A stretch of 51,759 nucleotides of DNA from Escherichia phage vB_EcoD_Fulano1. How positions within the stretch are numbered: the first letter of the stretch is position 1; the number at the start of each line of letters is the position of its first letter. The notes beneath the pieces are model-generated. The model made no database searches. It was given only the letters and a program-made list of their open reading frames with translations, and had not been told where the DNA came from. Made by a program: the position numbers and the translations under genes. Shown here piece by piece: positions 1 to 51,759 of this stretch. The stretch is taken from the sequence record OL539459.1; one strand, given 5' to 3'.

Positions 1-49
1 TGCCTGCAATTTGTCTATAATGATGCTTTGTTGTAAAGGAGGGCGCATT

Positions 50-571
50 ATGGCTAAAAACGTTGAGCCAGCAGTAAAGGCTTGCAATTTTAAAAAACTA
101 TATAATAAGCAATATGGCGATATTGCAAAAATGACAAAGGCGCACAAGTACACGCCGGAACAGGTATTTGATCTGGCTGTACGTTACTTTACGTGGGCGG
201 AGGAAAACCATATACAGGCTGCGGAAACGGCATCCTTTCAGGGTGACGTATACGAAAGCAAGATTCACAAGCCGCGAGTGTTCACCTTAAACGGATTCCG
301 ATTATTCGCTGGCCTTTCTGCTTCCGTACTTGAAAAATGGCGACGTGAGCCAGGATTCAGCGATGTTATGGACTTTATCGACGGCGTTGTTTACGAGCAA
401 AAATTCCAGCTTGCTGCAAACAATATTGTTAACGCCGGATTCATTGGTAAGGAGATCGGCATTGAAAAGCCAGCTACCGTTACCATTGAGAATAACACAA
501 GCGCCAGCGTTGACGCTGTAACGGCGGAGGAAGTCAAAGAGGCGGTAATTGACATTCTGGAGAAGATATAA
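50..571 (+). CDS. terminase small subunit (T1-like)
   Basis: ORF track 11..571 trimmed to ATG 50 behind RBS AAGGAGGG (36-43); stop overlaps start of large terminase (ATGA at 571); size and position typical of TerS. Confidence 0.5.
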   Translation: MAKNVEPAVKACNFKKLYNKQYGDIAKMTKAHKYTPEQVFDLAVRYFTWAEENHIQAAETASFQGDVYESKIHKPRVFTLNGFRLFAGLSASVLEKWRREPGFSDVMDFIDGVVYEQKFQLAANNIVNAGFIGKEIGIEKPATVTIENNTSASVDAVTAEEVKEAVIDILEKI

Positions 572-2139
572 TGCTGATTTGGGAAGACTTAACAGCGGCG
601 CAAAAACGCGCCGTTAAGGAAATGAGCGAATATTCATTCGAAAAGATGATCCGCATTTGGTTTCAATTATTGCAAGGTCAGAAATTCTTAGGAAACTGGC
701 ATTTTAGCTACCTATGCAGCGAAGTTGAAAAAATCATCAAAGGAGAGTCACAGAATGTAATTTTCAACATAACGCCAGGCAGCGGTAAAACAGAGATATT
801 CTCGATCCATATGTCACCTTATGCGTCATTGAAAAGTAAGAAGGTGAGAAATCTCAATTTGTCGTTTAGTGATGGCCTTGTCCAGCAGAATAGCAACCGC
901 ATCAAAGAGATTATTGGTTCTCCAGAATGGCAGGAGCTATGGCCTGGAAAGCTGGCAAAGGCGAGCGCAAAGGATTTGATTGTAACCGATGGCGGCAAGG
1001 TTAAATTGCAAGTTAACTCGCGTTCTATCGGTGGTCAGGTTACTGGTCTGCGTGGAGGCTACATGGACGATGGCTTTACTGGTATGCTGGTTCTTGATGA
1101 TCCAGACAAGCCGGATGACATGCTTTCTAAGGTGAAGCGCGAAGCCGGACACATGCGCCTAAAGAACACGGTTCGATCGCGTCGAATGAAGGACACCACG
1201 CCAATTGTGATGGTTCAGCAACGCCTACACGTCAATGATTCAACATGGTTCATGACAAACGGAGGTATGGGCGGCATCCAGTTTAAGGTGGTTAGTATTC
1301 CGGCGCTCGTTACTAAGGAATATCGCGAAACTCTTCCTGATTGGTTAAGGCATGAGTTTGATCGCGATGTTTTGTCCAGCAAGCCAGTAATGATTGATGG
1401 AGTTGCTCATTATTCATTCTGGCCTGCTAAGGAAAGCGCGGAGGAATTACTTGCACTTCGCAATGCTGATCCGTACACGTTCGCTAGTCAGTATCAGCAA
1501 CAGCCTGTTGCGCTTGGCGGTAACGTGTTTAAAACAGAGTGGTTTCAGTATTACGGCAGCAGCGAGAAATGCACGCTACCAAAACCGGATCGCTTTGAAT
1601 ATACATTTATCACGGTTGATACCGCACAGAAAACAGGGGAGCTTAACGACTACTCCGTGATCTGTTATTGGGGGATGTATAAAGATCGCGTTTACTTCAT
1701 TGATGGTGTTCGCGGAAAATGGGAAGCACCAGACCTTGAGACTAATTTTGTTGCGTTCGTTAATCAGTGCTGGAAGCGCAATAAAGAATGCGGAACGTTG
1801 CGAAGGATTCATGTTGAAGATAAATCGTCTGGCACTGGTTTGATTCAGAGTGCAGCGAAAAAAATAATGATCAAGATCAATCCCGTTCAGCGTGATAAAG
1901 ACAAGGTTACTCGCGCAATGGACGCAGCGCCAGTAATGCGCGCCGGACGCGTAGCACTTCCAGAATCGCATCATATGCTGGCTGAGATACTTGCGGAGGT
2001 TGCGGCTTTTGCTTATGATGATTCAGCGCCACACGATGATATTGTGGATACTATAATTGACGCTGTAAACATTGAGCTTAACCTTGCTGATGATGCCGTT
2101 GGTCGAATGAAAAAATTGGCAGGTTTGCGGAACAAATAG
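571..2139 (+). CDS. terminase large subunit
   Basis: 522 aa; P-loop PGSGKT near N-terminus; acidic C-terminal half (DDSAPHDDIVDT) consistent with nuclease domain; first large gene of structural module. Confidence 0.8.
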   Translation: MLIWEDLTAAQKRAVKEMSEYSFEKMIRIWFQLLQGQKFLGNWHFSYLCSEVEKIIKGESQNVIFNITPGSGKTEIFSIHMSPYASLKSKKVRNLNLSFSDGLVQQNSNRIKEIIGSPEWQELWPGKLAKASAKDLIVTDGGKVKLQVNSRSIGGQVTGLRGGYMDDGFTGMLVLDDPDKPDDMLSKVKREAGHMRLKNTVRSRRMKDTTPIVMVQQRLHVNDSTWFMTNGGMGGIQFKVVSIPALVTKEYRETLPDWLRHEFDRDVLSSKPVMIDGVAHYSFWPAKESAEELLALRNADPYTFASQYQQQPVALGGNVFKTEWFQYYGSSEKCTLPKPDRFEYTFITVDTAQKTGELNDYSVICYWGMYKDRVYFIDGVRGKWEAPDLETNFVAFVNQCWKRNKECGTLRRIHVEDKSSGTGLIQSAAKKIMIKINPVQRDKDKVTRAMDAAPVMRAGRVALPESHHMLAEILAEVAAFAYDDSAPHDDIVDTIIDAVNIELNLADDAVGRMKKLAGLRNK

Positions 2140-2153
2140 CACGAATCGACAAA
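2136..2153 (+). promoter_or_regulatory. recurrent element, variant ATAGCACGAATCGACAAA
   Basis: overlaps TerL stop TAG; TATATAAT follows. Confidence 0.3.
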
Positions 2154-2168
2154 CCAATATATAATCAA

Positions 2169-2193
2169 AGGCTGGTGAATCCAGCCTTTTTTA
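2169..2193 (+). terminator. intrinsic terminator
   Basis: stem AGGCTGG/CCAGCCT, loop TGAAT, T-run. Confidence 0.6.
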
Positions 2194-2207
2194 TTGGAGG
2201 AAAGATA

Positions 2208-3488
2208 ATGAGTAAATCACGAATCGTTAAGGCTGATGGCTATAACGAGATCTTTAAAGGCGAGAATTGCAAATCGCGAGTAGAGCAACCATTCTACATG
2301 CAATCAATGCCATACAAGACACTTGCTGACTTTTACGAAAAAGACGGCCTGGCAAAAAGGGTTATTGACGTAGTACCAGAGGAAATGGTTTCCCCTGGCT
2401 TCACGGTTGACGGCGTGGCAGACGAGGCAGCATTCCGTTCTTTGTGGGATGAGAAGCGATTGAATGCAAAAATTATTGATGCGCTTTGCTGGTCGCGTTT
2501 GTTTGGCGGATCTGCAATCATTGCTCTTGTTCAGGATGGGCGGGCGCTCAAATCACCTGTAAAGCCTGGTGCCACGCTGGAAGACGTGCGCGTTTACGAT
2601 CGTTATCAGATTCGCGTTGAAGCGCGAGAAACAAATCCCCGCAAGGTTCGCTATGGTGAGCCAGTGCTTTACACTGTAACGCCAGGAGGAGACTTGCCGG
2701 AATACCAGGTACACTACACGCGCGTTTGCATTATCGACGGTGAGCGGATACCTAACGCAAAGCGACGCAGCAATGACGGCTGGGGTGAGTCAGTTCTTAA
2801 CAAGCGGCTTGTTGAGGCTATTGTTGATTATAACTATTGTGAAACATTAGCTACGCAATTATTGCGAAGAAAACAACAGGCAGTATGGAAGGCCAAAGGT
2901 CTTGCTGACTTGTGCGATGATGAGGAGGGTGTTAGCGCGGCACGCTTGAGACTTGCGCAGGTTGACGACGAGGGCGGCGTTGGCAAGGCCATTGGTATTG
3001 ATGCTGAGGATGAGGAATATGATGTTCTTAACTCTGACATTAGCGGCGTTGATTCTTTTCTGGAAAAGAAAATGGATCGCATCGTTTCCCTTTCAGGTAT
3101 TCATGAAATCATCCTGAAAAATAAAAACGTTGGCGGAGTTAGCGCAAGCCAAAACACGGCGCTTGAAACATTCTATAAACTTATTGAGCGAAAACGCGTC
3201 GAGGATTACAAGCCTATCCTTGAATTTCTATTGCCGTTCATCATTAGTGAGCAGGAATGGAGCATTGAGTTTTCACCTTTGAGCGTACCTAGCGATAAAG
3301 ATCAGGCTGAAATTCTGAATAAGAATATCGACTCAATCAGCAAGGCTATTGATGGTCAGTTCCTTGATGTTGAAGAAGCGCGCGACACGTTGCGAGCAAT
3401 CGCACCAAGCGTTAAACTAAAGGACACCAATAAAATCAAGCTGCCGGAGCCAACTGAGCCGGAGCCAGGCACACAGGGGAATGAGTAA
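2208..3488 (+). CDS. portal protein
   Basis: ORF track 2175..3488 trimmed to ATG 2208 behind GGAGG (2196-2200); ~430 aa gene directly after terminase, acidic C-terminus; position-based call. Confidence 0.65.
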   Translation: MSKSRIVKADGYNEIFKGENCKSRVEQPFYMQSMPYKTLADFYEKDGLAKRVIDVVPEEMVSPGFTVDGVADEAAFRSLWDEKRLNAKIIDALCWSRLFGGSAIIALVQDGRALKSPVKPGATLEDVRVYDRYQIRVEARETNPRKVRYGEPVLYTVTPGGDLPEYQVHYTRVCIIDGERIPNAKRRSNDGWGESVLNKRLVEAIVDYNYCETLATQLLRRKQQAVWKAKGLADLCDDEEGVSAARLRLAQVDDEGGVGKAIGIDAEDEEYDVLNSDISGVDSFLEKKMDRIVSLSGIHEIILKNKNVGGVSASQNTALETFYKLIERKRVEDYKPILEFLLPFIISEQEWSIEFSPLSVPSDKDQAEILNKNIDSISKAIDGQFLDVEEARDTLRAIAPSVKLKDTNKIKLPEPTEPEPGTQGNE

Positions 3489-4252
3489 TGAAAGTGAAGG
3501 GCGTCGTTAAACAATGGCGCTTTCCTGAAGCAAGCGAGCGGCAATTTAGCCGCTCAATTCAGGAGGCAATTAGAGAACTTGTAGTTCTCATGCGCAAGCG
3601 AACAAAAGCGATGAAGTTTGATGCAACAGATAATGAGATCAACAGCGCAGAAGATGAAATTAACAGCCTGGCAACTGACCTTATAGCTGGCATTGTTTCA
3701 ACTCTTCCCGCAATCGCGTTGACAATTTATAAATTCAATGCGAAGCAGTTTATCAATGTTGCCAAGTCAACTGGCGGAAAGGATAATACGGCGGTAATTG
3801 TTTTGATCGCGGTTGGCGCTAACGCTAACGAGGACTGGTATCAGACGCTATACGGTCAATGGCACGGGCTTACAGAATCATCGCTAAGGAAGTTATTCAC
3901 AAACATTGTTTCTGATTGGTCAACAAACATTCGAAATGCAAACTTTCGCGGAAGCAATGATAAACAGGTTAATGATCTTGCAGAAAAGAGATTTGCTGTT
4001 TATAGCTCTTGGGGTAAAACGAGATCAGAAAACATTATCGGCGCGTGGAATAGTCGCCTGATGCGCCAGCGCCTTTATGATGCTAAGGTGACTCATTATT
4101 TCTGGCATGGAATGTTAGATGATAGAGAGCGATTGCAGCATGTGTTATGGGAAGGTAAAAGAATAGCGCTTGATGCAATTCATGATTTCCCTGGTGAGCC
4201 GTGGGGTTGCCGTTGCTGGGCGATTCCAGATTGGAATAATAAAGGAGAGTAA
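3488..4252 (+). CDS. head morphogenesis / minor capsid protein (SPP1 gp7 / Mu F-like)
   Basis: 254 aa, start overlaps portal stop (TAATG); position after portal. Confidence 0.5.
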   Translation: MKVKGVVKQWRFPEASERQFSRSIQEAIRELVVLMRKRTKAMKFDATDNEINSAEDEINSLATDLIAGIVSTLPAIALTIYKFNAKQFINVAKSTGGKDNTAVIVLIAVGANANEDWYQTLYGQWHGLTESSLRKLFTNIVSDWSTNIRNANFRGSNDKQVNDLAEKRFAVYSSWGKTRSENIIGAWNSRLMRQRLYDAKVTHYFWHGMLDDRERLQHVLWEGKRIALDAIHDFPGEPWGCRCWAIPDWNNKGE

Positions 4253-4255
4253 TTA

Positions 4256-5368
4256 ATGAAGGCAAAACAAAGATTTGATAGCGTCCAGGTTAAGGCGCAT
4301 TTTGATGATAATGGCTTTTTAGTGGATCGCCCAATTGTGGCGCGAATTGGTTTGCAGGAGTACCGCACACCGTATGGAATCAGACGAGAGTTCCGACCAG
4401 CGTCAGAAGTGTTTAAGGCGGATTCGCTTGCTACGTTCGCAGGCAAGCCGATCACTATCGGTCACGTCACAGTGACGCCAGATAATGCGGATCAGGTTGT
4501 TGTTGGTTCATGCGCTGGTGCTGGTGTTCCAAATGGTGTTGGCGTTGAAGTTCCGTTAAGTATTTACTCAAAGCGAGCAATTGAGAGCGCAAAAAAGAAA
4601 GACACGGCGGAAATTTCAGTTGGTTACACATCAATTGATATTGATAAACCAGGTTGGGGTAATAATAAAACTGGCGATTACTTGTTTGAGGAAGACATTA
4701 AGGAAGACTGGAAGCCTGATTCCCCTGATTGGGTTAAATTTGACGCCATTCAGACGAATATCCGTGTTAATCACATTGCACTTGTCTTTCGTGGTCGTGC
4801 TGGCATTGCCAAATTAAATCTTGATAGTGAACAAGATTTTCCGTATAGTGACGAGGTTCTAAATGACAAAGGAGATGAGGAAATGACAGTAAAAATTAAA
4901 CTTGATGGCGCGGTAGAATTTGATGTTCCAAAGGCCGTTGCTGATCATATTGAGGCGTTAAAGGCAGATGCAAAAGCTGCAACAGAAAAAGCTGATGGCC
5001 TTGAGGCCGAGCGCGACGCCCTGAAAACTAAAGTCGATGGCATTCCGGCGCAGATTGCAGAAGCTGTTAAGAAGGCAAAGACTGACGCAGAAGAGCACGC
5101 CAAGCTAGTTGCAGATGCAACTGAAATTGGCATCAAGTGTGACGGCTTGGATGCTAAAGCGATCAAAGTTGCTTACGTCAAAGAAGTCACTGGCGCTGAT
5201 ATTTCAGAAAAAGCCGATGCATATATTGAAACAGCTTTTGACCTTGCGAAGCAGTCTGATAAAATGGCGGCGCAGCGTAAATCTGTTAAGGGCGATTCTT
5301 TCGGGTCTGGCAAGAATGAAAAAACCGACTCCCTTGATCCGACTGCGCGTTTGAAAAAACTTAAATAA
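4256..5368 (+). CDS. putative capsid scaffold-like protein
   Basis: 370 aa; globular N-terminal half followed by long Ala/Lys/Glu-rich coiled-coil-like C-terminal half; lies between head morphogenesis gene and capsid gene. Confidence 0.45.
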   Translation: MKAKQRFDSVQVKAHFDDNGFLVDRPIVARIGLQEYRTPYGIRREFRPASEVFKADSLATFAGKPITIGHVTVTPDNADQVVVGSCAGAGVPNGVGVEVPLSIYSKRAIESAKKKDTAEISVGYTSIDIDKPGWGNNKTGDYLFEEDIKEDWKPDSPDWVKFDAIQTNIRVNHIALVFRGRAGIAKLNLDSEQDFPYSDEVLNDKGDEEMTVKIKLDGAVEFDVPKAVADHIEALKADAKAATEKADGLEAERDALKTKVDGIPAQIAEAVKKAKTDAEEHAKLVADATEIGIKCDGLDAKAIKVAYVKEVTGADISEKADAYIETAFDLAKQSDKMAAQRKSVKGDSFGSGKNEKTDSLDPTARLKKLK

Positions 5369-5380
5369 GGAGAAATAAAC

Positions 5381-5893
5381 ATGGCTACAATTGGAGCAAG
5401 TTATTTTGCTGTAATGTCTCGTGCGTTACCTGGTCAGGTTTCTGACACTTCAGCTTATAATATTGATGGCGCTTGTGTTCTTGAGAATGCGGCAGGCAAT
5501 CAGAATCAGTCTGTTTTTGTTGGTGTGGCGGTCCAGCATGGCGGCGTTGATGCGATGGGTAATAAACTGATCAAGCCTATGGCGGCAAGCGGCAAGGCTT
5601 ACGGTGTTGCAATTCGATCCCACTTCCAGACGACTTCGGCTGACGGTCGAATGATTTATGAGTCTGGCGGCGGAATCAACGTAATGACTGAGGGGCGTGT
5701 TTGGATGTTGGCTAAAGACGCTTCCGCGCCAGCGTTCGGCACTACAATCAAGCTGTCTAATGATGGTCAGGTTGATACAGGGTCTGGCACTATCGAAACA
5801 AACTGGATCGCAACTGGTGACTTTACCGAGTTTCAAGACTTGAAGCTGGTAGAGGTTCAGGTGCAAAAAGTTCCGGCAGTTTCTGCTGGTTAA
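5381..5893 (+). CDS. capsid-associated structural protein, paralog 1 (decoration-like)
   Basis: 170 aa; shares motifs VGVAV and GRVWxL...DAxAPxxG...G(D/N)WIxTG with the next gene; RBS AAGGAG upstream. Confidence 0.4.
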   Translation: MATIGASYFAVMSRALPGQVSDTSAYNIDGACVLENAAGNQNQSVFVGVAVQHGGVDAMGNKLIKPMAASGKAYGVAIRSHFQTTSADGRMIYESGGGINVMTEGRVWMLAKDASAPAFGTTIKLSNDGQVDTGSGTIETNWIATGDFTEFQDLKLVEVQVQKVPAVSAG

Positions 5894-5900
5894 TAAATAT

Positions 5901-5924
5901 GGCGCTCACTGAGCGCCTTTTTTA
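5901..5924 (+). terminator. intrinsic terminator
   Basis: stem GGCGCTC/GAGCGCC then T6. Confidence 0.7.
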
Positions 5925-5938
5925 TATTTGGAGTTATC

Positions 5939-6373
5939 ATGAGTGATTATTCAGTCATTGTTGGCGCTGAGTCGCCAGGGTGCATGGTCGATTCTTCAAT
6001 AATGGTGATTAACGGATCTTTCGTGTGCGGAGATGAATTTATTGAGCCAGGTAAGATTGTGCGACTATCACATATAACAAGTGGATACAAAATAGCAAGT
6101 GTTAATGGGGATCTTGTTATTGGCGTGGCGGTAAGGCCACCGGACTCGTGTATATATGAGGAAGGAGATCCAGTTAATGTAGCAAGTCTAGGCAGGGTGT
6201 GGTGCTTAACGCCTGAGAGAGATGCTCCAGAATACGGAGATAAGGTGTTTGTAACGCAAGATGGTGATGCGTCATACAGTGAAGGCGACTTACTGAGCGG
6301 TTGGATCTTTACTGGCGAACATGTAAAGGTTGATCATGATTCATATATTGTCGGGGTAAGCATTAGCGCATAA
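5939..6373 (+). CDS. capsid-associated structural protein, paralog 2
   Basis: 144 aa; paralogous to 5381..5893 (IGVAV, LGRVWCL, GWIFTGE); preceded by terminator and RBS. Confidence 0.4.
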   Translation: MSDYSVIVGAESPGCMVDSSIMVINGSFVCGDEFIEPGKIVRLSHITSGYKIASVNGDLVIGVAVRPPDSCIYEEGDPVNVASLGRVWCLTPERDAPEYGDKVFVTQDGDASYSEGDLLSGWIFTGEHVKVDHDSYIVGVSISA

Positions 6374-6392
6374 CACAAAATTATGTTGCACG

Positions 6393-6410
6393 TTTAACAA
6401 AAAATGCTAT
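6393..6410 (-). promoter_or_regulatory. recurrent element (reverse orientation) TTTAACAAAAAATGCTAT
   Basis: upstream of major capsid gene but antisense to it. Confidence 0.3.
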
Positions 6411-6456
6411 CATTGGGGCGTTACATACTAACAGCCTTTATATATGGAGGAAGAAA

Positions 6457-7431
6457 ATGGAAAAAGAAAAATTTGATCAGCTAGATGCGGATATTGTTTC
6501 TAGCCATCTGGCTACTCGCGGCGTTAAGGGTGATGCTTCTGATATGGGTATCTGGACGGCGCAAGAGCTTCACAAGATCCGCTCAACTGCTTACGAGAAA
6601 GAGTATCCGGCAGGTTCAGCGCTTCGTGTGTTCCCTGTAACTAATGAGCTTTCTGATACTGATAAGACTTTTGAATATCAGATGTTTGACAAGGTTGGTT
6701 ACGCAAAAATTATCGCTGATTACACCGACGATCTGCCAACTGTTGACGCTTTAATGTCAAGCGAGTTTGGCAAGGTGTTCCGCCTGGGTAACGCGTTCTT
6801 GATCTCCATTGACGAAATCAAGGCTGGTCAGCGCACTGGTAAGAGCCTTTCCACTCGCAAGGCAAACGCAGCGCAAAACGCTCATGATCAGGAAGTTAAC
6901 CGCCTGGTGTTTAAGGGTTCAAAGCCGCATAAGATTATTTCGGTGTTTGAACACCCTAACCTGACAAAGATCGTGTCAACTGGATGGTTGAGCAACGATG
7001 AGAACACCAAGTTCCCCGAGACGGCTTCGGACGATCTTGAAAAGGCGATCGAAACCATCGAGAAGATCACGAATGGTCAGCACCGCGCAACCAATATCCT
7101 GATCCCGCCGTCAATGCGCAAGGTTCTTTCCGTTCGAATGGAAAACACCACTGAAAGTTATCTGGAATACTTCCAGAAACAAAACAGCGGAATCACCATC
7201 GACTCAATCGCAGAGCTTGAGGATATTGATGGCACTGGAACGAAAGGTTGCCTGGTATATGAGAAAGACCCGATGAACATGTCGATCGAAATTCCAGAAG
7301 CATTTAACATGCTTCCTGCGCAACCAAAAGATCTGCATTTCAAAGTTCCGTGTACTTCAAAATGTACTGGCCTGACGATTTACCGTCCGTTTACGCTAGT
7401 TCTTATTACTGGCTTGAAAAAATCAGGTTAA
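6457..7431 (+). CDS. major capsid protein
   Basis: 324 aa; RBS GGAGGA; followed by strong terminator; position and size typical of T1-like major capsid protein. Confidence 0.7.
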   Translation: MEKEKFDQLDADIVSSHLATRGVKGDASDMGIWTAQELHKIRSTAYEKEYPAGSALRVFPVTNELSDTDKTFEYQMFDKVGYAKIIADYTDDLPTVDALMSSEFGKVFRLGNAFLISIDEIKAGQRTGKSLSTRKANAAQNAHDQEVNRLVFKGSKPHKIISVFEHPNLTKIVSTGWLSNDENTKFPETASDDLEKAIETIEKITNGQHRATNILIPPSMRKVLSVRMENTTESYLEYFQKQNSGITIDSIAELEDIDGTGTKGCLVYEKDPMNMSIEIPEAFNMLPAQPKDLHFKVPCTSKCTGLTIYRPFTLVLITGLKKSG

Positions 7432-7444
7432 TCGTATAACATTG

Positions 7445-7474
7445 GGGAATCCTTAACTGGATTCCCTTTTTTTA
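7445..7474 (+). terminator. intrinsic terminator after major capsid gene
   Basis: stem GGGAATCC/GGATTCCC then T7. Confidence 0.75.
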
Positions 7475-7488
7475 TTGGAGGTTATGAA

Positions 7489-7761
7489 ATGGCTAAAGAA
7501 AAAACTGTAACGCTAAAGGTTTCCGGCGTGTGCCTTATCATTGTTGATGGTGAGCATTATCATCCAGGCAAAGAGTTTGACGTAGAAGAATCAAAATTGA
7601 AAACAAGCGCGTTTGAATATCTAATTGCAAAAGGCGATCTGGAGGTTAAAGACAACTCCGCATTGAACGAAGAAATCAAACAGAGCGCAGCAAGCAAACG
7701 TAAAAAAGATCCGCGAGAGGGCAAGAGCAAAGCCGAACTTGAAGACGGCGGCATCTATTAA
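7489..7761 (+). CDS. hypothetical protein
   Basis: 90 aa ORF bracketed by terminators, RBS GGAGG. Confidence 0.45.
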
Positions 7762-7766
7762 TAAAG

Positions 7767-7790
7767 AGGGCGCTTATAGCGCCCTTTGTC
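7767..7790 (+). terminator. terminator-like hairpin
   Basis: stem AGGGCGC/GCGCCCT, weak U-tract TTTGTC. Confidence 0.4.
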
Positions 7791-7808
7791 ATATCTGGAG
7801 GAAACACA

Positions 7809-8225
7809 ATGGTTGATGAATTTTTCACTGACGCAGAAATCACGCAGCAAATCGTGAAATTAGCGCCACCGATGAAACAGATTGATCCAGATTTAATGGT
7901 GGCATGGATTGATCTGGCAAAGGAATTTGTTTGCAAGAAGCGGTTTAAAGAATCATATCCTAAAGCGGTTGCTCTTTATACGTTGCACCTTATGACGCTT
8001 GACGGAGCTATGAAGCAAGAGGGGGAAAGCGTAGAGAGTTACTCACGGCGCGTGGCGTCATTTTCCCTGACTGGTGAATTTAGCCAGACATTTGATCGCG
8101 TGTCCGGCGATTCAAGCGGAAAAGAGATCAGGCAAACCCCGTGGGGTAAAATGTATGAGACGTTAAATAGAAAAAAAGGCGGTGGATTTGGCCTTGTGAC
8201 TGGATTTCGGAGGCGCTGCAAATGA
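7809..8225 (+). CDS. putative head-tail adaptor
   Basis: 138 aa, RBS GGAGG, first of four translationally coupled genes between capsid and major tail. Confidence 0.45.
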
Positions 8226-8593
8226 ACTATAACGAGATCGCAAGAATGGCAACCGAAGGAATTAACTTCTTTAGTGATAGCGACGGTGAGTTTAAGTGCA
8301 TAACGCAGCGTGGAAGCGTTGAAATCATCGGAGGCGAAGAAGTAGAAAAGCCAGAGATTAGTGTAATGATTAAGGGTTTAATTAGATCACCCAAAGTCCG
8401 AGAGGTTGACGGCGAGACAATACGAGTAACCGATAAGTTGGGAGTTTTTAACAATAAAGTTGAAATTAAGAACGGGTATCATATTGATGTTGATGGTGAA
8501 TTATATGTTGTAGTTGAAGCAAGACCAATCAGACAAACCAATGTCACAGTTGCTTATCGGCCTATTTTGAGAAGGATTTCCGTGCATGGCTAA
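8222..8593 (+). CDS. putative head-tail joining protein
   Basis: 123 aa, start overlaps previous stop (ATGA). Confidence 0.4.
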
Positions 8594-9029
8594 AAACTAC
8601 ACGATAAGGGAATTTCACGGCAACATTGATGCGTGGATAAACGCCGTTGATAGTGGACTAAAAGATTGCGTGGAATTGTTCGCCGAAAAAGTACACACAG
8701 ATTTGGTTAAGCGTTCTCCGGTAGATACTGGTCGTTACCGTGGAAACTGGCAGGTAACAGCAAATAAGCCGCCATTGTATGCGCTTAACCAGTACGATAA
8801 GCACGGAGACAAAACGATCGCGGAAGGCAAGCGCGCCATATACGCGATTTTACGAGGTGGCGGCGCAGTAAGAGCCATTTATTTTTCTAACATGCTTATT
8901 TATGCTAACGCGCTTGAGTACGGTCATTCAAAACAAGCGCCAGCGGGTGTTCTTGGGATTGTAGCGGTTAAGTTGAGATCTTATATGGCTGAAGCAATAA
9001 AAGAGTCGAGGGCTAAAAATGCACTATGA
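8586..9029 (+). CDS. tail completion protein (HK97 gp10-like)
   Basis: 147 aa; motif PVDTGRYRGNW typical of HK97 gp10 family. Confidence 0.55.
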   Translation: MAKNYTIREFHGNIDAWINAVDSGLKDCVELFAEKVHTDLVKRSPVDTGRYRGNWQVTANKPPLYALNQYDKHGDKTIAEGKRAIYAILRGGGAVRAIYFSNMLIYANALEYGHSKQAPAGVLGIVAVKLRSYMAEAIKESRAKNAL

Positions 9030-9417
9030 ATTAATGCTATCGGCGCGTAAGGCGCTGGCGACTGAATACGAAAGCAGATTCATGATCGCTTATGAAAACG
9101 TAGAGTTTACGCCACCTGGTGACGGTTCGCCGTGGTTGAAGTTTGACTATGCCGAAGTTGATACAGAATACTTGTCATTGGATCGAAAATGCGTTTCTTA
9201 TATCGGAATGATTCAGGTTGGCATTGTGTTTCCACCAGGTTACGGAACTGACAGGCCGCGCGTTCTCGCTAAAGAGATTGCGCAATTCTTTTACGATGGT
9301 AAAATGCTGGAGCATGGTTATATATATGAGGGTGCAAGAGTTCACAAGCCGCTCAAGAGTGAAAGCGGATGGCTTCTCCCTATAAGGTTTTATGTTCGAA
9401 TTGAAACAAAGGAGTAA
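9019..9417 (+). CDS. putative tail terminator protein
   Basis: 132 aa, immediately upstream of major tail gene. Confidence 0.4.
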   Translation: MHYELMLSARKALATEYESRFMIAYENVEFTPPGDGSPWLKFDYAEVDTEYLSLDRKCVSYIGMIQVGIVFPPGYGTDRPRVLAKEIAQFFYDGKMLEHGYIYEGARVHKPLKSESGWLLPIRFYVRIETKE

Positions 9418-9422
9418 AAATT

Positions 9423-10085
9423 ATGCATTTACCAAATGGATCGCAAATTTTCGTTGAGAGCAATCGCGGAAGCGAAATCCAAGCAACAGCAGTGTCAAAC
9501 GCCAAAGATCCTGTTTTCACTGTTGCATCTGGCGGCACTGCGTACAAGAAAGGTGATTATGTGATCATCACTGCGTCTTCTTGGGGTAAGCTGATTGATC
9601 GTGTTATGCGTGTAAAGGCTAACGGTGAAGAAACAAGCGTGACTCTTGAAGGTGTAGATACTACTGATCAGAACGTTTTCCCGACTGGCGGTACTGCATC
9701 TTTTGCCAAAATTGATGCATGGACTGAGATCCCTTGCGTTCAGGATTTGTCGCAGGACGGCGGCGAACAGCAATACTACACTTATCAGTGTTTGGCAGAC
9801 GATCAGGAACAGCAGTTACCTACCTATAAGAGCGCCGTTTCTCTTACCTACACTTTTGCGCACGAATACGATAACGCGATCTATCCGCTATTGCGTTCAG
9901 CAGATGAATCAGGCGCTGTAACGGCGCTTCGCATGTATGTACCAAAAGCAAAAGAGATGCGTTGCTGGGCTGGTGTCCTTTCGTTTAACGAAATCCCGCA
10001 GACCACAGTTAACGAAATGGAAACCGTTTCCCTGTCTGTATCCCTGAAAGGTCGATTCACCTTCCTACCTTCTCAAGTAGCATAA
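9423..10085 (+). CDS. major tail protein
   Basis: 220 aa, RBS AAGGAG, followed by strong terminator; position before chaperone/tape-measure genes. Confidence 0.65.
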   Translation: MHLPNGSQIFVESNRGSEIQATAVSNAKDPVFTVASGGTAYKKGDYVIITASSWGKLIDRVMRVKANGEETSVTLEGVDTTDQNVFPTGGTASFAKIDAWTEIPCVQDLSQDGGEQQYYTYQCLADDQEQQLPTYKSAVSLTYTFAHEYDNAIYPLLRSADESGAVTALRMYVPKAKEMRCWAGVLSFNEIPQTTVNEMETVSLSVSLKGRFTFLPSQVA

Positions 10086-10090
10086 TCACA

Positions 10091-10114
10091 AGGGGCGTTG
10101 CGCCCCTTTTTTTG
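10091..10114 (+). terminator. intrinsic terminator after major tail gene
   Basis: stem GGGGCG/CGCCCC then T7. Confidence 0.75.
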
Positions 10115-10152
10115 TTACTGTACAATCATGCTACACGATTCATAATCAATTC

Positions 10153-10171
10153 TTTTAACAAAAAGTGCTAT
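10153..10171 (-). promoter_or_regulatory. recurrent element (reverse orientation) TTTTAACAAAAAGTGCTAT
   Basis: between major-tail terminator and chaperone RBS; antisense to flanking genes. Confidence 0.3.
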
Positions 10172-10184
10172 CAAGGAGAAAGAA

Positions 10185-10502
10185 ATGTCAAAAATGAAAT
10201 TGACGATTGGGCCGCTTCCTGACTTTAAATTACCAGTGAAATTTGCAATGCCTAACGGAGAAGATCAAACAATTATCTTCACAGTTCGCCACCGCAAAAC
10301 AAGTGAGATTCACGAGCGCTACACGTCAGATACTCCAATGAGAGATGTTGAAATGATCACCTTCCTTGCTTCAGGTTGGAATCTTGATGATGAATTTAAC
10401 GAAGAAAATATTAAACAGCTTCTTGATTACTACCCAGCAACAGCAATCGGATTAACTAGCGCATACATGAAAGCGCTTGCGGGGCAGCGAGTAAAAAACT
10501 AA
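10185..10502 (+). CDS. tail assembly chaperone (lambda G-like)
   Basis: 105 aa between major tail and tape measure genes; ends VKN-stop inside slippery heptamer. Confidence 0.7.
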   Translation: MSKMKLTIGPLPDFKLPVKFAMPNGEDQTIIFTVRHRKTSEIHERYTSDTPMRDVEMITFLASGWNLDDEFNEENIKQLLDYYPATAIGLTSAYMKALAGQRVKN

Positions 10503-10813
10503 AAAGGGCGGTTTACCTGTTTTATCAGAAACCGCCGACAGATGCAGAGCTTGAGGCCGTTGGCCTTACAAGGGCAGACTATGAAGGAGAAGATCCGCCA
10601 GAGGTTATATTTGATGAAAGCATGATGCAATCATGGGATATATTTTGCGCAATGAAAACGCAATGGAGATGTTCTGGCGGTGGCGCTTACGGATTTGATT
10701 ATAATGTCTTGCCTATGCTTTTTGAGATTTACAAGGTTGAGGATCGCGAGATGGCGCTAAACGACTTGCGAATCATGGAGCAAAAAGCACTTGAAATGAT
10801 GCATTCAAAATAA
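10185..10813 (+). CDS. tail assembly chaperone GT-like fusion via -1 frameshift
   Basis: slippery A_AAA_AAC at 10493-10499 in 0-frame; -1 frame is open from 10499 to stop 10811-10813. Confidence 0.6.
10493..10499 (+). promoter_or_regulatory. -1 programmed ribosomal frameshift slippery heptamer AAAAAAC
   Basis: X_XXY_YYZ in frame with chaperone codons AAA-AAC immediately before stop TAA. Confidence 0.6.
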
Positions 10814-10833
10814 GCGCCTACGGGCGCTTTTTT
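10812..10833 (+). terminator. intrinsic terminator
   Basis: stem AAGCGCC/GGCGCTT then T-run; overlaps stop of GT frame. Confidence 0.65.
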
Positions 10834-10852
10834 ATTACCTGGAGGATTAATA

Positions 10853-13525
10853 ATGTCAGAACAATACGCAGGTTTGACGCTTGGGGTTGACGTTTCTCAA
10901 CTCAACAATGCTGTAAAGTCTTTGCAGCAATTCAAGAAGGCAAACGACGACGCAAAGGGGAGCGTTGAGAGTTTTGTTGATTCAGAGGTTGTTGCAAGAC
11001 AAAGAGCCAAACAACTGGCTGAGGAATTGGCAAAGCAGAAGCAAGAATTTAAAGCAATTCAGTCGGCAATAGATCCGACAGCAAGCAAAATGGATAAGTT
11101 GCGCCAGGCTGCGACACAGCTTGATGCGCTTTGGAAAAAAGGAATTGTGCCGGATGATACATTCTTTGAGTTAGGATCAATTCTTGAGACGCAGCAAAAC
11201 AAACTGATCGCAACTAAAAAGGCGCTAACTGAAGAAGGTCGCGCGGCGCTTGAGGAAGCAAAGAATAAAGCCAGGGCAGAGGCTGAGGCCAGAAAGTTCA
11301 TTGCGGCATTGCAGGCGCAAGCTGAAGCAGCCGGAAAAAGCAAGTCTGAATTGCTGGAAATGAAAGCGGCACAGCTTGGAGTTAGCCAAGAGGCGGCGCC
11401 TTACATCGCAAGACTGAAAGAGCAGGAAAAGCAGATTCAAAAACTTGGGATTTCTATGGGGCAGTACAAGCAAGCAATGGCGCAATTGCCAATGCAGATC
11501 ACTGACGTTGTTACTTCTCTTGCTTCAGGTATGCCAGTATGGTTGATCGCAATCCAGCAGGGCGGGCAAATCAAGGACTCATTTGGCGGTGTTGCTAACA
11601 CGTTTAAAGCGCTAATGACATTTGTCACGCCTTTAAGTGTAGGAATGACGGCGCTGACTGGTGCGCTTGGTTATGCTGCATATAATGCATACAAAGCAAA
11701 TGCGCAACTGAAGGAGATCACAAAAACCGTTCAGGAGGCAACTGGTCTTTCTGGTGATTTTGCGGAGCGGATTGCAACTGGAATCCAGGCGCTATCTGAC
11801 AAGACAGGTGAGAGCGCCGACAATCTGGCAAAGGCATACATAAGCACTAAGGATGGAGCAACCGAGGCCATACAAAAACTAGTCGATGTTGGATTTACCT
11901 ATGACGAAGCAAAGGCAAAAGTAAACGAATACAAAAACGCATCAAGTTTTGTAAGTCTTAACAATGAAATTGCTGATCACAAAAACAAAGTTCTTGAGCT
12001 TGGCGATTCATGGTATGCGGTCTTAAAAGCAAAACGTGATTATGCTTCACCGTCCGGCGGGCTGTTGGGGAAAGAGCTTGGTTATGTGAATCCAATGCTG
12101 CAATTTGCGAAGAACACCTATGAGGATATAGGAAAGATTGTAAAAGATGCGAATAAGGATATGGCGGAACGAGCAGCACGCATCGACAGAGAAAACCTTT
12201 CCTTAAACAGAGTTCGAGCGGCGCAAGAGGCTTTAAACAAAGCCATAGAGGATCAGAAGAACGTAGCAAGGACAGCAGACGAAGAGTTGAAGAAGCGCGC
12301 GGCTGAGAACGTGGAGTTCAGGCGAAAAGAGCTTGAAGAGGCGAAGAAGGCGCAGCAGCAAAAGGAAAAAGTTGGTGGAGTTGTAAAAGCACCAACAGAG
12401 CAGCTTGATAAGGAGCTATATGTTCTCAAGGCGCAACTTGAAACGCTGAAAGAGCACAGAACTGTAAATGATGTTATTTCACGCCAGAGGAAATCTTTGT
12501 GGAGCATTGAAAAGCAGATCCAGATCCTTGAGGAAGCGCAAAGTAAACGAAAGCTGACAAAAGCGGAACAGGCGTTACTAAACGAGCAAAAAGCAGTTAT
12601 TGCTATGGCAAAAGAAAAGGCAGAGATAGGCGATCAGATTGTTTTGCAACAGAGAAAGAACAAGCAATACCAGGAAGGGCTTAAATTCATTCAGCAAACA
12701 TCAGATGCTATTGACGCTATGAACTTGCGACAGTCTGGAGCTACAGATCTGCAAATCCAGCGAGAGCTTGAGTTGAAGAAGTTGCGAACTGATTATGTTG
12801 CTGGCGGCGGTAGTATCGACGATGAAATTTATCAGCAGATGGAAGCAAAGCTGAAGGAGTATTACGCCACTGAGGATCAACTTAGAAATAACTGGATTGC
12901 AGGAGCAAAGAACGCATGGGAGGTTTACGGACAAGATGCAATGGATATGTACGGCAACGTGCAAGATATTGCAAGCGAGGCGCTCAACGGTCTAACCAAC
13001 CAAATGGCTACATTCCTTGCAACAGGTAAGGCAAATTTTAAGAGCTTCGCAACGTCAATCATCCAAATGATTATTCAGATGATCACAAAGATGGTTATCT
13101 TTAATGCCATATCTGGTGCGATTGGCGGTGACACTTGGACGATTGGAAGCCTTCTTAAAAATGTTGGATTTGCAACTGGTGGATACACTGGAGACGGCGG
13201 CAAGTATGAGCCAGCAGGTGTTGTTCATAAAGGCGAGTTTGTCATGACTAAGGAGGCCACGAAGCGGATCGGAGTTGGAAATCTTTACAAAATGATGCGC
13301 GGTTATGCAAATGGCGGCGTTGTTGGTGGATCTTCATACACTGGCGGCGGCGTTTCATCTGGAGCCACAAATCTTAATATTGGCGGGATCAGCGTTGATA
13401 TTAACAACGGAAGCGATCCGAAAGGGTTGGAGACTGGCGTAAAAATGATTTTCACTGATATGATTAAGCGTTCCTGTACGCAGGGTGGGGAAGTTTACGA
13501 ATTTGTTATGTCTAAGCGGGGGTGA
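10853..13525 (+). CDS. tape measure protein
   Basis: 890 aa, coiled-coil-rich N-terminal half, hydrophobic Gly-rich segment near C-terminus; lambda-like position. Confidence 0.85.
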
Positions 13526-13878
13526 TAGTGAAACTTGAGCAATTCAAATGGTGTACGCAAACGCAAGGAGGTGGCGGCACTATGACCACATCAAATAACG
13601 ACAGGGAAATCTCATTTGGTAATGGTTACACGCAGGTTGCGTCAGGAGGGTTTAACACTGTACGCAGGGAGTTTTCCATTGTATATGTGGGTAATGATTA
13701 CCGAGATGTTGTTGACTTCCTGAATGGTCACAGGTTGAAGCCGTTTTTATGGTTTATGCCTGACGGTCAACCAGGTCTATTCAGGGTGAAATCTGGTAGT
13801 GTTGGATTAACTCCAATATCAGCAACCGTTCAGGAAGTGAAAGCAACATTTACTGAGCAATTTACATCAATGCAATAA
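13522..13878 (+). CDS. minor tail protein (lambda M-like)
   Basis: 118 aa, GTG start overlapping tape-measure stop; first gene after tape measure. Confidence 0.6.
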
Positions 13879-13882
13879 TTCA

Positions 13883-13906
13883 AGCCGCCTTTGTGCGGCT
13901 TTTTTA
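13883..13906 (+). terminator. intrinsic terminator
   Basis: stem AAGCCGC/GCGGCTT then T-run. Confidence 0.7.
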
Positions 13907-13939
13907 TTGATGATACAATGTACGAAAGGAGGTGCAATT

Positions 13940-14701
13940 ATGGCTAATGAAACAACAGGTCGCGCGGATCTTGAAAATTGTCTGCAAAGCCTTTACCCTG
14001 GCGAGATTATCACGCTAATTGAAATTGACGGAACAAAGTTTGGCGCAAACATTTACCGCATACACAATGAGAACATCTCATACACTGCGGAAGAATTATT
14101 GCAGGCGCGAGAAACTGGAGTTCTTCCGCCGAAAGAGATTACATTCCGTGGCGAGGTTTACGGCGCGCGCCCATTCGGAATATCTGGAATCAACTTCACA
14201 AGCAACGGAAAGGCTGATAAGCCACAATTGATACTATCAAACCTTGATAGCCAGGTGAGCGCGATGATTCGCAACTTTAACGGCATGATGCAAGCAAAGG
14301 TTACAATCTGGATCACGCCAGCGGAATTAATGGGGAAAGATGGCAGCATTAAAGATGGAGCCTCAAGAAAGCTGGTTTACTACATTGAGCGCCCAAGCCA
14401 TTACAATAGAATGATGGCGAAATTTGACCTGACATCGCCTTATGATATGGATGGGATAATGATTCCTCCGCGAATAACTCAAAGCGTTTGTTATTGGGCG
14501 CAGCGTGGATGGTATCGAAGCGGAAAAGGTTGCGGATACAATGGATCGCGAATGTTTGACAAAGACAACAATCCTGTAACCGATCCATCTCAAGACTTTT
14601 GCGCCGGAACTGTAACAGCGTGCAAACTTCGTTTTGGTGCAGATAAGCAGCTTGATTTTGGCGGCGCACCAGTAGCAAGCCTGTTAAGGAGAAATCAGTG
14701 A
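13940..14701 (+). CDS. minor tail protein (lambda L-like)
   Basis: trimmed to ATG 13940 behind AAGGAGG; N-terminal LYPGEIITLIEIDG and several Cys in C-terminal half. Confidence 0.65.
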   Translation: MANETTGRADLENCLQSLYPGEIITLIEIDGTKFGANIYRIHNENISYTAEELLQARETGVLPPKEITFRGEVYGARPFGISGINFTSNGKADKPQLILSNLDSQVSAMIRNFNGMMQAKVTIWITPAELMGKDGSIKDGASRKLVYYIERPSHYNRMMAKFDLTSPYDMDGIMIPPRITQSVCYWAQRGWYRSGKGCGYNGSRMFDKDNNPVTDPSQDFCAGTVTACKLRFGADKQLDFGGAPVASLLRRNQ

Positions 14702-15432
14702 TGATTAGTGCAAAGATAAAACTTGAAATAATGCAGCACGTAAAAGATGAATACCCGCGCGAGGCGTGCGGGGTTATCACTCAAAAATCACGCGTGCAAA
14801 AATACCACCGCATAACCAACGTGCATGATGATCCTGAAAATAATTTTGAGATGAACGCAATTGAATACGTTGAGGCTTGTGAAAGTGGCGAGCTTATTGC
14901 TGTTGTGCATAGCCACACTGGAGACGGGGCAAGTACAATTCCAAGCGCCCATGATACATGCATGTGTGATGAGATGGGTGTTTCATGGGTTATTGTGTCA
15001 TGGCCCGAAGGTGATATGAGAATCATTGAGCCTGAATCTCGTCCTCTGATTGGTCGCCCGTGGTCGCTTGGGGCGTATGATTGCTGGGGGCTTATTATGG
15101 CATGGCATAAGCAACATGGCGTTATCCTGAATGATTTCAGGAAACCATATGAATGGTGGAAGCCTGAGCACGGCGAAAATCTTTACCAGGAGAATTATCT
15201 GAAAGAGGGTTTTGTTGAAACAGGAGAGCCGCCAAAACCTGGTGATATGGTTATCTTTCAGCTTTCCGCGCCAGTGTGGAATCATGCAGGCATTTATCTT
15301 GGAAACAATCAGTTGCTTCATCATGCCTTTGGCAAGTTGTCAAGGGTTGATTTGTATTCTGGATGGTATCAGGAACATGCAAAAATGGTTTGTAGACATA
15401 AGGATCTGAAATATGACTTTGAAGGTAATTAA
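14698..15432 (+). CDS. tail assembly protein (lambda K-like; JAMM/MPN + NlpC/P60)
   Basis: JAMM motif HSHTGDGASTIPSAHD followed by NlpC/P60-like Cys (YDCWGL) and His. Confidence 0.75.
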   Translation: MMISAKIKLEIMQHVKDEYPREACGVITQKSRVQKYHRITNVHDDPENNFEMNAIEYVEACESGELIAVVHSHTGDGASTIPSAHDTCMCDEMGVSWVIVSWPEGDMRIIEPESRPLIGRPWSLGAYDCWGLIMAWHKQHGVILNDFRKPYEWWKPEHGENLYQENYLKEGFVETGEPPKPGDMVIFQLSAPVWNHAGIYLGNNQLLHHAFGKLSRVDLYSGWYQEHAKMVCRHKDLKYDFEGN

Positions 15433-16009
15433 ATTATCTGGATCTTTAGGCCGAAGATTTGGAGTATTTCATAAGCTGGCTGTTGATTCATACCCCGAAG
15501 CAATACGCGCATTATCTTCGCAGGTGGAAGGATTCAAGGACTACATGCAAAGCGAAGTAGGATCGCGAATGCGTTACGCTGTATTTGTTGACGGTAATAA
15601 TGTAGGGCAGCACGATGAAAAAGCGTGGCAATGTGCAAAGGAAGTGAGGATTATTCCAATCCCAACAGGTTCAAAGTCTGGCGGGTTGTTTCAGGTTGTT
15701 CTTGGCGCGGTTATTATGGCGACTGCATTTTTCACTGGCGGCGCTTCACTTGCGTTGATGGGTGCTTTTGCATCGTCTGCTTTCATGATGGGTGGAGCAA
15801 TGGTACTTGGCGGAGTAATGCAAATGATTTCACCGCAGCAAGGCGGATCAAGATTGTCCTCGCAGTCAGCAGAAAACAAACCGTCTTATGCTTTCGGTGG
15901 CGCTGTTAACACAACGGCAGCAGGATACCCAATACCATTGCCATATGGTCAAAGGACAGTTGGGGGAGCTATCTGGTCGGCTGGCAGCTATGCAGAAGAT
16001 AATGCTTAA
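15413..16009 (+). CDS. tail assembly protein (lambda I-like)
   Basis: 198 aa; region KSGGLFQVVLGA...MVLGGVMQM resembles lambda gpI. Confidence 0.7.
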   Translation: MTLKVIKLSGSLGRRFGVFHKLAVDSYPEAIRALSSQVEGFKDYMQSEVGSRMRYAVFVDGNNVGQHDEKAWQCAKEVRIIPIPTGSKSGGLFQVVLGAVIMATAFFTGGASLALMGAFASSAFMMGGAMVLGGVMQMISPQQGGSRLSSQSAENKPSYAFGGAVNTTAAGYPIPLPYGQRTVGGAIWSAGSYAEDNA

Positions 16010-16019
16010 TATAAAAGAG

Positions 16020-16046
16020 TCGCGCGTTGCGCGGCTTTTTTTTTGC
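16020..16046 (+). terminator. intrinsic terminator
   Basis: GC stem CGCGC/GCGCG then T9. Confidence 0.7.
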
Positions 16047-16089
16047 CCGTATAATTCAACAAATCAAATAGCACAAAAGGTGAAAAAGC

Positions 16090-19000
16090 ATGGCTGAAAA
16101 TATGATAACTGGCAGTAAGGGTGGATCATCAAAACCTTATGTGCCGAAAGAGATGGAAGATAACCTGATCTCAATCAACAAAATCAAAATCCTTCTTGCC
16201 GTTTCCGATGGTGAGTGCGATCCAGATTTCACGCTTCGCGATCTGTATCTCGATGATGTTCCGGTAATTGCAGATGATGGAACTGTTAACTATCAGGGTG
16301 TGAAAGCTGAATTTCGACCTGGAACGCAGACGCAAGATTACATCCAGGGGTTTACTGACACATCAAGCGAAGTGACGCTGGCGCGTGACATTACGACAAC
16401 AAATCCTTATGTAATTTCCGTAACCAACAAAACATTATCGGCTATCAGAATCAAAATGCTAATGCCAACAGGCATTAAGCAAGAGGATAACGGCGATCTT
16501 GTCGGCGTTAAGGTTACTTATGCTGTTGATATGGCTGTTGACGGAGACTCTTACAAAGAAGTATTGCGAGACACTATCGAAGGTAAAACGCGATCAGGTT
16601 ACGACAGAAGCAGAAGGATTGACCTTCCGGAATTTAATGATCGCGTATTACTTAGGGTTAGAAGGGTTACGGCAGACAGCACATCCTCTCGTGTTACTGA
16701 TCTGATTAAACTACAAAGTTACGCTGAGGTTATTGATGCAAAATTCCGTTATCCTCTGACTGGTCTTGTATACGTTGAATTTGACAGTGAGTTGTTCCCT
16801 AACCAGATCCCTAACATTTCAATCAAGAAGAAATGGAAGTTGATTAATGTTCCTAGCAATTACGATCCGGTAATGCGAGAGTATCACGGTTCATGGGATG
16901 GTACGTTCAAGAAAGCGTGGTCGAACAATCCGGCGTGGGTACTTTATGACATTATCACAAACCAGCGATACGGATTAGATCAGCGAGAGCTTGGTGTACA
17001 GGTTGATAAATGGAGTCTTTACGAAGCGGCGCAATACTGCGATCAGAAAGTTCCTGACGGGAAAGGCGGTACAGAGCCGCGTTATCTATGCGACGTTGTG
17101 ATTCAAAGCCAGATTGAGGCTTATCAGCTTATTCGTGATATTTGCTCAATCTTCAGAGGCATGAGCTTTTGGAATGGAGAGAGCTTGTCAATCGTCATTG
17201 ATAAGCCGCGCGATCCGTCGTACATCTTCACAAATGACAATGTTGTTGATGGTGATTTTCAGTACACAACAGCAAGTGAAAAGAGCATGTACACGCAGTG
17301 CAACGTGACGTTCGATGACGAACAAAACATGTATCAACAGGACGTAGAGGGTGTATTCGACACAGAGGCCGCATTGCGATTTGGATACAATCCTACAAGC
17401 ATAACCGCGATCGGATGTACACGCAGGAGTGAGGCTAATCGGCGCGGTCGATGGATACTAAAAACCAACTTGCGCAGCACTACGGTAAACTTTGCTACTG
17501 GACTGGAAGGCATGATCCCATCAATAGGTGATGTGATTGCTATTGCTGACAACTTTCACAGCAGCAACCTTAAGTTAAACCTATCAGGGCGAGTGATGGA
17601 AGTTTCCGGCTTGCAGGTATTCGTTCCGTTTAAGATTGATGCTAGACCAGGTGATTTCATTATCATCAACAAGCCGGACGGAAAGCCAGTTAAGCGCACA
17701 ATCTCAAAAGTAAGCGGTGACGGAAAAACCATTGAGCTAAACATAGGGTTTGGATTTGAAGTTAAACCGGACACGGTTTTTGCAATCGACCGCACTGATA
17801 TTGCATTGCAGCAATACGTTGTAACGAGTATCGGCAAAGGTGATGATGATGATGAATTTACATACTCCATCACGGCTGTTGAATATGACCCGAACAAATA
17901 CGACGAGATTGATTATGGAGTAAATATTGACGACAGGCCAACTTCAATTGTCCAGCCTGACACAATGGCAGCGCCTGAAAATGTGCAAATATCCTCATAC
18001 TCGCGAATTGTCCAGGGTGCAAGCGTTGAAACAATGGTTGTGTCGTGGGATAAAGTACCTTACGCATCGCTGTATGAAATGCAATGGCGAAAAGGTGATG
18101 GCAACTGGCTGAATACACCACAGACCGCAAACAAAGAAATTGAGGTTGAAGGTATTTATTCAGGAAACTACCAGGTAAGGGTTAGATCTGTTTCTGCTTC
18201 AGGTTCGACTTCTCCGTGGTCCAGAATTGTAACAGCCTCACTGACAGGTAAGGTAGGAGAGCCAGGCGCTCCAGTTAACTTAACCGCATCCGACAATGAG
18301 GTGTTTGGCATTCGTGTTAAGTGGGGGATGCCAGAAGGGAGCGGAGACACGGCATACATTGAACTTCATCAGTCGCCAGATGGAACAGCGGAAAACTCAA
18401 GCCTGTTAACGCTGATCCCATATCCACAATATGAATACTGGCACGGTACGCTTCCGGCTGGTCATGTTGTATGGTATCGGATCAGGAGCGTAGACAAGAT
18501 CGGCAACGTTTCCGGTTGGACTGATTTTGTTAGAGGTATGGCTTCAGATGATGTTGAGGCTGTTTTAGGAGATATTCTTGATAAGATTTTTGATACTGAA
18601 GCAGGTCAGGATCTGAAAGAGAACGCCATTGACAGTGCAAACAAGATAAAGGACCAGGCGCAAGCAATCATCCAGAATGCTCTTGCTAATGATGCTGATA
18701 TTAAGTGGACGCGAGTACAAAACGGAAAGAGAAAGGCTGAATATGGTCACGCTCTTGAGCTTATCGCCACAGAGACTGAGGCGCGAGTTACGCAGATTGA
18801 AGAATTGAGGGCGTCAATCGACGAGGATATTGTTTCAAGCATAAAGACAGTGCAGGAGGCTATCGCCACAGAATCTGAAACGCGAGCAACTCAAATAAAT
18901 GCTTTGGATTCAAAATTCACAACTGAAATTGACGGTGTAAAACGCGATACAGCCGCAAGCATTAATCAAGTGAATCAAACCATTGCCAATGAGTCAGAAG

Positions 19001-19668
19001 CGCGCGCGCAGGCCGTTAACGCGCTTGATGCGAAGTTCACAAAGGAGATCGAAGATTTAAACGGAGTCATTAAGACTGAGGTTGAGGCTAACATCTCTGA
19101 AGTGAAACAGGCTATCGCTAACGAGACAGAGGCAAGGGTACAGGCTGACCAGGCGTTAACAGCTAAGTTTGGAGACGTTGAATCTGCATTAGCTCAAAAA
19201 CTTGATTCATGGGCTGGCGTATCGTCTGTTGGTGCTAAATACTCAATGAAACTTGGGTTAACTTACAACGGGCAGAAGTACAGCGCAGGAATGGTAATGC
19301 AGCTTTCGCAGAGTTCATCCGGCCTTATCTCGCAAATCTTGTTTGACGCGAACAGGTTCGCGATTATGACTAGCTCGACTGGCGGAACGTTTACTTTGCC
19401 TTTTGTTGTTGAAAACAACCAGGTTTTCATTAATAGCCTGTTAGTTAAAAACGGTTCAATCACAAATGCTATGATCGGTAATTATATTCAGTCGAATAAC
19501 TTTGTTGCCAATCAGCAGGGTTGGAGGCTGGATAAAAGCGGAAGATTTGAGAACTACGGTTCTACATCTGGAGAAGGGGCCATGAAGTTGACAAATGAAA
19601 CGATAAGTGTACGAGACGCAAACGGGCGCTTGCGTGTTCAGATTGGTAGGCTTACTGGTACGTGGTAA
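16090..19668 (+). CDS. host specificity protein J-like central tail fibre
   Basis: 1192 aa, lambda J-like position; C-terminal periodic repeats (ETEARxxQ...ALxAKF). Confidence 0.85.
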   Translation: MAENMITGSKGGSSKPYVPKEMEDNLISINKIKILLAVSDGECDPDFTLRDLYLDDVPVIADDGTVNYQGVKAEFRPGTQTQDYIQGFTDTSSEVTLARDITTTNPYVISVTNKTLSAIRIKMLMPTGIKQEDNGDLVGVKVTYAVDMAVDGDSYKEVLRDTIEGKTRSGYDRSRRIDLPEFNDRVLLRVRRVTADSTSSRVTDLIKLQSYAEVIDAKFRYPLTGLVYVEFDSELFPNQIPNISIKKKWKLINVPSNYDPVMREYHGSWDGTFKKAWSNNPAWVLYDIITNQRYGLDQRELGVQVDKWSLYEAAQYCDQKVPDGKGGTEPRYLCDVVIQSQIEAYQLIRDICSIFRGMSFWNGESLSIVIDKPRDPSYIFTNDNVVDGDFQYTTASEKSMYTQCNVTFDDEQNMYQQDVEGVFDTEAALRFGYNPTSITAIGCTRRSEANRRGRWILKTNLRSTTVNFATGLEGMIPSIGDVIAIADNFHSSNLKLNLSGRVMEVSGLQVFVPFKIDARPGDFIIINKPDGKPVKRTISKVSGDGKTIELNIGFGFEVKPDTVFAIDRTDIALQQYVVTSIGKGDDDDEFTYSITAVEYDPNKYDEIDYGVNIDDRPTSIVQPDTMAAPENVQISSYSRIVQGASVETMVVSWDKVPYASLYEMQWRKGDGNWLNTPQTANKEIEVEGIYSGNYQVRVRSVSASGSTSPWSRIVTASLTGKVGEPGAPVNLTASDNEVFGIRVKWGMPEGSGDTAYIELHQSPDGTAENSSLLTLIPYPQYEYWHGTLPAGHVVWYRIRSVDKIGNVSGWTDFVRGMASDDVEAVLGDILDKIFDTEAGQDLKENAIDSANKIKDQAQAIIQNALANDADIKWTRVQNGKRKAEYGHALELIATETEARVTQIEELRASIDEDIVSSIKTVQEAIATESETRATQINALDSKFTTEIDGVKRDTAASINQVNQTIANESEARAQAVNALDAKFTKEIEDLNGVIKTEVEANISEVKQAIANETEARVQADQALTAKFGDVESALAQKLDSWAGVSSVGAKYSMKLGLTYNGQKYSAGMVMQLSQSSSGLISQILFDANRFAIMTSSTGGTFTLPFVVENNQVFINSLLVKNGSITNAMIGNYIQSNNFVANQQGWRLDKSGRFENYGSTSGEGAMKLTNETISVRDANGRLRVQIGRLTGTW

Positions 19669-19675
19669 AATCAAA

Positions 19676-19700
19676 GCGGGGCATTTGCCCCGCATTTATG
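19676..19700 (+). terminator. terminator-like hairpin after J gene
   Basis: stem GCGGGG/CCCCGC, weak ATTTAT tract. Confidence 0.4.
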
Positions 19701-19711
19701 GAGGTTTAATA

Positions 19712-20017
19712 ATGGCTGAATATGGTGTTTCAACGTGGGATGCTAACGGGAAGTATAACAACTACGGAATCAAGCCAGTTTCCGTTGTTGGTGTCATTAG
19801 CCTTGCGGCTGGTCAGACAAGCGGATCGTGGAGCTTTAGCATTCCAAGTGGTTTTAAGGTTGGGTATGTTGTTTCGCTTGATGAGGGTGCTAGAGGGGTT
19901 GGAAGGGAAATAGTAGCATCTGGAAACACAATAAGAATCAGTCCTACATCTTCAGTTGGTGCAAATAGATATTCTTCTTCAAAGTGTGAGTTAGTTGTTT
20001 TTCTTGAGAGGGCTTAA
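19712..20017 (+). CDS. hypothetical tail-associated protein
   Basis: trimmed to ATG 19712 behind GGAGG; begins MAEYG like next gene. Confidence 0.35.
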   Translation: MAEYGVSTWDANGKYNNYGIKPVSVVGVISLAAGQTSGSWSFSIPSGFKVGYVVSLDEGARGVGREIVASGNTIRISPTSSVGANRYSSSKCELVVFLERA

Positions 20018-20018
20018 A

Positions 20019-20657
20019 ATGGCTGAATATGGAGCAATGTTATCTTTATCAAATGGGAATCCATTTATCACACCAAAATCAACGCCATTTTGCTTATATG
20101 GCAAGTACACTTATTCATCTTCTGGCACTTCTGCCTATCATAGCGCAAGCGCAAATATACCATTGAATCAATCTTATCCATGTATGGCATTTATAAAAAC
20201 AACAAACACACAGCAGCCAACTGCATTAATAGCTTACAGGAATGGTGGCAACATTTATGTAAACGGAGGCAATCCATACGGGCAATCATTTACAATGACT
20301 GTTTATATATTTGCCATATTCCCTCAAACTCTACCCAAATATGGTATGGCTATATGGGATGCAAGCGGCAAGTTGGTTTTAACTAATGAAAGCAGGGTGC
20401 TAACAGATCTTGTTACAATTGGTACTCCTGGTTCTTCAGGTGGAACGAATATAGATCAAACGTTATCTGGTTCTTATGCCGTTTGCCCGTCAAGGCTTGG
20501 TGCGGTTGTAGGCATGGGGGCTTCTGATATATACACATCATGCAGGTATAATGGTTCAAGCACAAGGATAGGTGCAGCAAGGACAACGCCAGGAACAGGA
20601 TCTATAACAAATAACGGAAATTCAATAATTGCAATAAAGACTGATATTTACGACTAA
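20019..20657 (+). CDS. hypothetical Ser/Thr/Gly-rich protein (fibre-like)
   Basis: trimmed to ATG 20019; begins MAEYG and contains internal copy of the WDAxGK module. Confidence 0.35.
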   Translation: MAEYGAMLSLSNGNPFITPKSTPFCLYGKYTYSSSGTSAYHSASANIPLNQSYPCMAFIKTTNTQQPTALIAYRNGGNIYVNGGNPYGQSFTMTVYIFAIFPQTLPKYGMAIWDASGKLVLTNESRVLTDLVTIGTPGSSGGTNIDQTLSGSYAVCPSRLGAVVGMGASDIYTSCRYNGSSTRIGAARTTPGTGSITNNGNSIIAIKTDIYD

Positions 20658-20660
20658 TGA

Positions 20661-20690
20661 AAAAGGGGCTTTCGCCCCTTTATTTTTATT
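20661..20690. terminator. bidirectional intrinsic terminator
   Basis: A-run, stem GGGGC/GCCCC, T-run; between convergent genes. Confidence 0.7.
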
Positions 20691-20917
20691 TACAGACTGC
20701 AATCAGCGTTTTTAAAGTTATCAATACTTACCCACTGAAAATTAAACGGATAGCCAGCCTTAACAAGAGTGCGGTCGCCAACTCGTTTCACTCCGAAAAT
20801 AGCAACTGAATACTGCATTCCGCTATTTTCATAAATAGCCGTGCATTCACGTTTAGGCATATTTGCGCACCCAGTCAGGGTTACGGCTGCAATCAAAACG
20901 GCGATTAACTTTTTCAT
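20690..20917 (-). CDS. cor: lipoprotein, Cor-like superinfection exclusion candidate
   Basis: 75 aa, signal peptide MKKLIAVLIAAVTLTGC with lipobox, RBS AAGGAG; located after tail fibre genes as for cor in T1/phi80-type phages. Confidence 0.5.
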   Translation of the reverse strand: MKKLIAVLIAAVTLTGCANMPKRECTAIYENSGMQYSVAIFGVKRVGDRTLVKAGYPFNFQWVSIDNFKNADCSL

Positions 20918-20973
20918 GTTGGTGTCTCCTTAGTTGTTGTTGGTTGCAACTATACACGATCTTGCGGTGGGCG

Positions 20974-20991
20974 TTTAGCAAAAAGTGCTAT
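20974..20991 (-). promoter_or_regulatory. recurrent element upstream of Cor-like gene
   Basis: on minus strand ATAGCACTTTTTGCTAAA then ~21 nt then TATAGT then RBS then ATG 20917. Confidence 0.45.
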
Positions 20992-21160
20992 TCTTGTTCT
21001 TTTTGTTATCCGGCGTTCTCAAATCTGCGGAGTCTTAAATTTAGCTCAAAAAGTGAACAACAATAGAGCGCAATACATACAGATAAATATATACATACAT
21101 ATAAATCAATAAGTTAGCAGTATATATATTCATGTTTGTTCTTTATTGTTATCTATGTTT

Positions 21161-21224
21161 TGTGTGATTTTGTGTGTCTGGTGATTTTTCTGTGATTATG
21201 CATGTGTCAGTGGTTATGTGTGTC
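21161..21224. repeat. phased TGTG/GTGATT short direct repeats (~10 bp period)
   Basis: TGTGTGATTT TGTGTGTCTG GTGATTTTTC TGTGATTATG CATGTGTCAG TGGTTATGTG TGTC. Confidence 0.5.
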
Positions 21225-21360
21225 TATATATCTATATCCGGCGCAAATTGAGGAACAAGAGAACAAAAAGACAACAAAGATATTTATCAATCACTTACAT
21301 GTAAGTTTTGTTATCAAAGCTGGCTAGAACGTTGCTAGAACAGAAAAAACAAAATAACTA

Positions 21361-21388
21361 TTGACTAAACGCATCAAATAGCTACAAT
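21361..21388 (+). promoter_or_regulatory. sigma70-like promoter TTGACT-16-TACAAT for recombination operon
   Basis: TTGACT 21361-21366, TACAAT 21383-21388, about 30 nt before ATG 21418. Confidence 0.55.
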
Positions 21389-21417
21389 GCAGACATACCA
21401 ACCAATGAGGGCAAATC

Positions 21418-22479
21418 ATGAATAAGTTTATGGCGTACACCAGCGAAGAAATGAGCAATGAGCTTTATCACGATCCAGAAGCGTGGACGGCTGATTATGT
21501 TAGCGGTTCAAGCCTGGCAGAGATTTACAGCACATGCCCGGCAGCGTGGAAGTTCAAGCCGCGTGACGACAAGAGCAAGGCGCTAGTTTTTGGTACGCAG
21601 TCGCATACCAACTTTGAAAGCAAGGAGCTTTTCGAAAAAACCTATCGCCGTGCGCCAGCACCAGAAGACTTTAAGGATCTGATAACCAGCCAAACGGCGC
21701 TTGCTGCAAAGCTGAAATCATTTGGCCTGAAAGGTACAACCGGAAAGACTTATCCCGAACTTATAAAAATGATGGTTGACTGCGGAGAAGACCTTAACGT
21801 CATGTGGTTAATCGACATGATCGCAGAAAGTCAGGCCAGGGCCGATGGGGTTCAGTTAATAGAGTCTAAAGATTACGATTCGTGCGTGGCAATGCGCCAG
21901 GTTCTGGAATCAATACCGGAACATAACGCATGTATGAATAGCAAGACGGCACAACGTGAATTATCGTTGTTCGGTGAAATTAACGGCGTAAAAGTCAAAG
22001 TGCGATGCGATCACGTTGACGTAACAAAGAACGTCACAGCAACGCTGATTGATGGTTACGATGAAAAAGGTCATCCGATTTGCCGCGATATTATTTATCC
22101 AGAGGCCATTGTGATCACAGACTACAAAACTACAATGAGCGCGAATCCGGCTGAGTTTATGCGCCTGGCTTACAATCACGGCTATTATTTGAAAATGGCG
22201 TTGCAATGTGATTTATTCAGAAAAGCGTATCCAGAAGAAAAGCGACCTATAGTTGTGCGACTGTTAGCGCAAGAGAAGAAAGAGCCTTATTTGCCGTTGG
22301 CTTTCCGCATGAACAGCGAGCAATTGAAGATCGGGCGCATTCAGTACATGAGCGTAATTAACCAGTTTGCCATGTGCCAGCAACATGACGTTTGGCCTTC
22401 GTATTCAAACGGCGAGCCGGAGGTTTGCCTTGATACTCCTGACTGGGTGCGACGCCAGTTTAAGCAATATCTTATTTAA
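21418..22479 (+). CDS. recombination exonuclease (PD-(D/E)xK family)
   Basis: 353 aa; motif VITDYKT; first gene of exo-Erf-SSB operon behind TTGACT-16-TACAAT promoter. Confidence 0.55.
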   Translation: MNKFMAYTSEEMSNELYHDPEAWTADYVSGSSLAEIYSTCPAAWKFKPRDDKSKALVFGTQSHTNFESKELFEKTYRRAPAPEDFKDLITSQTALAAKLKSFGLKGTTGKTYPELIKMMVDCGEDLNVMWLIDMIAESQARADGVQLIESKDYDSCVAMRQVLESIPEHNACMNSKTAQRELSLFGEINGVKVKVRCDHVDVTKNVTATLIDGYDEKGHPICRDIIYPEAIVITDYKTTMSANPAEFMRLAYNHGYYLKMALQCDLFRKAYPEEKRPIVVRLLAQEKKEPYLPLAFRMNSEQLKIGRIQYMSVINQFAMCQQHDVWPSYSNGEPEVCLDTPDWVRRQFKQYLI

Positions 22480-22560
22480 ACAGCACAAATAGCTAAACAA
22501 ATGAAAAATGCGGTGTTATAATTCACCGCATAAGTTAACAACAAGCGTAAGGAAATAAAC

Positions 22561-22839
22561 ATGGAAAACAAACAAGTGTCAGAGGTGGCAGTTCATATCA
22601 ATAATTTTGCAACTGGCATGGCTATGTTGCTTCGTGACTTTGTAGCGCCGCTTGATCCAACGGCAGGCGCAGAAGAAATGGAGTACATCAGAAAAGTAAT
22701 GGATGCAGTCGATAACGTCGTACTTGTTGCAACAATGAGCGAAGACAACGAGGAAGCAATCAAGGCGGTAAAAGAAAGTTCTGATCGCATGATGGAAAAT
22801 CTGATTAAATTACACACCAAAGAAGAAACAAAACATTAA
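22561..22839 (+). CDS. hypothetical acidic protein
   Basis: 92 aa, Asp/Glu-rich, between exonuclease and erf. Confidence 0.4.
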   Translation: MENKQVSEVAVHINNFATGMAMLLRDFVAPLDPTAGAEEMEYIRKVMDAVDNVVLVATMSEDNEEAIKAVKESSDRMMENLIKLHTKEETKH

Positions 22840-22848
22840 CAGCAATAA

Positions 22849-22864
22849 GGCGGCGAAAGCCGCC
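22849..22864 (+). other. GC hairpin with GAAA tetraloop (no T-run)
   Basis: GGCGGC-GAAA-GCCGCC between 22561..22839 and erf. Confidence 0.4.
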
Positions 22865-22884
22865 ATTAATTACGGGAATTAATC

Positions 22885-23541
22885 ATGAAACTATCAGAGC
22901 AATTCGACAAGGTTTTACCAGCACTGCATAAGGCGCGTAGTTTGTTTGTAAAAGTGAAGAAGGATAAGCAAAACACGCACCTTAAAAACCGTTACGCGAC
23001 ACTTGATGCCGTACTTGATGCAATCACTCCAGCATTGAATGATAACGAGCTAATGTTGATGCAGGACATGATTGAAAGCGAACAACCTAACAGAATCAAG
23101 GTTGAGACAACAGTTCTTCATGTTTCCGGTCAGTGGGTGAAATTCTACGCAGAGCTACCAATAGTTAAAAACGATCCTCAAGGTGTAGGATCTGCATTCA
23201 CATACGCGCGTCGTTATGCAGCAGCCGCAGCATTTGGCTTAAGCCAGGCAGACGATGACGCACAGATTGCCGTTAAATCTGCAAACGACTGGAAACGTGA
23301 CATTGAGAAATGCGAAAGCGTAAACGAATTACAAGAAGTGCTTAAATCAGCATGGAAGGCAAGCGATCCGGCAAGCAAACAGGTAATTAAAGAGCATTAC
23401 GAAAAACGCAAGGCAGAGCTTGAGATAGGCAAAGCACGAGGATTTAATCCAGCGCAACCAAAGAAAAATCTTGCCTCGCCAGAAGTTGACACAAAAAACG
23501 ACGAGCAAGTAAAATCACAAAGTATCACTGATTTTGAATAA
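22885..23541 (+). CDS. erf: Erf-family single-strand annealing protein
   Basis: motif [24 protein letters not shown] matches the conserved core of P22 Erf-family proteins. Confidence 0.65.
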
Positions 23542-23585
23542 TTGACATGGGGCGCTTGCGCCCATTTCTTACAGGAGTATAAAAC

Positions 23586-24047
23586 ATGCATATTATTACT
23601 GGTGAGATCCGAAAAGAGCCGCGAGTAAAGCAAATGCCTAACGGCAGCACACTTTATGTGGTTGAACTTTCAGAGCGATACAAAGATAAAGATGGAAACT
23701 GGCAATATACAAACTACAGTTTCTTTTTTAATGCAAAAACTGACGGACTTAATGGTTTGTATGCTGAGGCGTTCCAGGTTGGCAAGGTTATTTCTGTTTC
23801 TTGTGACACCCTGCGCATTGAAACGCGAGAATACAACGGAAATCTGTATTCAAGTTTAATGCCAGGAGGATTTGCAAATCTTATCTTCAGTCAGCGCGGG
23901 GAAAGCCAGCAACAATATCAGCAGCGAACGCAAGGAGGATGGGGACAACCACAACAACAGAATCAACCGCAACAACCGCAACAACCGCAACAGCCAAGAC
24001 AAAGCAATCAGCCTCCTATGGACTTTGACGACGACATCCCCTTCTGA
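23586..24047 (+). CDS. ssb: single-stranded DNA-binding protein
   Basis: OB-fold-sized N-terminal domain, Gln/Pro-rich linker and C-terminal DFDDDIPF identical to the canonical SSB acidic tail. Confidence 0.9.
   Translation: MHIITGEIRKEPRVKQMPNGSTLYVVELSERYKDKDGNWQYTNYSFFFNAKTDGLNGLYAEAFQVGKVISVSCDTLRIETREYNGNLYSSLMPGGFANLIFSQRGESQQQYQQRTQGGWGQPQQQNQPQQPQQPQQPRQSNQPPMDFDDDIPF
23964..23990 (+). repeat. perfect 9-bp tandem repeat (CAACCGCAA)x3 inside ssb linker
   Basis: three exact copies encode QPQQPQQPQ. Confidence 0.8.
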
Positions 24048-24052
24048 TCAAC

Positions 24053-24076
24053 AAAGGGGCATTACGCCCCTTTTTC
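24053..24076. terminator. bidirectional intrinsic terminator
   Basis: stem GGGGC/GCCCC then T5; between ssb and convergent leftward gene. Confidence 0.7.
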
Positions 24077-24319
24077 ACTTTCAGCCATTCCAAGAACAGC
24101 AATCACCTTAACAGCAATTCTCTTTGCGAGTTCAGTTTGATGAGCGTTAAGTTTTCCAGTGGTCATTATTGACAGCATTCCGCTCATACTTCCAAGCCCG
24201 TTAAAATCTGACATTGCCGATTTCATAATTGATATTGGTGAGTGACCCTCACCAGCTATTGTGTGCGCTCTCTCTGAAAGGTCTTTAACTACCTGATCAA
24301 TTCCTTCACTTTTCGTCAT
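24062..24319 (-). CDS. hypothetical protein
   Basis: 85 aa ORF, last gene of leftward block. Confidence 0.35.
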   Translation of the reverse strand: MTKSEGIDQVVKDLSERAHTIAGEGHSPISIMKSAMSDFNGLGSMSGMLSIMTTGKLNAHQTELAKRIAVKVIAVLGMAESEKGA

Positions 24320-24797
24320 TTGCTTTTCCTTCAGGAGTTGATTGCTGTCCTGGCATTACAGGCCACGGGCTAATTGATTCCCTTTCTGCTACTGGCTTTT
24401 CAGGTTCAATTCCTAAAAACTTTCCTACAAAATCACCAACAAAATTTGAGCTATCGCTTACATAAACATGCATCCTGTCTAGATCTGCAACAGTAACGCT
24501 ATTTGGTGCGATCATGATCCTCTGTTGGTGAAAACCGATATACATCACATTAGCCGGACGCTCAAGAGTTCCCATATTTGGCGCAATTACGCCCATTATC
24601 CAACAATAATGAATGTTGCCATCAAGCGGCTCACATCCAGCGTTAAGCCAGTTTACTTTCTGGTGTGGGAATGCCATTGATGAATCAGTAGCATCACGCC
24701 GCAACGACCATTTAACGCCTCCAATCTCAATGATTTGTTTTGGCCTCATTCCGTTGAATTGAGTCACGCCAGCGCCATTTTGATTAATGTTTTGCAT
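24306..24797 (-). CDS. hypothetical protein
   Basis: 163 aa ORF, no motif recognised. Confidence 0.4.
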   Translation of the reverse strand: MQNINQNGAGVTQFNGMRPKQIIEIGGVKWSLRRDATDSSMAFPHQKVNWLNAGCEPLDGNIHYCWIMGVIAPNMGTLERPANVMYIGFHQQRIMIAPNSVTVADLDRMHVYVSDSSNFVGDFVGKFLGIEPEKPVAERESISPWPVMPGQQSTPEGKANDEK

Positions 24798-24811
24798 ATC
24801 GGTTCACCTTG

Positions 24812-25135
24812 TTACATTGATTTCATTTTACGCAATGCGCAGATACAAGCGGCAGCAAGATCGGTTAATTCTTTCTCAATGCCATGATGCGAGCCGTCTG
24901 CCTTTTCGGTCATTAGCTCTTTGTACTCCATTTCTACAATCGACATTAAGCCGCCAGACTTGTCAATGTGCGCGTCCCAGGTCTTAGGATAGTGCTTAGT
25001 TCTTTCAATAACACTTCCCATAACTGCATCATGTTCATGATCTCGATCATAATCTTTATCATGGCCATTTCCTCCAATTACTACTCGCGGCAAATGCACG
25101 CGCGGTAAATGATAGCCAGCGACAAGAATTTTCAT
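24812..25135 (-). CDS. hypothetical His-rich protein
   Basis: 107 aa, HLPRVHLPRV repeat and HDKDYDRDHEHD cluster; RBS AAGGGGA; terminator immediately upstream. Confidence 0.4.
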   Translation of the reverse strand: MKILVAGYHLPRVHLPRVVIGGNGHDKDYDRDHEHDAVMGSVIERTKHYPKTWDAHIDKSGGLMSIVEMEYKELMTEKADGSHHGIEKELTDLAAACICALRKMKSM

Positions 25136-25150
25136 GAGTATATCCCCTTA

Positions 25151-25176
25151 TAAAAAAGCGCCCCGAAAGGCGCTTG
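25151..25176 (-). terminator. intrinsic terminator (minus strand)
   Basis: minus strand AGCGCCTTTCGGGGCGCT then T6; between glycine-rich ORF and next gene. Confidence 0.6.
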
Positions 25177-25181
25177 GTTTA

Positions 25182-25559
25182 TTAGCAGCCGCAACAGCCA
25201 GTAGGCGGAGTCTGCGGAGTAGGCAACTTGAAGTTTACCAATTGCTCTACCTGGTTGATTTTGCAATTCAGTGCGGCTGTCTGGTTTGCCTGAGATAGAG
25301 CAAATCGCGCCTCCTGCAACTGAGCTTTCATATCGCAAATCAAAACAGCCTGAGAATCAGCAAACTGTTGGCGCATCAGATCTCGCGTTGCATTGCCTTG
25401 TCGCTCAATATTCAGGTTTGTCTCACAGCAACATCTCTCCGATGCAATTTGTGCCTGATAGGAACGCTCAAGAGCATTAACATCAGCAGCATTAATCGCA
25501 GCAACTGTCTGGTTAGTACCGCTAACAATCGCGGTATTCAGTCCGGCGAAACCTTGCAC
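25182..25559 (-). CDS. glycine-rich / Cys-cluster protein; true start unresolved (frame open to 25889)
   Basis: ORF track gives GTG 25559; same frame stays open and codon-periodic upstream to stop at 25890-25892, with RBS AAGAGGA (25869-25875) but no in-frame ATG/GTG/TTG. Confidence 0.4.
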   Translation of the reverse strand: MQGFAGLNTAIVSGTNQTVAAINAADVNALERSYQAQIASERCCCETNLNIERQGNATRDLMRQQFADSQAVLICDMKAQLQEARFALSQANQTAALNCKINQVEQLVNFKLPTPQTPPTGCCGC

Positions 25560-25992
25560 CGATGCAAGCAGGTTTTGCGTATTCTGGCTGGTAATGCCGT
25601 TAAAGGTTGATGCGGCGGAGCGCTCAACGGTAAGGTTTGTGGAGTTTTGGCCTTGCAGAGTTTGCAGCCCCAGGTTGTTTACGCCTGTCTGGATGTTATT
25701 AATACCATCAAGAACAGCGTTAGCACCGACAGCAACAGCAGCACCATCACCACCATAACCACCACGACCATTAAAGCCGTTACCAAACCATGACCCAATC
25801 AGGCCGCCAACAGCACCGCCAAGACCAGCCGCGCCAGCTTCGCCACCAAAACCACCACCAAGTAAATTCCTCTTTGACGTTAAAAAAAATTAAAAAAGTT
25901 TGCAACATTTATGTTACGACAAAGAGTATGCGCCAAATTACCAGGAATAGATATGAAACATTTGTAAGCGATATGTCAGCAAATGGCATAAA

Positions 25993-26024
25993 GACGAAAA
26001 AAGGCGCAGCCGTAGCCGCGCCTT
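25993..26024 (-). terminator. intrinsic terminator after side tail fibre gene
   Basis: minus strand stem AAGGCGC/GCGCCTT then T6. Confidence 0.6.
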
Positions 26025-26038
26025 GTGATTATTTTTTG

Positions 26039-27898
26039 TTAACTCTCAAGAGTTGTAGGCTTGTTGATCAATGCAGAAACAGCCGCTTTCAGTTCTTCAA
26101 CCTCCTTTTCAAGTTTTGATATTCTTTCTTTGTTTTCAACGTCACGCGCACGTAGAGCCTTTATTGCAGCTAGACCATCCATCAGCAGCGGATTAATGTC
26201 AAGAGTCATAATTCCAGATACAGAATCGCTATGAACATACTCCCTATCTATCATCATGGCATCTTGAGCTATTATTCCGCGTCTTGCGCTCCTTTCGTTG
26301 CTATCAAATGTATACCTAAATAATTTGAAGTTCATCCTTGATATATTATCAAGCGCGCATTCAACATTAAGATTTCCTTTAACATCTTTGAATCTAATAT
26401 CAGACGTTCCAGACTTCTGTAATGTGTTCCACGGCGTAGTTGTTTTTGCTACCTTCGGATCTCCTGTATTGTTATATCTAGTGTATGCATTCCCTGCCGT
26501 ATCAATCCAGAATTGAAATATCCTGTATTTATCATAGGATGATTGAAAACCGCCTCCATTTGTAGCAGCCCACGTAGTAAGACCTTCATTATCACTTATA
26601 AACTGACATCCGGAGTTTGTTATATCATTAGCAAGGTTTTTTACTTGACCAACTCCATATTTTGATGCTACAGGATGCCAAACCCAACCACTCCACCTCC
26701 ACGAATCAGAAACCTTGTCATAACTCCTTGAATAGTAAGATGGATCGTCAATAGGGTAATAATATTGATTTGCCTGTTCCGATCCGTTTGCTGTGGAGCT
26801 TGTAACCAGAAGAACACCGGCTTTTTGTACTGGATAGTTATTTTGAGGAGTTGCGTTAGCATTTGCACCCTGATAGTAATAACCAAAATTACTATAACCA
26901 TATAAGTCATTTAGGTTTCCGCTTAATACACCTCTTTGCTGCCTCATTAAATTTAGGTTGTCTCTTACCGACTCGACTGATTTTGATCCTGTTCCTCCTT
27001 TGCTTATCGGCAAAGCTATATCACTCTGTGATGTAGAATCCCACACACCCCAATTGCCATCATTTTTTACAAAAATTCGTTTTGTTCCATCAGCACTTGA
27101 AACAGCAGTCTCTCCAGATGCACCAGTGCCCTGCACCAACCTGTCTACGCTTAGGTTTTTTCTTGCTTCACCTTTATCTGCAACATCGCTAAGGTTGTTG
27201 TTTTTGTTAAGCATATTTTCCGGATTTATGCTATCTGCATATTCTTTCGCCTTATCTTCAGAAGCCTTAGCGGCATTTTTTGATGTCAGGGCGTCAGAAG
27301 CAGATCTGGCAGCTTCGCTTTTGCTTGTATTAGCCGCGATTTCAGAGTTTTTTGCATTAGTCTCTGACGCCTTTGCTGCGATCTTGCTCGCGTTGGCTGC
27401 GTTTTCTGACTCTTTGGCTTTAGTCTCTGACGCTTTTGCTTCGTTCTTTGAATTAAGCGCATCAGAGGCAGATCTTGCTGCGGCATCCTTACTTTGATTC
27501 GCAGACGCTGCGTTTTCTTCCACCTGTTTAGCCAAATCCTGATAATGCTTCCAATCAAACGTCTTAAAAAATTCCAGCGCTTCCCCGATCTCTGATTCTT
27601 TACTCTGATAGTAGCGCAATGTTTCAGCTACATCTTGAGCAAGCCCATCAACAGTTATTGAGTCATGAAGCAAGATTGCGTAATTTGAGCGAGTAACTAC
27701 CGCACCTCCAGTTGTAATTGCACGAATGCTTGTATCGTTGATAACTTCAGTTATTACAGCGATTTGTAACGGCTGAGTTAAGAATACAATGGTCGCACCA
27801 GGGCGAATGAGTGTTAGTTGCTCTCGCCATTTTGTGTCGTATCCAGTGATATAACCTTGTGCGTCCATTGACGCTTGTCCGGTTCTGTAAATTGCCAT
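26039..27898 (-). CDS. side tail fibre protein with C-terminal intramolecular chaperone-like domain
   Basis: trimmed to ATG 27898 behind GGGAGA; Ala/Ser/Lys repeat shaft, Trp/Tyr-rich distal domain, C-terminal coiled coil. Confidence 0.6.
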   Translation of the reverse strand: MAIYRTGQASMDAQGYITGYDTKWREQLTLIRPGATIVFLTQPLQIAVITEVINDTSIRAITTGGAVVTRSNYAILLHDSITVDGLAQDVAETLRYYQSKESEIGEALEFFKTFDWKHYQDLAKQVEENAASANQSKDAAARSASDALNSKNEAKASETKAKESENAANASKIAAKASETNAKNSEIAANTSKSEAARSASDALTSKNAAKASEDKAKEYADSINPENMLNKNNNLSDVADKGEARKNLSVDRLVQGTGASGETAVSSADGTKRIFVKNDGNWGVWDSTSQSDIALPISKGGTGSKSVESVRDNLNLMRQQRGVLSGNLNDLYGYSNFGYYYQGANANATPQNNYPVQKAGVLLVTSSTANGSEQANQYYYPIDDPSYYSRSYDKVSDSWRWSGWVWHPVASKYGVGQVKNLANDITNSGCQFISDNEGLTTWAATNGGGFQSSYDKYRIFQFWIDTAGNAYTRYNNTGDPKVAKTTTPWNTLQKSGTSDIRFKDVKGNLNVECALDNISRMNFKLFRYTFDSNERSARRGIIAQDAMMIDREYVHSDSVSGIMTLDINPLLMDGLAAIKALRARDVENKERISKLEKEVEELKAAVSALINKPTTLES

Positions 27899-27951
27899 GC
27901 GTTTTCTCCCATGTTGCATGTTAATGTCAATGCAGATAATAGCATTTGCTA

Positions 27952-27980
27952 AGGCCAAAAAAAACCCCGCAATGCGGGGT
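27952..27980 (-). terminator. intrinsic terminator (minus strand)
   Basis: minus strand CCCCGC-ATT-GCGGGG then T9. Confidence 0.75.
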
Positions 27981-27996
27981 AAAGTAGCAGTGACAT

Positions 27997-28929
27997 TTAG
28001 AGAAGTGATTCAGGCTTGTAAACCTTTCTCTCCATCCCTTGCCTGTAATTATCATTAATCGGCATCATAATTTCAAGTCCTCTTTCCTCTGCGGCAATGA
28101 TCGAGTCACGGTCTGTACTCTTACAGACAACTCTCATTCTTCTGTTTCCCTTATACCTGTAAGCCACAATCTCAATGTTAGTTGCATCAAAGCAGGCCCA
28201 AACCTCTTGACCAGTTGCAAGGTGAATATGTTGCGCATCAATCCAGTCAACGCAAAGATAGATCGTCTTATCGGTGCTTCCTGTTCTCACAACCGACCCG
28301 CGCGTGTAGTCCTTTGCGAGAAAAGACTGTTTACCATCTTCATCAATGAAAAGCACATTGCACATTTCATCATCAATATCATCGGAATGCACCAGGTAAC
28401 ATGGTAACGCGTGAATGTATCGACCATCTTTAACGCCGCATTCATAATAACCATTTTCAGGAGGATATATCCCTTCATAGGTGCTTAACGGCGTGCGATC
28501 AAATTTTAGTGTTTTTGACATAACGCGCTCGCAGCATTCATGGCTTGCCTGCTTCCCAAACGAATAACCAGAATCACGAGATACTCTCTTATTTGCCTTG
28601 ATCCTATAGTCCTGCGGAACTTTTCCAAGAAAGCGGCCCAAAATATTGATCACTTCGCTGTAAGGTTCTCCGGTTAGCTTCATGATCCAACCAATTCCAG
28701 TATCGTTTCCGCACACATTGCAGATAGCGCCGCCGTCGCCTTTTTTATCTCCAAGTTTATCAGTCCATCTAAAGCGATCCTTTCCGCCGCAGTGGGGGCA
28801 AGATTGATGCTTGCCGTTAAAAACTTCATTTGGAAGACCACAAATACTTTGTAGCGCCTCACGCCATAATCCCTGCATATATGGGAGAACATCTTCCTTT
28901 TGATAAACCATAAAGTTTTCGTTATTCAT
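27997..28929 (-). CDS. putative DNA primase (zinc-ribbon containing)
   Basis: trimmed to ATG 28929 behind GAGGTG; Cys cluster CPHCGGKDRFRW...CNVCG; acidic stretch HSDDIDDE. Confidence 0.45.
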   Translation of the reverse strand: MNNENFMVYQKEDVLPYMQGLWREALQSICGLPNEVFNGKHQSCPHCGGKDRFRWTDKLGDKKGDGGAICNVCGNDTGIGWIMKLTGEPYSEVINILGRFLGKVPQDYRIKANKRVSRDSGYSFGKQASHECCERVMSKTLKFDRTPLSTYEGIYPPENGYYECGVKDGRYIHALPCYLVHSDDIDDEMCNVLFIDEDGKQSFLAKDYTRGSVVRTGSTDKTIYLCVDWIDAQHIHLATGQEVWACFDATNIEIVAYRYKGNRRMRVVCKSTDRDSIIAAEERGLEIMMPINDNYRQGMERKVYKPESLL

Positions 28930-28984
28930 ATACACCTCAAACAAAAAAGCCTGACAGATGATAACATCATGCCAGGCATTGTTT

Positions 28985-29458
28985 TTAGCAATTAGTGCTT
29001 TCAGGTTTATACAGGAATCCGCCAGGTTCATAATCTGACATTCTTACCACTCGCAACATTTCACGCTTATCACATCTCTTTGTGAGCGGTTTGCCATTGG
29101 AATCAAATCGCAGGTCTGGACGACAGAATGATGCGCGATAGCCTTGACATCCATATTTTTTGTAATCGTTATGCACCTTTTGAGCGCCAGCGGCTGAAAT
29201 CATACCACGAACGCGCCACTGATTTACAGTTTGCTGGCTAACGTTAAGACGTTTTGCCATTGCTGACACGCTTCCGTAATACTCAATAAGGATGTCAAGT
29301 CGCGCTTTTAGTCCGGCGCGCACTTCATCTTTTAAAACATAGTATCCCGTAGGGCGCTTGCGCTTCTTCTTGTCCTTGCCTCTTCGAGTTCCGTTATTGC
29401 CATTAATTGTGCGCTTGTCAATCTTTCCTGTTGATACTGCGATTCGTTGCTCTTTCAT
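28985..29458 (-). CDS. HTH DNA-binding protein (putative regulator)
   Basis: 157 aa; basic N-terminus RRGKDKKKRKRP; helix-turn-helix-like MAKRLNVSQQTVNQWR; divergent from helicase gene. Confidence 0.5.
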   Translation of the reverse strand: MKEQRIAVSTGKIDKRTINGNNGTRRGKDKKKRKRPTGYYVLKDEVRAGLKARLDILIEYYGSVSAMAKRLNVSQQTVNQWRVRGMISAAGAQKVHNDYKKYGCQGYRASFCRPDLRFDSNGKPLTKRCDKREMLRVVRMSDYEPGGFLYKPESTNC

Positions 29459-29471
29459 TATTCATTCTCCA

Positions 29472-29518
29472 ATAGCATTTTTTGTTAAACGATGATTTAA
29501 TGATTGTGTATTATACAC
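29472..29518 (+). promoter_or_regulatory. helicase promoter region: recurrent element plus 13-bp palindrome GTGTATTATACAC
   Basis: ATAGCATTTTTTGTTAAAC 29472-29490; perfect palindrome 29506-29518 overlapping -10-like TATTAT. Confidence 0.45.
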
Positions 29519-29547
29519 GCCAAATGGCATTACTCAAAGGTTTTAGA

Positions 29548-31593
29548 ATGATTCCAAACATTGAAAAGCAAATATCAGCACTTGGTGAAGCGGTAATTAA
29601 ATCCATTCAGGAGCGATTCACTGTTGGAGAGATTGTGCCTTACCCTTACCAGTGCGTTGCATACGCTGAGATCGCAAAGCGTATGAAAAATTATGAGCAT
29701 CCATTCTTTGTTAAAGCGTCGGTATCGGCTGGCAAAACATTGATGTTTGCAATGGTTGCTCACCAGTGCCGTAAAATGGGCTTGAAAATGATGGTCCTTG
29801 CTCGCCAGGCTGAGATTGTGGATCAGGATTCTGAAGAGATAACAAATCTTGGCGTGCCGAACTCTATCTATTGTGCAGGACTGAAGACAAAAAGCGCATA
29901 CTTTCCGATCGTTGTTGGTTCTGAGGGAACTGTAGTTAATGGACTGTTTAAAGCGCTTGGCGACTATGTTCCGCACGTTATCGGGATTGACGAGTGTCAC
30001 CAGGTGGATTGGGAAGACCTTGCCGACGCAATAGAGAAAGACGAATCATTTTTACAAATGACGACGAAGAAAGGCGAAAAAGTACCAAATCCAGATTATG
30101 ACATAACAAAGGGAAGCAGGAACAGAAATACAGAGTTCCTGATTGGTGAGGATGGCTTGCCAATGGAGGGAACAGGCCGCACACAATACACTGTCATTAT
30201 CATGGAAATGATGCGACGTTGCAGGAAAGCATATGGCCATGAACTGCGCATATTTGGCATGACTGGATCGGAGTTTCGCGGTGTAGTCCCAATACTGGTA
30301 GAAGATAAAAAGCAGAAAGGATTTTGGCGTGAACAGGTTACTAATATTGACACCAACTACCTGATCAAGTTCGGTTCTGTTGTTCCGACTAATTTTGGCG
30401 ACGTTGGCGATCTCGGGTATGACCTTTCAGAGTTTGAGGCATCAAGCGAGGATGGCGTTGCAGACTTTGACGCTAAAACGCTTCGTAGGATGGAACAAAA
30501 AATTCATGAAGAAGCGACCATGACAAAGCGCATCATGGCGAAAGTGCACGAGATCTGTAAAAACCGTAACGGTGTACTTGTGACATGTGCAGGCGAAAGG
30601 CACTGTAAAGAGGCAGCGGCAGCATTGCCACCTGGAACGACTTACAGGATCATTACTGGTAAGACTGGAGATAACCAGCGAAAGGAGTGGTTGAAAGAAG
30701 CATACGAGGGGAAGGTTAAATACATCTTCCAGGTGCAGGCGCTAACTACTGGCGTTAACGTGCCGTTTTGGGATACGTCTGTTATTCTGCGTAAGATTGG
30801 ATCTCTTACGTTGCTGATTCAGCTTTTAGGGCGCGGAATGCGACTACTTAAGAAGTGGCATAAGGAGCAAGGATTCCAGAAAGATGATCATCTCGTCATG
30901 GATTTTTCAGGAACGATGGACGAGCTAGGGGAGCTTTATTTTGATCCGATACTGGAACAGGCGCAGCATCAGAAGCGATTCAGAAATGGTAAAGATCCGA
31001 AGCCTTGTCCTGTTTGCGGAACTCTTAACAGCTATTATGCTCGTCGTTGTATGCACGTAGACGAAAACGGCAACAGATGCGAGTGGTTCTTTAAATTCAG
31101 GACATGTGATGATCAGATTGACCCGCGCACTAAAAAGATTATTCATCGCGGTTGCGGAACGAAGAATGATATTGCGGCCAGGGTATGCAGACATTGCGAC
31201 ATGTCATTGATTGACCCCAACGAGAAGTTAAGCGGAAAGCACTACACAAAAAACGACTGGTTCCAAGTGCAATCTTTCGCGGTTAACATGACGAAAAACC
31301 AGAAAGGGATAATATTTAATTATGAGCTTTCCGATGGCATAGATACTTTCAAGGCGAGAGAGATATTTTTCCCTGAATCTGAAAGCCAAATTTGTCGCGC
31401 AAAATGGCGAAGCGTTGCTCTTAAGCACATACCAGATCGCCGTGTCGCTGGCATGGTCGCGAGCTATCGTAATGCACGAAAAATAATGCAGTATGTGAAT
31501 CACATTATGCCACCATCGCGCGTTACTCACCGCAAGACTAGCAAGGGCGAAGATAATTTGTACAAGAAGGAATTTAATTATGGCAATGACTGA
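29548..31593 (+). CDS. SF2 DNA helicase (DEAH-like)
   Basis: Walker A SVSAGKT, motif II GIDECHQV, C-terminal Cys clusters; start ATG 29548 (RBS AAAGG) chosen, ATG 29524 possible. Confidence 0.7.
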   Translation: MIPNIEKQISALGEAVIKSIQERFTVGEIVPYPYQCVAYAEIAKRMKNYEHPFFVKASVSAGKTLMFAMVAHQCRKMGLKMMVLARQAEIVDQDSEEITNLGVPNSIYCAGLKTKSAYFPIVVGSEGTVVNGLFKALGDYVPHVIGIDECHQVDWEDLADAIEKDESFLQMTTKKGEKVPNPDYDITKGSRNRNTEFLIGEDGLPMEGTGRTQYTVIIMEMMRRCRKAYGHELRIFGMTGSEFRGVVPILVEDKKQKGFWREQVTNIDTNYLIKFGSVVPTNFGDVGDLGYDLSEFEASSEDGVADFDAKTLRRMEQKIHEEATMTKRIMAKVHEICKNRNGVLVTCAGERHCKEAAAALPPGTTYRIITGKTGDNQRKEWLKEAYEGKVKYIFQVQALTTGVNVPFWDTSVILRKIGSLTLLIQLLGRGMRLLKKWHKEQGFQKDDHLVMDFSGTMDELGELYFDPILEQAQHQKRFRNGKDPKPCPVCGTLNSYYARRCMHVDENGNRCEWFFKFRTCDDQIDPRTKKIIHRGCGTKNDIAARVCRHCDMSLIDPNEKLSGKHYTKNDWFQVQSFAVNMTKNQKGIIFNYELSDGIDTFKAREIFFPESESQICRAKWRSVALKHIPDRRVAGMVASYRNARKIMQYVNHIMPPSRVTHRKTSKGEDNLYKKEFNYGND

Positions 31594-31999
31594 TAAAGGC
31601 GATTATCTGGAGTTTTACGAAAGAGATCCGACAGATACACTAAAAGAAGAATCGCACCAGATAGGCGCGTTTCAATGGGTAACTTATGCTCATCCTGAAT
31701 TACTGGCATGGCATACGAAAAACGAGGGCGACAAGGGGATCGCCACCGCAATGATGGATCAGCAAGCTGGGCTTGTTAAGGGCGTAAGTGATTTTATCAT
31801 CCTGATTGGATTAAAAGGTCGTTACCCGTTCGCGGCAATTGAGATGAAGCGCGTCAATAAGTCCGGCAAGGGTAAGGCTTCACCAGTCAGCAAGGACCAA
31901 AAAGCCTTCTTGCGTCGTGTGCGTGAGCTTGGCGGATTCGCTGCCGTAACATACGGATATAAGCAATTCATGATCGCGGTAGAATACATGATGAAATAG
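31580..31999 (+). CDS. VRR-NUC domain nuclease
   Basis: 139 aa; PD-(D/E)xK-like core GVSDFIILIG ... AIEMK. Confidence 0.55.
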   Translation: MAMTDKGDYLEFYERDPTDTLKEESHQIGAFQWVTYAHPELLAWHTKNEGDKGIATAMMDQQAGLVKGVSDFIILIGLKGRYPFAAIEMKRVNKSGKGKASPVSKDQKAFLRRVRELGGFAAVTYGYKQFMIAVEYMMK

Positions 32000-32015
32000 C
32001 ACTTTTTGTTAAAAC
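31996..32015 (+). promoter_or_regulatory. recurrent element ATAGCACTTTTTGTTAAAAC
   Basis: overlaps stop TAG of 31580..31999; hairpin 32017-32034 then CATAAT 32034-32039. Confidence 0.45.
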
Positions 32016-32073
32016 AGGCGCGAAGGATTGCGCCATAATAACACCAGTTCAACAAGCAACAGGTAATTAAGAA

Positions 32074-32775
32074 ATGAGCAAAGAAACTGAAGTGACATTT
32101 GAACAAATAGAACGCGAAACATTCATTGGCAATGCTCTTGCTACTGGTGGTCATTACCAGGCTGTTAAACCAAATCAATATTTCAAAGTGACTGGCAACC
32201 GCTATAACGGCAGCAATACGCCGGACATTGTGCGCGATTTGTGGTCTACTCCGTATGAGCTTGTCGCATGGATGGAAAGCGAATACGGTGATTATGACAT
32301 CGACGCGGCGGCGAGCAAAGAAAATGCCGTATGTGAAAAATTCTACAGCAAGGAAACAAATTGCTTAAAGCGTTGGTGGGGTAGTAATAAGCATATCTGG
32401 CTTAATCCACCGTACAGCAATATTACGCCTTTTGTTAAGAAGGCGATTGAGCAAATGGAACACAACAACCAGATCGACATACTGTTACCTTGCGACACAT
32501 CAACAGGATGGTTTTATGAAGCGCAACAGCGCGCAGCGGAAATCATCTGGATCACTGGAGAAGTTTACCAGGAGGACGGAACAGAATATTCCCGCACAGG
32601 ACGCCTTGCGTTTACCTCGGCTCTTACAGGTAAACCAGTGCAGGGCAACAACAAAGGAAGCGTTATTTTCATCATGCGCGAACTTAAAGAAGGTGAGCAG
32701 CAGAAAACGCGATACGTTAAAATCAGCGACATTTGCCCTTCGGTGGCAGACCGTCGCGCACGGAAACGGAGCTAA
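32074..32775 (+). CDS. dam: DNA N6-adenine methyltransferase (phage Dam-like)
   Basis: 233 aa; catalytic motif WLNPPYSN (NPPY). Confidence 0.75.
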   Translation: MSKETEVTFEQIERETFIGNALATGGHYQAVKPNQYFKVTGNRYNGSNTPDIVRDLWSTPYELVAWMESEYGDYDIDAAASKENAVCEKFYSKETNCLKRWWGSNKHIWLNPPYSNITPFVKKAIEQMEHNNQIDILLPCDTSTGWFYEAQQRAAEIIWITGEVYQEDGTEYSRTGRLAFTSALTGKPVQGNNKGSVIFIMRELKEGEQQKTRYVKISDICPSVADRRARKRS

Positions 32776-32779
32776 AACC

Positions 32780-33037
32780 ATGCAGAAAGAAAGAAGAGTT
32801 TTACTTAATGAAGATGGCGAATTTCTTTTGTATCGCGCTATGGTATGCGATGCAATTGATAAAAACCCTAACGTGAAAAAGATGATTGATTGCGATCCGT
32901 GGGAATTTTCAAGCGCATTAGATATGAGCTTTGAGGAGACAAAAAAACTCCCGCTTGAAAAATGGCACGAACAAATCAGAAATGACATGCAAGAATTTGT
33001 CGATTCTTGGAATTTTCAGAACGGAATGATCCACTAA
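32780..33037 (+). CDS. hypothetical protein
   Basis: ORF track 32432..33037 trimmed to ATG 32780 to remove overlap with dam. Confidence 0.4.
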   Translation: MQKERRVLLNEDGEFLLYRAMVCDAIDKNPNVKKMIDCDPWEFSSALDMSFEETKKLPLEKWHEQIRNDMQEFVDSWNFQNGMIH

Positions 33038-33056
33038 TAGCACTTTTTGTTAAAAC
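33037..33056 (+). promoter_or_regulatory. recurrent element ATAGCACTTTTTGTTAAAAC
   Basis: directly after stop TAA 33035-33037; hairpin 33057-33075 then CATAAT 33075-33080. Confidence 0.45.
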
Positions 33057-33112
33057 GCCCGGCCTTGTGTCGGGCATAATTATTTCATCAAAACGAACAA
33101 GAGGAAAACAAA

Positions 33113-33292
33113 ATGGTTGTTTACGATCCACGCGCTTTTAAAATTGCTCAAGAAGTTTCACGCGAATCTGTTGCTGGCGGTTCGGTTAACGGCTATCAGT
33201 TTGATTGGTCGGCAGCAATGACCTTGCTTAAGGTTGCATATGGTCACGCGCCAATTGAAACAGCGGAGGAATATTATAAGCATGAAGGTTGA
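33113..33292 (+). CDS. hypothetical small protein
   Basis: 59 aa ORF not in track; RBS AAGAGGA; downstream of recurrent element plus hairpin. Confidence 0.3.
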   Translation: MVVYDPRAFKIAQEVSRESVAGGSVNGYQFDWSAAMTLLKVAYGHAPIETAEEYYKHEG

Positions 33293-33524
33293 ACAAGGTA
33301 GGCAGGCTGTATGGGATCACGCAAAGGAATGCGGGATCGCAGAAGACATATCCAGGATAGCGGAATATTTTGATATTGCTGACATAAGCATTATCAGCGG
33401 CGACAAAATGACATTTCTCAATGAACGCCCGCGCAAGATGCATCGCGTCCCAGCAATACCAACAAAGATTGATTTCAAAGAGGCTATGGCGAAAATTCGC
33501 GAGCCGCGAAAATACTACAAATGA
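33282..33524 (+). CDS. hypothetical protein
   Basis: ORF track 33234..33524 trimmed to ATG 33282 behind GGAGG. Confidence 0.35.
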   Translation: MKVEQGRQAVWDHAKECGIAEDISRIAEYFDIADISIISGDKMTFLNERPRKMHRVPAIPTKIDFKEAMAKIREPRKYYK

Positions 33525-33622
33525 GGATTATTATCATGTGGCGTTTGTTACTTTTGCCCTTACCTGTTATGATGGCGATCTCTATTGTATATGTTGTCAT
33601 AATGAGATAAGGAGAATTTTTG

Positions 33623-34753
33623 ATGAAGCAAATCAAAATCACAGATGAACAATTTATCAATGAGCGCAAGCAGGGAAAGACATATAAGCAGATCGCTAAT
33701 GAATATGGCATGAACGTTCGCAGCATTGAGCGCCGCGCGGCACGATTAGCAAAGCAAGGTAAAGTTACAACCATCGGATCACCTGGTTTTGGTGTTACTG
33801 GAGAATCAAAGCTAATTGATAAAGATGGCAATGTGGTTATGACATGGATTAAGACAAGTAAGGACCGCGAACAGTTAGAAGCATTAATGCAGGCCGCTAT
33901 GGATGCATTTAGCGAAGAAGTTCCTCGACTTGATCCACAGCCAGAATCACAAAAGGATTATAGCGAGACGTTATCACTGTATCCGATCTTTGACATGCAC
34001 TTGGGCGCAATGGCGCATAAGCATGAATGCGGCGAGAATTGGGATACAGCAACAGCAGAGCGCGTAATGAATAATTTCATTGATTATTCCATCCAGTGCG
34101 CACCTGATAGTGAGAATGCTGTTTTGCTGATTGGCGGTGATATGCTTCACAGTGACGGACTGGAAGCGGTAACACCTGCAAGCGGTCACGTATTGGATCA
34201 AGATAGTCGATACGCAAAGCTTGTTTATGTTGCCATCCGGTCAGTGCGTCGAGCAATTACAAAGCTGTTATCAAAACACAAAAACGTCGAGATTCAGATC
34301 ATTGAAGGCAACCACGACCAAAGCGGCATGATCTGGTTGCGCGCAGCAATGGCGGCAGCATATGAGAATGAGCCACGAGTGCATGTTGATGTGTCTCCGC
34401 GAGTAGTTCATCACACACAATATGGCAAAACGTTCCTGGCATACCATCACGGGCATACTATCCGCAAACCTGAAACATTGCTAATGATGTGCGCGGCAGA
34501 CTGGCGCGAAGACTTCGGCAATTCAAAAATGATGTATGCTCACGTAGGGCACTGGCATCATCAAACAGTAACTGAAACAAGCCTGGGCATTGTTGAAGTG
34601 CATAGCACTATGGCGGCAAAAGATGCATATGCTGCGCGCGGTGGATGGCGTTCTCGTCGCCGTGCGGCTGTTATTGTTTATGATAAAGAATACGGAGAAG
34701 TAGGGCGATTTATGCATTATCCAGAAATGGCCGATCGAACTTTTAATTATTAA
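33623..34753 (+). CDS. HTH domain + calcineurin-like metallophosphoesterase
   Basis: N-terminal HTH-like KTYKQIANEYGMNVRSIERRAARL; phosphoesterase motifs DMH, GGDMLHSD, GNHD, GHWHH; ATG 33623 behind AAGGAG. Confidence 0.6.
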   Translation: MKQIKITDEQFINERKQGKTYKQIANEYGMNVRSIERRAARLAKQGKVTTIGSPGFGVTGESKLIDKDGNVVMTWIKTSKDREQLEALMQAAMDAFSEEVPRLDPQPESQKDYSETLSLYPIFDMHLGAMAHKHECGENWDTATAERVMNNFIDYSIQCAPDSENAVLLIGGDMLHSDGLEAVTPASGHVLDQDSRYAKLVYVAIRSVRRAITKLLSKHKNVEIQIIEGNHDQSGMIWLRAAMAAAYENEPRVHVDVSPRVVHHTQYGKTFLAYHHGHTIRKPETLLMMCAADWREDFGNSKMMYAHVGHWHHQTVTETSLGIVEVHSTMAAKDAYAARGGWRSRRRAAVIVYDKEYGEVGRFMHYPEMADRTFNY

Positions 34754-34781
34754 AATATCAATATAAATCATCAATTTAATT

Positions 34782-34812
34782 GGGCGTGGCATTTTGCTTC
34801 GCCCTTTTTTTA
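34782..34812 (+). terminator. intrinsic terminator before lysis cassette
   Basis: stem GGGCG/CGCCC then T8. Confidence 0.55.
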
Positions 34813-34884
34813 TTCCTTTTTGTGCGTTCAATGGTTAGGATACAATCAATTAATTGTTGACTTTTATCTACAGGAGATCTAATC

Positions 34885-35100
34885 ATGAAAGATTTTTTAA
34901 ACGCTGCAACTTCCGGCACTGGCGGCGCGTCAATCACTGGCGCGGTAACTGGTCAAACAACTATTGCAATAGCCAGCTTCGTTTTGATGGCTGCATTTGG
35001 TATGTGGGGAGCTTATCTTCGCTGGCGTGATAGTAAGGCGCTACGTGACGCGCTTGAATGCGGTGATATTAAGAAAGCTATTGAGATCAGAGGTAAATAA
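34885..35100 (+). CDS. holin
   Basis: 71 aa, hydrophobic helices, charged C-terminus, directly upstream of endolysin with ATGA overlap. Confidence 0.55.
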
Positions 35101-35588
35101 TGAGTATAAAACAAAGAGTGACCGCTGCGGCTTTTGGCGTTGCTCTTGCCCTTACTTCTCCGCTACTGGAGGAAATAGAAGGAGTAAAACATAAGCCGTA
35201 CAAAGATATTGCTGGGATATGGACGGTTTGCGCCGGAATAACTGGACCTGACGTAATACCAAGTAAAACGTACACACAGAGAGAGTGCGATGCGCTACTG
35301 GCAAAGCATATCAAGATCGCAAAGGATGAAGTTGATAAACGTGTGAAGGTTGAGATTCCTGATACAATGCGCGCGGCAATGTATTCATTCACATACAATG
35401 CTGGCACTGGTGCTTTCAGAAATTCAACCATGCTTAAGCTGATTAATAAAGGACGTTACATGGAAGCGTGCGATCAGTTATGGCGATGGACAAAATACAC
35501 CAATCCAAAAACAGGAAAGAAAGAAACGTCTAAAGGACTGCGCAACCGCCGCGCTGTGGAATTTAAATATTGCATTAAGGATCTGTAA
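35100..35588 (+). CDS. endolysin (lysozyme, probable SAR type)
   Basis: catalytic triad E-x8-D-x5-T ([16 protein letters not shown]); N-terminal hydrophobic Gly/Ala-rich segment resembles signal-anchor-release domain. Confidence 0.8.
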
Positions 35589-35590
35589 TT

Positions 35591-35989
35591 ATGAGAAAGC
35601 TATCAGCAATCGCGATCGCTGTTATTTTGTCTGGATGTTCAAGCGTTATGCCACTGACCGGATTAATCGGTAGTAAGCCGGAAATCACAGCACAGGCAGG
35701 AGCGGAGAACGTAAAGCAGACCGTTGGCGTTACCGCAAAGCAGGACACCAGCACGAAACAGGAAACTACAATAAAGGAATCTGCGGTTGATAAGGTGGAC
35801 ACTTCCAGCAAGAAGGATTTCACTACGTCAACCATTCAGGCTAACACCATCAAGGCCGATAAAATCCAGGTCGTGCAGGGGGAGCAAAGGAAGTGGTACG
35901 ATCCTATAATCTATTGCGCTGCAATTTTCAGTGGTCTTTTGACTATGCTTTACTTTTCCTACCGCAAAGATAACAAAAAGGAGGCTTAA
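35591..35989 (+). CDS. unimolecular spanin (u-spanin)
   Basis: lipoprotein signal MRKLSAIAIAVILSGC plus C-terminal transmembrane helix; architecture of the T1 gp11 u-spanin. Confidence 0.7.
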   Translation: MRKLSAIAIAVILSGCSSVMPLTGLIGSKPEITAQAGAENVKQTVGVTAKQDTSTKQETTIKESAVDKVDTSSKKDFTTSTIQANTIKADKIQVVQGEQRKWYDPIIYCAAIFSGLLTMLYFSYRKDNKKEA

Positions 35990-36004
35990 CGCCTCCTTTG
36001 TTAT
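35980..36004. terminator. bidirectional terminator after lysis cassette
   Basis: stem GGAGGC/GCCTCC, T-rich on both sides. Confidence 0.55.
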
Positions 36005-36243
36005 TCGATACGCTTTACAGTAACCAACAAAACGCCGTCCTCATCACACAAATTATGCTCTGATATGTTAAACGCTCGCATGTCAGAATGAATGAGCGTT
36101 AACATTGCGTGCATGAAGTCGCCATGTGAGATTTGAGAAGTAGCGCAAAACTTAAGAATTTCATCTATCAGTTTACTTTCCATGATTTTCATGATAACCA
36201 AGTTTAGCCTCTGCTTGTTCTCTTGCCATAATTGCATCATCAA
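36001..36243 (-). CDS. hypothetical protein
   Basis: 80 aa ORF, overlaps 3' end of HNH gene. Confidence 0.3.
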   Translation of the reverse strand: MMMQLWQENKQRLNLVIMKIMESKLIDEILKFCATSQISHGDFMHAMLTLIHSDMRAFNISEHNLCDEDGVLLVTVKRIE

Positions 36244-36646
36244 TGCTTGAAAATAATCCTAAATGAATACTCTTACCTTTATCATATATGGTTGCATGCC
36301 ATTTTTTTTCTTTCTTCCTCCAGCACACTCCAACCCTACCAGATTTATTTCTTTTTAGTAGAGATACGTTTTTGCTGTTCTCTAATCTTGATGCAAGCCT
36401 TAAATTTTCAATCCTGTTATCCAACCTATTGTGCCATATATGATCTATCTCCATTCCTTCTGGTATTTTTCCATTGTGCATTTCCCATATTATCCTATGC
36501 GCCAAAAGCAATACACCATTATACCTTATTCTTACATAGCCATTTTTATCTACACATCCAGCAACGCTTCCTGGCTTTGCTTTTCCCCTTCTGTTTCTCC
36601 ATCTCAATATTCCATTGTCATATATAAATATTTTATTCCAATCCAT
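36173..36646 (-). CDS. HNH homing endonuclease (HNH + AP2-like domain), copy 1
   Basis: motifs HRIIWEMHNG, IDHIWHNRLDNRIENLRL and AP2-like C-terminal segment. Confidence 0.75.
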   Translation of the reverse strand: MDWNKIFIYDNGILRWRNRRGKAKPGSVAGCVDKNGYVRIRYNGVLLLAHRIIWEMHNGKIPEGMEIDHIWHNRLDNRIENLRLASRLENSKNVSLLKRNKSGRVGVCWRKKEKKWHATIYDKGKSIHLGLFSSIDDAIMAREQAEAKLGYHENHGK

Positions 36647-37025
36647 ATCTTTTCCTTAGAGCTTCTATTTGTTGTCTATTAGCATTTGACGTAAACAATT
36701 CTTCATCGCTCATTTCTCCGATCCTTAAAACATCCCTTACCCATTCGTTTTGCATACCTTCCAGGCTGTAAAGTTCAAACGAGAATGGGCGATTTGCTGA
36801 TCCTTTCTTACACCAGAACTTTCCACCAACTCCATCAAGATAACCAGCGGTCATCATTCTTGAGCAAAATTCTTTTGAAACGGCAGTTGCAAACATCCTC
36901 GGCGTAAATCCTGCGGCCCTTGCGAGCCGCTCACATTCTCTATGCTGAAATATAAATTTCGCTATATGTTGACGTGTAAAATAGTCAAAGGATTCGCACC
37001 ACCTATATAGGTCAAGAATAAACAA
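36633..37025 (-). CDS. hypothetical protein
   Basis: 130 aa ORF wedged between two HNH genes. Confidence 0.4.
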   Translation of the reverse strand: MFILDLYRWCESFDYFTRQHIAKFIFQHRECERLARAAGFTPRMFATAVSKEFCSRMMTAGYLDGVGGKFWCKKGSANRPFSFELYSLEGMQNEWVRDVLRIGEMSDEELFTSNANRQQIEALRKRYGLE

Positions 37026-37028
37026 AAC

Positions 37029-37502
37029 TTATCCCCCGTGATTTTTGTGATAGCCAAGTTTTTCTTCTGCTAGTTTTCTTGCGTCTATAGCGTCACTTAT
37101 ATCTAAAAATCTCCCAAGATGTTTTATTCCATTATCTGTCTTTATCTGCGCCTTCCACTTGCCAGAGTAATTATCAAAGTAAACGCCAGTTACACCAGAT
37201 CTATTATTTTTTGATCTTGATTTGTTTTTACTATTCTCCTTGCATGTTACAAGCCTCAAGTTTTCTATCCTGTTATCGGTTCTTATGTGATTTATGTGAT
37301 CTATCTGCATTCCATCAGGAATATCTCCGTTAAACATTTCCCAAACTATCCTATGCACTCTCCTGAATCTATATCCTACATTAACCTGCAAGTATCCATC
37401 AGGTAGCATCCTACCAGCAGGCTCTCCAGCCTTGACGCGACCATAACTACGCTTCCAACGAAGTATTCCATTGTCATAATCAAAAACATCATGCCAATTC
37501 AT
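37029..37502 (-). CDS. HNH homing endonuclease, copy 2
   Basis: paralog of copy 1: NGILRW, HRIVWEMFNG, IDHINH...DNRIENLRL. Confidence 0.75.
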   Translation of the reverse strand: MNWHDVFDYDNGILRWKRSYGRVKAGEPAGRMLPDGYLQVNVGYRFRRVHRIVWEMFNGDIPDGMQIDHINHIRTDNRIENLRLVTCKENSKNKSRSKNNRSGVTGVYFDNYSGKWKAQIKTDNGIKHLGRFLDISDAIDARKLAEEKLGYHKNHGG

Positions 37503-37506
37503 AAAG

Positions 37507-39090
37507 TTACCCCAGCAATGTTGGATTTACGAAAACAACGCCATTAATCACACAAATATAATTTCTTTCTTCAAGCATCGGCAGCAGTTGCGTTTCCATA
37601 CGCTTCATTACGCCAGCCTGACCAACAAACGGCTTAACTTTTCGTGCAGCCTCATATATGGCGCGCACATTCAAGATCCCCTTGTTAGCCTTACCGTGTC
37701 GAGTGATAATCTCGATTAGTTTACCCATTTCAGCATCATCACCAGCATAGCCAGAAGCGTTTGCGGCGCTAATGTATGTTTTGCTCAACTCGCTAAACAT
37801 CAGTAGTGCTTCCTGAACGGTTTCAACCTCAATCTCTTTCGACTTTTGAGGGTATCCGCCAGGATTAAACCAATTGCGGATAGTGTGCAAAACCGAAGCA
37901 ATTCTGATCACCTGCTTATCCATTTTGCCAAGCGCGCCGCGCAGCATTGTATGAGAATACTTTCCGCCATCGGCAAGGTGCGGTTCCATCTCCTGACGAG
38001 CCATGTTAAGCACTCGCATTGCTGATTTGCTGATCTTAAGCTGGATGTTTGATTCGCTCATTATGTTATGGATCAGCTTAAAATATTGGCTTTTCAGTTC
38101 TCCATCAACAGGCTCATAAGTCGAATCACCGTTATCATCAACAAACTTTCGACGACCTAAAAATGATTCCTCACGCACAAGCAAATAACGCTCACTTACA
38201 CCGATACCGCGTGATCCTGCGTCCATGATGGCATTGATTGTTTCATCCTGGGCAATTACCGCCATGCAGCCAAGAGCTTTAAAACTCATATTGTTGTCAG
38301 CGTTTGCACGAGCTATAGAAACATGACCATGATCCCATGCTTTTAGCACAAGTTCGCTGTTTGTTTTGCGTTCGCTATTGGCATATGTCAGGCCTAAAAG
38401 GCTGTTAATACTCGTTGCCTCGTCTGAAATTACAGCAAAGTTACCCTGGCGATTGTTGATTCTTGCAAGTCCTTCAGGCGTGGTGTCTGAAACAGGGAAA
38501 ACAATGTCACACATCTTTTCCAGCTTTTCTTCAAGATCTTCTTTCTCCTGGTATAGCGATTCCATATCAGCGCCAGATCGCTCGCTTTTCATCTCTTTTG
38601 CAAGACCTGCCAACTTTGCCTGAATCTTTTTTCGTTCCTTCTTTCGCTGATCATTAATTCTTTCTACCTCAGCAACCATAGGAGCAAGTGCCAGGCTGTT
38701 AACGGCAGATTTACCAGTTGAAGGAGGCTGACTTGTAACAACGTAAAGAGCAGTTGGTTGATCCGTTCCGTGATACTCAACCGTGAAGCGTCCAAGCATT
38801 GCAGCAGACACGCAGCCGATAAAATGCATATATGCCGATGATTCAGGGAACTGAACTGATCGAGCAATGTTGCGCGCCAACTTACCAACAACATCAACAT
38901 CATTGCCAAGAGAAATTATAGGGTAGCGATCGTTTCCGTTATTAACATCATTAACCTCACCCCAAAAGCTGGACGATTGACGGTATCCGTTTGCCTGAAT
39001 GGACACGCGCACCGGAGATAATCCTTGTGCATCAGCTAATTCGATAATTTGTTTTGGTGTTAGTTTATTGGTTTCAAACGAAAAATTCAT
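37507..39090 (-). CDS. P-loop NTPase (putative replication/helicase-like ATPase)
   Basis: 527 aa; Walker A PPSTGKS, Walker B-like VISDEATS; function not resolved. Confidence 0.4.
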   Translation of the reverse strand: MNFSFETNKLTPKQIIELADAQGLSPVRVSIQANGYRQSSSFWGEVNDVNNGNDRYPIISLGNDVDVVGKLARNIARSVQFPESSAYMHFIGCVSAAMLGRFTVEYHGTDQPTALYVVTSQPPSTGKSAVNSLALAPMVAEVERINDQRKKERKKIQAKLAGLAKEMKSERSGADMESLYQEKEDLEEKLEKMCDIVFPVSDTTPEGLARINNRQGNFAVISDEATSINSLLGLTYANSERKTNSELVLKAWDHGHVSIARANADNNMSFKALGCMAVIAQDETINAIMDAGSRGIGVSERYLLVREESFLGRRKFVDDNGDSTYEPVDGELKSQYFKLIHNIMSESNIQLKISKSAMRVLNMARQEMEPHLADGGKYSHTMLRGALGKMDKQVIRIASVLHTIRNWFNPGGYPQKSKEIEVETVQEALLMFSELSKTYISAANASGYAGDDAEMGKLIEIITRHGKANKGILNVRAIYEAARKVKPFVGQAGVMKRMETQLLPMLEERNYICVINGVVFVNPTLLG

Positions 39091-39143
39091 TGATGATAAC
39101 TCCTTTTTTGATGCGGCAATAATACCGCACCAATGCTACCCGC

Positions 39144-39162
39144 ATTTAACAAAAAATGCTAT
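39144..39162 (-). promoter_or_regulatory. recurrent element ATAGCATTTTTTGTTAAAT
   Basis: overlaps stop TAG of HNH copy 3; hairpin with TATTAT loop; then RBS AAAAGGAG and ATG 39090. Confidence 0.45.
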
Positions 39163-39659
39163 ACGCCATGATTCTTGTGAAATGAGAAATCTTTCTGAGC
39201 TGTTTTTCTGGCAGTTTCTGCTTCATGTATCGACTCATACCGCCCTAAACTTACGTTTTTACCATTAATTTGAATTTGTGCCCTCCACTTTCCAGTTTGT
39301 TTGCAGAATGTAACTCCAGTCACCCCGCTTGAATTATTTATCTGAACAGACTTGTTCATATTGTTTTCAAGCCTTGTTACCAGCCTTAGATTTTCAATCC
39401 TGTTGTCTGCGCGATTGTGGTTAATGTGATCAACCTCCATGTTTGGCGGAATGTCTCCATTGTGCATAATCCAAACAATTCTATGCGCCAGGTATTTCCT
39501 GCCAAAAATACCAATAGAAATATACCCATTACCTTTTTCGCAGCCAGCTATGAAACCTATTTTATTCTTCTTTCCTGTATTGACCCTCCATATCAAATAT
39601 CCATCTTTGTATTCAAACAGCCTCAAAAGTATTTCGCTTGAAATTTTGCAGTTGCACAT
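39159..39659 (-). CDS. HNH homing endonuclease, copy 3
   Basis: HRIVWIMHNG, VDHINHNRADNRIENLRL, AP2-like tail; RBS GGAGGG. Confidence 0.75.
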   Translation of the reverse strand: MCNCKISSEILLRLFEYKDGYLIWRVNTGKKNKIGFIAGCEKGNGYISIGIFGRKYLAHRIVWIMHNGDIPPNMEVDHINHNRADNRIENLRLVTRLENNMNKSVQINNSSGVTGVTFCKQTGKWRAQIQINGKNVSLGRYESIHEAETARKTAQKDFSFHKNHGV

Positions 39660-40006
39660 TCGAAACCCTCCTCGCAGCGATATAGAGTAAAGCGATCACC
39701 TTGTTCATCGTAAACATACCCAGCAACAGCGCCAAGCACTCTACCACTTTCCACTTGATACCTATTTCCTTGCTTGAAAGTTTTCTTAACGCTAAGAGAA
39801 TGGTCAACGTAAGTGCAAAGTATTGTTTTTGTCTTGATGTGACGATAGTCAGACTCAACAACGTTTTGCCACTTGCTACCCTTTGTAATGCTCTTTACCT
39901 GGAATTGTTCCAACTCGATCACATCATCGCTACCAGCAATTTTTTCGTATACAGCTTTATAACGACCGTCCATCAAAACGTTGGTTTTATTGCAGATAAC
40001 TTTCAT
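39623..40006 (-). CDS. hypothetical protein
   Basis: 127 aa, RBS AAAGGAG; promoter-like element upstream. Confidence 0.4.
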   Translation of the reverse strand: MKVICNKTNVLMDGRYKAVYEKIAGSDDVIELEQFQVKSITKGSKWQNVVESDYRHIKTKTILCTYVDHSLSVKKTFKQGNRYQVESGRVLGAVAGYVYDEQGDRFTLYRCEEGFECATAKFQAKYF

Positions 40007-40062
40007 CGTTTATTTCTCCTTTCGTTTCGGTGAAGTGATTATGCCAGGCTTTTACACCTGGC

Positions 40063-40081
40063 TTTTAACAAAAAGTGCTAT
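40063..40081 (-). promoter_or_regulatory. recurrent element ATAGCACTTTTTGTTAAAA
   Basis: overlaps stop TAG of methyltransferase gene; hairpin GCCAGG..CCTGGC then CATAAT then ATG 40006. Confidence 0.45.
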
Positions 40082-40788
40082 TTTGCGTTAGCTTCAAAGA
40101 CTGCGCGGGCAAAACCGCGCGGGGTTAGGGAGCGGATCATCTTTGTGCGAGATGATTTTCCGCCAGTTTTGGCCCAGCCTGGATTATCTTTGTCATTCTC
40201 TTTCGGCAGGATTAAAGCGCGCGGAGGAATAACAAATCCGTTTCCAGTCCAAAGGCATGTTTTCTTAAAGTACCGATCCCGCGCCGGAATAATATCAGGG
40301 AAGTCGGGATGCTTATCATCTTCCGGCAGATAGCCAGCATAATCGCACGGATGGAACGTATAATCAGGCTTACGCCATAACGTTGACAGCTTGCCTACAG
40401 GATTTTCGATCATGTAAGGAACGCCGAAATAATCAGCGATATGCGCCGCGATTCTGCAAGTGTCGGCGGCCTCATCCTGGAAAGAGGGATTCTCAAGGCG
40501 TTTTTTGGACCAATGGCGAGATCCGCTATTTGCAAGGTCAGTGCACGGCGGAAATGCCATAATGAAATCAGGCTTACCCCAATTTTCAAGTTTTGCGGTA
40601 TATTTGAATAGCTCATCAATCCACACATTAACGTAAAAAATATTATCATGGATTATGCGCACTGATTGGTAATCTCCGTGATCGGCATCATCGTAATTAA
40701 AGCAAATGCATTTATATCCAGCATCAGCCCAATCTTTAACGGCTTTACCAGATCCATCAAACAAAGAGAATATTAAACCTTTATACAT
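40078..40788 (-). CDS. DNA cytosine-5 methyltransferase (Dcm-like)
   Basis: motif I LFDGSG, motif IV FPPCTD, motif VI ENPVG. Confidence 0.6.
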   Translation of the reverse strand: MYKGLIFSLFDGSGKAVKDWADAGYKCICFNYDDADHGDYQSVRIIHDNIFYVNVWIDELFKYTAKLENWGKPDFIMAFPPCTDLANSGSRHWSKKRLENPSFQDEAADTCRIAAHIADYFGVPYMIENPVGKLSTLWRKPDYTFHPCDYAGYLPEDDKHPDFPDIIPARDRYFKKTCLWTGNGFVIPPRALILPKENDKDNPGWAKTGGKSSRTKMIRSLTPRGFARAVFEANAK

Positions 40789-40797
40789 TTCATCACC

Positions 40798-41022
40798 TCA
40801 AAACGGAAAGCATCTAGGACAGTTCGGATCAAAATTGCAACCACAATCATTAACAATCATAGTTGGATCTGCAAATGCAGCGCCGCATTCATGGTCCATA
40901 TCCATTTCACCCAACGCATCATCAAGCGTCCTGATTTTATATGCCACTTCAAGCGCTGCCTCTTTATTTAATCCGGCATCTTCAGCCATTTGCAGGCGCT
41001 CAAAAAATCCGTCCTGACTCAT
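40798..41022 (-). CDS. hypothetical Cys-rich protein
   Basis: 74 aa, C-terminal CGCNFDPNCPRC. Confidence 0.35.
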   Translation of the reverse strand: MSQDGFFERLQMAEDAGLNKEAALEVAYKIRTLDDALGEMDMDHECGAAFADPTMIVNDCGCNFDPNCPRCFPF

Positions 41023-41024
41023 TT

Positions 41025-41129
41025 CATAAACTCCTTGACAACAACCAGAATAATAACAAGACCAGCAGTGACAACCAAAAGACCAGCAAGGCCAATCATC
41101 ACTCCAAATAAAATATCAAGAAATTTCAT
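41025..41129 (-). CDS. hypothetical single-TM peptide
   Basis: 34 aa ORF not in track; RBS AAGGTG. Confidence 0.25.
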
Positions 41130-41179
41130 CATTATTATCACCTTTATTTAAAGGGAGGCGAAAACCTCCCATTGATTAA

Positions 41180-41407
41180 TCAGACAGCCTTCCAGCTTTC
41201 AATAAACATGCTGTTTTCTTCCAGCAGTTTAATCAATTCTTCGCGCGTGTATTTGCGGATTTTACTACCTGGATGCGATCCAACAACAAACACACCTTTA
41301 CCGCTCGTGATTGTTAACTGGTTGATTCCACAAGATTTATCCATCTTAATGGCGACGCGGTGATGTGCATCAACAGTGTGCATGATGTTAGTGACTTTAG
41401 CTTTCAT
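41180..41407 (-). CDS. hypothetical protein
   Basis: ORF track 41180..41470 trimmed to ATG 41407 behind GAGGA. Confidence 0.35.
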   Translation of the reverse strand: MKAKVTNIMHTVDAHHRVAIKMDKSCGINQLTITSGKGVFVVGSHPGSKIRKYTREELIKLLEENSMFIESWKAV

Positions 41408-41462
41408 TATGCAATCCTCATTATATTTGGTGTGGTAACTATACCAAGTTTTCGAAATATTG

Positions 41463-41480
41463 TTTAACAATTCGTGCTAT
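41463..41480 (-). promoter_or_regulatory. recurrent element, GAATT variant ATAGCACGAATTGTTAAA
   Basis: ~21 nt upstream of TATAGT; TATAAT + GAGGA precede ATG 41407. Confidence 0.4.
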
Positions 41481-41581
41481 CAGTTGAAATAGCTATGGCG
41501 CTTTGCTCGCTTTCCATCTCCGCCATAATGATCATTTGCAACAGCTACCATCCAGGCATTATGGAATATTATTAGCTTCAT

Positions 41582-41860
41582 CTAATTAATACCCACCACG
41601 TTAAAACTTACAGCTTTTGTTCTAAACACATACGCTTCAACAGCATCACCAAATACACGAATTTTTCCATAGCCGTACTGCGCATTCATATTTCGCCAAA
41701 CCGTCCTGTTAGAGCAGAGCGCGCTACCAGTCTTAATAAGCGTATCCATCTCTTTTCTTAGATCGCGATAGTCCAGCCAGAATCTAAAGGCACGCTGTTT
41801 AATTCGCGCCGCCTTGATTTTTTCTCTTGCGCTATTGAAATCATTCTTTTCGTATGCCAT
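41582..41860 (-). CDS. hypothetical protein
   Basis: 92 aa ORF in leftward early block. Confidence 0.35.
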   Translation of the reverse strand: MAYEKNDFNSAREKIKAARIKQRAFRFWLDYRDLRKEMDTLIKTGSALCSNRTVWRNMNAQYGYGKIRVFGDAVEAYVFRTKAVSFNVVGIN

Positions 41861-42057
41861 TAAATGATCTCCATGTATGTTTCAAAGCCATTTAACTTGA
41901 ACAGGCCGTTTTCACATTTGCGCACGTTCCAAGTTAGCCCTGAGTGGTACGCCTCCATATCATCAAGGTCAATGGTGATTTCAGCACCTTTCTTAAAGAT
42001 TCCTTTCTCGTGAGTGGTGTCACGCTGTACAACTTTAACATCAACTTGATTTTCCAT
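41860..42057 (-). CDS. hypothetical protein
   Basis: 65 aa, RBS GAGGA, downstream of recurrent element. Confidence 0.35.
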   Translation of the reverse strand: MENQVDVKVVQRDTTHEKGIFKKGAEITIDLDDMEAYHSGLTWNVRKCENGLFKLNGFETYMEII

Positions 42058-42113
42058 TTTTAAATCCTCGTTCGTTGTCGATGCGCATAATATACCAATC
42101 AGAGGCGCATCGG

Positions 42114-42132
42114 TTTTAACAAAAAGTGCTAT
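42114..42132 (-). promoter_or_regulatory. recurrent element ATAGCACTTTTTGTTAAAA
   Basis: adjacent to stop of 42133..42399; hairpin 42079-42112 with TATATTAT loop; then ATG 42057. Confidence 0.45.
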
Positions 42133-42399
42133 TTAGTCCATGAATTCGATTTCGCGCTCGCCAGTTAACGGATCTACAAGCCAGAATCCGAGCGGCTCAC
42201 CGTAAACACCGCCATAGAATCCAAGCGCCGCCAGATCTTCACCGTTAACAAATACCAGATCACCGCTACGGCTTACGTGAGACACGTTAACGATAACCGG
42301 AAATGTGCGGTTTTTAAATGCAGGCCGCAGGGCGTAACACCCGTTATTGAGCAAACGTGCTTTGCGCTTAACTGGAATAGGTGCATTGATTCGCGCCAT
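42133..42399 (-). CDS. hypothetical protein
   Basis: 88 aa, stop overlaps recurrent element. Confidence 0.35.
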   Translation of the reverse strand: MARINAPIPVKRKARLLNNGCYALRPAFKNRTFPVIVNVSHVSRSGDLVFVNGEDLAALGFYGGVYGEPLGFWLVDPLTGEREIEFMD

Positions 42400-42412
42400 C
42401 TTTGTTTCTCCT

Positions 42413-42658
42413 TCATTGTTGATCGTGTTTAACGGCCATCAGAACATCACAGGACTCGTTAATAAATTTTGCCATGCGCTTATCATCACCAGCAGGGATT
42501 AGCGCGTTAAACTCGCGTTTGCTACTGAATACCGTCACTTTATGAAACGATGCGAACGGCATCGACGGGAACTCGACTGTTTGCGTCAAGATCCGCAATC
42601 CCATCTTTTTGGCCCTTACCTGGGCCTCAGCGAGTTCAAAATCCACTTCATTAATCAT
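42413..42658 (-). CDS. hypothetical protein
   Basis: 81 aa ORF. Confidence 0.35.
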   Translation of the reverse strand: MINEVDFELAEAQVRAKKMGLRILTQTVEFPSMPFASFHKVTVFSSKREFNALIPAGDDKRMAKFINESCDVLMAVKHDQQ

Positions 42659-42927
42659 TTCTTGATCTCCTCAGCAATAAACTTCAGGACTTTGCGCAAA
42701 AACACTTCATTATTGATGGTCGCTGGCAATTCCTCTTTCACTTCTTGCGGCAGGTAAACGTTGCCATGCCAGGTTAAGCAATCGTAGTTGATACGATAAG
42801 AGCAAAGCCACTCGCAATCGTTATCCGCTTCCCAAATGCAGAGTTGCAGAACATCACCGAAATCCTCAACAGTCAGATCCAGACCGTGACGCTTTGCAAA
42901 GTTGAAAGTGGTTTTGCTGATGTTCAT
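42655..42927 (-). CDS. hypothetical protein
   Basis: 90 aa ORF. Confidence 0.35.
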   Translation of the reverse strand: MNISKTTFNFAKRHGLDLTVEDFGDVLQLCIWEADNDCEWLCSYRINYDCLTWHGNVYLPQEVKEELPATINNEVFLRKVLKFIAEEIKK

Positions 42928-42975
42928 TGCTATCTCCTGATGGCTATCTCGTTTCGATGAGATAACTATACCAGG

Positions 42976-43212
42976 TTATTCCGATCGCGCTTTAACAAAA
43001 AGTGCTATTTGCTGACTGGTCATTATTCCATCTATTCCATTAATCAGGAATAACAGGAATAATTCATTCGCGATCACCTGGATTGTGAGACTTTGAGTTT
43101 GATCAATTTTAATCAGTTGATTAACTTTTTGTGTGGAGGGGATAGAGAAACGCGGCCCTCTTGCGTCCTTTCCAGCAATCCTGGCGCGCGCATCTGTTAT
43201 TTCTGTTCCCAA
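42976..43212 (-). CDS. questionable ORF (may be non-coding leader)
   Basis: 78 aa; contains dyad repeat 43022-43063 and recurrent element 42991-43008. Confidence 0.2.
   Translation of the reverse strand: MGTEITDARARIAGKDARGPRFSIPSTQKVNQLIKIDQTQSLTIQVIANELFLLFLINGIDGIMTSQQIALFVKARSE
42991..43008 (-). promoter_or_regulatory. recurrent element ATAGCACTTTTTGTTAAA
   Basis: ~70 nt upstream of ATG 42927; not at a stop codon here. Confidence 0.35.
43022..43063. repeat. dyad-symmetric element with ATTCC/GGAAT half-sites
   Basis: ATTATTCC (43022-43029), ATTCC (43034-43038), centre ATTAAT, GGAAT (43047-43051), GGAATAAT (43056-43063). Confidence 0.5.
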
Positions 43213-43549
43213 TGTTATCTCAAATAAGCCTCCGCACTTTTAGATAACAGAAACGGCGTTCATCAACAAAAAGAACAAAATAAAATTTATATATATACCC
43301 ATAAAATCAATAAGTTAGTTATATATGTATTTATATTTGTTATTTACTGTTATGCTTGTTCTGTGGGTATGTGGTGGGTGTTGATGATTCCTTCATTTAA
43401 CATTTGTACTTTTTATGCGGTTATATATATAGATTTTGCGGCATTATCGAGACAACCAGTGAACGAGATTGAACGAGCTTTAAAATCAATCACTTGCGCG
43501 CAATTTTGTTATCGCGTCAAAAAAAGATGTTATTAGAACGAAAAATCAG

Positions 43550-43578
43550 TTGACTACCTGGCTGTGAGTATTGATAAT
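43550..43578 (+). promoter_or_regulatory. sigma70-like promoter TTGACT-17-GATAAT for rightward early operon
   Basis: TTGACT 43550-43555, GATAAT 43573-43578, 33 nt before ATG 43611. Confidence 0.55.
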
Positions 43579-43610
43579 GCACGCAGACAAAACGAAAAGG
43601 GAGACAGCAC

Positions 43611-43910
43611 ATGACAAAAATGCTTGCAATAAACCGAAAACTTGAAGTGAAAGAGATGTCACAAGATGATATTGATGATTTGGCGCGCGGCATGACAACA
43701 GGTTACATGCGGAGAATTGTCAATCACTTGATTAACTCTGAACGAAATAAGGCCGTATACATCAGCATAAATCACGCTGGAGGGAATGCTGCATCAATGC
43801 GACAGATGATTAACAACGTGGCAAAAGAGTTAAATGTTGATGTTAAGACGTTTGTTGTTGATGGATTCCTGGGCCTGGTAATACTTGAAGTTAACGAAGC
43901 GTTTGCATAA
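43611..43910 (+). CDS. hypothetical early protein
   Basis: 99 aa, first gene behind TTGACT-17-GATAAT promoter, RBS AAGGGAG. Confidence 0.4.
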   Translation: MTKMLAINRKLEVKEMSQDDIDDLARGMTTGYMRRIVNHLINSERNKAVYISINHAGGNAASMRQMINNVAKELNVDVKTFVVDGFLGLVILEVNEAFA

Positions 43911-43921
43911 GGAGTAAGAGA

Positions 43922-44383
43922 ATGGAGCAAGAATTTATTAACCGCGCGGCATTTTGCGACACGTTGCGAGATATTGGAAGGGCTATCGGTAGCGGTGAGC
44001 GAGAAACCGTATTTATGCCTGAAATCTACCTGAGAAGTCGAGTTGAGGGGGGCGACGCAATTACAGCATCGTACATGCGCCAGGTGGTCAACCGTGTGCC
44101 AGAAGTAAAGCAAAAAGGCGTGATCAGCATTAAGCGAAAGGTGACTGATGAGGGTGATGGCTTTGTGTTTACGCTCACTGAAGCCAAAAGCAAGCCTCGC
44201 GTGCTGACTGGAGACGATATAGCGAAACTTGAAATCAAGTGGCGAGCAAAGTTTATTGCTCAACTTCTGAAAACCCAGCCGAGAATCAGCGACCTGGAAG
44301 GCGAGCGCCTGGAGGGTGCGGCAATCGCACTTGAGAGAATGAATGAAATGCTCAACGAGATGGTAAAGGTGGGGGATGAATAG
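43922..44383 (+). CDS. hypothetical protein
   Basis: 153 aa, RBS AAGGAG. Confidence 0.4.
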   Translation: MEQEFINRAAFCDTLRDIGRAIGSGERETVFMPEIYLRSRVEGGDAITASYMRQVVNRVPEVKQKGVISIKRKVTDEGDGFVFTLTEAKSKPRVLTGDDIAKLEIKWRAKFIAQLLKTQPRISDLEGERLEGAAIALERMNEMLNEMVKVGDE

Positions 44384-44649
44384 TGAATAAGGCATTAATT
44401 GGAGTTTTGATTGCAATTGCTACCCTGACCGGATGCGAAAAGGCATCTGAATCAACGGTAGTCGTAGGCGTGGAGTCAGATTTTAAAGTCGGTCGCCTGT
44501 TTACTGTTGATGGATGCACTGCGTACCGATTCTATGATAACGGTCACGCGATCTATTACACCAACTGCAAGGGCACGACTAGCTGGGAAGTGTCGAAAAG
44601 CAACGGCAAGGTAACGACAACAGAACATATGACAGTGGAGACAAAATAG
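44383..44649 (+). CDS. lipoprotein (signal peptide near-identical to Cor-like gene)
   Basis: GTG start overlapping previous stop; MNKALIGVLIAIATLTGC lipobox. Confidence 0.5.
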   Translation: MNKALIGVLIAIATLTGCEKASESTVVVGVESDFKVGRLFTVDGCTAYRFYDNGHAIYYTNCKGTTSWEVSKSNGKVTTTEHMTVETK

Positions 44650-44665
44650 CACTTTTTGTTAAAAC
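44646..44665 (+). promoter_or_regulatory. recurrent element ATAGCACTTTTTGTTAAAAC
   Basis: overlaps stop TAG of lipoprotein gene; CATAAT 44684-44689. Confidence 0.45.
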
Positions 44666-44744
44666 TCAAAAACGATAACCAGGCATAATAAATCACATAG
44701 GGCGGCACGGCGTCGCCCAGTTAAACCAATCAGGAGAAAGCACC

Positions 44745-45638
44745 ATGTTAAAACTTGCTGACATTAAATTCCCGATCACTTTCGAATCTCGTGGCGTTGG
44801 TCATTACATTTTTACAGATGAGAAAACATGCCATAACGTTTGGTTGCACAGCGATAAGCCAAGCCCATCAAAAATGGAGATTCAGCACTTCATTGATGCG
44901 CATAATCAGCACTACAACTCAATCCGTGACTACGGCTACGCAATGCCAGGCTACACATGCTTGCACTACAAGCCATATAAGGGCCAGGTGTTACCAGTGC
45001 GCTCACCGGAACGCGCAGAGATTCCGATGGTCAATATGAAAACCTGCGACTACAAAAAGCTGTGGTGCTTAAGTCTGGACAATATCAAGTATCCGATCAC
45101 GTTCCACACGACTGGTAAGTCAACGATTCGCTACACATCGCGCGACAATGGCGTTTATAGCGATGGTACGAAATCAGAGTTGAAAGTTGATTTCTTTGTC
45201 AACGGTCACAACAAATTCAATCCGCACAACGAAGAGGATAAAGTGTACTACGTGGAAGATATTACAAAACACTTGTTTGGCGAAACTCCATTCGGCGGCG
45301 GGAAGACGTCAATTCAAAAAATCATTGGCGAGGAGATCCACAAGGCAGCCGCTGAAATGAAAGCACCAGGAGGCTGGCGTATTGATAAGAGCGCAATTTC
45401 CTATCAAGAAATCGTAACGCAGGGCGCTATTGAAGACATGCCAGTTGCCGCCACGCTAAAAGGCGTTCAGCTTGATGACGGCGTGTGGTATGAATTAACG
45501 GCTAAGCCAAAGACGATCGAGATTCATGATGATGTTGTTATTCTTCTGCTTCATTACGGTAGCGCAAAAAACCGTGCCGTTGCGGGTGAGATTAGCATCA
45601 AGCGCGGAACGATGGTTAAGTGGAAGGTTAAGGTGTAA
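44745..45638 (+). CDS. hypothetical protein with internal tandem duplication
   Basis: 297 aa; LADIKFPITFESRG and LDNIKYPITFHTTG repeat units. Confidence 0.45.
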   Translation: MLKLADIKFPITFESRGVGHYIFTDEKTCHNVWLHSDKPSPSKMEIQHFIDAHNQHYNSIRDYGYAMPGYTCLHYKPYKGQVLPVRSPERAEIPMVNMKTCDYKKLWCLSLDNIKYPITFHTTGKSTIRYTSRDNGVYSDGTKSELKVDFFVNGHNKFNPHNEEDKVYYVEDITKHLFGETPFGGGKTSIQKIIGEEIHKAAAEMKAPGGWRIDKSAISYQEIVTQGAIEDMPVAATLKGVQLDDGVWYELTAKPKTIEIHDDVVILLLHYGSAKNRAVAGEISIKRGTMVKWKVKV

Positions 45639-45658
45639 ATAGCACGAATTGTTAAAAC
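45639..45658 (+). promoter_or_regulatory. recurrent element, GAATT variant ATAGCACGAATTGTTAAAAC
   Basis: follows stop TAA; TATAAT 45676-45681 in loop of GGCC stem. Confidence 0.45.
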
Positions 45659-45711
45659 TCAAATGTGGGGCCAGGTATAATGGCCTCACTTTCAACGAAG
45701 GAGATAAAACG

Positions 45712-45916
45712 ATGTACATTATCAAGAAGATGAAATGCGTTTCCGTTAATTATTGTTGTGCTGGAATGTTCAAGCCTAGCGAAATCTATACGGCGCAAAA
45801 ACTGAATCTTTTTACGTGAGCAATAGTAAGGGGCATCGCATGTTCCTGAACGGCGGCGAAGGCACTAAGGTTATGGCACACGCTATGGTAATGGCTGAAT
45901 TTGAGGAGGTGAAATA
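45712..45916 (+). pseudogene. frameshifted paralog of 45917..46150
   Basis: ORF 45712..45819 (35 aa) and -1 frame 45780..45916 together align to the downstream protein; frames meet at A5 run 45797-45801. Confidence 0.35.
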
Positions 45917-46150
45917 ATGATCATCGAAAACAACTTTCTTTGCGTTAAGAGCAATCGACCATTCTTCACGCCTGGCAAGGTGTACCAGGGCAAGAAGGAC
46001 ACAAGAGATGGTCACTCTTATCATGTTCACTGCAACAACGGATACAAGTTTTACCTCAACGGTAATAATGGAACTGAGATTGTTGCGTTTGAAAACGTAA
46101 TTGCCGAGTTCGAGCAGATTACAGACGCGGAATTTGAGGAAGTGAAATAA
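45917..46150 (+). CDS. hypothetical protein
   Basis: 77 aa, RBS GAGGAGG. Confidence 0.4.
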   Translation: MIIENNFLCVKSNRPFFTPGKVYQGKKDTRDGHSYHVHCNNGYKFYLNGNNGTEIVAFENVIAEFEQITDAEFEEVK

Positions 46151-46152
46151 TC

Positions 46153-46362
46153 ATGGATCAGAACAAAACAGCAAAATATAAATTCACTGACGACTACGGA
46201 GACACTATCGACGTTTATCAGCGTGGGAATCAGATCTTTATCGATGGCACTTTCGAATATGGCCGGATGCCAGACTTTCGGGGAATACTTTCGGCAGATA
46301 GCGCGCGACGCATGGCGAACGTGTTAAATAAACTGGCGGCAAAGATTGAGGCGATGCAATGA
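46153..46362 (+). CDS. hypothetical protein
   Basis: 69 aa ORF. Confidence 0.4.
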   Translation: MDQNKTAKYKFTDDYGDTIDVYQRGNQIFIDGTFEYGRMPDFRGILSADSARRMANVLNKLAAKIEAMQ

Positions 46363-46898
46363 AAAAATACACTTTCGAACTATGGGGCAATAAGTACGAA
46401 TTTACGACAAGCAAGCCTATTGTTGTGTGCGATCTCGACGGCACGCTATCGGACGGATCGCATCGTTTGCATTTGCTGCCAAATGAAAACTTGCACCTTA
46501 CGGAATCGTGGCGCGAGTTTAACAGGGCCGCCGCCGGAGATTCACCGATTAAAAGCACTATCGCGGTTATTAACGGTTTATGGGTGTCGGGATTTGCCAT
46601 CGTCATCTTGACCGGACGCAGCGACGAGGTTCGCTATGAAACCTGCAAATGGTTGAATGAGAACGGCGTGAAGTTTGACGAAATCATCATGCGCCGCCAG
46701 GAGGACAACCGAAAGGATACTGTTATTAAAGAAGAAGCCTTGCGCGCTATTGGCCTGGACAATATTGTTTGCGCCTTTGACGATTCGCCGAGCGTGGTTA
46801 AGCACTTCCGCAGCTTGGGGATCACAACCTATCAGGTCACGGAATACGACAAGCCACACGCTCACATACAATCTCACGGCGTGGATGAATTGAAATGA
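46359..46898 (+). CDS. HAD-family phosphatase (polynucleotide 3'-phosphatase-like)
   Basis: motif I VVCDLDGTL, motif II ILTGRS, motif IV FDDSPS. Confidence 0.6.
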   Translation: MKKYTFELWGNKYEFTTSKPIVVCDLDGTLSDGSHRLHLLPNENLHLTESWREFNRAAAGDSPIKSTIAVINGLWVSGFAIVILTGRSDEVRYETCKWLNENGVKFDEIIMRRQEDNRKDTVIKEEALRAIGLDNIVCAFDDSPSVVKHFRSLGITTYQVTEYDKPHAHIQSHGVDELK

Positions 46899-47056
46899 CC
46901 TGGTTACTTTTAATCTTTGTCACAAGTTACAATTCCGCCGCTATTGAATCGCAAGAGTTCCACGGCGAATCAAGATGCCAGGAAGCACGAAAACAAGTTG
47001 TTCTCCACATGTCAGATAGTGGGAAAGATGTAACAGCGCTATGCGTTCGTAAATAG
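46895..47056 (+). CDS. hypothetical small protein
   Basis: 53 aa ORF not in track, ATGA overlap with phosphatase stop, hydrophobic N-terminus. Confidence 0.25.
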   Translation: MTWLLLIFVTSYNSAAIESQEFHGESRCQEARKQVVLHMSDSGKDVTALCVRK

Positions 47057-47072
47057 CACTTTTTGCAAAAAC
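47053..47072 (+). promoter_or_regulatory. recurrent element ATAGCACTTTTTGCAAAAAC
   Basis: overlaps stop TAG of small ORF; TATAGT 47091-47096 in hairpin loop. Confidence 0.4.
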
Positions 47073-47127
47073 ACATTATCGGGCTTGCGGTATAGTAAGC
47101 CCATCGACAACAAGCGAGGATTAAATC

Positions 47128-47391
47128 ATGGTTAATAAAGTTGAGTTTTTCAAAGCGGTAGACAAGATTGACGGCGCGCCAAGTTTCTTTGCTATCCATT
47201 CCATTGACGGCGAAGACGTTGCATACAACGTGATTAGTCGAGACGGTATATCAAAACTTAGTGACCTGGTGGGTTATATTGTGGCAAACGGGAAATGTGC
47301 ATGGCCCGATTCGCCACGAGAGCCGCGCCGCCGCGACATGCAAAATCCAGTCCTGCTTTACACGCTGGTAATTGAAGGAGTCAACAAATGA
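47128..47391 (+). CDS. hypothetical protein
   Basis: 87 aa ORF behind recurrent element. Confidence 0.35.
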   Translation: MVNKVEFFKAVDKIDGAPSFFAIHSIDGEDVAYNVISRDGISKLSDLVGYIVANGKCAWPDSPREPRRRDMQNPVLLYTLVIEGVNK

Positions 47392-47588
47392 TTTGGTTAC
47401 TTGTATTTTTGGTGGTTTTCTTTTATATTTCAGGCTTATTCATCTTCCGTGCGCTGGTGAAAACATGCGATTGCACGGATAAAGATCAGCCTCTTGTTCT
47501 GATGTTCTGGTTTGTGTGGTTTTGGGTTGTGTGGTTTTGGGTTGCGCTTTATCAGATTGTACGGGATAAAAGCGGATTCAAGTGGTGA
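47388..47588 (+). CDS. small membrane protein (Trp/Phe-rich)
   Basis: 66 aa, two hydrophobic segments, FWFVWFWVVWFWV from DNA direct repeat 47508-47540. Confidence 0.4.
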   Translation: MIWLLVFLVVFFYISGLFIFRALVKTCDCTDKDQPLVLMFWFVWFWVVWFWVALYQIVRDKSGFKW

Positions 47589-47782
47589 TTCTTACTATAG
47601 CGCATTCACGCAGTGCGCTATGTTGAGATAACAACATGAGATCATGAAGATGCGAAACTTCGAAAAAATCGTATCCAAAAAGAAGCGATACAGCTACCAC
47701 GAGCACCAAGAGATGAATCAACGCTATCGCAATAAGCGCCAGCGCAAAGGTAAACATTCCGGTAAACATGGAGAAAATCAAT

Positions 47783-48373
47783 ATGAAACGAGACATTATC
47801 ATCCTTAACGGACCGCCAGGAGTTGGCAAAGATACGCTTGCCGCATACTTAACGGGCCATCGTTACGCAGCGGTTAAAGCGTCGTTTAAACAGCCGATGT
47901 TTGATATTGCATTCTCCATGCTTGGCGTTTACAGATATGACGAGTTCATTGATCTGTATAACGACCGCGAGCAGAAAGAAAAGCCTCAAGCAATCTTGCA
48001 AGGCAAGTCTCCGCGACAATTCATGATTTGGATTAGTGAAGAAGTCATGAAGCCAGCTTTTGGCGAGCAATATTTTGGGAATCGCATGGTTGAGCAGGTA
48101 CACGAGATGTACAGAGATTTAGCTGTTGTAATTAGTGATGGAGGATTCCCTGAAGAAATCAAGCCGCTCGTTAAGGCAGGCCATGAAGTTCACATTTGCC
48201 GACTGCATCGCGAAGGATTCACGTTTGATGGCGATTCGCGAAACTATATTGACCTGAGCGGATACCATTACCGAGTCAAGCATTACGACTTCACAATGAC
48301 TGATGGCGAGCCAGAAAAGACTGTTGATGAGATCATCAAAACGGTGCAGTGGAAACACACAAAGATTAAATAG
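47783..48373 (+). CDS. P-loop kinase (nucleotide/polynucleotide kinase-like)
   Basis: Walker A ILNGPPGVGKDT; ORF track 47768 trimmed to ATG 47783 behind GGAG. Confidence 0.55.
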   Translation: MKRDIIILNGPPGVGKDTLAAYLTGHRYAAVKASFKQPMFDIAFSMLGVYRYDEFIDLYNDREQKEKPQAILQGKSPRQFMIWISEEVMKPAFGEQYFGNRMVEQVHEMYRDLAVVISDGGFPEEIKPLVKAGHEVHICRLHREGFTFDGDSRNYIDLSGYHYRVKHYDFTMTDGEPEKTVDEIIKTVQWKHTKIK

Positions 48374-48389
48374 CACGAATTGCTAAAAG
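48370..48389 (+). promoter_or_regulatory. recurrent element, GAATT variant ATAGCACGAATTGCTAAAAG
   Basis: overlaps kinase stop TAG; hairpin then TATAAT. Confidence 0.45.
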
Positions 48390-48443
48390 CGGGGCGCAAT
48401 GCCTCGCTATAATGCAAACACCAATCAACGAGAGGAAACAATC

Positions 48444-48848
48444 ATGGTAGAGTTAAACGACATTCGCGTAGGCACAAAATTTCGCGTAACCTGGGTATAT
48501 GATGAGCGATGCGGCATTCGCAAAGGTGAGATTGTAACGGCTTCCGATCGTTATATCGGATCGTTAAAAGAGTTTAACCGACCACGCATCAAGAATGGCT
48601 ATATCATTACTCGACGACTTGGCTTTGATCATTATTGCGTAGTGGCAACTCAAGGCGTTTTGATTGAGCTTAAGCGAATCAGCGATCATCGCGGCTGCCA
48701 TGTTAAGACAATGAAAACACCATTTCAGCGAGCGCGATACGATGCGCGACGTATGCGCCGACTTGCGCGCAATGCGATCAAGTTCAAAAAGCCTGGTAAT
48801 GATTTTTACGTCATGTACAAGGGGATTGCGCGAAATGCTGGGAAATAA
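48444..48848 (+). CDS. hypothetical protein
   Basis: trimmed to ATG 48444 behind GAGAGGA. Confidence 0.4.
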   Translation: MVELNDIRVGTKFRVTWVYDERCGIRKGEIVTASDRYIGSLKEFNRPRIKNGYIITRRLGFDHYCVVATQGVLIELKRISDHRGCHVKTMKTPFQRARYDARRMRRLARNAIKFKKPGNDFYVMYKGIARNAGK

Positions 48849-48947
48849 CAACAACGCAACAAATCAAAAGCCGCCATTTGATTTTCATGAAATCATGATT
48901 GTGTTATTCTTGATTCTCTTAGTTATTTATTCAGTGAGGGCCGCACT

Positions 48948-49211
48948 ATGGTTTTTAACGCACTAAAACGAATCTTTAAACCTGAATACCGGATCGTTGC
49001 TTGCACAGAATGCAAGATTTATTACCTGCAACGCCGCCGCGTTATTAGTGGCGATTGGGAATATCTGACGGATGATGCTTTCGGCTTTTGGGCTATGGAG
49101 TTCAATAGCTACAGCGAAGCGCGTGAGTACGCTAAAAAGTTGCACAAGTTCAGACCTTACAAGCTGCGTTTGCTGGTTGTCAAAAAATGCGATGTGTTGG
49201 ATCACGAATGA
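48948..49211 (+). CDS. hypothetical protein
   Basis: 87 aa ORF. Confidence 0.35.
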   Translation: MVFNALKRIFKPEYRIVACTECKIYYLQRRRVISGDWEYLTDDAFGFWAMEFNSYSEAREYAKKLHKFRPYKLRLLVVKKCDVLDHE

Positions 49212-49387
49212 AAAGAGTAATTATCATTTTTATTGCCATTATCGCTGGTTGCTACCTGGCTTATAATTATAGCGGCATTGTTGAGTCAATCGGCAGGTTG
49301 ATTATCTTCATGGCTGGCGGGTATGCTGGCTATTATGATGGATTCGAAAACGGAAAGCGTTACATGCTTACCGGAAAAAAGAAGTAA
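49208..49387 (+). CDS. small membrane protein / possible lipoprotein
   Basis: ATGA overlap at 49208; MKRVIIIFIAIIAGC resembles signal peptide with lipobox. Confidence 0.35.
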   Translation: MKRVIIIFIAIIAGCYLAYNYSGIVESIGRLIIFMAGGYAGYYDGFENGKRYMLTGKKK

Positions 49388-49430
49388 TGTTAACCGCGCC
49401 GCTTCGGTGGCGCTAAAAGGAGGAAACAAA

Positions 49431-49718
49431 ATGGCTAAAAGCAATCGTAAAATGTTGATTAACGCATTCGAAAAGGCGGCGCTTGAGCGTGGTTGGAATG
49501 ACTCATTTCACACAGCAAACTGTATCCGCCGTTACGGATTCAAGAATTGCCGATCCTGGGCGCGTCAAATGGCTTCATGGTATGATCTTGATGCGCATTA
49601 CCTTGATATGGATTGCGCCCTGGTTGAAATGATTGAGCAGGCAGCATTAGAGGATCGACCATTAACGCAATCTGATTTTGACGATTTTGTGCGCGATGAA
49701 ATCTATTACATGAGCTAA
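49431..49718 (+). CDS. hypothetical protein
   Basis: trimmed to ATG 49431 behind AAAGGAGG. Confidence 0.4.
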   Translation: MAKSNRKMLINAFEKAALERGWNDSFHTANCIRRYGFKNCRSWARQMASWYDLDAHYLDMDCALVEMIEQAALEDRPLTQSDFDDFVRDEIYYMS

Positions 49719-49737
49719 TAGCACTTTTTGTTAAAAC
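49718..49737 (+). promoter_or_regulatory. recurrent element ATAGCACTTTTTGTTAAAAC
   Basis: directly after stop TAA of 49431..49718. Confidence 0.4.
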
Positions 49738-49793
49738 TTCCGCGAGGGCATTTGTTAAAGTGTCCTCATTGAAGCGAAACAGAGGAAATAAAA

Positions 49794-50006
49794 ATGAAAA
49801 TTCGAATCACCAGGGTTGACATTGACCGTAACGACGGAAGCATTACCCTTGAGCAATGCGGATTCAAAGTTGGTGACATTGTAGAGGTTGACGGATTCTT
49901 TCGCGATGGTTCTTACTGCGTGTTAGCAATCCGAAACACAGAAGAAATTCGAATCGGTGATAACATCGGCGTAAACCATGACGAATGCGAGGTAGTAGAA
50001 GAATGA
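49794..50006 (+). CDS. hypothetical protein
   Basis: 70 aa, RBS GAGGAA. Confidence 0.35.
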   Translation: MKIRITRVDIDRNDGSITLEQCGFKVGDIVEVDGFFRDGSYCVLAIRNTEEIRIGDNIGVNHDECEVVEE

Positions 50007-50236
50007 TCACGATTAACCTGTCAGAGCAGCAAGCAGCACAGATTATGCGTCATATTTCCGTAATGGGTATTGATGGTGATTTCTCTGAAGTGGTGAAGCA
50101 GATTTATCGCCAACTTGCGCCAGCATCAACAATGGCGTCTGAGGTTGCAGTATGGCGTCACGAGGCAGGATACACGCAAAGGATGATTGAAGACTGGAAG
50201 CGCAAAAACGAGACTGCGGAGGATGCAGGATTATGA
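50003..50236 (+). CDS. hypothetical protein
   Basis: ATGA overlap with previous stop. Confidence 0.35.
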   Translation: MITINLSEQQAAQIMRHISVMGIDGDFSEVVKQIYRQLAPASTMASEVAVWRHEAGYTQRMIEDWKRKNETAEDAGL

Positions 50237-50547
50237 TTTACATTCACTACTACCAGATCGGGACAAACGAAAACAAGCATGATCGCAGAGCAATTTGTGA
50301 CACGCTCGAAGATGCGAAAGCACAGCAACGCGTTTTGGGTGGTGTAATTCAGGCTTTTGAGCCAGTGGAAGACATAGAGCACAGAGAGCATTTGAAAGAG
50401 ATTGTTGTTGATGAAATTTCATCACTAATCGACGACATGACAAATCACGGTCCTGGTTCTCCGTGGGAAGAAGCTGGATCGACGGAGTGGGATTGCGCTA
50501 AAGTTGCAACTCTTAACAACTTTCGTGAGTTGCTCGACGATTTTTAA
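50233..50547 (+). CDS. hypothetical acidic protein
   Basis: 104 aa, ATGA overlap. Confidence 0.4.
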   Translation: MIYIHYYQIGTNENKHDRRAICDTLEDAKAQQRVLGGVIQAFEPVEDIEHREHLKEIVVDEISSLIDDMTNHGPGSPWEEAGSTEWDCAKVATLNNFRELLDDF

Positions 50548-50617
50548 TTAAAATTGAATGCCTTATACAGCGAACAGGACGCATTTTGACGAGGCATTTT
50601 TTAGGTAAGGTGATTCA

Positions 50618-50746
50618 ATGGATAACTACATAAAACCGTCGCAGTGGTGCGCACAGATGCAAGAGGAAGCATTAGAACGAGGCGACACTGAAACGGCAAT
50701 GCACTATTTCGAAATGTACAACTTGTGGAAGGGTAGAGGTCTGTAA
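50618..50746 (+). CDS. hypothetical small protein
   Basis: 42 aa ORF not in track, RBS AAGGTGA, stop overlaps next start. Confidence 0.25.
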   Translation: MDNYIKPSQWCAQMQEEALERGDTETAMHYFEMYNLWKGRGL

Positions 50747-50976
50747 TGTTTGGAATGAACGAGGCACAATTCAACGCTGCAAAACGCCAGGCTAAGAAGT
50801 GCGGAGAGGCAATGAAGGCGGATGTTGAAAAGCGCGGAAAGTATGTTGATGAAGTTATGAAGGGCATTATTGCCGAACATTATCAGCCAGTTTCGCCAAT
50901 GCTGACAATTACCCAATTCATCTGGTTGTGTGGTTATCTTCGTGGGCGATGGGGAAACGCATTTGACCGCGAATGA
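50746..50976 (+). CDS. hypothetical protein
   Basis: 76 aa ORF. Confidence 0.35.
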   Translation: MFGMNEAQFNAAKRQAKKCGEAMKADVEKRGKYVDEVMKGIIAEHYQPVSPMLTITQFIWLCGYLRGRWGNAFDRE

Positions 50977-51005
50977 TTGACAACGATTTACTGATTGGTT
51001 AACAT
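50977..51005 (+). promoter_or_regulatory. sigma70-like promoter TTGACA-17-TAACAT
   Basis: consensus -35 with 17-nt spacer, directly after stop of 50746..50976. Confidence 0.45.
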
Positions 51006-51122
51006 CTTCGGTGTTTACATAAGAGCGGCGTTAGTGCCGAACGGGTGGCGCGGTTGCCACGCAACAACGGCGATATGCAGGTTTTTACCGTAATACGTAT
51101 CGCCTTTTTTATAGGTGAATAT

Positions 51123-51356
51123 ATGGAAAAGTACAAATTAACTTTCATGTTTAATAGTATGGTGATGAATCCCTTAAATGGTTACGCTTGCAATAGCTTT
51201 TCTGTTACCGTGAATGAGGATGAAATTGATGATGATGGCAAATTCATTCGAATTGGTGAATACTTGTACCCAGTTCACAATATCAATTGCATCAAACGCG
51301 AGATTGTAAAAGATGAAGTACAAAGTAAAGCTGACGATCAGGCGAATGGGGCGTAA
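51123..51356 (+). CDS. hypothetical protein
   Basis: ORF track 51045..51356 trimmed to ATG 51123 behind AGGTGA; upstream part spans hairpin plus T-run. Confidence 0.35.
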   Translation: MEKYKLTFMFNSMVMNPLNGYACNSFSVTVNEDEIDDDGKFIRIGEYLYPVHNINCIKREIVKDEVQSKADDQANGA

Positions 51357-51501
51357 TTGCCAGTCATGTAGGCAGGATTTTGAATGCGAGATTTCAGCGC
51401 AAAATCCTGTTGACGCGATTCAATGTGCTAAAGTTATATCAGGTGCAGATCCAGAGACGCATCAATTTTCAATAAATTTTGTAAGGGAAGTATCATGTTA
51501 A
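51346..51501 (+). CDS. hypothetical Cys-rich small protein
   Basis: ORF track 51313..51501 trimmed to ATG 51346 to limit overlap. Confidence 0.2.
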   Translation: MGRNCQSCRQDFECEISAQNPVDAIQCAKVISGADPETHQFSINFVREVSC

Positions 51502-51728
51502 ACTTAATTTCTGCTTTTGTTATTGGTTTTGTTTTTGCTGTGATTATTCTGCTTATCGCGTCGGAAAAGATTTGCAAATTTCTTGCTAAGAACGGGAAGT
51601 TTGCAAGCGCGACATGGAATAACAAGATGCAGCGATGGGATGTGCGCGGTCACTATCTGACGATTGGTAGCAGAATCCATCAGCATCTGAAGAATCAAGA
51701 AGATGAAAAAGTAAAATACAAGTGTTGA
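51495..51728 (+). CDS. small membrane protein
   Basis: 77 aa, hydrophobic N-terminal helix; followed by terminator. Confidence 0.35.
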   Translation: MLNLISAFVIGFVFAVIILLIASEKICKFLAKNGKFASATWNNKMQRWDVRGHYLTIGSRIHQHLKNQEDEKVKYKC

Positions 51729-51735
51729 ACAACTA

Positions 51736-51758
51736 CCCGCCAAATGGCGGGTTTTTTA
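51736..51758 (+). terminator. intrinsic terminator
   Basis: stem CCCGCC/GGCGGG, loop AAAT, then T6. Confidence 0.75.
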
Positions 51759-51759
51759 T

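What the first reader, a model, noticed from the sequence alone, without database searches (positions are those of the whole stretch)
43022..43063. 42-bp dyad element with four ATTCC/GGAAT half-sites beside control region B
ATTATTCC-ATCT-ATTCC-ATTAATC-AGGAAT-AACA-GGAATAAT is symmetric about a central ATTAAT, with outer and inner half-site pairs. This resembles an operator for a dimeric or tetrameric DNA-binding protein, or an origin-type site. It lies inside the doubtful ORF 42976..43212, which may therefore be non-coding.
Basis: seen in the sequence. Interest (0 to 1): 0.5.

Follow-up and report, generated by a model that had tools for sequence, protein, structure and literature searches.

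The report
Conserved four-site dyad beside phage pac
A 42-bp symmetric DNA element with four GGAAT half-sites in a T1-like coliphage is real, non-coding and strongly conserved, and it is most likely a protein-binding array belonging to the still-undefined DNA-packaging start (pac) region of the T1 phage family.

Summary
The window is Escherichia phage vB_EcoD_Fulano1, a T1-like Hanrivervirus. The dyad at 43022-43063 is exactly as described and is the only four-site GGAAT/ATTCC cluster in the genome.

The ORF that contains it (42976..43212, minus strand) is not a gene. It has in-frame stops in many relatives, no third-codon-position excess of substitutions and no family match.

Among 20 distinct relatives the half-sites are almost invariant (diversity 0.01, against 0.16-0.18 at synonymous sites), while one spacer is hypervariable. 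That is the signature of a protein-binding site.

The dyad is the left end of a continuously conserved block, 43022-43195. Two independent GenBank records end inside that block, at 43135 and 43143. T1 coordinate 1, the mapped TLS pac site and a PhageTerm peak in phage MSK fall at the equivalent place.

GGAAT arrays occupy the same position in T1, Klebsiella Webervirus and other contigs. TLS, Warwickvirus and Rtp-like phages carry different repeat arrays there.

My best reading is a pacL-like recognition arm of the packaging initiation site (about 0.4). The main rival is an operator for the adjacent leftward promoter (about 0.25). The binding protein is not identified, and small terminase does not co-vary in a simple way with the motif.

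The parts
43022..43063 (.). 42-bp dyad: ATTATTCC-A-nn-TATTCC / ATTAATCA / GGAATA-ACA-GGAATAAT
   Evidence: 35 of 42 positions are invariant in 20 distinct relatives, mean diversity 0.038.
43025..43029 (.). Half-site 1 (ATTCC, outer left)
   Evidence: One variant, in Henu8 (ATTCA).
43034..43038 (.). Half-site 2 (ATTCC, inner left)
   Evidence: Invariant in 20 sequences.
43047..43051 (.). Half-site 3 (GGAAT, inner right)
   Evidence: Invariant in 20 sequences.
43056..43060 (.). Half-site 4 (GGAAT, outer right)
   Evidence: One variant, in pSf-1 (AGAAT).
43031..43032 (.). Hypervariable 2-nt spacer between the left half-sites (TC, CA, GC, AC or CC)
43022..43195 (.). Continuously conserved non-coding block, 91-99% identical in 63 Hanrivervirus records. 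The dyad is its left end.
   Evidence: Diversity is 0.038, 0.06 and 0.097 along the block, against 0.32 and 0.25 in the non-coding DNA on either side.
43011..43021 (.). Hypervariable linker between box and dyad. The mosaic junction with Warwickvirus-type phages lies at 43011.
43109..43124 (.). Second palindrome, TTAATCA-NN-TGATTAA, with invariant arms and a variable 2-nt centre. The minus strand at 43110-43122 reads AATCAACTGATTA, which fits the IHF core WATCAANNNNTTR (consensus recalled from memory). TTAATCA also forms the centre of the GGAAT dyad (43040-43046).
   Evidence: (D19).
43127..43150 (.). Conserved G-rich motif TTTTGTGTG|GAGGGGAT|AGAGAAAC, the inferred packaging cleavage zone. The haarsle record ends at 43135/43136 and the G29-2 record at 43143/43144.
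   Evidence: The method used for G29-2 is in PMC6563267. Related motifs occur in PeterMerian, T1, TLS and MSK.
42989..43010 (-). First leftward copy of the T1-family 21-nt repeat (aaATAGCACTTTTTGTTAAAGC), which looks like a promoter upstream element.
   Evidence: The repeat is described in PMC11447400.
42965..42970 (-). -10-like hexamer TATAGT, 18 nt after the box. Predicted transcription start near 42958, which puts the dyad at about -64 to -105.
   Evidence: inference.
42976..43212 (-). Spurious ORF (78 aa) that overlaps the element; not a gene.
50..571 (+). Small terminase (TerS) gene, P22 gp3-like, PF16677. It is the candidate binding protein.

Best explanation
The dyad is a sequence-specific protein-binding array. 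It forms the promoter-proximal, non-encapsidated arm (pacL-like) of the phage's packaging initiation (pac) region.

The proposed mechanism has four steps.
1. A DNA-binding protein occupies the four GGAAT half-sites. Small terminase is the obvious candidate; an accessory phage or host factor is possible.
2. The inner pair (TATTCC-N8-GGAATA) is bound as an inverted repeat. The outer sites, 9 bp away, are bound by further protomers.
3. Together with the TTAATCA-NN-TGATTAA palindrome (an IHF-like core) 45 bp to the right, this builds a nucleoprotein complex.
4. The complex directs the large terminase to cut about 72-80 bp right of the dyad, around 43135-43143, and headful packaging then runs rightwards.

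Shown: the element is real, unique, non-coding and under strong purifying selection at the half-sites. It is physically continuous with the conserved block in which genome records end. Equivalent arrays sit at the same place in other T1-like lineages.

Inferred: that the block is pac, that the record ends reflect the cut, who binds the element, and the stoichiometry.
For: 1. **Non-coding and constrained.** Diversity is 0.038 over the dyad and 0.01 at the 20 half-site positions. It is 0.16-0.18 at third codon positions of the neighbouring genes and 0.23-0.32 in flanking non-coding DNA. A spacer is hypervariable.

2. **Unique in the genome**, as expected for a pac site.

3. **Linked to the right-hand block.** Conservation runs without a break from the dyad to 43195. 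An 11-bp hypervariable linker separates the dyad from the promoter box. Warwickvirus-type phages share the promoter and first gene at 94-97% identity, but similarity stops exactly at 43011 and they lack the dyad. The dyad therefore travels with the right-hand module.

4. **Packaging start maps here in five cases.**
   - The G29-2 record ends at 43143. Its authors linearised genomes where reads ended abruptly, or otherwise arranged them by published relatives (PMC6563267).
   - The haarsle record ends at 43135. I estimate about 1e-3 expected pairs of record ends that close together inside this block by chance.
   - T1 coordinate 1, the start of its annotated 2.8-kb terminal repeat, lies 40 bp right of T1's own GGAAT array.
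   - TLS coordinate 1, restriction-mapped pac, lies about 115 nt right of its first leftward box (PMC11447400).
   - The MSK PhageTerm peak at 36,862 (forward) lies about 150 nt right of its box (PMC8421802).

5. **Same architecture, lineage-specific sequence.** 44 T1- or Webervirus-like contigs carry box-ATTCC-N14-ATTATTCC-N7-9-GGAAT-N3-4-GGAATA, with spacers that vary. At the same spot TLS has two tandem AGACCGATTGGTCT palindromes. Warwickvirus has five TAATCA repeats about 10-11 bp apart. MSK has TTGCA repeats.

6. **Co-occurrence with one TerS allele.** TerS is at least 95% identical in 62 records and the block is present in 63. Between Hanrivervirus and Warwickvirus, TerS is 74% identical against 91% for TerL. 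The differences concentrate in the putative helix-turn-helix (HTH) block, which is 53% identical.
Against: - TerS does not co-vary simply with the motif. T1 (52% identical) and Webervirus (49%) carry GGAAT arrays although their putative recognition helices differ from the window's and from each other. PeterMerian (74%) lacks GGAAT.
- Lineages without GGAAT still have the G-rich cut-zone motif, so GGAAT is not universally needed.
- A second motif (TGATT/AATCA) is enriched in this region in all lineages and could be the real TerS site.
- The distance from the array to the G-rich motif varies (about 75, 105 and 245 bp). The distance to the promoter box is short in every lineage (overlapping to 14 bp).
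- Record ends are indirect evidence. The haarsle library was Nextera-type, and T1 coordinate 1 may be approximate.
- No binding or cleavage data exist.
Confidence: 0.4

Rival explanations
1. The dyad is an operator or upstream regulatory site for the first leftward promoter. A dimeric or tetrameric regulator, phage or host, binds the GGAAT sites at about -64 to -105 in this phage. In T1 and Webervirus it overlaps the upstream end of the promoter box. It represses or activates this one transcription unit.
For: - The array always abuts the first leftward 21-nt box. It is 14 bp away here and overlaps the box (GGAATAGCA) in 43 of 44 T1- or Webervirus-like contigs, while its distance to the G-rich motif varies.
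- The box has a -10-like hexamer 17-18 nt downstream in 15 of 17 copies, so it is very probably a promoter element.
- The inner pair TATTCC-N8-GGAATA has the size and symmetry of a classical HTH-dimer operator.
- In contig L019 an extra gene has been inserted, but the dyad still sits next to a box promoter.
Against: - Warwickvirus-type phages have an almost identical box, promoter and first gene without the dyad, with the junction exactly at the box edge.
- In Hanrivervirus a hypervariable linker separates dyad and box, while conservation is continuous to the right.
- The first leftward gene differs between the GGAAT lineages.
- The only recognisable phage regulator (Cro-like, 28985..29458) has nearly the same recognition helix in lineages with and without GGAAT.
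- No window ORF has a presence/absence pattern that matches the motif.
Confidence: 0.25
2. The dyad is an initiator-binding array of a replication origin, or a site for the first early protein. The initiator would be a phage protein such as the product of the adjacent first rightward gene (DUF7174), and the AT-rich stretch at 43270-43440 would be the unwinding element.
For: - The dyad lies in the roughly 600-bp non-coding region between divergent early operons, next to an AT-rich stretch with TATATA inverted repeats.
- The exchanged module in Warwickvirus includes DUF7174, which is 26% identical between the two phages against 70-94% for flanking genes.
Against: - The sites are inverted rather than phased direct iterons.
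- DUF7174 diverges widely within Hanrivervirus (46-97% identity) while the dyad stays invariant.
- DUF7174 of the window is closer to those of lineages without GGAAT than to the T1 or Sanco proteins.
- The sequence between the block and the AT-rich region is variable.
- The fold matches are weak.
Confidence: 0.12
3. The element is a structural feature only: a cruciform or hairpin in DNA, or a stem-loop in a non-coding RNA, selected for structure rather than for a protein-recognition sequence.
For: The dyad folds well as single-stranded DNA (z = -5.1). The 206-nt block has modest RNA folding z-scores of -2.7 and -2.2.
Against: - There is no Rfam match.
- No compensatory changes occur. The two arm variants (Henu8, pSf-1) break pairing without compensation.
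- The half-site sequence itself (GGAAT) is kept across subfamilies while spacing and loop change. That argues for sequence readout.
- The predicted leftward transcript starts downstream of the block.
Confidence: 0.05
4. The dyad is part of a real small protein-coding gene (42976..43212, minus strand), and its symmetry is a by-product of the repeated codons LFL-LFL and GI-DGI.
For: An ORF of 78 aa exists. KarlJaspers, aaroes, slyngel, grams and morffagbaw each annotate some ORF here.
Against: - The annotated ORFs differ in frame and extent. JLBYU41, Henu8, 2019SD1, vojen and BEK7 annotate none.
- In-frame stops occur in morffagbaw, Henu8, A15a, pSf-1, vojen, aaroes and A134.
- There is no codon-position bias: 29/23/23.
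- There is no PHROG family.
Confidence: 0.02

Closest known systems
Bacillus phage SPP1 pac (pacL - pacC - pacR), from my own knowledge
   Same: Both are multipartite packaging start sites. Short repeated small-terminase binding boxes lie on the non-encapsidated side of a separate cleavage zone some tens of bp away, and packaging is unidirectional and headful.
   Different: The SPP1 boxes are phased direct repeats bound by G1P, and binding is demonstrated. Here the sites form a dyad of four GGAAT half-sites. No binding is shown, and a right-hand arm has not been identified.
Phage P1 pac and lambda cosB (R sites plus IHF site), from my own knowledge
   Same: Both have clusters of short recognition repeats on either side of, or beside, the cut. 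They include inverted copies and a host IHF bend site between recognition site and cut. Here an IHF-like core lies at 43110-43122, between the dyad and the cut zone.
   Different: The P1 repeats are TGATCA/G hexamers controlled by Dam methylation, and the lambda R sites bind gpNu1. The sequences are unrelated, and TerS here is P22 gp3-like (PF16677). The IHF match is not conserved in all relatives; only the palindrome arms are.
HipB operators (TATCC-N8-GGATA) and classical Cro/CI-type operators, from my own knowledge
   Same: The inner pair TATTCC-N8-GGAATA has the same half-site/N8/half-site geometry and lies upstream of a promoter. Several sites are arrayed side by side.
   Different: The half-site sequence differs. 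No adjacent cognate HTH gene exists. The element does not overlap the -35/-10 elements in this phage, and lineages with the same promoter lack it.
T1-family 21-nt intergenic repeat and previously proposed T1/TLS pac motifs (PMC11447400; PMC8421802 citing Wietzorrek 2006)
   Same: They lie in the same genomic region, the non-coding stretch between the divergent small-gene clusters where pac has been mapped in T1 and TLS.
   Different: Published proposals are AGATTT (by resemblance to P22 pac) for TLS and ATATA repeats for T1. I found no description of the GGAAT array or of the conserved block 43022-43195 in the searchable library.

Membership tests
pac site of a headful-packaging phage | Lies at the start of the packaging series (a physical genome end maps there) | tested here: inconclusive
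   All evidence is indirect. Two record ends fall at 43135 and 43143. T1 and TLS coordinate 1 and the MSK PhageTerm peak fall at the equivalent place. No read-level data exist for this phage.
pac site of a headful-packaging phage | Single copy in the genome | tested here: met
   It is the only four-site GGAAT/ATTCC cluster in the window. T1 has one cluster; Sanco's two reported windows overlap at a single locus. There is one place per record in 190 Klebsiella phages.
pac site of a headful-packaging phage | Bound specifically by the small terminase | not testable with these tools
   The co-variation proxy is ambiguous. The TerS HTH-like block differs between Hanrivervirus and Warwickvirus, but it is not shared among the GGAAT lineages.
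pac site of a headful-packaging phage | Sufficient to confer high-frequency packaging or transduction on foreign DNA | not testable with these tools
   This needs a plasmid transduction assay.
Transcriptional operator (Cro/CI/HipB-type) | Inverted-repeat half-sites with a conserved sequence and a free spacer | tested here: met
Transcriptional operator (Cro/CI/HipB-type) | Overlaps or directly abuts core promoter elements of the regulated promoter | tested here: inconclusive
   The dyad lies at about -64 to -105 here, 14 bp from the box. It overlaps the box edge in T1 and Webervirus. The transcription start is predicted, not mapped.
Transcriptional operator (Cro/CI/HipB-type) | A cognate regulator whose presence or specificity tracks the site | tested here: not met
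   No window ORF is shared only with GGAAT lineages. The recognition helix of the Cro-like regulator is the same with and without GGAAT.
Iteron-type replication origin | Several phased direct repeats next to an AT-rich unwinding element and an initiator gene | tested here: inconclusive
   The sites form a dyad made of 9-bp tandems. The AT-rich region lies about 200 bp away across variable sequence. No initiator has been identified.
Protein-coding gene | Open frame and codon-position substitution bias conserved in relatives | tested here: not met
   stops in 7 or more relatives and a 29/23/23 distribution; no family.
Known RNA family (Rfam) | Match to a covariance model | tested here: not met
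   no match at E <= 1 in 42700-43800.

The most novel reading that the evidence does not exclude
The position immediately right of the first leftward promoter box holds an interchangeable 'packaging identity' cassette in T1-like phages. The cassettes seen are GGAAT dyads (T1, Webervirus, Hanrivervirus), AGACC/GGTCT tandem palindromes (TLS), phased TAATCA repeats (Warwickvirus) and TTGCA repeats (Rtp-like). They would be swapped by recombination at the conserved promoter box. Each would set which terminase or accessory factor can start packaging, and so isolate co-infecting relatives from one another. The GGAAT cassette would be read by a factor other than the TerS helix-turn-helix, possibly a conserved host protein, which would explain why it survives 50% TerS divergence.
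Probability: 0.15. Interest if true: 0.7.

Novelty: new member of a known kind. Interest (0 to 1): 0.5.

Why it matters
T1 is one of the seven classic T phages, yet its pac site has never been defined at the sequence level. Published suggestions (ATATA repeats; AGATTT by analogy with P22) are weak.

This work delimits a 175-bp ultra-conserved non-coding block with a four-site dyad, a second palindrome and a G-rich zone where genome records end. It also shows the matching architecture in other Drexlerviridae. That gives a concrete candidate which can be tested directly.

A defined pac site matters in three ways:
- understanding generalised transduction by T1-like phages;
- engineering these common therapeutic and contaminant phages;
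- annotation, since the spurious ORF over the element is annotated as a gene in several GenBank records.

Tried and rejected
- **Coding hypothesis:** rejected.
- **Rfam scan of 42700-43800:** nothing found.
- **RNA folding of the block:** only modest z-scores and no covariation.
- **TerS co-variation:** I aligned TerS from the window, PeterMerian, T1, Sanco and MSK and found no signature shared by the GGAAT lineages.
- **Presence/absence profile:** I compared all window ORFs of 45 aa or more across T1 and Sanco (with GGAAT) and PeterMerian and MSK (without). No ORF tracks the motif.
- **Cro-like regulator (28985..29458) as binder:** its recognition helix is conserved regardless of motif, so it is unlikely.
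- **Host transcription-factor consensus sites recalled from memory** (DnaA, ArgR, RcsB, IclR, NanR, HipB, CRP, Fis): none fits the orientation and sequence. These are leads only, not tests.
- **Literature searches for a defined T1-family pac sequence or for the GGAAT element:** none found. The T1 genome paper (Roberts 2004) is not held in the library.

Full report
**Identity of the window.** The window matches Drexlerviridae of the genus Hanrivervirus (KarlJaspers, morffagbaw, pSf-1 and others). One of its proteins is 100% identical to a protein of Escherichia phage vB_EcoD_Fulano1, whose contig is 51,759 bp. The window starts 49 nt before the small terminase gene (50..571, PF16677 GP3_package). 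The finding lies in the roughly 680-bp gap between a leftward cluster of small genes (last start codon at 42927) and a rightward cluster (first gene at 43611).

**The observation.** The 42-bp element is present exactly as described.
- Its arms, 43022-43038 and 43047-43063, are 14/17 complementary with an 8-nt centre. Each arm is a 9-bp tandem.
- ATTCC-N4-ATTCC occurs 3 times in the window against 0.14 expected, and two of those are this element.
- No other place in the genome has four GGAAT/ATTCC sites within 60 bp.

**Coding or not.** The minus-strand ORF 42976..43212 reads the dyad as LFLLFLINGIDGIM, but it is not a gene.
- In 15 aligned relatives the frame is interrupted by stops at different positions, and the start is not conserved. 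Single-base indels occur only in 2019SD1, possibly sequencing errors.
- Variable sites fall 29/23/23 on codon positions 1/2/3.
- The flanking real genes hit PHROG families; this ORF hits none.
- GenBank annotators call different ORFs here, or none.

**Conservation.** I compared 20 distinct Hanrivervirus sequences.

| Region | Mean pairwise diversity |
|---|---|
| 20 half-site positions | 0.01 |
| Dyad, 43022-43063 | 0.038 |
| 43064-43134 | 0.06 |
| 43135-43195 | 0.097 |
| Third codon positions of the two neighbouring genes | 0.16-0.18 |
| 11-bp linker left of the dyad, 43011-43021 | 0.32 |
| Core promoter and leader, 42928-42988 | 0.23 |
| Right of 43195 | 0.25 |

- The inner half-sites never vary.
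- Each outer half-site has one variant in one phage, and neither variant is compensated.
- The two bases between the left half-sites take five different values.
- The 185-bp stretch 43016-43200 is 91-99% identical in all 63 records that contain it.

This is the pattern of sequence-specific protein recognition, not of an RNA or DNA structure. Rfam gives no match.

**Surroundings.**
- Immediately to the left, on the minus strand, lies a copy of the 21-nt repeat aaATAGCACnnnTTGnTAAAA. The TLS paper describes this repeat as being of unknown function (PMC11447400).
- The window has 17 copies. In 15 of them a -10-like hexamer follows the 20-mer after 17-18 nt, so the repeat is very probably a promoter element.
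- For this copy the -10 is TATAGT (42970-42965). The predicted start is near 42958, which puts the dyad at about -64 to -105.
- To the right the conserved block contains a second palindrome, TTAATCA-NN-TGATTAA (43109-43124). Its arms are invariant and its centre is variable, and it has an IHF-like core.
- Further right is the G-rich motif TTTTGTGTGGAGGGGATAGAGAAAC.

**Packaging start.** Five indirect lines place the start of packaging 115-150 nt right of the first leftward box in T1-like phages.
1. The G29-2 record ends ...GGAGGGGAT|AGAGAAAC, which is window position 43143/43144. Its authors linearised genomes where reads ended abruptly, or otherwise arranged them by published relatives.
2. 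The independent haarsle record ends 8 bp away, at 43135/43136.
3. T1's record starts, with its annotated 2.8-kb terminal repeat, 40 bp right of T1's own GGAAT array.
4. TLS coordinate 1 was placed by restriction mapping of the pac fragment. It lies about 115 nt from the TLS box, just before a GTGAGTGAGT motif.
5. PhageTerm put the start of phage MSK at 36,862, forward. That is about 150 nt right of its box, just after GTGGTGAGTGAGTG...GATGGATGG.

A paper on SU57 also states that pac of T1-like phages lies in this untranslated region but has not been identified.

**Other lineages.**
- T1 has ATTCC-N14-ATTATTCC-N9-GGAAT-N4-GGAATAAT at -87 to -40 from its coordinate 1. The outermost site overlaps the box.
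- The same layout matches a single place per record in 190 Klebsiella Webervirus genomes.
- An IMG/VR pattern scan gave 44 box-associated contigs. In these the spacers vary in sequence and length (7-9 and 3-4 nt). The outer ATTCC, which was not part of the search pattern, is present in 43 of 44.
- Other lineages carry different arrays at exactly this position:
  - TLS has two tandem AGACCGATTGGTCT palindromes, again four half-sites.
  - Warwickvirus (PeterMerian, L029) has five TAATCA repeats about 10-11 bp apart.
  - MSK and L037 have TTGCA repeats.
- Similarity between the window and Warwickvirus-type phages is 94-97% in the first leftward gene and promoter, and it stops exactly at 43011.

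**Who binds the dyad?** I could not identify the protein.
- TerS is at least 95% identical in 62 records, close to the 63 that hold the block.
- TerS is 74% identical in Warwickvirus, against 91% for TerL. The differences concentrate in a putative helix-turn-helix block.
- However, the T1 and Webervirus TerS proteins (52% and 49% identical) carry different residues in that block although they share GGAAT.
- No window ORF is shared only with the GGAAT lineages.
- The Cro-like regulator next to the primase gene keeps its recognition helix in all lineages.
- TGATT/AATCA is enriched in this region in all lineages and may be a separate recognition motif.

**Weighing the readings.**
- The element is certainly a constrained, non-coding, unique, operator-like binding array.
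- Three things tie it to the packaging block on its right: continuous conservation with the block in which genomes end, the hypervariable linker, and the mosaic junction on the promoter side. I therefore favour a pacL-like arm of pac (0.4).
- Its constant adjacency to the promoter box in every lineage, its variable distance to the G-rich motif, and the lack of TerS co-variation keep the promoter-operator reading alive (0.25).
- An origin or early-protein site (0.12), a purely structural role (0.05) and coding (0.02) are less likely.

**Novelty.** I found no description of this element or of a sequence-defined T1-family pac site in the library I could search. It is a new example of a known kind of element, not a new kind. 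Its value is that it turns the open question of T1 pac into a specific, testable locus.

Noticed in passing
window: 17 copies, e.g. 42989-43008(-), 44646-44665(+), 33037-33056(+), 40062-40081(-): The T1-family 21-nt repeat is listed as an open question in PMC11447400. Its core GCACTTTTTGTTAAA fits the MarA/SoxS/Rob marbox consensus GCAHWWWWTGYYAAA (as printed in PMC6900184) at 15 of 15 positions. It sits 17-18 nt upstream of a -10-like hexamer in 15 of 17 copies, which is the class II marbox geometry (forward orientation, overlapping the -35). There are 19 such 20-mers in the window against 0-3 in shuffles. T1-like phages may drive most early and middle operons through host Rob/MarA/SoxS or a phage mimic. 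I found no paper making this link.
   Followed up: partly
window 43109-43124: A second palindrome, TTAATCA-NN-TGATTAA, has invariant arms and a hypervariable 2-nt centre in 20 relatives. The same heptamer forms the centre of the GGAAT dyad (43040-43046). The minus strand fits the IHF core consensus, which I recalled from memory.
   Followed up: partly
window 43127-43150; L022/L023, L024/L025: Two independent GenBank records (G29-2 and haarsle) break 8 bp apart inside the conserved motif GTGTG|GAGGGGAT|AGAG. Related G-rich motifs lie near T1 and TLS coordinate 1 and the MSK PhageTerm peak.
   Followed up: partly
L151 (TLS 49790-49830): At the position equivalent to the dyad, TLS has two tandem copies of the 14-bp palindrome AGACCGATTGGTCT. 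That is four half-sites of a different sequence.
   Followed up: no
L090 (PeterMerian 41715-41850); L029, L032, L034: Warwickvirus-type phages replace the whole region right of window 43011 with five TAATCA repeats about 10-11 bp apart. They keep the box, promoter and first leftward gene at 94-97% identity. The mosaic junction sits exactly at the promoter box.
   Followed up: partly
[not shown]
   Followed up: partly
window 28985-29458(-): A 157-aa protein next to the primase gene has a Cro/YdaS-type helix-turn-helix (PF14549/PF15943; PDB 5w8y, 3bd1). Its recognition helix is conserved in T1, Webervirus, Warwickvirus and Rtp-like phages. It is a candidate binding protein for a family-wide site such as the 21-nt box.
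   Followed up: partly
L146:1141-1205, L106:1251-1290, L104:12563-12591 (plus L112, L113, L129, L132, L138, L139): Unrelated, low-GC IMG/VR contigs carry very similar arrays. For example, one has three ATTCC at 9-bp spacing followed by three inverted GGAAT at 10-bp spacing, in AT-rich intergenic DNA. The context was not examined.
   Followed up: no
window 42946-42960 and downstream of most box promoters: A conserved leader, CAYCGAAACGA, lies between the -10 and the Shine-Dalgarno sequence of many box-promoter transcripts. This promoter-plus-leader segment also matches 164-178-kb Enterobacter and Klebsiella phages (H42, H47, H48, H82; L044).
   Followed up: no
(MG0656xx records): About 20 'UNVERIFIED Campylobacter phage' GenBank records are Hanrivervirus coliphage genomes at 84-95% identity. 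They are probably contaminants or have mislabelled hosts.
   Followed up: no
window 41860-42057(-): A 65-aa protein matches PF25180, 'phage antiviral trigger protein Gp54', at E = 8e-39.
   Followed up: no
window 43270-43440: An AT-rich stretch contains several TATATATA-centred inverted repeats (I1-I5). It corresponds to the 'ATATA repeats' once proposed as T1 pac and could be a DNA unwinding element.
   Followed up: no

What the first reader, a model, noticed from the sequence alone, without database searches (positions are those of the whole stretch)
43290..43600. Divergent control region B, the second copy of the duplicated regulatory module
Contains AAATCAATAAGTTAG at 43304-43318, direct repeat GTGAACGAGATTGAACGAGC (43459-43478), ATCAATCACTT-GCGCGC-AATTTTGTTATC (43485-43513) and promoter TTGACT(43550)-17-GATAAT(43573). 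It is flanked on the left by the dyad ATTCC/GGAAT element at 43022-43063. See region A for the shared blocks.
Basis: seen in the sequence. Interest (0 to 1): 0.6.

Follow-up and report, generated by a model that had tools for sequence, protein, structure and literature searches.

The report
Duplicated origin-like control module, T1-like phage
Region B is one of two related, roughly 420-base non-coding modules in a T1-like phage genome; each joins an early promoter to IHF sites, short repeats and the most easily melted DNA in the genome, which makes them the best candidates for this phage family's still unidentified replication origins.

Summary
Region B (43195-43610) is homologous to region A (20993-21417): local alignment score 97 against 21.6 +/- 2.5 for shuffles.

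The window is a complete Hanrivervirus (T1-like, Drexlerviridae) genome. Both modules share one architecture:
- a left arm of short repeats (TGTTC / TGTTATC)
- a (TA)n - perfect IHF site - (TA)n core, which is the least stable duplex in the genome
- a T/G-rich spacer and a third (TA)n run
- a right arm of inverted repeats (GAAC[AG])
- a second perfect IHF site and TTTTGTTATC
- a near-consensus sigma-70 promoter

Other genera of the family keep two modules per genome but use different repeats: CGGAGGAT, GTAAGAT, GGGACAAA, GTGTAACA. Within a genome, A and B share the same repeat. In some genera the module lacks the sigma-70 promoter or the divergent gene context.

The phage encodes a P4-alpha-like primase and a protein predicted to be an MCM-like helicase with a winged-helix tail.

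My best reading (about 0.45) is an origin of the "repeats flanking an AT-rich unwinding element" type, coupled to an early promoter. The main rival (about 0.3) is a purely transcriptional, IHF-assisted control region.

The ATTCC/GGAAT dyad lies in a B-only insert where the T1 and TLS records place the pac end. No experiment exists for any of this.

The parts
42965..43010 (-). Leftward promoter of the neighbouring gene (42655-42927). It consists of the family-wide 21-nt repeat AAATAGCACTTTTTGTTAAAG (43010-42990) plus a -10 hexamer TATAGT (42970-42965).
   Evidence: All 16 such repeats in the window are followed by a -10-like hexamer about 38 nt after ATAGCAC. The repeat itself was described for TLS with unknown function.
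43011..43194 (.). Insert found only in copy B. It holds the ATTCC/GGAAT dyad (43022-43063), the palindrome TTAATCAGTTGATTAA (about 43110-43125), three GATC sites, and a motif conserved across genera, GAGGGGATAGAG (43136-43147). It is the probable neighbourhood of the pac (packaging start) end.
   Evidence: Absent from region A. Coordinate 1 of the T1 record, which starts its terminal-repeat feature 1..2800, falls about 40 nt to the right of T1's own ATTCC/GGAAT dyad. The TLS record starts at its mapped pac site in the same interval. The G29-2 record starts at the position equivalent to window 43144. The ORF 42976-43212(-) that relatives annotate here shows no codon-position bias: 13/11/14 variable sites, against 4/0/24 in the neighbouring gene.
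43195..43287 (.). Left arm of the shared module. Short repeats: TGTTAT (43195), TGTTC (43204), TGTTATC (43213), GATAACA (43243), GAACA (43273).
   Evidence: Region A has matching elements at matching offsets.
43288..43326 (+). Core: (TA)5 run (43288-43297), perfect IHF consensus AATCAATAAGTTA (43305-43317), second TA run (43320-43326).
   Evidence: The least stable 60-, 100- and 200-nt windows of the whole genome sit here (z 4.4-4.9). Region A's core ranks second and the third-ranked site reaches only z 3.4. There are no variable sites in 43255-43344 among four relatives. The same IHF site sits at the same offset in region A and in other genera.
43327..43431 (+). T/G-rich spacer carrying TGTTAT x2 and TGTTC (43338-43361), ending in a third (TA)n run (43422-43431). 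A mosaic breakpoint lies at about 43378-43383.
   Evidence: Composition over 43318-43428 is T58 G23 A21 C9; region A gives T61 G26 A19 C9. Most relatives stay 91-98% identical (one clade about 80%) up to about 43378-43383 and then diverge. No excess RNA folding on either strand (z +1.4 and +0.2).
43459..43478 (+). Right-arm direct repeat GTGAACGAGA / TTGAACGAGC, period 10. The GAAC[AG] units point the opposite way to the left-arm TGTTC units.
   Evidence: Equivalents at the same place: region A has GGAACAAGAGAACAA; TLS has GTGAACACGTGAACA; T1 has CGATTAACA x3.
43484..43513 (+). Second perfect IHF consensus AATCAATCACTTG (43484-43496), palindrome TTGCGCGCAA (43494-43503), and the conserved block TTTTGTTATC (43504-43513).
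   Evidence: The two IHF sites are 179 nt apart in B and 181 nt apart in A. Upstream of recE, Tunavirus relatives keep an IHF consensus about 80 nt before the -35 hexamer in which only the four N positions vary. The ATCA..ACTT and TTTTGT blocks are conserved in 34 unique region-A sequences.
43528..43539 (+). Promoter-proximal repeats TGTTAT (43528) and TAGAAC (43534).
   Evidence: Region A has TAGAAC x2 at the equivalent place.
43550..43578 (+). Sigma-70 promoter TTGACT - 17 nt - GATAAT. The inferred transcription start is near 43585.
   Evidence: Of the 16 sites in the window scoring at least 10 of 12, I placed three upstream of a gene start in non-coding DNA: this one, 21361(+) and 29537(-). 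I did not map the other 13 against gene boundaries. They match TLS P01, P51 and P57. Relatives have TTGACA - 17 nt - GATAAT at the same place.
43597..43910 (+). Ribosome-binding site AAGGGAG (43597-43603) and the first gene of the rightward operon (43611-43910, 99 aa, PHROG family 28623, function unknown).
20993..21417 (+). Region A, the paralogous module upstream of the RecE-like exonuclease gene (21418-22479).

Best explanation
Region B (43195-43610) and region A (20993-21417) are two copies of a cis-acting module that most likely serves as a replication origin of this T1-like phage and also carries an early promoter.

Proposed mechanism. Only the sequence anatomy is shown; every functional step is inferred.
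1. A phage-encoded DNA-binding protein binds the short repeats, which point in opposite directions on either side of the core. Candidates are the predicted MCM-like helicase with a winged-helix tail (37507-39090) and the Cro/YdaS-like helix-turn-helix protein (28985-29458).
2. Host IHF bends the DNA at two in-phase sites about 180 bp apart. One of these sites is embedded in the (TA)n core.
3. That core is the most easily melted DNA in the genome, and it opens. Negative supercoiling from the divergent leftward and rightward promoters would help.
4. The helicase and the P4-alpha-like primase (27997-28929) load there, and host polymerase copies the DNA.
5. The sigma-70 promoter at the right end (43550-43578) also transcribes the rightward early operon.

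Having two copies would parallel SPP1 oriL/oriR or P4 ori/crr.
For: Two copies with the same anatomy:
- A and B are homologous and their elements line up one for one.
- Clusters of (TA)n mark the two modules as the two densest sites in each of T1, TLS, slyngel and morffagbaw. They are the only such sites in T1 and TLS; slyngel and morffagbaw also have two weaker clusters each, in their structural genes.
- The two cores are the two least stable duplex segments of the 51.8-kb genome.
- They are also the two largest ORF-free stretches.

Lineage-specific repeats shared by A and B within a genome:
- Ec_L1: CGGAGG[AG]T, 9 copies in A and 8 in B, against 2 elsewhere in about 44 kb.
- Webervirus-like contigs: GTAAGAT, 10 copies in A against 0-4 in the rest of a 20-kb locus, and also present in B.
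- L122: GGGACAAA, 11 against 1, arranged as >> >> [AT-rich] << <<.
- T1: TGTAACA, 6 against 0.
- In the window and in TLS, the repeats are inverted on the two sides of the AT-rich centre.

The module is separable from the promoter context:
- In Ec_L1, L133 and L122, module A lies directly downstream of the primase gene and has no canonical sigma-70 promoter.

Replication proteins:
- The primase is homologous to the P4 alpha primase domain (E = 2e-13).
- SaPI origins are described as 6-12 short repeats on both sides of an AT-rich centre, pointing in opposite directions, read by the winged-helix tail of a self-loading SF3 or MCM-like helicase (PMC9371898).

No competing origin is known:
- Two papers report that no origin was found in T1-like phages (PMC11447400; PMC7718038).
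Against: - There is no experimental evidence of any kind.
- In the window's own lineage the repeats are short (5-7 nt), degenerate and only modestly enriched. TGTTATC occurs 6 times in the modules and 9 times outside.
- The binding protein is unresolved. The helicase's winged-helix segment changes little between lineages with very different repeats. The recognition helix of the helix-turn-helix protein varies more, which fits a repressor as well as an initiator.
- Each module sits directly upstream of an operon and, in this lineage, ends in a promoter. A purely transcriptional role explains its position equally well.
- The right half of module B is exchanged among close relatives together with the downstream gene, which is how a promoter cassette behaves.
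- IHF consensus sites are not perfect in every genus; TLS has one-mismatch sites.
- The shared modules contain no GATC and no DnaA box, so they are unlike oriC.
- Phage origins can also lie inside genes, and I did not search for that.
Confidence: 0.45

Rival explanations
1. The module is a purely transcriptional control region for the early promoters, and A and B are a pair in the manner of lambda OL/OR. IHF bound about 95-105 bp upstream of the start site, together with the upstream easily melted (TA)n DNA, boosts the sigma-70 promoter. This could work by bending upstream DNA onto RNA polymerase, or by passing supercoil-driven destabilisation to the -10 region as proposed for E. coli ilvPG. 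The short repeats would be operators through which the phage's Cro/YdaS-like protein later shuts off or tunes early transcription.
For: - Near-consensus sigma-70 promoters end both modules and are conserved across genera at a fixed distance from recE.
- Of the 16 strong consensus matches in the window, the three I placed upstream of a gene start are these two and the one before the helix-turn-helix regulator gene, matching TLS P01, P51 and P57.
- An IHF consensus is kept about 66-79 nt upstream of the -35 hexamer, and in Tunavirus only its N positions vary.
- The regulator has a Cro/YdaS-like helix-turn-helix, and its recognition helix differs between lineages that have different repeats.
- In T1 region B, repeat copies overlap the -10 region and the leader.
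- L122 has palindromic TTTGTCCttGGACAAA units that look like operators.
Against: - A stretch of 350-400 nt carrying 8-11 repeats on both sides of the least stable DNA in the genome is far more than known early promoters use.
- In Ec_L1, L133 and L122 the module persists although the downstream promoter is the family's other, 21-nt-repeat type.
- In the window no repeat overlaps the -35 or -10 hexamer.
- The repeat motif is absent from the regulator's own promoter region in T1 and Ec_L1, so the autoregulation typical of Cro-like proteins is not seen.
Confidence: 0.3
2. The module is part of the DNA packaging signal: a pac site with IHF-assisted terminase binding, as in P1 pac or lambda cosB.
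For: The T1 and TLS records place the pac end only about 100-200 nt to the left of the shared module in copy B. IHF sites are typical of cos and pac regions (own knowledge).
Against: - Region A has the full shared module but lacks the B-specific insert where the ends map.
- T1-like phages show a single pac fragment.
- The mapped ends lie outside the shared part.
- Small-terminase identity does not track the dyad motif: window versus T1 is 55% identical yet shares the dyad, while window versus L056 is 74% identical yet has a different motif.
Confidence: 0.05
3. The module encodes a small RNA or a small protein.
For: It contains small ORFs, 43363-43536(+) and 43517-43693(-), and relatives annotate hypothetical proteins nearby.
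Against: - No Rfam family matches.
- Predicted folding is no better than shuffled sequence on either strand.
- The ORF annotated in relatives shows no codon-position bias.
- Conservation is in short blocks, not in reading frames.
Confidence: 0.04
4. It is AT-rich filler at a junction of gene modules, and the similarity of A and B is only a leftover of an old duplication with no function.
For: A mosaic breakpoint lies inside the module at about 43380.
Against: - The architecture and the two-copy state are kept across genera whose repeats differ completely.
- The core is more conserved than the neighbouring coding DNA.
- A and B evolve in concert within each lineage.
Confidence: 0.03

Closest known systems
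SaPI (staphylococcal pathogenicity island) replication origins with a self-loading Rep helicase
   Same: Both have several short repeats on each side of a central AT-rich region, with the two sides pointing in opposite directions. Both elements encode a separate primase and an SF3 or MCM-like helicase with a C-terminal winged-helix domain (PMC9371898).
   Different: - The SaPI origin lies immediately downstream of rep and is a single copy. Here there are two copies, each several kb from the helicase gene.
- IHF sites and an attached sigma-70 promoter are present here.
- Helicase binding to the repeats is untested, and its winged-helix segment does not visibly co-vary with the repeats.
Satellite phage P4 ori plus crr
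   Same: Both have two separated cis regions carrying the same short repeat. The TLS repeat GTGAACA resembles the P4 type-1 repeat TGTTCACC. The phage primase is homologous to the P4 alpha primase domain.
   Different: - The P4 octamer is not enriched in the window: one GGTGAACA in the genome, and it is outside the modules.
- The phage helicase shows no sequence similarity to the helicase or origin-binding part of alpha.
- P4 ori and crr differ from each other in layout, whereas A and B are co-linear copies.
Bacillus phage SPP1 oriL / oriR (own knowledge, not checked here)
   Same: SPP1 is also a pac-type siphovirus with two separated origins that share repeats bound by one phage initiator next to AT-rich DNA.
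   Different: The initiator family is different (G38P). One SPP1 origin lies inside a gene. No IHF is involved.
IHF-activated sigma-70 promoters: E. coli ilvPG UAS1, lambda pL, Mu Pe (own knowledge)
   Same: An IHF site lies roughly 90-100 bp upstream of the start site, with AT-rich, supercoil-sensitive DNA further upstream.
   Different: Those regions are about 100-200 bp long, single-copy, and lack lineage-specific repeat arrays.
TLS promoters P01 and P51 (Supplementary Table S1 of PMC11447400)
   Same: These are the same two promoters in a related phage. P01 (523-549) lies at the right end of the TLS region B and P51 (29110-29137) at the right end of its region A.
   Different: That paper lists only the promoter hexamers. 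It does not describe the upstream duplicated module and states that no origin-type repeats were found.

Membership tests
Origin built of short repeats (iterons) plus an unwinding element (SaPI / plasmid / lambda type) | Multiple copies of a short, element-specific repeat concentrated at the site | tested here: met
   Strong in relatives: CGGAGG[AG]T 17 versus 2, GTAAGAT 10 versus 0-4, GGGACAAA 11 versus 1, TGTAACA 6 versus 0. Modest in the window: TGTTATC 6 versus 9, AGAACAA 5 versus 8.
Origin built of short repeats (iterons) plus an unwinding element (SaPI / plasmid / lambda type) | An AT-rich, easily unwound segment next to or between the repeats | tested here: met
   The cores of B and A are the two least stable segments of the genome at 60-, 100- and 200-nt windows, z 4.1-4.9. 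This is a nearest-neighbour energy sum, not a supercoil-dependent calculation.
Origin built of short repeats (iterons) plus an unwinding element (SaPI / plasmid / lambda type) | Repeats on both sides of the AT-rich centre in opposite orientation (SaPI type) | tested here: met
   In window A and B, GAAC[AG] units are mostly '<' on the left and '>' on the right, at parallel offsets. TLS shows the same. L122 shows >> >> [AT] << <<. Orientation is mixed in Ec_L1.
Origin built of short repeats (iterons) plus an unwinding element (SaPI / plasmid / lambda type) | A cognate initiator encoded by the element binds the repeats | not testable with these tools
   Candidates exist: the MCM-like helicase with a winged-helix tail and the helix-turn-helix protein. 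Co-variation analysis did not separate them.
Origin built of short repeats (iterons) plus an unwinding element (SaPI / plasmid / lambda type) | Replication starts there, or the fragment confers replication | not testable with these tools
   Needs marker-frequency sequencing or a plasmid test for origin function.
P4 ori/crr | Type-1 repeat TGTTCACC bound by the C-terminal domain of alpha | tested here: not met
   The octamer occurs once in the window, at 279 and outside the modules. The helicase shows no similarity to alpha residues 263-777. Only the primase domain is shared.
DnaA-dependent, oriC-like origin | Clustered DnaA boxes and GATC sites | tested here: not met
   No TTWTNCACA box in either module; the genome has 4 against 7.6 expected. 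The shared modules contain no GATC, against 5.4 per kb genome-wide.
IHF-assisted sigma-70 promoter region | Sigma-70 -35/-10 hexamers in front of a gene that has a ribosome-binding site | tested here: met
   TTGACT - 17 nt - GATAAT, 10 of 12 matches. The ribosome-binding site AAGGGAG lies 7 nt before the ATG at 43611. The promoter is conserved in relatives.
IHF-assisted sigma-70 promoter region | An IHF consensus site upstream, conserved in position | tested here: met
   Perfect sites at 43305 and 43484, and at 21104 and 21285 in A. Conserved at the same offsets in relatives, with variation confined to the N positions in Tunavirus. TLS has only near-consensus sites.
IHF-assisted sigma-70 promoter region | Promoter activity depends on IHF | not testable with these tools
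   Needs ihf mutant hosts or in-vitro transcription.
Lambda OL/OR-type operator pair | Operators overlap the core promoter elements | tested here: not met
   In the window the nearest repeats end 10 nt upstream of the -35 hexamer. In T1 region B some copies do overlap the -10 region and the leader.
pac site (applies to the B-only insert 43011-43194, not to the shared module) | The mature genome end of the first headful maps there | tested here: inconclusive
   The T1 record's terminal-repeat start and the TLS restriction-mapped pac site fall in the homologous interval. Nothing is known for this phage. How the G29-2 record was linearised is unclear. The dyad does not co-vary with the small terminase.

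The most novel reading that the evidence does not exclude
Regions A and B are the long-sought replication origins of T1-like phages (Drexlerviridae). They would be a pair of co-evolving origins built of short repeats around an unwinding element, recognised by a phage-specific protein with help from IHF and fired by a bacterial-virus MCM-like helicase plus a P4-type primase. Copy B would additionally be wired to the early promoter and placed next to the pac site, so that early transcription, initiation of replication and the start of packaging are organised from one roughly 600-bp region.
Probability: 0.4. Interest if true: 0.7.

Novelty: new member of a known kind. Interest (0 to 1): 0.58.

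Why it matters
T1 is one of the founding model phages, and T1-like phages are common laboratory contaminants and phage-therapy candidates. Even so, two recent genome papers state that no replication origin could be found in them.

This analysis gives two precise, testable candidates per genome. It also gives a comparative rule for finding them in any member of the family: two (TA)n clusters flanked by a lineage-specific repeat.

It links those candidates to a predicted MCM-like helicase with a winged-helix tail, a type of initiator so far characterised mainly in staphylococcal islands.

If instead the module proves to be purely transcriptional, it would still define the early-promoter control logic and the role of host IHF in this family. 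Knowing the origin, early promoters and pac region would also help in engineering these phages.

Tried and rejected
- **Structured RNA:** no Rfam match in the whole window, and folding of 43300-43545 is no better than shuffles on either strand.
- **Protein coding:** the ORF 42976-43212(-) annotated in relatives has no third-position bias. The small ORFs inside the module were treated as spurious on the basis of block-wise rather than frame-wise conservation.
- **Copies outside phages:** no match to region A in plasmids and no match to region B in 5,426 E. coli genomes. No satellite or plasmid was found that borrows the module.
- **P4 alpha link for the DUF3987 helicase:** no sequence similarity and no PDB sequence hit. 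Only the primase domain is related.
- **oriC-like features:** no DnaA boxes and no GATC cluster.
- **GC skew:** it simply follows the direction of transcription and adds nothing independent.
- **Which protein reads the repeats:** I compared sliding identity along four replication proteins, the recognition helix of the helix-turn-helix protein across 68 loci, and the helicase winged-helix segment across 25 loci. Everything co-diverges with lineage and I found no discordant case, so the question is unresolved.
- **Dyad as small-terminase binding site:** terminase identity does not track the motif, so I kept this only as a guess.
- **Literature:** nine searches and seven papers found no description of the duplicated module or of a T1-family origin. 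The 2004 T1 genome paper is not in the library.

Full report
**What the window is.** The 51,759-bp window is a complete genome of a T1-like siphovirus. It starts at the small terminase gene. Its closest record is Escherichia phage morffagbaw (95% identity over the query region), and close relatives such as slyngel and G29-2 are classified as Hanrivervirus (Tempevirinae, Drexlerviridae). Gene order matches T1 and TLS.

**The observation.** The claim of a duplicated module holds.
- The repeat finder pairs 21103-21164 with 43304-43365 at 81% identity.
- A pairwise alignment shows co-linear blocks across about 420 nt.
- The local alignment score is 97 against 21.6 +/- 2.5 for dinucleotide shuffles. 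Other AT-rich stretches of the same genome score about 20.
- Region B carries an extra insert of about 185 nt (43011-43194) that region A lacks. The ATTCC/GGAAT dyad lies inside that insert.

**Anatomy.** The blocks AAATCAATAAGTTAG and ATCAATCACTT are perfect matches to the IHF consensus WATCAANNNNTTR. B has sites at 43305 and 43484; A has sites at 21104 and 21285. All four are on the + strand, spaced 179 and 181 nt apart. The genome holds 12 such sites against 4.8 expected, and four of them fall in 1.6% of the sequence (P = 3e-5).

The first IHF site is bracketed by (TA)n runs. Eleven of the 21 TATATA hexamers in the genome lie in the two modules. By nearest-neighbour energies, the cores of B (about 43262-43360) and A (about 21071-21170) are the two least stable segments of the genome at 60-, 100- and 200-nt windows (z 4.1-4.9; the next site reaches z 3.4).

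After the core comes a strongly T/G-rich spacer. Short repeats flank the core: TGTTC and TGTTAT(C) mostly on the left, GAAC[AG] on the right, at parallel offsets in A and B. The module ends with TTTTGTTATC, TAGAAC and the sigma-70 promoter.

Other properties:
- A and B are the two largest ORF-free stretches in the genome.
- The shared modules contain no GATC, against 5.4 per kb genome-wide, and no DnaA box.
- No RNA family matches, and folding shows no excess stability.
- The ORF that relatives annotate across the B-only insert has no codon-position bias, 13/11/14 variable sites against 4/0/24 in the neighbouring gene. The segment 43255-43344 is invariant among four relatives.

**Comparative evidence.** I collected region A from 45 and then 80 IMG/VR contigs through the RecE-like gene, region B through the small terminase and the helicase, and whole genomes of T1, TLS, slyngel, morffagbaw and most of Ec_L1.
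1. **Two modules per genome.** (TA)n clusters mark the two modules as the densest sites in every complete genome examined. slyngel and morffagbaw also have two weaker clusters each, in their structural genes.
2. **The promoter is conserved.** TTGACT-16-TA[CT]AAT sits 56-62 nt before the recE start in most genera. It corresponds to TLS promoter P51, and region B's promoter corresponds to P01. The TLS authors found only three intergenic sigma-70 promoters. In the window I placed three of the 16 strong consensus matches upstream of a gene start: 21361, 43550, and 29537 before the helix-turn-helix regulator gene.
3. **The IHF sites show a footprint.** Hanrivervirus keeps both. Another clade keeps the first. 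Tunavirus keeps an inverted site 141 nt before recE in which only the four unspecified positions vary among 15 sequences. TLS has one-mismatch versions.
4. **The flanking repeats are lineage-specific, but A and B share them within a genome.** Ec_L1 has CGGAGG[AG]T (9 + 8 copies against 2 elsewhere). Webervirus-like contigs have GTAAGAT. L122 has GGGACAAA arranged as >> >> [AT-rich] << <<. T1 has TGTAACA/GTGTAAC and GATTAACA. TLS has GTGAACA/TGGAACA.
5. **The module is separable from its promoter context.** In Ec_L1, L133 and L122, module A lies directly after the primase gene on the same strand. Its downstream promoter is of the family's other type: the 21-nt repeat plus a -10 hexamer. The conserved core is therefore the repeats plus the (TA)n centre, not the sigma-70 promoter or the divergent context.
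6. **A mosaic junction lies inside B.** Most Hanrivervirus relatives are 91-98% identical (one clade about 80%) up to about 43378-43383 and then diverge together with the first downstream gene. The replacement sequence has the same layout.

**The replication proteins.**
- The primase (27997-28929) is homologous to the primase domain of P4 alpha (E = 2e-13).
- The 527-residue DUF3987 protein annotated as a helicase (37507-39090) has no sequence match in the PDB and none to P4 alpha.
- A Cro/YdaS-like helix-turn-helix protein is encoded between the primase and an SF2 helicase.

**Interpretation.** The anatomy is short element-specific repeats on both sides of the most easily melted DNA, partly in opposite orientation, in a phage that has its own primase and an MCM-like helicase with a winged-helix tail. 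This is what is described for SaPI origins and their self-loading Rep helicases (PMC9371898). Two separated cis regions with the same repeats recall P4 ori/crr, which is annotated in the P4 record, and SPP1 oriL/oriR (own knowledge). Two papers say that no origin has been found in T1-like phages.

I therefore rank "replication origin coupled to an early promoter" first, at about 0.45. The inferred steps are: a phage protein binds the repeats, IHF bends the DNA at two in-phase sites, the (TA)n core opens with help from divergent transcription, and the helicase and primase load.

The main rival, at about 0.3, is a purely transcriptional upstream region. IHF-assisted activation together with operators for the Cro-like protein would explain the promoter linkage, the position of the second IHF site, and the variable recognition helix of that protein. 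It explains less well the size, the repeat arrays, and the persistence of the module without the sigma-70 promoter.

I could not resolve which protein reads the repeats. A packaging role for the shared module, an RNA or protein product, and non-functional filler are all unlikely.

**The flanking dyad.** The T1 record starts its 2.8-kb terminal-repeat feature about 40 nt to the right of T1's own ATTATTCC...GGAAT...GGAATAAT element. The TLS record starts at the restriction-mapped pac site in the same interval: a HindIII site at 5876 matches the paper's 5,882 bp. G29-2 starts at the equivalent of window 43144, inside a motif conserved across genera (GAGGGGATAGAG), but how that record was linearised is unclear. 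The B-only insert is thus probably the pac neighbourhood. The idea that the dyad is the small-terminase binding site is not supported by co-variation.

**Verdict.** The feature is a real module under selection, and I found no description of it in the accessible literature. It belongs to a known kind, repeat-flanked unwinding element or promoter control region. It gives a concrete, testable answer to the open question of where T1-like phages start replication.

Noticed in passing
window, 16 sites: + strand 29472, 31996, 33037, 44646, 45639, 47053, 48370, 49718; - strand 43008, 42132, 41480, 40081, 39162, 20991, 10171, 6410: Every copy of the family's 21-nt repeat (aaATAGCACnnnTTGnTAAAA) is followed at a fixed distance by a -10-like hexamer (TATAAT, CATAAT, TATAGT and similar), about 38 nt after ATAGCAC, often preceded by TG or GG. 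The TLS paper lists the function of this repeat as an open question. The repeat therefore spans about -52 to -31, and its TTGnTA lies 5 nt too far upstream to act as a normal -35. It looks like the upstream half of a second promoter class that may need a phage factor or act as an UP-like element.
   Followed up: partly
window 43011-43194: This insert, found only in copy B, holds the ATTCC/GGAAT dyad, three GATC sites, the palindrome TTAATCAGTTGATTAA (which contains an IHF consensus on the - strand at 43110-43122), and the motif GAGGGGATAGAG, which is conserved in Hanrivervirus, T1, L056 and Ec_L1. The T1, TLS and G29-2 records all start within the homologous interval, so this is probably the pac region.
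   Followed up: partly
window 42976-43212 (-): The ORF here is annotated as a hypothetical protein in morffagbaw and slyngel. It overlaps the leftward promoter and the pac-region insert and shows no codon-position bias (13/11/14 variable sites). It is probably not a gene.
   Followed up: yes
[not shown]
   Followed up: partly
window 29537-29510 (-), upstream of 28985-29458: The third canonical sigma-70 promoter that I placed upstream of a gene start (TTGAGT-16-TATAAT) drives the Cro/YdaS-like helix-turn-helix protein and the primase. It matches TLS P57. The recognition helix of that protein differs between genera (SQQTVNQWRVR, SNQTVQGWKER, NLKTVWGWKER, SHATLYEWRKR, SIQVVQQWRKR).
   Followed up: partly
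window about 43378-43383: There is a sharp mosaic junction inside module B. Most relatives are 91-98% identical to the left of it. To the right, through the first gene (43611-43910), only four records match.
   Followed up: partly
window 21294-21305 and 43494-43503: Directly after the second IHF site each copy has a different perfect palindrome at the same position: CTTACATGTAAG in A and TTGCGCGCAA in B. The outer CTT/AAG is kept and the centre is changed. This is not conserved in TLS or more distant relatives.
   Followed up: no
phage collection, accessions MG0656xx (for example A16a, A123, A118): About 20 GenBank records named 'Campylobacter phage', with host Campylobacter jejuni, are about 93% identical to this T1-like coliphage region. 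They look like mislabelled or contaminating coliphage genomes.
   Followed up: no
window 27312-27437: A tandem 63-nt repeat (two copies, 76% identity) lies inside the large - strand ORF 26039-27958, which is in the tail-fibre region.
   Followed up: no
L064 and L133 (Ec_L1 and Webervirus-like contigs): In these genera the recE-erf-ssb operon and module A sit directly downstream of the primase gene, giving a primase-then-module adjacency. In Ec_L1 the whole block is inverted relative to the tail genes.
   Followed up: partly

What the first reader, a model, noticed from the sequence alone, without database searches (positions are those of the whole stretch)
45712..46150. Tandem paralog pair in which the upstream copy is frame-disrupted at an A5 run
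ORF 45712..45819 (MYIIKKMKCVSVNYCCAGMFKPSEIYTAQK...) matches the N-terminus of 45917..46150. The -1 frame open from 45780 to 45916 (...SFYVSNSKGHRMFLNGGEGTKVMAHAMVMAEFEEVK) matches its C-terminus, including the shared ending AEFEEVK. The frames cross at AAAAA (45797-45801). So the upstream copy is either a pseudogene, a homopolymer sequencing error, or a low-efficiency slippage site.
Basis: seen in the sequence. Interest (0 to 1): 0.5.

Follow-up and report, generated by a model that had tools for sequence, protein, structure and literature searches.

The report
Small phage gene broken by deletion
One of two neighbouring duplicate small genes of unknown function in a T1-like coliphage was knocked out by a 13-base deletion, not by a slip in the nearby run of five A's, so this is an ordinary strain-specific pseudogene in a dispensable, frequently reshuffled part of the phage genome.

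Summary
The window is the genome of Escherichia phage vB_EcoD_Fulano1 (Drexlerviridae, Hanrivervirus). The tandem paralog pair is real: the two-frame translation of 45712-45917 aligns with the 77-aa product of 45917-46150 (BLASTP E=5e-12). Both halves of the upstream copy hit a family profile on their own (E=1e-8 and 1.6e-20).

The frame break is not at the A5 run (45797-45801), which is unchanged. The window lacks 13 nt (AAWCATCAACCGG) between 45805 and 45806. That segment is present in every relative examined: all 60 listed of 83 matching phage records, and 7 loci read directly. In relatives the gene is an intact 72-75-aa ORF.

The deletion junction was found nowhere else. The genome was sequenced with Illumina at 204-645x, so a homopolymer error is excluded and an assembly artefact is unlikely. 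There is no slippery heptamer, no stimulatory RNA structure and no conservation, so programmed frameshifting is not supported. The copy also carries Gly-to-Ser at an invariant glycine.

The parts
45652..45681 (+). Sigma-70-like promoter (TTAAAA-18 nt-TATAAT) ahead of the gene pair. It is conserved in relatives.
   Evidence: 10 of 12 matches. The sequence is conserved in the alignment. This is a consensus match only; function is inferred.
45712..45819 (+). N-terminal remnant of the upstream paralog (35 codons). Start is ATG 45712 with an AAGGAG Shine-Dalgarno at 45698-45703. The remnant ends at an out-of-frame TGA at 45817-45819. It carries Gly23Ser (AGC, 45778-45780) at a glycine that is invariant in the family.
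   Evidence: (HMM E=1e-8).
45797..45801 (+). It has the same length as in intact relatives and is not the lesion.
   Evidence: It is A6 only in the unrelated contig L018.
45805..45806 (+). Junction of the 13-nt deletion. Relatives have AAACATCAACCGG or AATCATCAACCGG between these two bases. Placement is ambiguous by one A.
   Evidence: All 60 listed records span 84 nt (82 nt for the two aligned from query base 3) where the window has 71 (69).
45806..45917 (+). C-terminal remnant of the upstream paralog, now in the -1 frame. The amino-acid sequence from SFYV... to ...EFEEVK is identical to swan01. The stop TAA at 45915-45917 overlaps the next ATG.
   Evidence: HMM E=1.6e-20.
45917..46150 (+). 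Intact downstream paralog (77 aa, FULANO1_71, phrog_9122). It is predicted to be a six-stranded beta-barrel with a C-terminal helix.
   Evidence: (pLDDT 88.5).
45894..45921 (+). Left copy of a 28-nt direct repeat (GCTGAATTTGAGGAGGTGAAATAATGAT). It encodes AEFEEVK plus the stop and contains the Shine-Dalgarno for the next gene.
   Evidence: 0 matches expected by chance.
46127..46154 (+). Right copy of the 28-nt direct repeat (25 of 28 identical). Together the two copies bracket the downstream-paralog cassette.
   Evidence: Single-copy relatives have one repeat. The mosaic breakpoint to the next gene lies here.

Best explanation
The locus is a pair of tandem, paralogous accessory genes of the phrog_9122 family. 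Their products are 72-81 aa and are predicted to be small six-stranded beta-barrels. The pair sits behind a sigma-70-like promoter in the mosaic accessory arm of the Hanrivervirus phage vB_EcoD_Fulano1.

The upstream copy is the one present in all relatives. In this genome it has been inactivated by a 13-bp deletion between 45805 and 45806. Translation from ATG 45712 therefore leaves the ancestral frame after Leu31 and stops at TGA 45817-45819. The remaining 37 ancestral codons lie stranded in the -1 frame. The copy also carries a Gly-to-Ser change at an invariant glycine.

It is a recent, lineage-specific pseudogene. The downstream copy is intact and presumably supplies whatever the family does. 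That copy is bracketed by 28-nt direct repeats, which explains by simple recombination why related phages have one or two copies.

Shown: the deletion, its uniqueness, the paralogy, the repeats and independent lesions in other phages. Inferred: that the deletion is real in the phage rather than an assembly artefact, that no functional product is made, and that the gene is dispensable.
For: - **Intact relatives.** They have a single 72-75-aa ORF here.
- **The gap.** A 13-nt gap is the only indel between start and stop.
- **The junction query.** All 60 listed of the 83 phage records that match it carry the extra 13 nt.
- **Uniqueness of the deletion junction.** It is absent from IMG/VR and JGI metagenome contigs, while the intact junction is found there in 4 contigs as a positive control.
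- **Uniqueness of the truncated product.** It is a singleton among about 15 billion proteins and maps to Fulano1 only.
- **Sequencing.** Illumina at 204-645x coverage after three rounds of plaque purification.
- **Second lesion.** Gly23Ser lies at a column invariant in 19 diverse family members.
- **Independent lesions elsewhere.**
  - A 72-nt deletion in L015.
  - The same deletion plus a nonsense codon and a 1-nt deletion in L016.
  - A6 in L018.
  - Further deletion or fusion alleles P0021, P0022, P0025 and P0026.
- **Copy number.** It varies between 1 and 2, with the 28-nt repeat at the junctions.
Against: - Only one assembly exists, so the reads were not inspected here.
- The C-terminal part is still identical in protein sequence to that of relatives. 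The event is therefore very recent and could have arisen during enrichment or plaque purification rather than in nature.
- A low level of spontaneous -1 slippage at CAA-AAA-C or CTT-TTT-A would yield a near-full-length protein lacking 4 loop residues. That cannot be excluded by sequence alone.
Confidence: 0.87

Rival explanations
1. Assembly or sequencing artefact: the phage really has the intact gene and the 13 nt were lost in the consensus.
For: The allele is a singleton. Apart from the gap, the surrounding sequence is ordinary.
Against: Sequencing was Illumina paired-end at 204-645x with de novo assembly. The missing 13 nt are not a homopolymer or tandem repeat, so they are not a typical error. 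A second unusual change, Gly23Ser, lies in the same gene.
Confidence: 0.06
2. Recoding: ribosomes slip -1 at the A-run (CAA AAA C) or the T-run (CTT TTT A) inside the 45780-45819 frame overlap. This would produce a protein of about 68 aa that lacks four residues of the beta2-beta3 loop.
For: Both frames are open across 45780-45819. A single-tRNA -1 slip on AAA or TTT is possible in principle (established knowledge of E. coli tRNA-Lys slippage). The deletion lies in a predicted loop.
Against: There is no X XXY YYZ heptamer in the zero frame. There is no upstream Shine-Dalgarno-like stimulator. Downstream RNA folds no better than shuffles (z=0.21). The arrangement is not conserved in any relative, all of which have a continuous ORF. 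A5 or T5 is too short for transcriptional slippage.
Confidence: 0.03
3. Split gene: termination at TGA 45817-45819 is coupled to re-initiation at the overlapping GTG 45816-45818. The N-terminal 35-aa and C-terminal 33-aa fragments would both be made and might complement each other.
For: A GTGA stop/start overlap exists. The C-terminal ORF from 45816 is intact.
Against: In relatives that GTG is simply the Val codon of FYVS, so the overlap is a by-product of the deletion. No Shine-Dalgarno precedes it. The cut falls inside the beta-barrel. No relative has such an arrangement.
Confidence: 0.02

Closest known systems
Intact orthologues of the upstream copy in Tempevirinae phages (e.g. swan01 SWAN_00053, KarlJaspers bas06_0070, SECphi27 HOS92_gp31); PHROG family phrog_9122
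   Same: Same position after the 297-aa gene and before the polynucleotide kinase gene. Same promoter and Shine-Dalgarno. DNA is 92-93% identical to the closest two-copy relatives (about 91% to KarlJaspers and its like), and the amino-acid sequence of the C-terminal remnant is identical. Both window copies hit phrog_9122.
   Different: The window copy lacks 13 nt, is frameshifted and has Ser at the invariant Gly. No member of the family has a known function.
Gp54 of phage Bas11 (PDB 9AXB; Pfam PF25180), the small non-essential trigger of the CapRelSJ46 defence protein
   Different: There is no detectable sequence homology (hhalign probability 0.2%). The PHROG differs (7421 versus 9122). There is no PF25180 hit. 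Foldseek against the PDB did not recover 9AXB. The window has its own true Gp54 orthologue elsewhere, at 41860-42057 on the minus strand. Nothing shows that the phrog_9122 proteins trigger any defence system.
Programmed -1 frameshift sites (e.g. dnaX A AAA AAG; tail assembly chaperone G/GT)
   Same: Two overlapping frames, with a short A-run inside the overlap.
   Different: There is no heptameric slippery site, no stimulatory element and no conservation. The overlap was created by a unique deletion.

Membership tests
phrog_9122 small-protein family (both paralogs) | Significant match to the family profile | tested here: met
   The downstream copy scores E=2.8e-10. The intact swan01 upstream orthologue scores E=2.2e-4. 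Distant members P0041 and P0036 score 1e-33 and 1.2e-9. Both window fragments hit the family HMM built here.
Processed or decayed pseudogene of a protein-coding gene | A frame-disrupting lesion relative to intact orthologues, with homology continuing in another frame | tested here: met
   A 13-nt gap relative to 7 loci read directly and the 60 listed phage records. The C-terminal homology lies in the -1 frame.
Processed or decayed pseudogene of a protein-coding gene | The lesion is real in the organism, not an artefact | not testable with these tools
Illumina at 204-645x coverage makes an artefact unlikely.
Programmed -1 ribosomal frameshift | Slippery heptamer X XXY YYZ in the zero frame within the overlap | tested here: not met
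   The zero-frame codons are GCG CAA AAA CTG AAT CTT TTT ACG TGA. No such heptamer is present.
Programmed -1 ribosomal frameshift | Stimulatory downstream RNA structure | tested here: not met
   Folding 45796-45880 gives z=0.21 against shuffles.
Programmed -1 ribosomal frameshift | Two-frame arrangement conserved among relatives | tested here: not met
   All relatives have one continuous ORF.
Homopolymer-length error or phase variation at the A-run | A-run length differs from that of intact alleles | tested here: not met
   The window and all intact relatives have A5. Only contig L018 has A6.
Gp54 family (Pfam PF25180, CapRelSJ46 trigger) | Sequence match to PF25180 or 9AXB | tested here: not met
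   There is no PF25180 hit for the paralogs. hhalign probability is 0.2%. The PDB profile search did not find 9AXB.
Gp54 family (Pfam PF25180, CapRelSJ46 trigger) | Same six-stranded beta-barrel fold | tested here: inconclusive
Gp54 family (Pfam PF25180, CapRelSJ46 trigger) | Activates CapRelSJ46 | not testable with these tools
   This needs a co-expression toxicity assay as in PMC11578894.

The most novel reading that the evidence does not exclude
The phrog_9122 proteins might be structural cousins of Gp54: small, dispensable beta-barrels that some bacterial immune sensor recognises, or that inhibit one. The repeated independent knock-outs of the upstream copy would then be escape mutations selected by such a defence system rather than neutral decay. 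Those knock-outs are the 13-nt deletion here, the 72-nt deletion in L015 and L016, A6 in L018, and other deletion or fusion alleles. The second paralog would be a diverged, non-triggering replacement.
Probability: 0.1. Interest if true: 0.55.

Novelty: new member of a known kind. Interest (0 to 1): 0.17.

Why it matters
In itself it matters little. It is a strain-specific pseudogene in a hypothetical accessory gene.

It does correct the GenBank annotation. FULANO1_70 is annotated as a 56-aa TTG-start protein, but it is the remnant of a 72-aa gene.

It is also a clean example of how tandem cassettes in T1-like phages are gained and lost at a short repeated gene-end sequence.

The one lead of wider interest is that this uncharacterised family appears to share the rare fold of the CapRel trigger Gp54 and is repeatedly inactivated in nature. 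That makes it a reasonable candidate to test as a defence trigger or anti-defence protein.

Tried and rejected
- **Indel in the A5 run.** Rejected by alignment.
- **Programmed frameshift.** Rejected: no heptamer, no structure and no conservation.
- **Other carriers of the deletion.** None in the phage records, IMG/VR, JGI metagenomes or the 15-billion-protein collection.
- **Function from sequence.**
  - No Pfam domain, and PHROG lists the function as unknown.
  - The exhaustive HMM search found only a narrow family plus spurious hits to repeat proteins such as cadherin, Ig and PA14.
  - The PDB profile search gave only designed 'Cake' propeller repeats at sub-threshold per-domain scores.
- **Sequence link to Gp54.** Profile-to-sequence and profile-to-profile comparisons were both negative.
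- **Foldseek against the PDB.** No significant hits.
- **P0020 (54 aa).** It looked like another truncated allele, but its locus L017 is intact. It is a gene-caller start artefact.
- **Literature.** No published function or escape-mutant mapping was found for this gene. The SECphi27 trigger for Mokosh is a different, 128-aa protein.

Full report
**What the window is.** The truncated ORF and its neighbour match proteins UGV22671.1 (FULANO1_70) and UGV22672.1 (FULANO1_71) exactly. Both come from Escherichia phage vB_EcoD_Fulano1, on a contig of 51,759 bp, which is the window length. The genome announcement (PMC9119101) gives accession OL539459 and SRA run SRR17231380. It assigns the phage to Hanrivervirus (Drexlerviridae). 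The phage was isolated on E. coli BW25113 after at least three rounds of plaque purification and was sequenced with Illumina at 204-645x coverage. Megablast of the locus finds 109 related Tempevirinae records. The closest are about 93% identical here.

**Checking the observation.**
- The two-frame product aligns with the 77-aa product of 45917..46150 at BLASTP E=5e-12.
- In phage swan01 both copies are intact, and they align at E=2e-14.
- An HMM of the family run over every six-frame ORF of the window hits only three segments: the downstream copy (9e-38), the -1-frame C-terminal piece (1.6e-20) and the 0-frame N-terminal piece (1e-8).

The paralogy and the frame break are therefore real and far beyond chance.

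**Where the break is.**
- The upstream gene was aligned with its intact orthologues in swan01, JLBYU01, SECphi27, JLBYU07, KarlJaspers and the metagenome loci L017 and L018. These are 72-73-aa ORFs (93 aa as annotated from an upstream TTG start in SECphi27 and JLBYU07). The more divergent 75-aa Poky allele was aligned as well.
- The alignments show one gap only. The window lacks 13 nt (AAACATCAACCGG or AATCATCAACCGG) between ...CAAAAACTGA (ending at 45805) and ATCTTTTTACG (starting at 45806).
- The A-run is A5 in the window and in every intact allele.
- A 71-nt query across the junction matched 83 phage records. Of the 60 listed, 58 span 84 nt and the two aligned from query base 3 span 82 nt, which is 13 more than the window in every case.

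The frames 'cross' because of a 13-nt deletion four bases 3' of the A-run, not because of a change in the run.

**Is it an error or a recoding site?**
- A homopolymer miscall cannot remove 13 non-repetitive bases, and Illumina data at more than 200x coverage make an assembly artefact unlikely. The reads could not be inspected here.
- The deletion junction is absent from the phage records, IMG/VR and JGI metagenomes. The intact junction is found in IMG/VR, which serves as a positive control.
- The truncated protein is a singleton among about 15 billion proteins.
- For recoding, the zero-frame codons GCG CAA AAA CTG AAT CTT TTT ACG TGA contain no X XXY YYZ heptamer.
- RNA downstream folds no better than shuffled sequence (z=0.21), and no relative has a two-frame arrangement.
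- Basal single-tRNA slippage on AAA or TTT cannot be excluded. It would give a product lacking four loop residues, but nothing suggests it is selected.

**Signs of decay and dispensability.** The remnant also carries AGC (Ser) at codon 23. All 19 diverse family members aligned here have Gly at that position. The same base change creates the TAG that bounds the -1 frame at 45777-45779.

Other phages carry independent lesions in the same gene:
- L015, from a 51.5-kb contig, has an in-frame 72-nt deletion between TGAAAT repeats.
- L016, from a 49.3-kb contig, has the same deletion plus a nonsense codon and a 1-nt deletion.
- L018 has A6 at the A-run, which frameshifts the gene.
- Proteins P0021, P0022, P0025 and P0026 are further frameshift, deletion or fusion alleles.

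No second family member is encoded in the 2.5-kb stretches read around the gene in L015 and L016, so the gene appears dispensable even without the paralog. P0020, which looked truncated, is only a mis-called start.

**Architecture and copy number.**
- A promoter-like site (TTAAAA-18 nt-TATAAT, 45652-45681) and an AAGGAG Shine-Dalgarno precede ATG 45712. The GenBank start of FULANO1_70 (TTG 45649) lies upstream of that promoter and is probably wrong.
- The downstream copy is bracketed by a 28-nt direct repeat at 45894-45921 and 46127-46154 (25 of 28 identical; no matches expected by chance). The repeat encodes AEFEEVK plus the stop and contains the Shine-Dalgarno of the next gene.
- Relatives carry either two copies (swan01, Poky, JLBYU01) or one copy joined through a single repeat to the next gene (SECphi27, JLBYU07, KarlJaspers).
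- The mosaic switch to a different allele of the following 69-aa gene also falls exactly at this repeat.

Recombination at this gene-end repeat is therefore the likely route of cassette gain and loss. This is an inference.

**What the proteins might be.**
- There is no Pfam domain, and PHROG lists phrog_9122 as unknown function.
- An exhaustive HMM search of 1.8 billion representatives finds only a narrow phage family plus spurious repeat-protein hits.
- AlphaFold2 on a 16-sequence alignment gives a confident model (pLDDT 88.5). It has six strands, a long beta1-beta2 loop and a C-terminal helix.
- BFVD shows that the upstream-copy orthologue of phage tonn has the same predicted fold (TM 0.85-0.89). 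Many other small uncharacterised siphophage proteins match weakly.

Gp54 is a non-essential 66-aa protein that directly activates the CapRelSJ46 defence protein. Bas11 escapes by loss-of-function mutations in it. Its six-stranded barrel was described as a rare topology (PMC11578894).

The link is structural only:
- hhalign probability is 0.2%.
- The PHROG differs (7421 versus 9122).
- There is no PF25180 hit.
- Foldseek against the PDB did not recover 9AXB.

The window encodes a true Gp54 orthologue elsewhere, at 41860-42057 on the minus strand (PF25180 E=8e-39; 9AXB E=3.8e-17). The paralog pair is therefore not filed as Gp54 family. The resemblance is a lead for experiments, no more.

**Verdict.** The best explanation is a recent, strain-specific pseudogene made by a 13-bp deletion in a dispensable tandem accessory gene of a T1-like phage. 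This is ordinary and of low interest. A modest side lead is that the family may be Gp54-like and is recurrently lost.

Noticed in passing
window 41860-42057 (-): A 65-aa gene that is a true orthologue of Bas11 Gp54, the CapRelSJ46 trigger (PF25180 E=8e-39; PDB 9AXB E=3.8e-17). It lies about 3.7 kb from the paralog pair, on the opposite strand.
   Followed up: partly
window 45894-45921 and 46127-46154: A 28-nt direct repeat (25 of 28 identical) at the 3' ends of both paralogs brackets the downstream cassette. Single-copy relatives have one repeat, and the mosaic breakpoint to the next gene lies at it. It is probably a recombination junction for cassette gain and loss.
   Followed up: yes
This frameshifts its copy of the gene (product P0031, 42 aa). 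It could be a real mutation or an assembly error.
   Followed up: partly
L015:1201-1347 and L016:1201-1377: Two near-complete phage contigs share a 72-nt deletion between TGAAAT repeats in the same gene. L016 also has a nonsense codon and a 1-nt deletion, making it a multi-hit pseudogene. The 2.5-kb locus read around it encodes no second family member.
   Followed up: yes
window 45649-45711: The GenBank start of FULANO1_70 (TTG 45649, 56 aa) lies upstream of the promoter-like site at 45652-45681. The same over-extended TTG start is annotated in SECphi27 and JLBYU07 (93 aa). The real start is most likely ATG 45712, which has an AAGGAG Shine-Dalgarno.
   Followed up: partly
window 44745-45638 (+): The 297-aa hypothetical protein (phrog_7116) has an internal repeat: residues 2-55 align with residues 109-157 (BLASTP E=6e-6).
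   Followed up: no
window 46153-46362 (+): The 69-aa gene after the pair (phrog_14011) is a divergent allele shared with SECphi27 and JLBYU07 but not with swan01 or Poky, whose version is 73 aa. In the window the downstream paralog ends ...EEVK*. In swan01 and Poky it ends ...EEVKDENK* and overlaps the next gene.
   Followed up: partly
protein P0026 (ENA, 677-nt contig): A 41-aa product fuses the N-terminus of the lipoprotein-like gene (window 44383-44649) to the C-terminus of the upstream paralog. This implies a deletion of about 1.4 kb that removes the 297-aa gene in some phage.
   Followed up: no
proteins P0002 and P0004 (121 aa; P0002 on 275 contigs): A common variant of the downstream paralog reads through its stop codon into about 40 extra residues in another frame of the next gene.
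   Followed up: no

What the first reader, a model, noticed from the sequence alone, without database searches (positions are those of the whole stretch)
46359..48373. Separate HAD phosphatase and P-loop kinase genes (split Pnk-like pair) with no recognisable ligase
46359..46898 has HAD motifs DLDGTL, TGRS and FDDSPS like the T4 polynucleotide kinase 3'-phosphatase domain. 47783..48373 has a Walker-A kinase fold. They are separated by two small genes. In T4 the fused kinase-phosphatase works with RNA ligase to repair cleaved tRNA. No ligase (KxDG) motif was seen here, so the pair may act with host ligase, on DNA nicks, or the kinase may be a dNMP kinase.
Basis: partly seen in the sequence, partly recalled or inferred. 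Interest (0 to 1): 0.45.

Follow-up and report, generated by a model that had tools for sequence, protein, structure and literature searches.

The report
T1-like phage phosphatase and dNMP kinase
The two genes are real, but they are the ordinary stand-alone PNKP-type phosphatase and the deoxynucleotide (dNMP) kinase found in most T1-like coliphages, not a split RNA-repair kinase-phosphatase; the kinase's 97%-identical orthologue has been shown experimentally to trigger the Kongming defence system.

Summary
The window is a complete ~51.8 kb genome of a Hanrivervirus-like T1-type coliphage (Drexlerviridae).

**Other checks.** No ligase is encoded anywhere in the genome. The two genes are separated by four small ORFs, not two.

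**The pairing is still not accidental.**
- In other T1-like lineages the two genes lie 39-111 nt apart, next to a metallophosphoesterase "exonuclease".
- Two divergent natural HAD-DNK fusion proteins exist in metagenomes.

**Most likely function.** The pair forms a DNA-end and nucleotide-pool salvage module. The kinase step is shown by experiments on homologues. The phosphatase substrate (3'-phosphate versus 5'-dNMP) is inferred and untested.

**Verdict.** The genes are already known and annotated, so interest is low to moderate.

The parts
46359..46898 (+). Stand-alone PNKP-clade HAD (DxDxT) phosphomonoesterase, 179 aa. Relatives annotate it as 'polynucleotide kinase' or 'kinase-phosphatase', although it has no kinase domain.
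46895..47056 (+). Small ORF, 53 aa, with a hydrophobic N-terminus. Its start overlaps the HAD stop in ATGA.
   Evidence: phrog_5579 E 3e-9. Annotated in JK16 and KarlJaspers.
47128..47391 (+). Small ORF, 87 aa, function unknown.
   Evidence: phrog_25318 E 3e-6. Annotated in relatives.
47388..47588 (+). Small Cys-containing hydrophobic (probably membrane) ORF, 66 aa.
   Evidence: phrog_9755 E 2.6e-24. One relative annotates a gene in this stretch as 'FeoB-associated Cys-rich membrane protein'.
47594..47624 (+). Conserved stem-loop between the membrane ORF and the basic ORF. It may be an RNA processing, attenuation or regulatory element upstream of the kinase.
   Evidence: Inverted repeat found. 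The alignment with KarlJaspers and JK16 shows one compensatory A-T to G-C change. No T-run follows, so it is not a canonical intrinsic terminator.
47644..47808 (+). Small, very basic ORF, 54 aa, overlapping the kinase start.
   Evidence: phrog_8176 E 1.7e-5. Annotated in KarlJaspers as bas06_0075. Conserved in JK16, with many nucleotide differences.
47783..48373 (+). dNMP kinase (DNK), 196 aa, of the T4 gp1 / T5 Dnk / Rao1 R1DNK family.
33620..34753 (+). HTH plus metallophosphoesterase 'DNA repair exonuclease'. It is the recurrent genomic neighbour of HAD(-DNK) in other lineages, and here lies 12 kb away.
   Evidence: phrog_704 E 5.7e-151. Adjacent to HAD-DNK in Rao1 (gp56-57-58), in 26 of 80 viral loci, and next to the HAD-DNK fusion gene in L005 at 43% identity.

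Best explanation
These are two separate enzymes of the early gene block of a T1-like phage. Together they serve DNA-end and nucleotide-pool processing during host-DNA recycling, not RNA repair.

(1) The P-loop protein is a broad-specificity dNMP kinase (DNK). It uses ATP to convert the 5'-dNMPs that accumulate during infection into dNDPs, and host Ndk turns these into dNTPs for phage replication. This same activity is what the Kongming defence system exploits to make its dITP alarm signal. This step is shown by experiments on a 97%-identical orthologue (in vivo trigger) and a 46%-identical homologue (in vitro kinase assay).

(2) The HAD protein is a Mg2+-dependent DxDxT acyl-phosphatase of the PNKP clade with a complete active site. 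My committed reading is that it removes 3'-phosphate monoesters, from 3'-phosphorylated DNA ends and from 3'-dNMP or 3',5'-bisphosphate nucleotides. That would let nucleases (notably the phage metallophosphoesterase 'exonuclease') and polymerases use those ends, and would feed 5'-dNMPs to DNK. This step is inferred from homology and gene linkage only.

The kinase is not a polynucleotide 5'-kinase, and the phage encodes no ligase.
For: Kinase:
- phrog_139 'dNMP kinase' E 1.4e-51.
- hhalign against T4 gp1 covers 73 columns at E 2e-5, against only the 27-column P-loop for T4 Pnk.
- 190/196 residues identical to KarlJaspers QXV82329.1, listed as the DNK construct that triggered Kongming toxicity.
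- Purified R1DNK (46% identical) phosphorylates dAMP, dGMP, dCMP and dTMP. Deleting it from Rao1 lowers dATP.

HAD:
- Pfam HAD_PNKP hit above the cut-off.
- hhalign 98.8% to the T4 Pnk phosphatase.
- Across 40 diverse homologues, the equivalents of T4 D165, R176, D187, R246, K258 and D278 are invariant. D167, S211 (as T/S), R213 and D277 (as D/E) are conserved in at least 95%. The catalytic roles of D165, D167, S211, K258 and D278 are taken from PMC3592404.
- The T4 Pnk phosphatase also works on 3'-dTMP mononucleotide.

Linkage:
- HAD and DNK are 39-111 nt apart, directly after the phrog_704 metallophosphoesterase, in 20 viral loci and in Rao1. They are 760-1640 nt apart in the window-type lineage.
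- Two divergent HAD-DNK fusion proteins exist (P0253, 403 aa, on 3 contigs from 2 samples; P0261, 461 aa), plus one deletion chimera.
- PMC13164509 independently notes the PNK/dNMP-kinase pair after the exonuclease gene and suggests a role in nucleotide supply.
- Neighbours of distant stand-alone homologues are DNA and nucleotide-metabolism genes: Metallophos, ThyX/ThyA, dUTPase, RNase_T and DNA ligase. No RNA ligase or AAA_33 kinase appears among the 25 most frequent families.

Against a Dmp-like 5'-dAMP phosphatase: Rao1 carries the 56%-identical HAD (gp57) yet is Kongming-sensitive, and T5 Dmp supplied in trans rescues it.
Against: - No member of this stand-alone HAD clade has been assayed, so 3'- versus 5'-phosphate specificity is unproven.
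- The family also shows detectable similarity to T5 Dmp, a 5'-dNMP phosphatase. hhalign gives 83%, E 9e-6 over 133 columns, including the HR, TxR, K and DD positions. The 'PNKP-specific' residues therefore do not discriminate the two substrates.
- One relative is fused to a MazZ-like dATP/dGTP diphosphohydrolase domain (P0259). That makes most metabolic sense if the HAD takes 5'-dNMPs.
- About ten T1-like loci have the HAD without a DNK within 10 kb, so the two are not obligate partners.
- The T4 R279 equivalent is not conserved: Ser in the window protein, Arg in only 7 of 40 homologues. From my recollection of Zhu et al. 2007, R279 is one of two arginines proposed to hold the penultimate phosphodiester of a polynucleotide.
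- The AF2 model of the HAD cap region (aa 29-62) is low-confidence, so the substrate pocket cannot be read from the model.
- Rao1 dnk deletion had no fitness cost in the laboratory, so salvage is dispensable there.
Confidence: 0.6

Rival explanations
1. The HAD protein is a Dmp-like 5'-deoxynucleotidase, and it forms a substrate cycle or sanitation pair with DNK. DNK pushes usable dNMPs on to dNDPs. The HAD dephosphorylates surplus or non-canonical dNMPs released from the degraded host chromosome (for example dIMP, dUMP, m6-dAMP). This balances the pools and possibly blunts defences that sense dNMP-derived signals, such as Kongming and PUA-Cal-HAD.
For: - hhalign similarity of the HAD family to T5 Dmp over 133 columns, including the subfamily-specific positions.
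- T5 carries Dmp together with DNK. The Kongming study found Dmp homologues mostly in DNK-encoding phages, and Dmp acts as an anti-Kongming factor.
- Natural fusions exist between this HAD and DNK, and between this HAD and a MazZ-like dNTP diphosphohydrolase.
- The next-best structural matches after Pnk include class C acid phosphatases and a plant storage protein of that fold; that these acid phosphatases act as nucleotidases is my own knowledge.
- Defences that sense dNMPs from host-DNA breakdown do exist.
Against: - The family is much closer to the T4 Pnk 3'-phosphatase (E 1e-16) than to T5 Dmp (E 9e-6). BLASTP against Dmp matches only motif I.
- Rao1 has the orthologue (gp57) yet is fully Kongming-sensitive, and needs T5 Dmp in trans for rescue.
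- A 5'-nucleotidase fused to a dNMP kinase would be a futile cycle unless the two specificities differ.
Confidence: 0.25
2. The two proteins are a split Pnkp: the HAD heals 3'-phosphate or 2',3'-cyclic phosphate ends, the P-loop kinase phosphorylates 5'-OH ends, and a host ligase seals cleaved tRNA or nicked DNA to counter anticodon nucleases or other nucleases.
For: - The HAD is a bona fide PNKP-type phosphatase.
- The kinase and phosphatase genes are linked, and even fused in some phages, echoing the Pnkp architecture.
- No one has tested R1DNK-type kinases on polynucleotide 5'-OH ends.
Against: - The kinase belongs to the dNMP-kinase family by PHROG, by fold and by experiments on homologues.
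- It lacks any AAA_33/Pnk-kinase signature beyond the P-loop.
- No RNA or DNA ligase is encoded in the genome.
- From my own knowledge, the host RNA ligase RtcB joins 3'-P/2',3'>P ends to 5'-OH ends directly, so a 3'-phosphatase would work against it rather than with it.
- True Pnk-type fusions in this HAD clade use an AAA_33 kinase, not a DNK.
Confidence: 0.05
3. The two genes are functionally unrelated neighbours. The HAD acts on a non-nucleotide phosphoester (sugar phosphate, lipid or protein phosphate), and its proximity to DNK is only inherited synteny.
For: - HAD enzymes are notoriously diverse in substrate.
- Some T1-like phages keep the HAD without a DNK.
Against: - The linkage survives relocation of the genes to a different genome region.
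- Two divergent in-frame fusions with DNK, sharing a conserved linker, point to a fusion kept by selection.
- Neighbours elsewhere are DNA and nucleotide enzymes.
- The residues invariant across the family match those of the T4 Pnk phosphatase, including R176, D187 and R246.
Confidence: 0.1

Closest known systems
T4 polynucleotide kinase-phosphatase (PseT/Pnkp), C-terminal 3'-phosphatase domain (PDB 1ltq, 5uj0), and Capnocytophaga Pnkp1 (4xrp)
   Same: - Same HAD/DxDxT fold, with about 28% identity over about 118 aligned residues.
- Pfam HAD_PNKP membership.
- Nucleophile Asp, acid-base Asp, motif II Thr/Ser followed two residues later by Arg, the Lys, and the DD metal ligands are all present.
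   Different: - No fused or separately encoded Pnk-type (AAA_33) 5'-kinase, and no RNA ligase or Hen1 partner.
- It carries a roughly 15-residue insertion in the cap (HLLP...W..FN, with an invariant Trp), an N-terminal beta-hairpin and a conserved C-terminal tail (..SHGV..), none of which aligns with T4 Pnk.
- The T4 R279 equivalent is not conserved.
Phage dNMP kinases (DNK): Rao1 R1DNK and KarlJaspers DNK (Kongming triggers), T5 Dnk, T4 gp1 (PDB 1dek)
   Same: - 97% identical to the KarlJaspers DNK and 46% identical to R1DNK.
- GKDT P-loop, with the Lys equivalent to R1DNK K15.
- Same family motifs: SFKxPMF, DRxxKE, RxFMIWISE, DGGF, RLHR, GDSRxY.
   Different: - Only remote sequence similarity to T4 gp1: 17% identity, hhalign E 2e-5 over the N-terminal 73 columns.
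- About 45 residues shorter than gp1.
- The substrate range of this exact protein has not been measured.
T5 deoxynucleoside-5'-monophosphatase (Dmp), an anti-Kongming factor
   Same: - It is a HAD enzyme encoded by a phage that also encodes a DNK.
- The profile alignment covers 133 columns, including DLDGT, HR, N.AC..D, T.R, K and DD.
   Different: - Similarity is weak (83% probability). BLASTP detects only motif I, and Dmp has no Pfam match.
- Dmp is 244 aa and is a pre-early gene in the first-step-transfer DNA.
- The T1-like orthologue in Rao1 does not protect against Kongming.
EXO-PNK-dNMP kinase cluster of Drexlerviridae, described for KanT1/T1 (PMC13164509) and present in Rao1 (gp56-gp57-gp58)
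   Same: The same three gene families. HAD is 56% and DNK 46% identical to the Rao1 proteins. The order is also the same: HAD upstream of DNK on one strand.
   Different: In this window (Tempevirinae type) the HAD and DNK genes have moved to the early block upstream of the terminase genes. They are separated by four small ORFs and a conserved hairpin, and lie 12 kb from the exonuclease gene.

Membership tests
HAD_PNKP (PF25109): PNKP-type DxDxT phosphatase domain | Profile match above the curated gathering score, over the full domain length | tested here: met
   74.5 bits against a 27.6 cut-off, profile positions 3-140 of 143. hhalign against T4 Pnk residues 155-301: 98.8%, E 1e-16.
HAD_PNKP (PF25109): PNKP-type DxDxT phosphatase domain | Catalytic set: DxDxT nucleophile and acid-base Asp, motif II Ser/Thr, motif III Lys, motif IV DD (T4 D165, D167, S211, K258, D277/D278) | tested here: met
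   The window residues are D25, D27, T85, K124 and D141/D142 (alignment). They are conserved in 39-40 of 40 diverse homologues, allowing T/S at motif II and D/E at D277. Roles are taken from PMC3592404.
HAD_PNKP (PF25109): PNKP-type DxDxT phosphatase domain | Subfamily-specific architectural and substrate residues (T4 R176, D187, R213, D254, R246, R279; recalled from Zhu et al. 2007, not re-read here) | tested here: inconclusive
   R36, D61 and R112 (T4 R176, D187, R246) are 40/40. R87 (R213) is 38/40 and D120 (D254) is 28/40. The R279 equivalent is Ser here and Arg in only 7/40.
HAD_PNKP (PF25109): PNKP-type DxDxT phosphatase domain | Fold closest to solved PNKP phosphatases | tested here: met
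HAD_PNKP (PF25109): PNKP-type DxDxT phosphatase domain | 3'-phosphatase activity on polynucleotides or 3'-NMPs | not testable with these tools
   This needs an enzyme assay. I found no published assay of a T1-like stand-alone member.
Bifunctional Pnkp end-healing system (T4 PseT type, with ligase) | A Pnk-type P-loop 5'-OH polynucleotide kinase domain (Pfam AAA_33 class), fused or encoded alongside | tested here: not met
Bifunctional Pnkp end-healing system (T4 PseT type, with ligase) | A partner RNA or DNA ligase (nucleotidyltransferase) in the genome | tested here: not met
   No ligase family in the ORFs scanned with Pfam or PHROGs. T4 RnlA tblastn best E 0.13. None among the 89 CDS of KarlJaspers.
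Phage dNMP kinase (DNK; phrog_139; T4 gp1 / T5 Dnk / R1DNK) | Family profile match | tested here: met
   phrog_139 E 1.4e-51, covering residues 4-194.
Phage dNMP kinase (DNK; phrog_139; T4 gp1 / T5 Dnk / R1DNK) | NMP-kinase fold closest to T4 gp1 | tested here: met
Phage dNMP kinase (DNK; phrog_139; T4 gp1 / T5 Dnk / R1DNK) | Intact Walker A with the catalytic Lys (R1DNK K15) in a GKDT context | tested here: met
   G15, K16, D17 and T18 are invariant in 31 homologues. The K15A mutation abolishes R1DNK function.
Phage dNMP kinase (DNK; phrog_139; T4 gp1 / T5 Dnk / R1DNK) | Close sequence relationship to an experimentally characterised DNK | tested here: met
   190/196 residues identical to QXV82329.1, which triggers Kongming toxicity. 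46% identical to R1DNK, which has in vitro dNMP kinase activity.
Phage dNMP kinase (DNK; phrog_139; T4 gp1 / T5 Dnk / R1DNK) | ATP-dependent dNMP to dNDP activity of this exact protein | not testable with these tools
   This needs an enzyme assay.
T5 Dmp-type 5'-deoxynucleotidase | Sequence membership in the Dmp family | tested here: inconclusive
   hhalign 83% probability, E 9e-6 over 133 columns. BLASTP matches only motif I, E 0.014. Dmp has no Pfam model to test against.
T5 Dmp-type 5'-deoxynucleotidase | Protects a DNK-encoding phage from Kongming | not testable with these tools
   Indirect evidence only. Rao1 carries the orthologue and is still sensitive, while T5 Dmp in trans rescues it.

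The most novel reading that the evidence does not exclude
The PNKP-like HAD and the DNK form a single functional unit, as the natural HAD-DNK fusions suggest. This unit processes the flood of nucleotides released when the phage destroys the host chromosome. DNK captures canonical dNMPs. The HAD removes phosphates from species DNK cannot use: 3'-phosphorylated nucleotides, or non-canonical and methylated dNMPs such as dIMP or m6-dAMP. On this reading the module would be a salvage device that also hides dNMP-derived danger signals from defences such as Kongming or PUA-Cal-HAD. That would be a nucleotide-level counter-defence distinct from T5 Dmp.
Probability: 0.12. Interest if true: 0.6.

Novelty: already known. 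Interest (0 to 1): 0.25.

Why it matters
The main value is corrective.

- Dozens of T1-like genomes label the HAD gene 'polynucleotide kinase' or 'kinase-phosphatase'. It has no kinase domain, and the nearby kinase is a dNMP kinase. Inferring a tRNA-repair or anti-anticodon-nuclease function from these labels would be wrong.
- The kinase predicts a phenotype. This phage should be sensed by Kongming-carrying hosts, because its DNK is 97% identical to a proven trigger.
- One open point is worth an experiment. The substrate of the very abundant stand-alone PNKP-like phosphatases is unknown (8,838 cluster representatives match at E <= 1e-3). So is the reason they are repeatedly linked, and twice fused, to DNK and placed next to a metallophosphoesterase nuclease.

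Tried and rejected
- **Ligase search.** Pfam on the 20 non-structural ORFs of 140 aa or more, PHROGs on nine of them (including all without a Pfam match), tblastn with T4 RnlA, and the full annotation of the closest relative all found nothing.
- **PDB sequence search with the kinase.** Only P-loop noise, E > 0.2. The fold search was needed to identify the family.
- **NCBIfam on both proteins.** Nothing reached the cut-offs.
- **Anti-Kongming Dmp idea for the HAD.** Considered, then down-weighted, because Rao1 has the orthologue yet is sensitive. The per-phage sensitivities of the BASEL Drexlerviridae are only in a figure (fig. S3), so I could not read them.
- **C-terminal add-ons of relatives' HAD proteins.** I checked whether the 57-aa domain and the Zn-ribbon-like insert are encoded elsewhere in the window. 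They are not.
- **Zhu et al. 2007 (Virology 366:126).** I tried to re-read it for the residue roles, but it is not held. Those roles are therefore cited from memory, and from PMC3592404 where possible.
- **Promoter and terminator scan of 42.5-51.8 kb.** Fewer promoter-like sites than in shuffled sequence, and no informative terminator within the HAD-DNK stretch.
- **Literature search for an assayed T1-like 'PNK'.** Only genome-description papers repeating the annotation.
Full report
**What the window is.** The 51,759-bp window is collinear with complete genomes of T1-like coliphages of the family Drexlerviridae, subfamily Tempevirinae. It is about 93% identical over about 80% of the tested 25 kb to the BASEL phages KarlJaspers (Bas06) and JakobBernoulli. 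Like KarlJaspers, it starts with the terminase genes. The finding lies in a + strand block of mostly small genes that runs from about 43.9 kb to the right end, just upstream of the terminase genes on the permuted map.

**Checking the observation.** Both ORFs are real.
- ORF 46359..46898 encodes 179 aa containing DLDGTL, TGRS and FDDSPS exactly as described.
- It matches Pfam PF25109 (HAD_PNKP) at E 1.2e-20, 74.5 bits against a cut-off of 27.6, over the whole domain. It matches phrog_415 at E 7.5e-66.
- The kinase ORF can start at 47768 or 47783.
- The statement that two small genes separate the pair is inexact. Three conserved small ORFs lie between them (53, 87 and 66 aa). A fourth, very basic 54-aa ORF is conserved at protein level in relatives and overlaps the kinase start. 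A conserved hairpin with one compensatory change also lies between them.
- The absence of a ligase is confirmed by Pfam scans of all 20 non-structural ORFs of 140 aa or more and PHROG scans of nine of them (including all without a Pfam match), by tblastn with T4 RnlA, and by the annotation of all 89 KarlJaspers CDS.

**The kinase is a dNMP kinase, not a polynucleotide kinase.**
- PHROGs places it in phrog_139, 'deoxynucleoside monophosphate kinase', at E 1.4e-51.
- No Pfam family reaches its cut-off. In particular there is no AAA_33 match, which is the family that covers Pnk-type kinases.
- Profile comparison aligns 73 columns with T4 gp1 (E 2e-5), but only the 27-column P-loop stretch with T4 Pnk.
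- The literature is decisive. The Kongming study (bioRxiv 10.1101/2024.12.20.629578) co-expressed the 'DNK' of Escherichia phage KarlJaspers with KomABC and found toxicity. Its supplement identifies that protein as QXV82329.1. This is bas06_0076, and it is 190/196 identical to the window protein.
- The study's prototype trigger, Rao1 R1DNK, is 46% identical to the window protein and shares all family motifs.
- Purified R1DNK phosphorylated dAMP, dGMP and dCMP efficiently, and also dTMP. K15A, the Walker Lys (K16 here), abolished function. Deleting dnk lowered dATP in infected cells.

**The HAD protein is a true PNKP-clade phosphatase, and stand-alone is the normal state.**
- Sequence searches of the PDB find only Pnkp1 (4xrp) and T4 Pnk (1ltq, 5uj0).
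- The family profile aligns to T4 Pnk residues 155-301 at 98.8% probability, E 1e-16.
- From the HMMER alignment, T4 residues map to window residues as follows: D165/D167/T169 to D25/D27/T29, R176 to R36, D187 to D61, S211 to T85, R213 to R87, R246 to R112, D254 to D120, K258 to K124, and D277/D278 to D141/D142.
- Across 40 diverse stand-alone homologues, the equivalents of D165, R176, D187, R246, K258 and D278 are invariant. The equivalents of D167, S211 (as T/S), R213 and D277 (as D/E) are conserved in at least 95%. D254 is 28/40, and R279 is Arg in only 7/40.
- The catalytic roles of D165, D167, S211, K258 and D278 are stated in PMC3592404. The roles of R176, D187, R213, D254, R246 and R279 come from my recollection of Zhu et al. 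2007, which I could not re-read.
- An exhaustive HMMER search of 1.84 billion cluster representatives returned 8,838 matches at E <= 1e-3.
- Of the best 150, 137 are single-domain proteins of 230 aa or less. Five have the T4 order (AAA_33 kinase then HAD). Two have HAD then AAA_33.
- A PNKP-like phosphatase without a kinase is therefore commonplace and does not by itself imply a missing partner.

**The pairing with DNK is nevertheless non-random.** Rao1, a 44-kb T1-like phage, encodes gp56 (phrog_704-type exonuclease), gp57 ('polynucleotide kinase', a HAD 56% identical to the window protein) and gp58 (R1DNK) in a row, with 50 nt between gp57 and gp58. I then examined 80 viral contigs retrieved with the HAD profile.
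- Twenty T1-like loci have exonuclease-HAD-DNK with a 39-111 nt gap between HAD and DNK.
- Eight window-type loci have HAD and DNK 760-1640 nt apart on the same strand.
- About ten T1-like loci have the HAD without a DNK within 10 kb, in five cases still next to the exonuclease gene.
- All distant homologues (below 46% identity) lack a DNK nearby.

Among the 150 best representatives, two are in-frame HAD-DNK fusions. P0253 (403 aa) is seen on three contigs from two samples, one of them a 60.7-kb phage-like contig. P0261 is 461 aa. DNK-profile E-values are 3e-65 and 1e-58, and the two share a conserved linker. P0273 is a HAD/DNK deletion chimera. In the 60.7-kb contig the fusion gene is followed by a 43%-identical homologue of the window's exonuclease gene. 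A recent paper on KanT1 independently reports that 'PNK' and dNMP kinase genes commonly follow the DNA repair exonuclease in Drexlerviridae, and suggests they enhance nucleotide supply (PMC13164509).

**What the HAD most likely does.** Two readings compete.

For a 3'-phosphatase:
- The clear best homology is to the two characterised 3'-phosphatases, and the active site is complete.
- T4 Pnkp is also active on 3'-dTMP mononucleotide.
- It repeatedly sits next to a metallophosphoesterase nuclease: Metallophos is among the most frequent neighbour families of distant homologues, alongside thymidylate synthases, dUTPase, RNase_T and ATP-dependent DNA ligase. No RNA ligase appears among the 25 most frequent families.
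- Rao1 carries the orthologue yet is Kongming-sensitive and is rescued by T5 Dmp in trans. An efficient 5'-dAMP phosphatase should have protected it.

For a Dmp-like 5'-nucleotidase:
- The HAD profile aligns with T5 Dmp over 133 columns at 83% probability, E 9e-6. The alignment includes the positions I had taken as PNKP-specific, so those residues do not settle 3' versus 5'.
- One relative (P0259) is fused to a MazZ-like dATP/dGTP diphosphohydrolase domain.
- T5 shows that Dmp and DNK can coexist usefully.

I commit to the 3'-phosphatase and salvage reading. The model runs as follows:
1. Host DNA is broken down.
2. The HAD unblocks 3'-phosphorylated ends or nucleotides.
3. Nucleases release 5'-dNMPs.
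4. DNK makes dNDPs.
5. Host Ndk makes dNTPs.

Only the DNK step rests on experiment. The HAD and exonuclease steps are inference. By analogy only, a mycobacteriophage metallophosphoesterase has been shown to disrupt host genomic DNA (PMC12287305). Defences that sense dNMPs from host-DNA breakdown also exist.

**Why the RNA-repair model is unlikely.**
- There is no Pnk-type kinase and no ligase.
- From my own knowledge, the host RNA ligase RtcB uses 3'-P or 2',3'>P ends directly, so a lone 3'-phosphatase would not help it.
- The genomic company of this HAD clade is DNA and nucleotide metabolism.

I leave about 5% for this model, because no one has tested DNK-family kinases on polynucleotide 5'-OH ends, and the kinase-phosphatase fusions echo Pnkp architecture.

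**Novelty and score.**
- Both genes are annotated in many GenBank relatives as 'polynucleotide kinase' or 'putative kinase-phosphatase', and as 'dNMP kinase', 'ATP-binding protein' or 'P-loop NTPase'.
- The kinase's near-identical orthologue has been tested experimentally, and the gene pairing has been remarked on in print. I therefore file this as already known.
- What this analysis adds is modest: the correction that the 'PNK' has no kinase domain, the HAD-DNK fusion proteins, the persistence of the linkage across a genome rearrangement, and the unexpected profile similarity to T5 Dmp.
- These make the untested substrate of the HAD a reasonable small experimental question, with a possible link to nucleotide-sensing defences. 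Interest 0.25.

Noticed in passing
window 47594-47624: There is a conserved stem-loop (TATAGCGCA-ttcacgcag-TGCGCTATG) between the 66-aa membrane ORF and the small basic ORF upstream of the kinase. JK16 shows a compensatory A-T to G-C change. No T-run follows, so it is not a canonical terminator, and it may be an RNA processing or regulatory element. In Rao1, Kongming escape mutations also map to the dnk promoter region.
   Followed up: partly
window 47644-47808: A very basic 54-aa ORF (MKMRNFEKIVSKKKRYSY...) overlaps the kinase start by 26 nt. It is conserved at protein level in KarlJaspers, where it is annotated as bas06_0075, and in JK16, where it is not annotated. It gives a weak phrog_8176 hit.
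   Followed up: partly
P0121, P0126, P0131, P0151, P0240 (orthologues of window 46359..46898): Close orthologues of the HAD protein carry extra C-terminal modules. One is a 57-aa domain (IKITKRARFVGSKDSLVN...). The other is a CxxC...CxxC zinc-ribbon-like insert. The window protein stops before these modules, and neither is encoded elsewhere in the window.
   Followed up: partly
window 33620-34753: The phrog_704 'DNA repair exonuclease' has an N-terminal HTH region followed by metallophosphoesterase-like motifs (DMH, GDMLH, GNHD, HHGH, GHWHH), but gives no Pfam hit at E < 0.001. It is the most constant genomic neighbour of the HAD gene in other T1-like lineages and in an unrelated 60-kb phage contig (L005).
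   Followed up: partly
P0259 (267 aa, metagenomic representative): A HAD_PNKP domain 51% identical to the window protein is fused to a PF18909 dATP/dGTP diphosphohydrolase (MazZ-like) N-terminal domain. The fusion hints that some members of this clade act on mononucleotides.
   Followed up: no
window 36173-36646, 37029-37502, 39159-39659 (all - strand): Three HNH_3 homing-endonuclease-like genes, two of them with an AP2 domain, flank the DUF3987 helicase gene (37507..39090). KarlJaspers lacks these insertions in the corresponding stretch.
   Followed up: no
window 44745-45638: This 297-aa protein of unknown function matches phrog_7116 in two stretches. It has an evident internal duplication (LADIKFPITFESRG... 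and LDNIKYPITFHTTG...).
   Followed up: no
window 46359-46898, aa 161-179 and aa 37-55: The HAD clade has a conserved C-terminal tail (..QSHGV..) and a cap insertion with an invariant Trp (W51) that has no counterpart in the alignment with T4 Pnk. AlphaFold is not confident in either region. They may be partner- or substrate-binding elements.
   Followed up: no
window 51735-51752: A strong terminator-like hairpin (ACCCGCC-AAAT-GGCGGGT followed by TTTTTAT) sits at the extreme right end of the window, just before the terminase genes on the permuted map.
   Followed up: no
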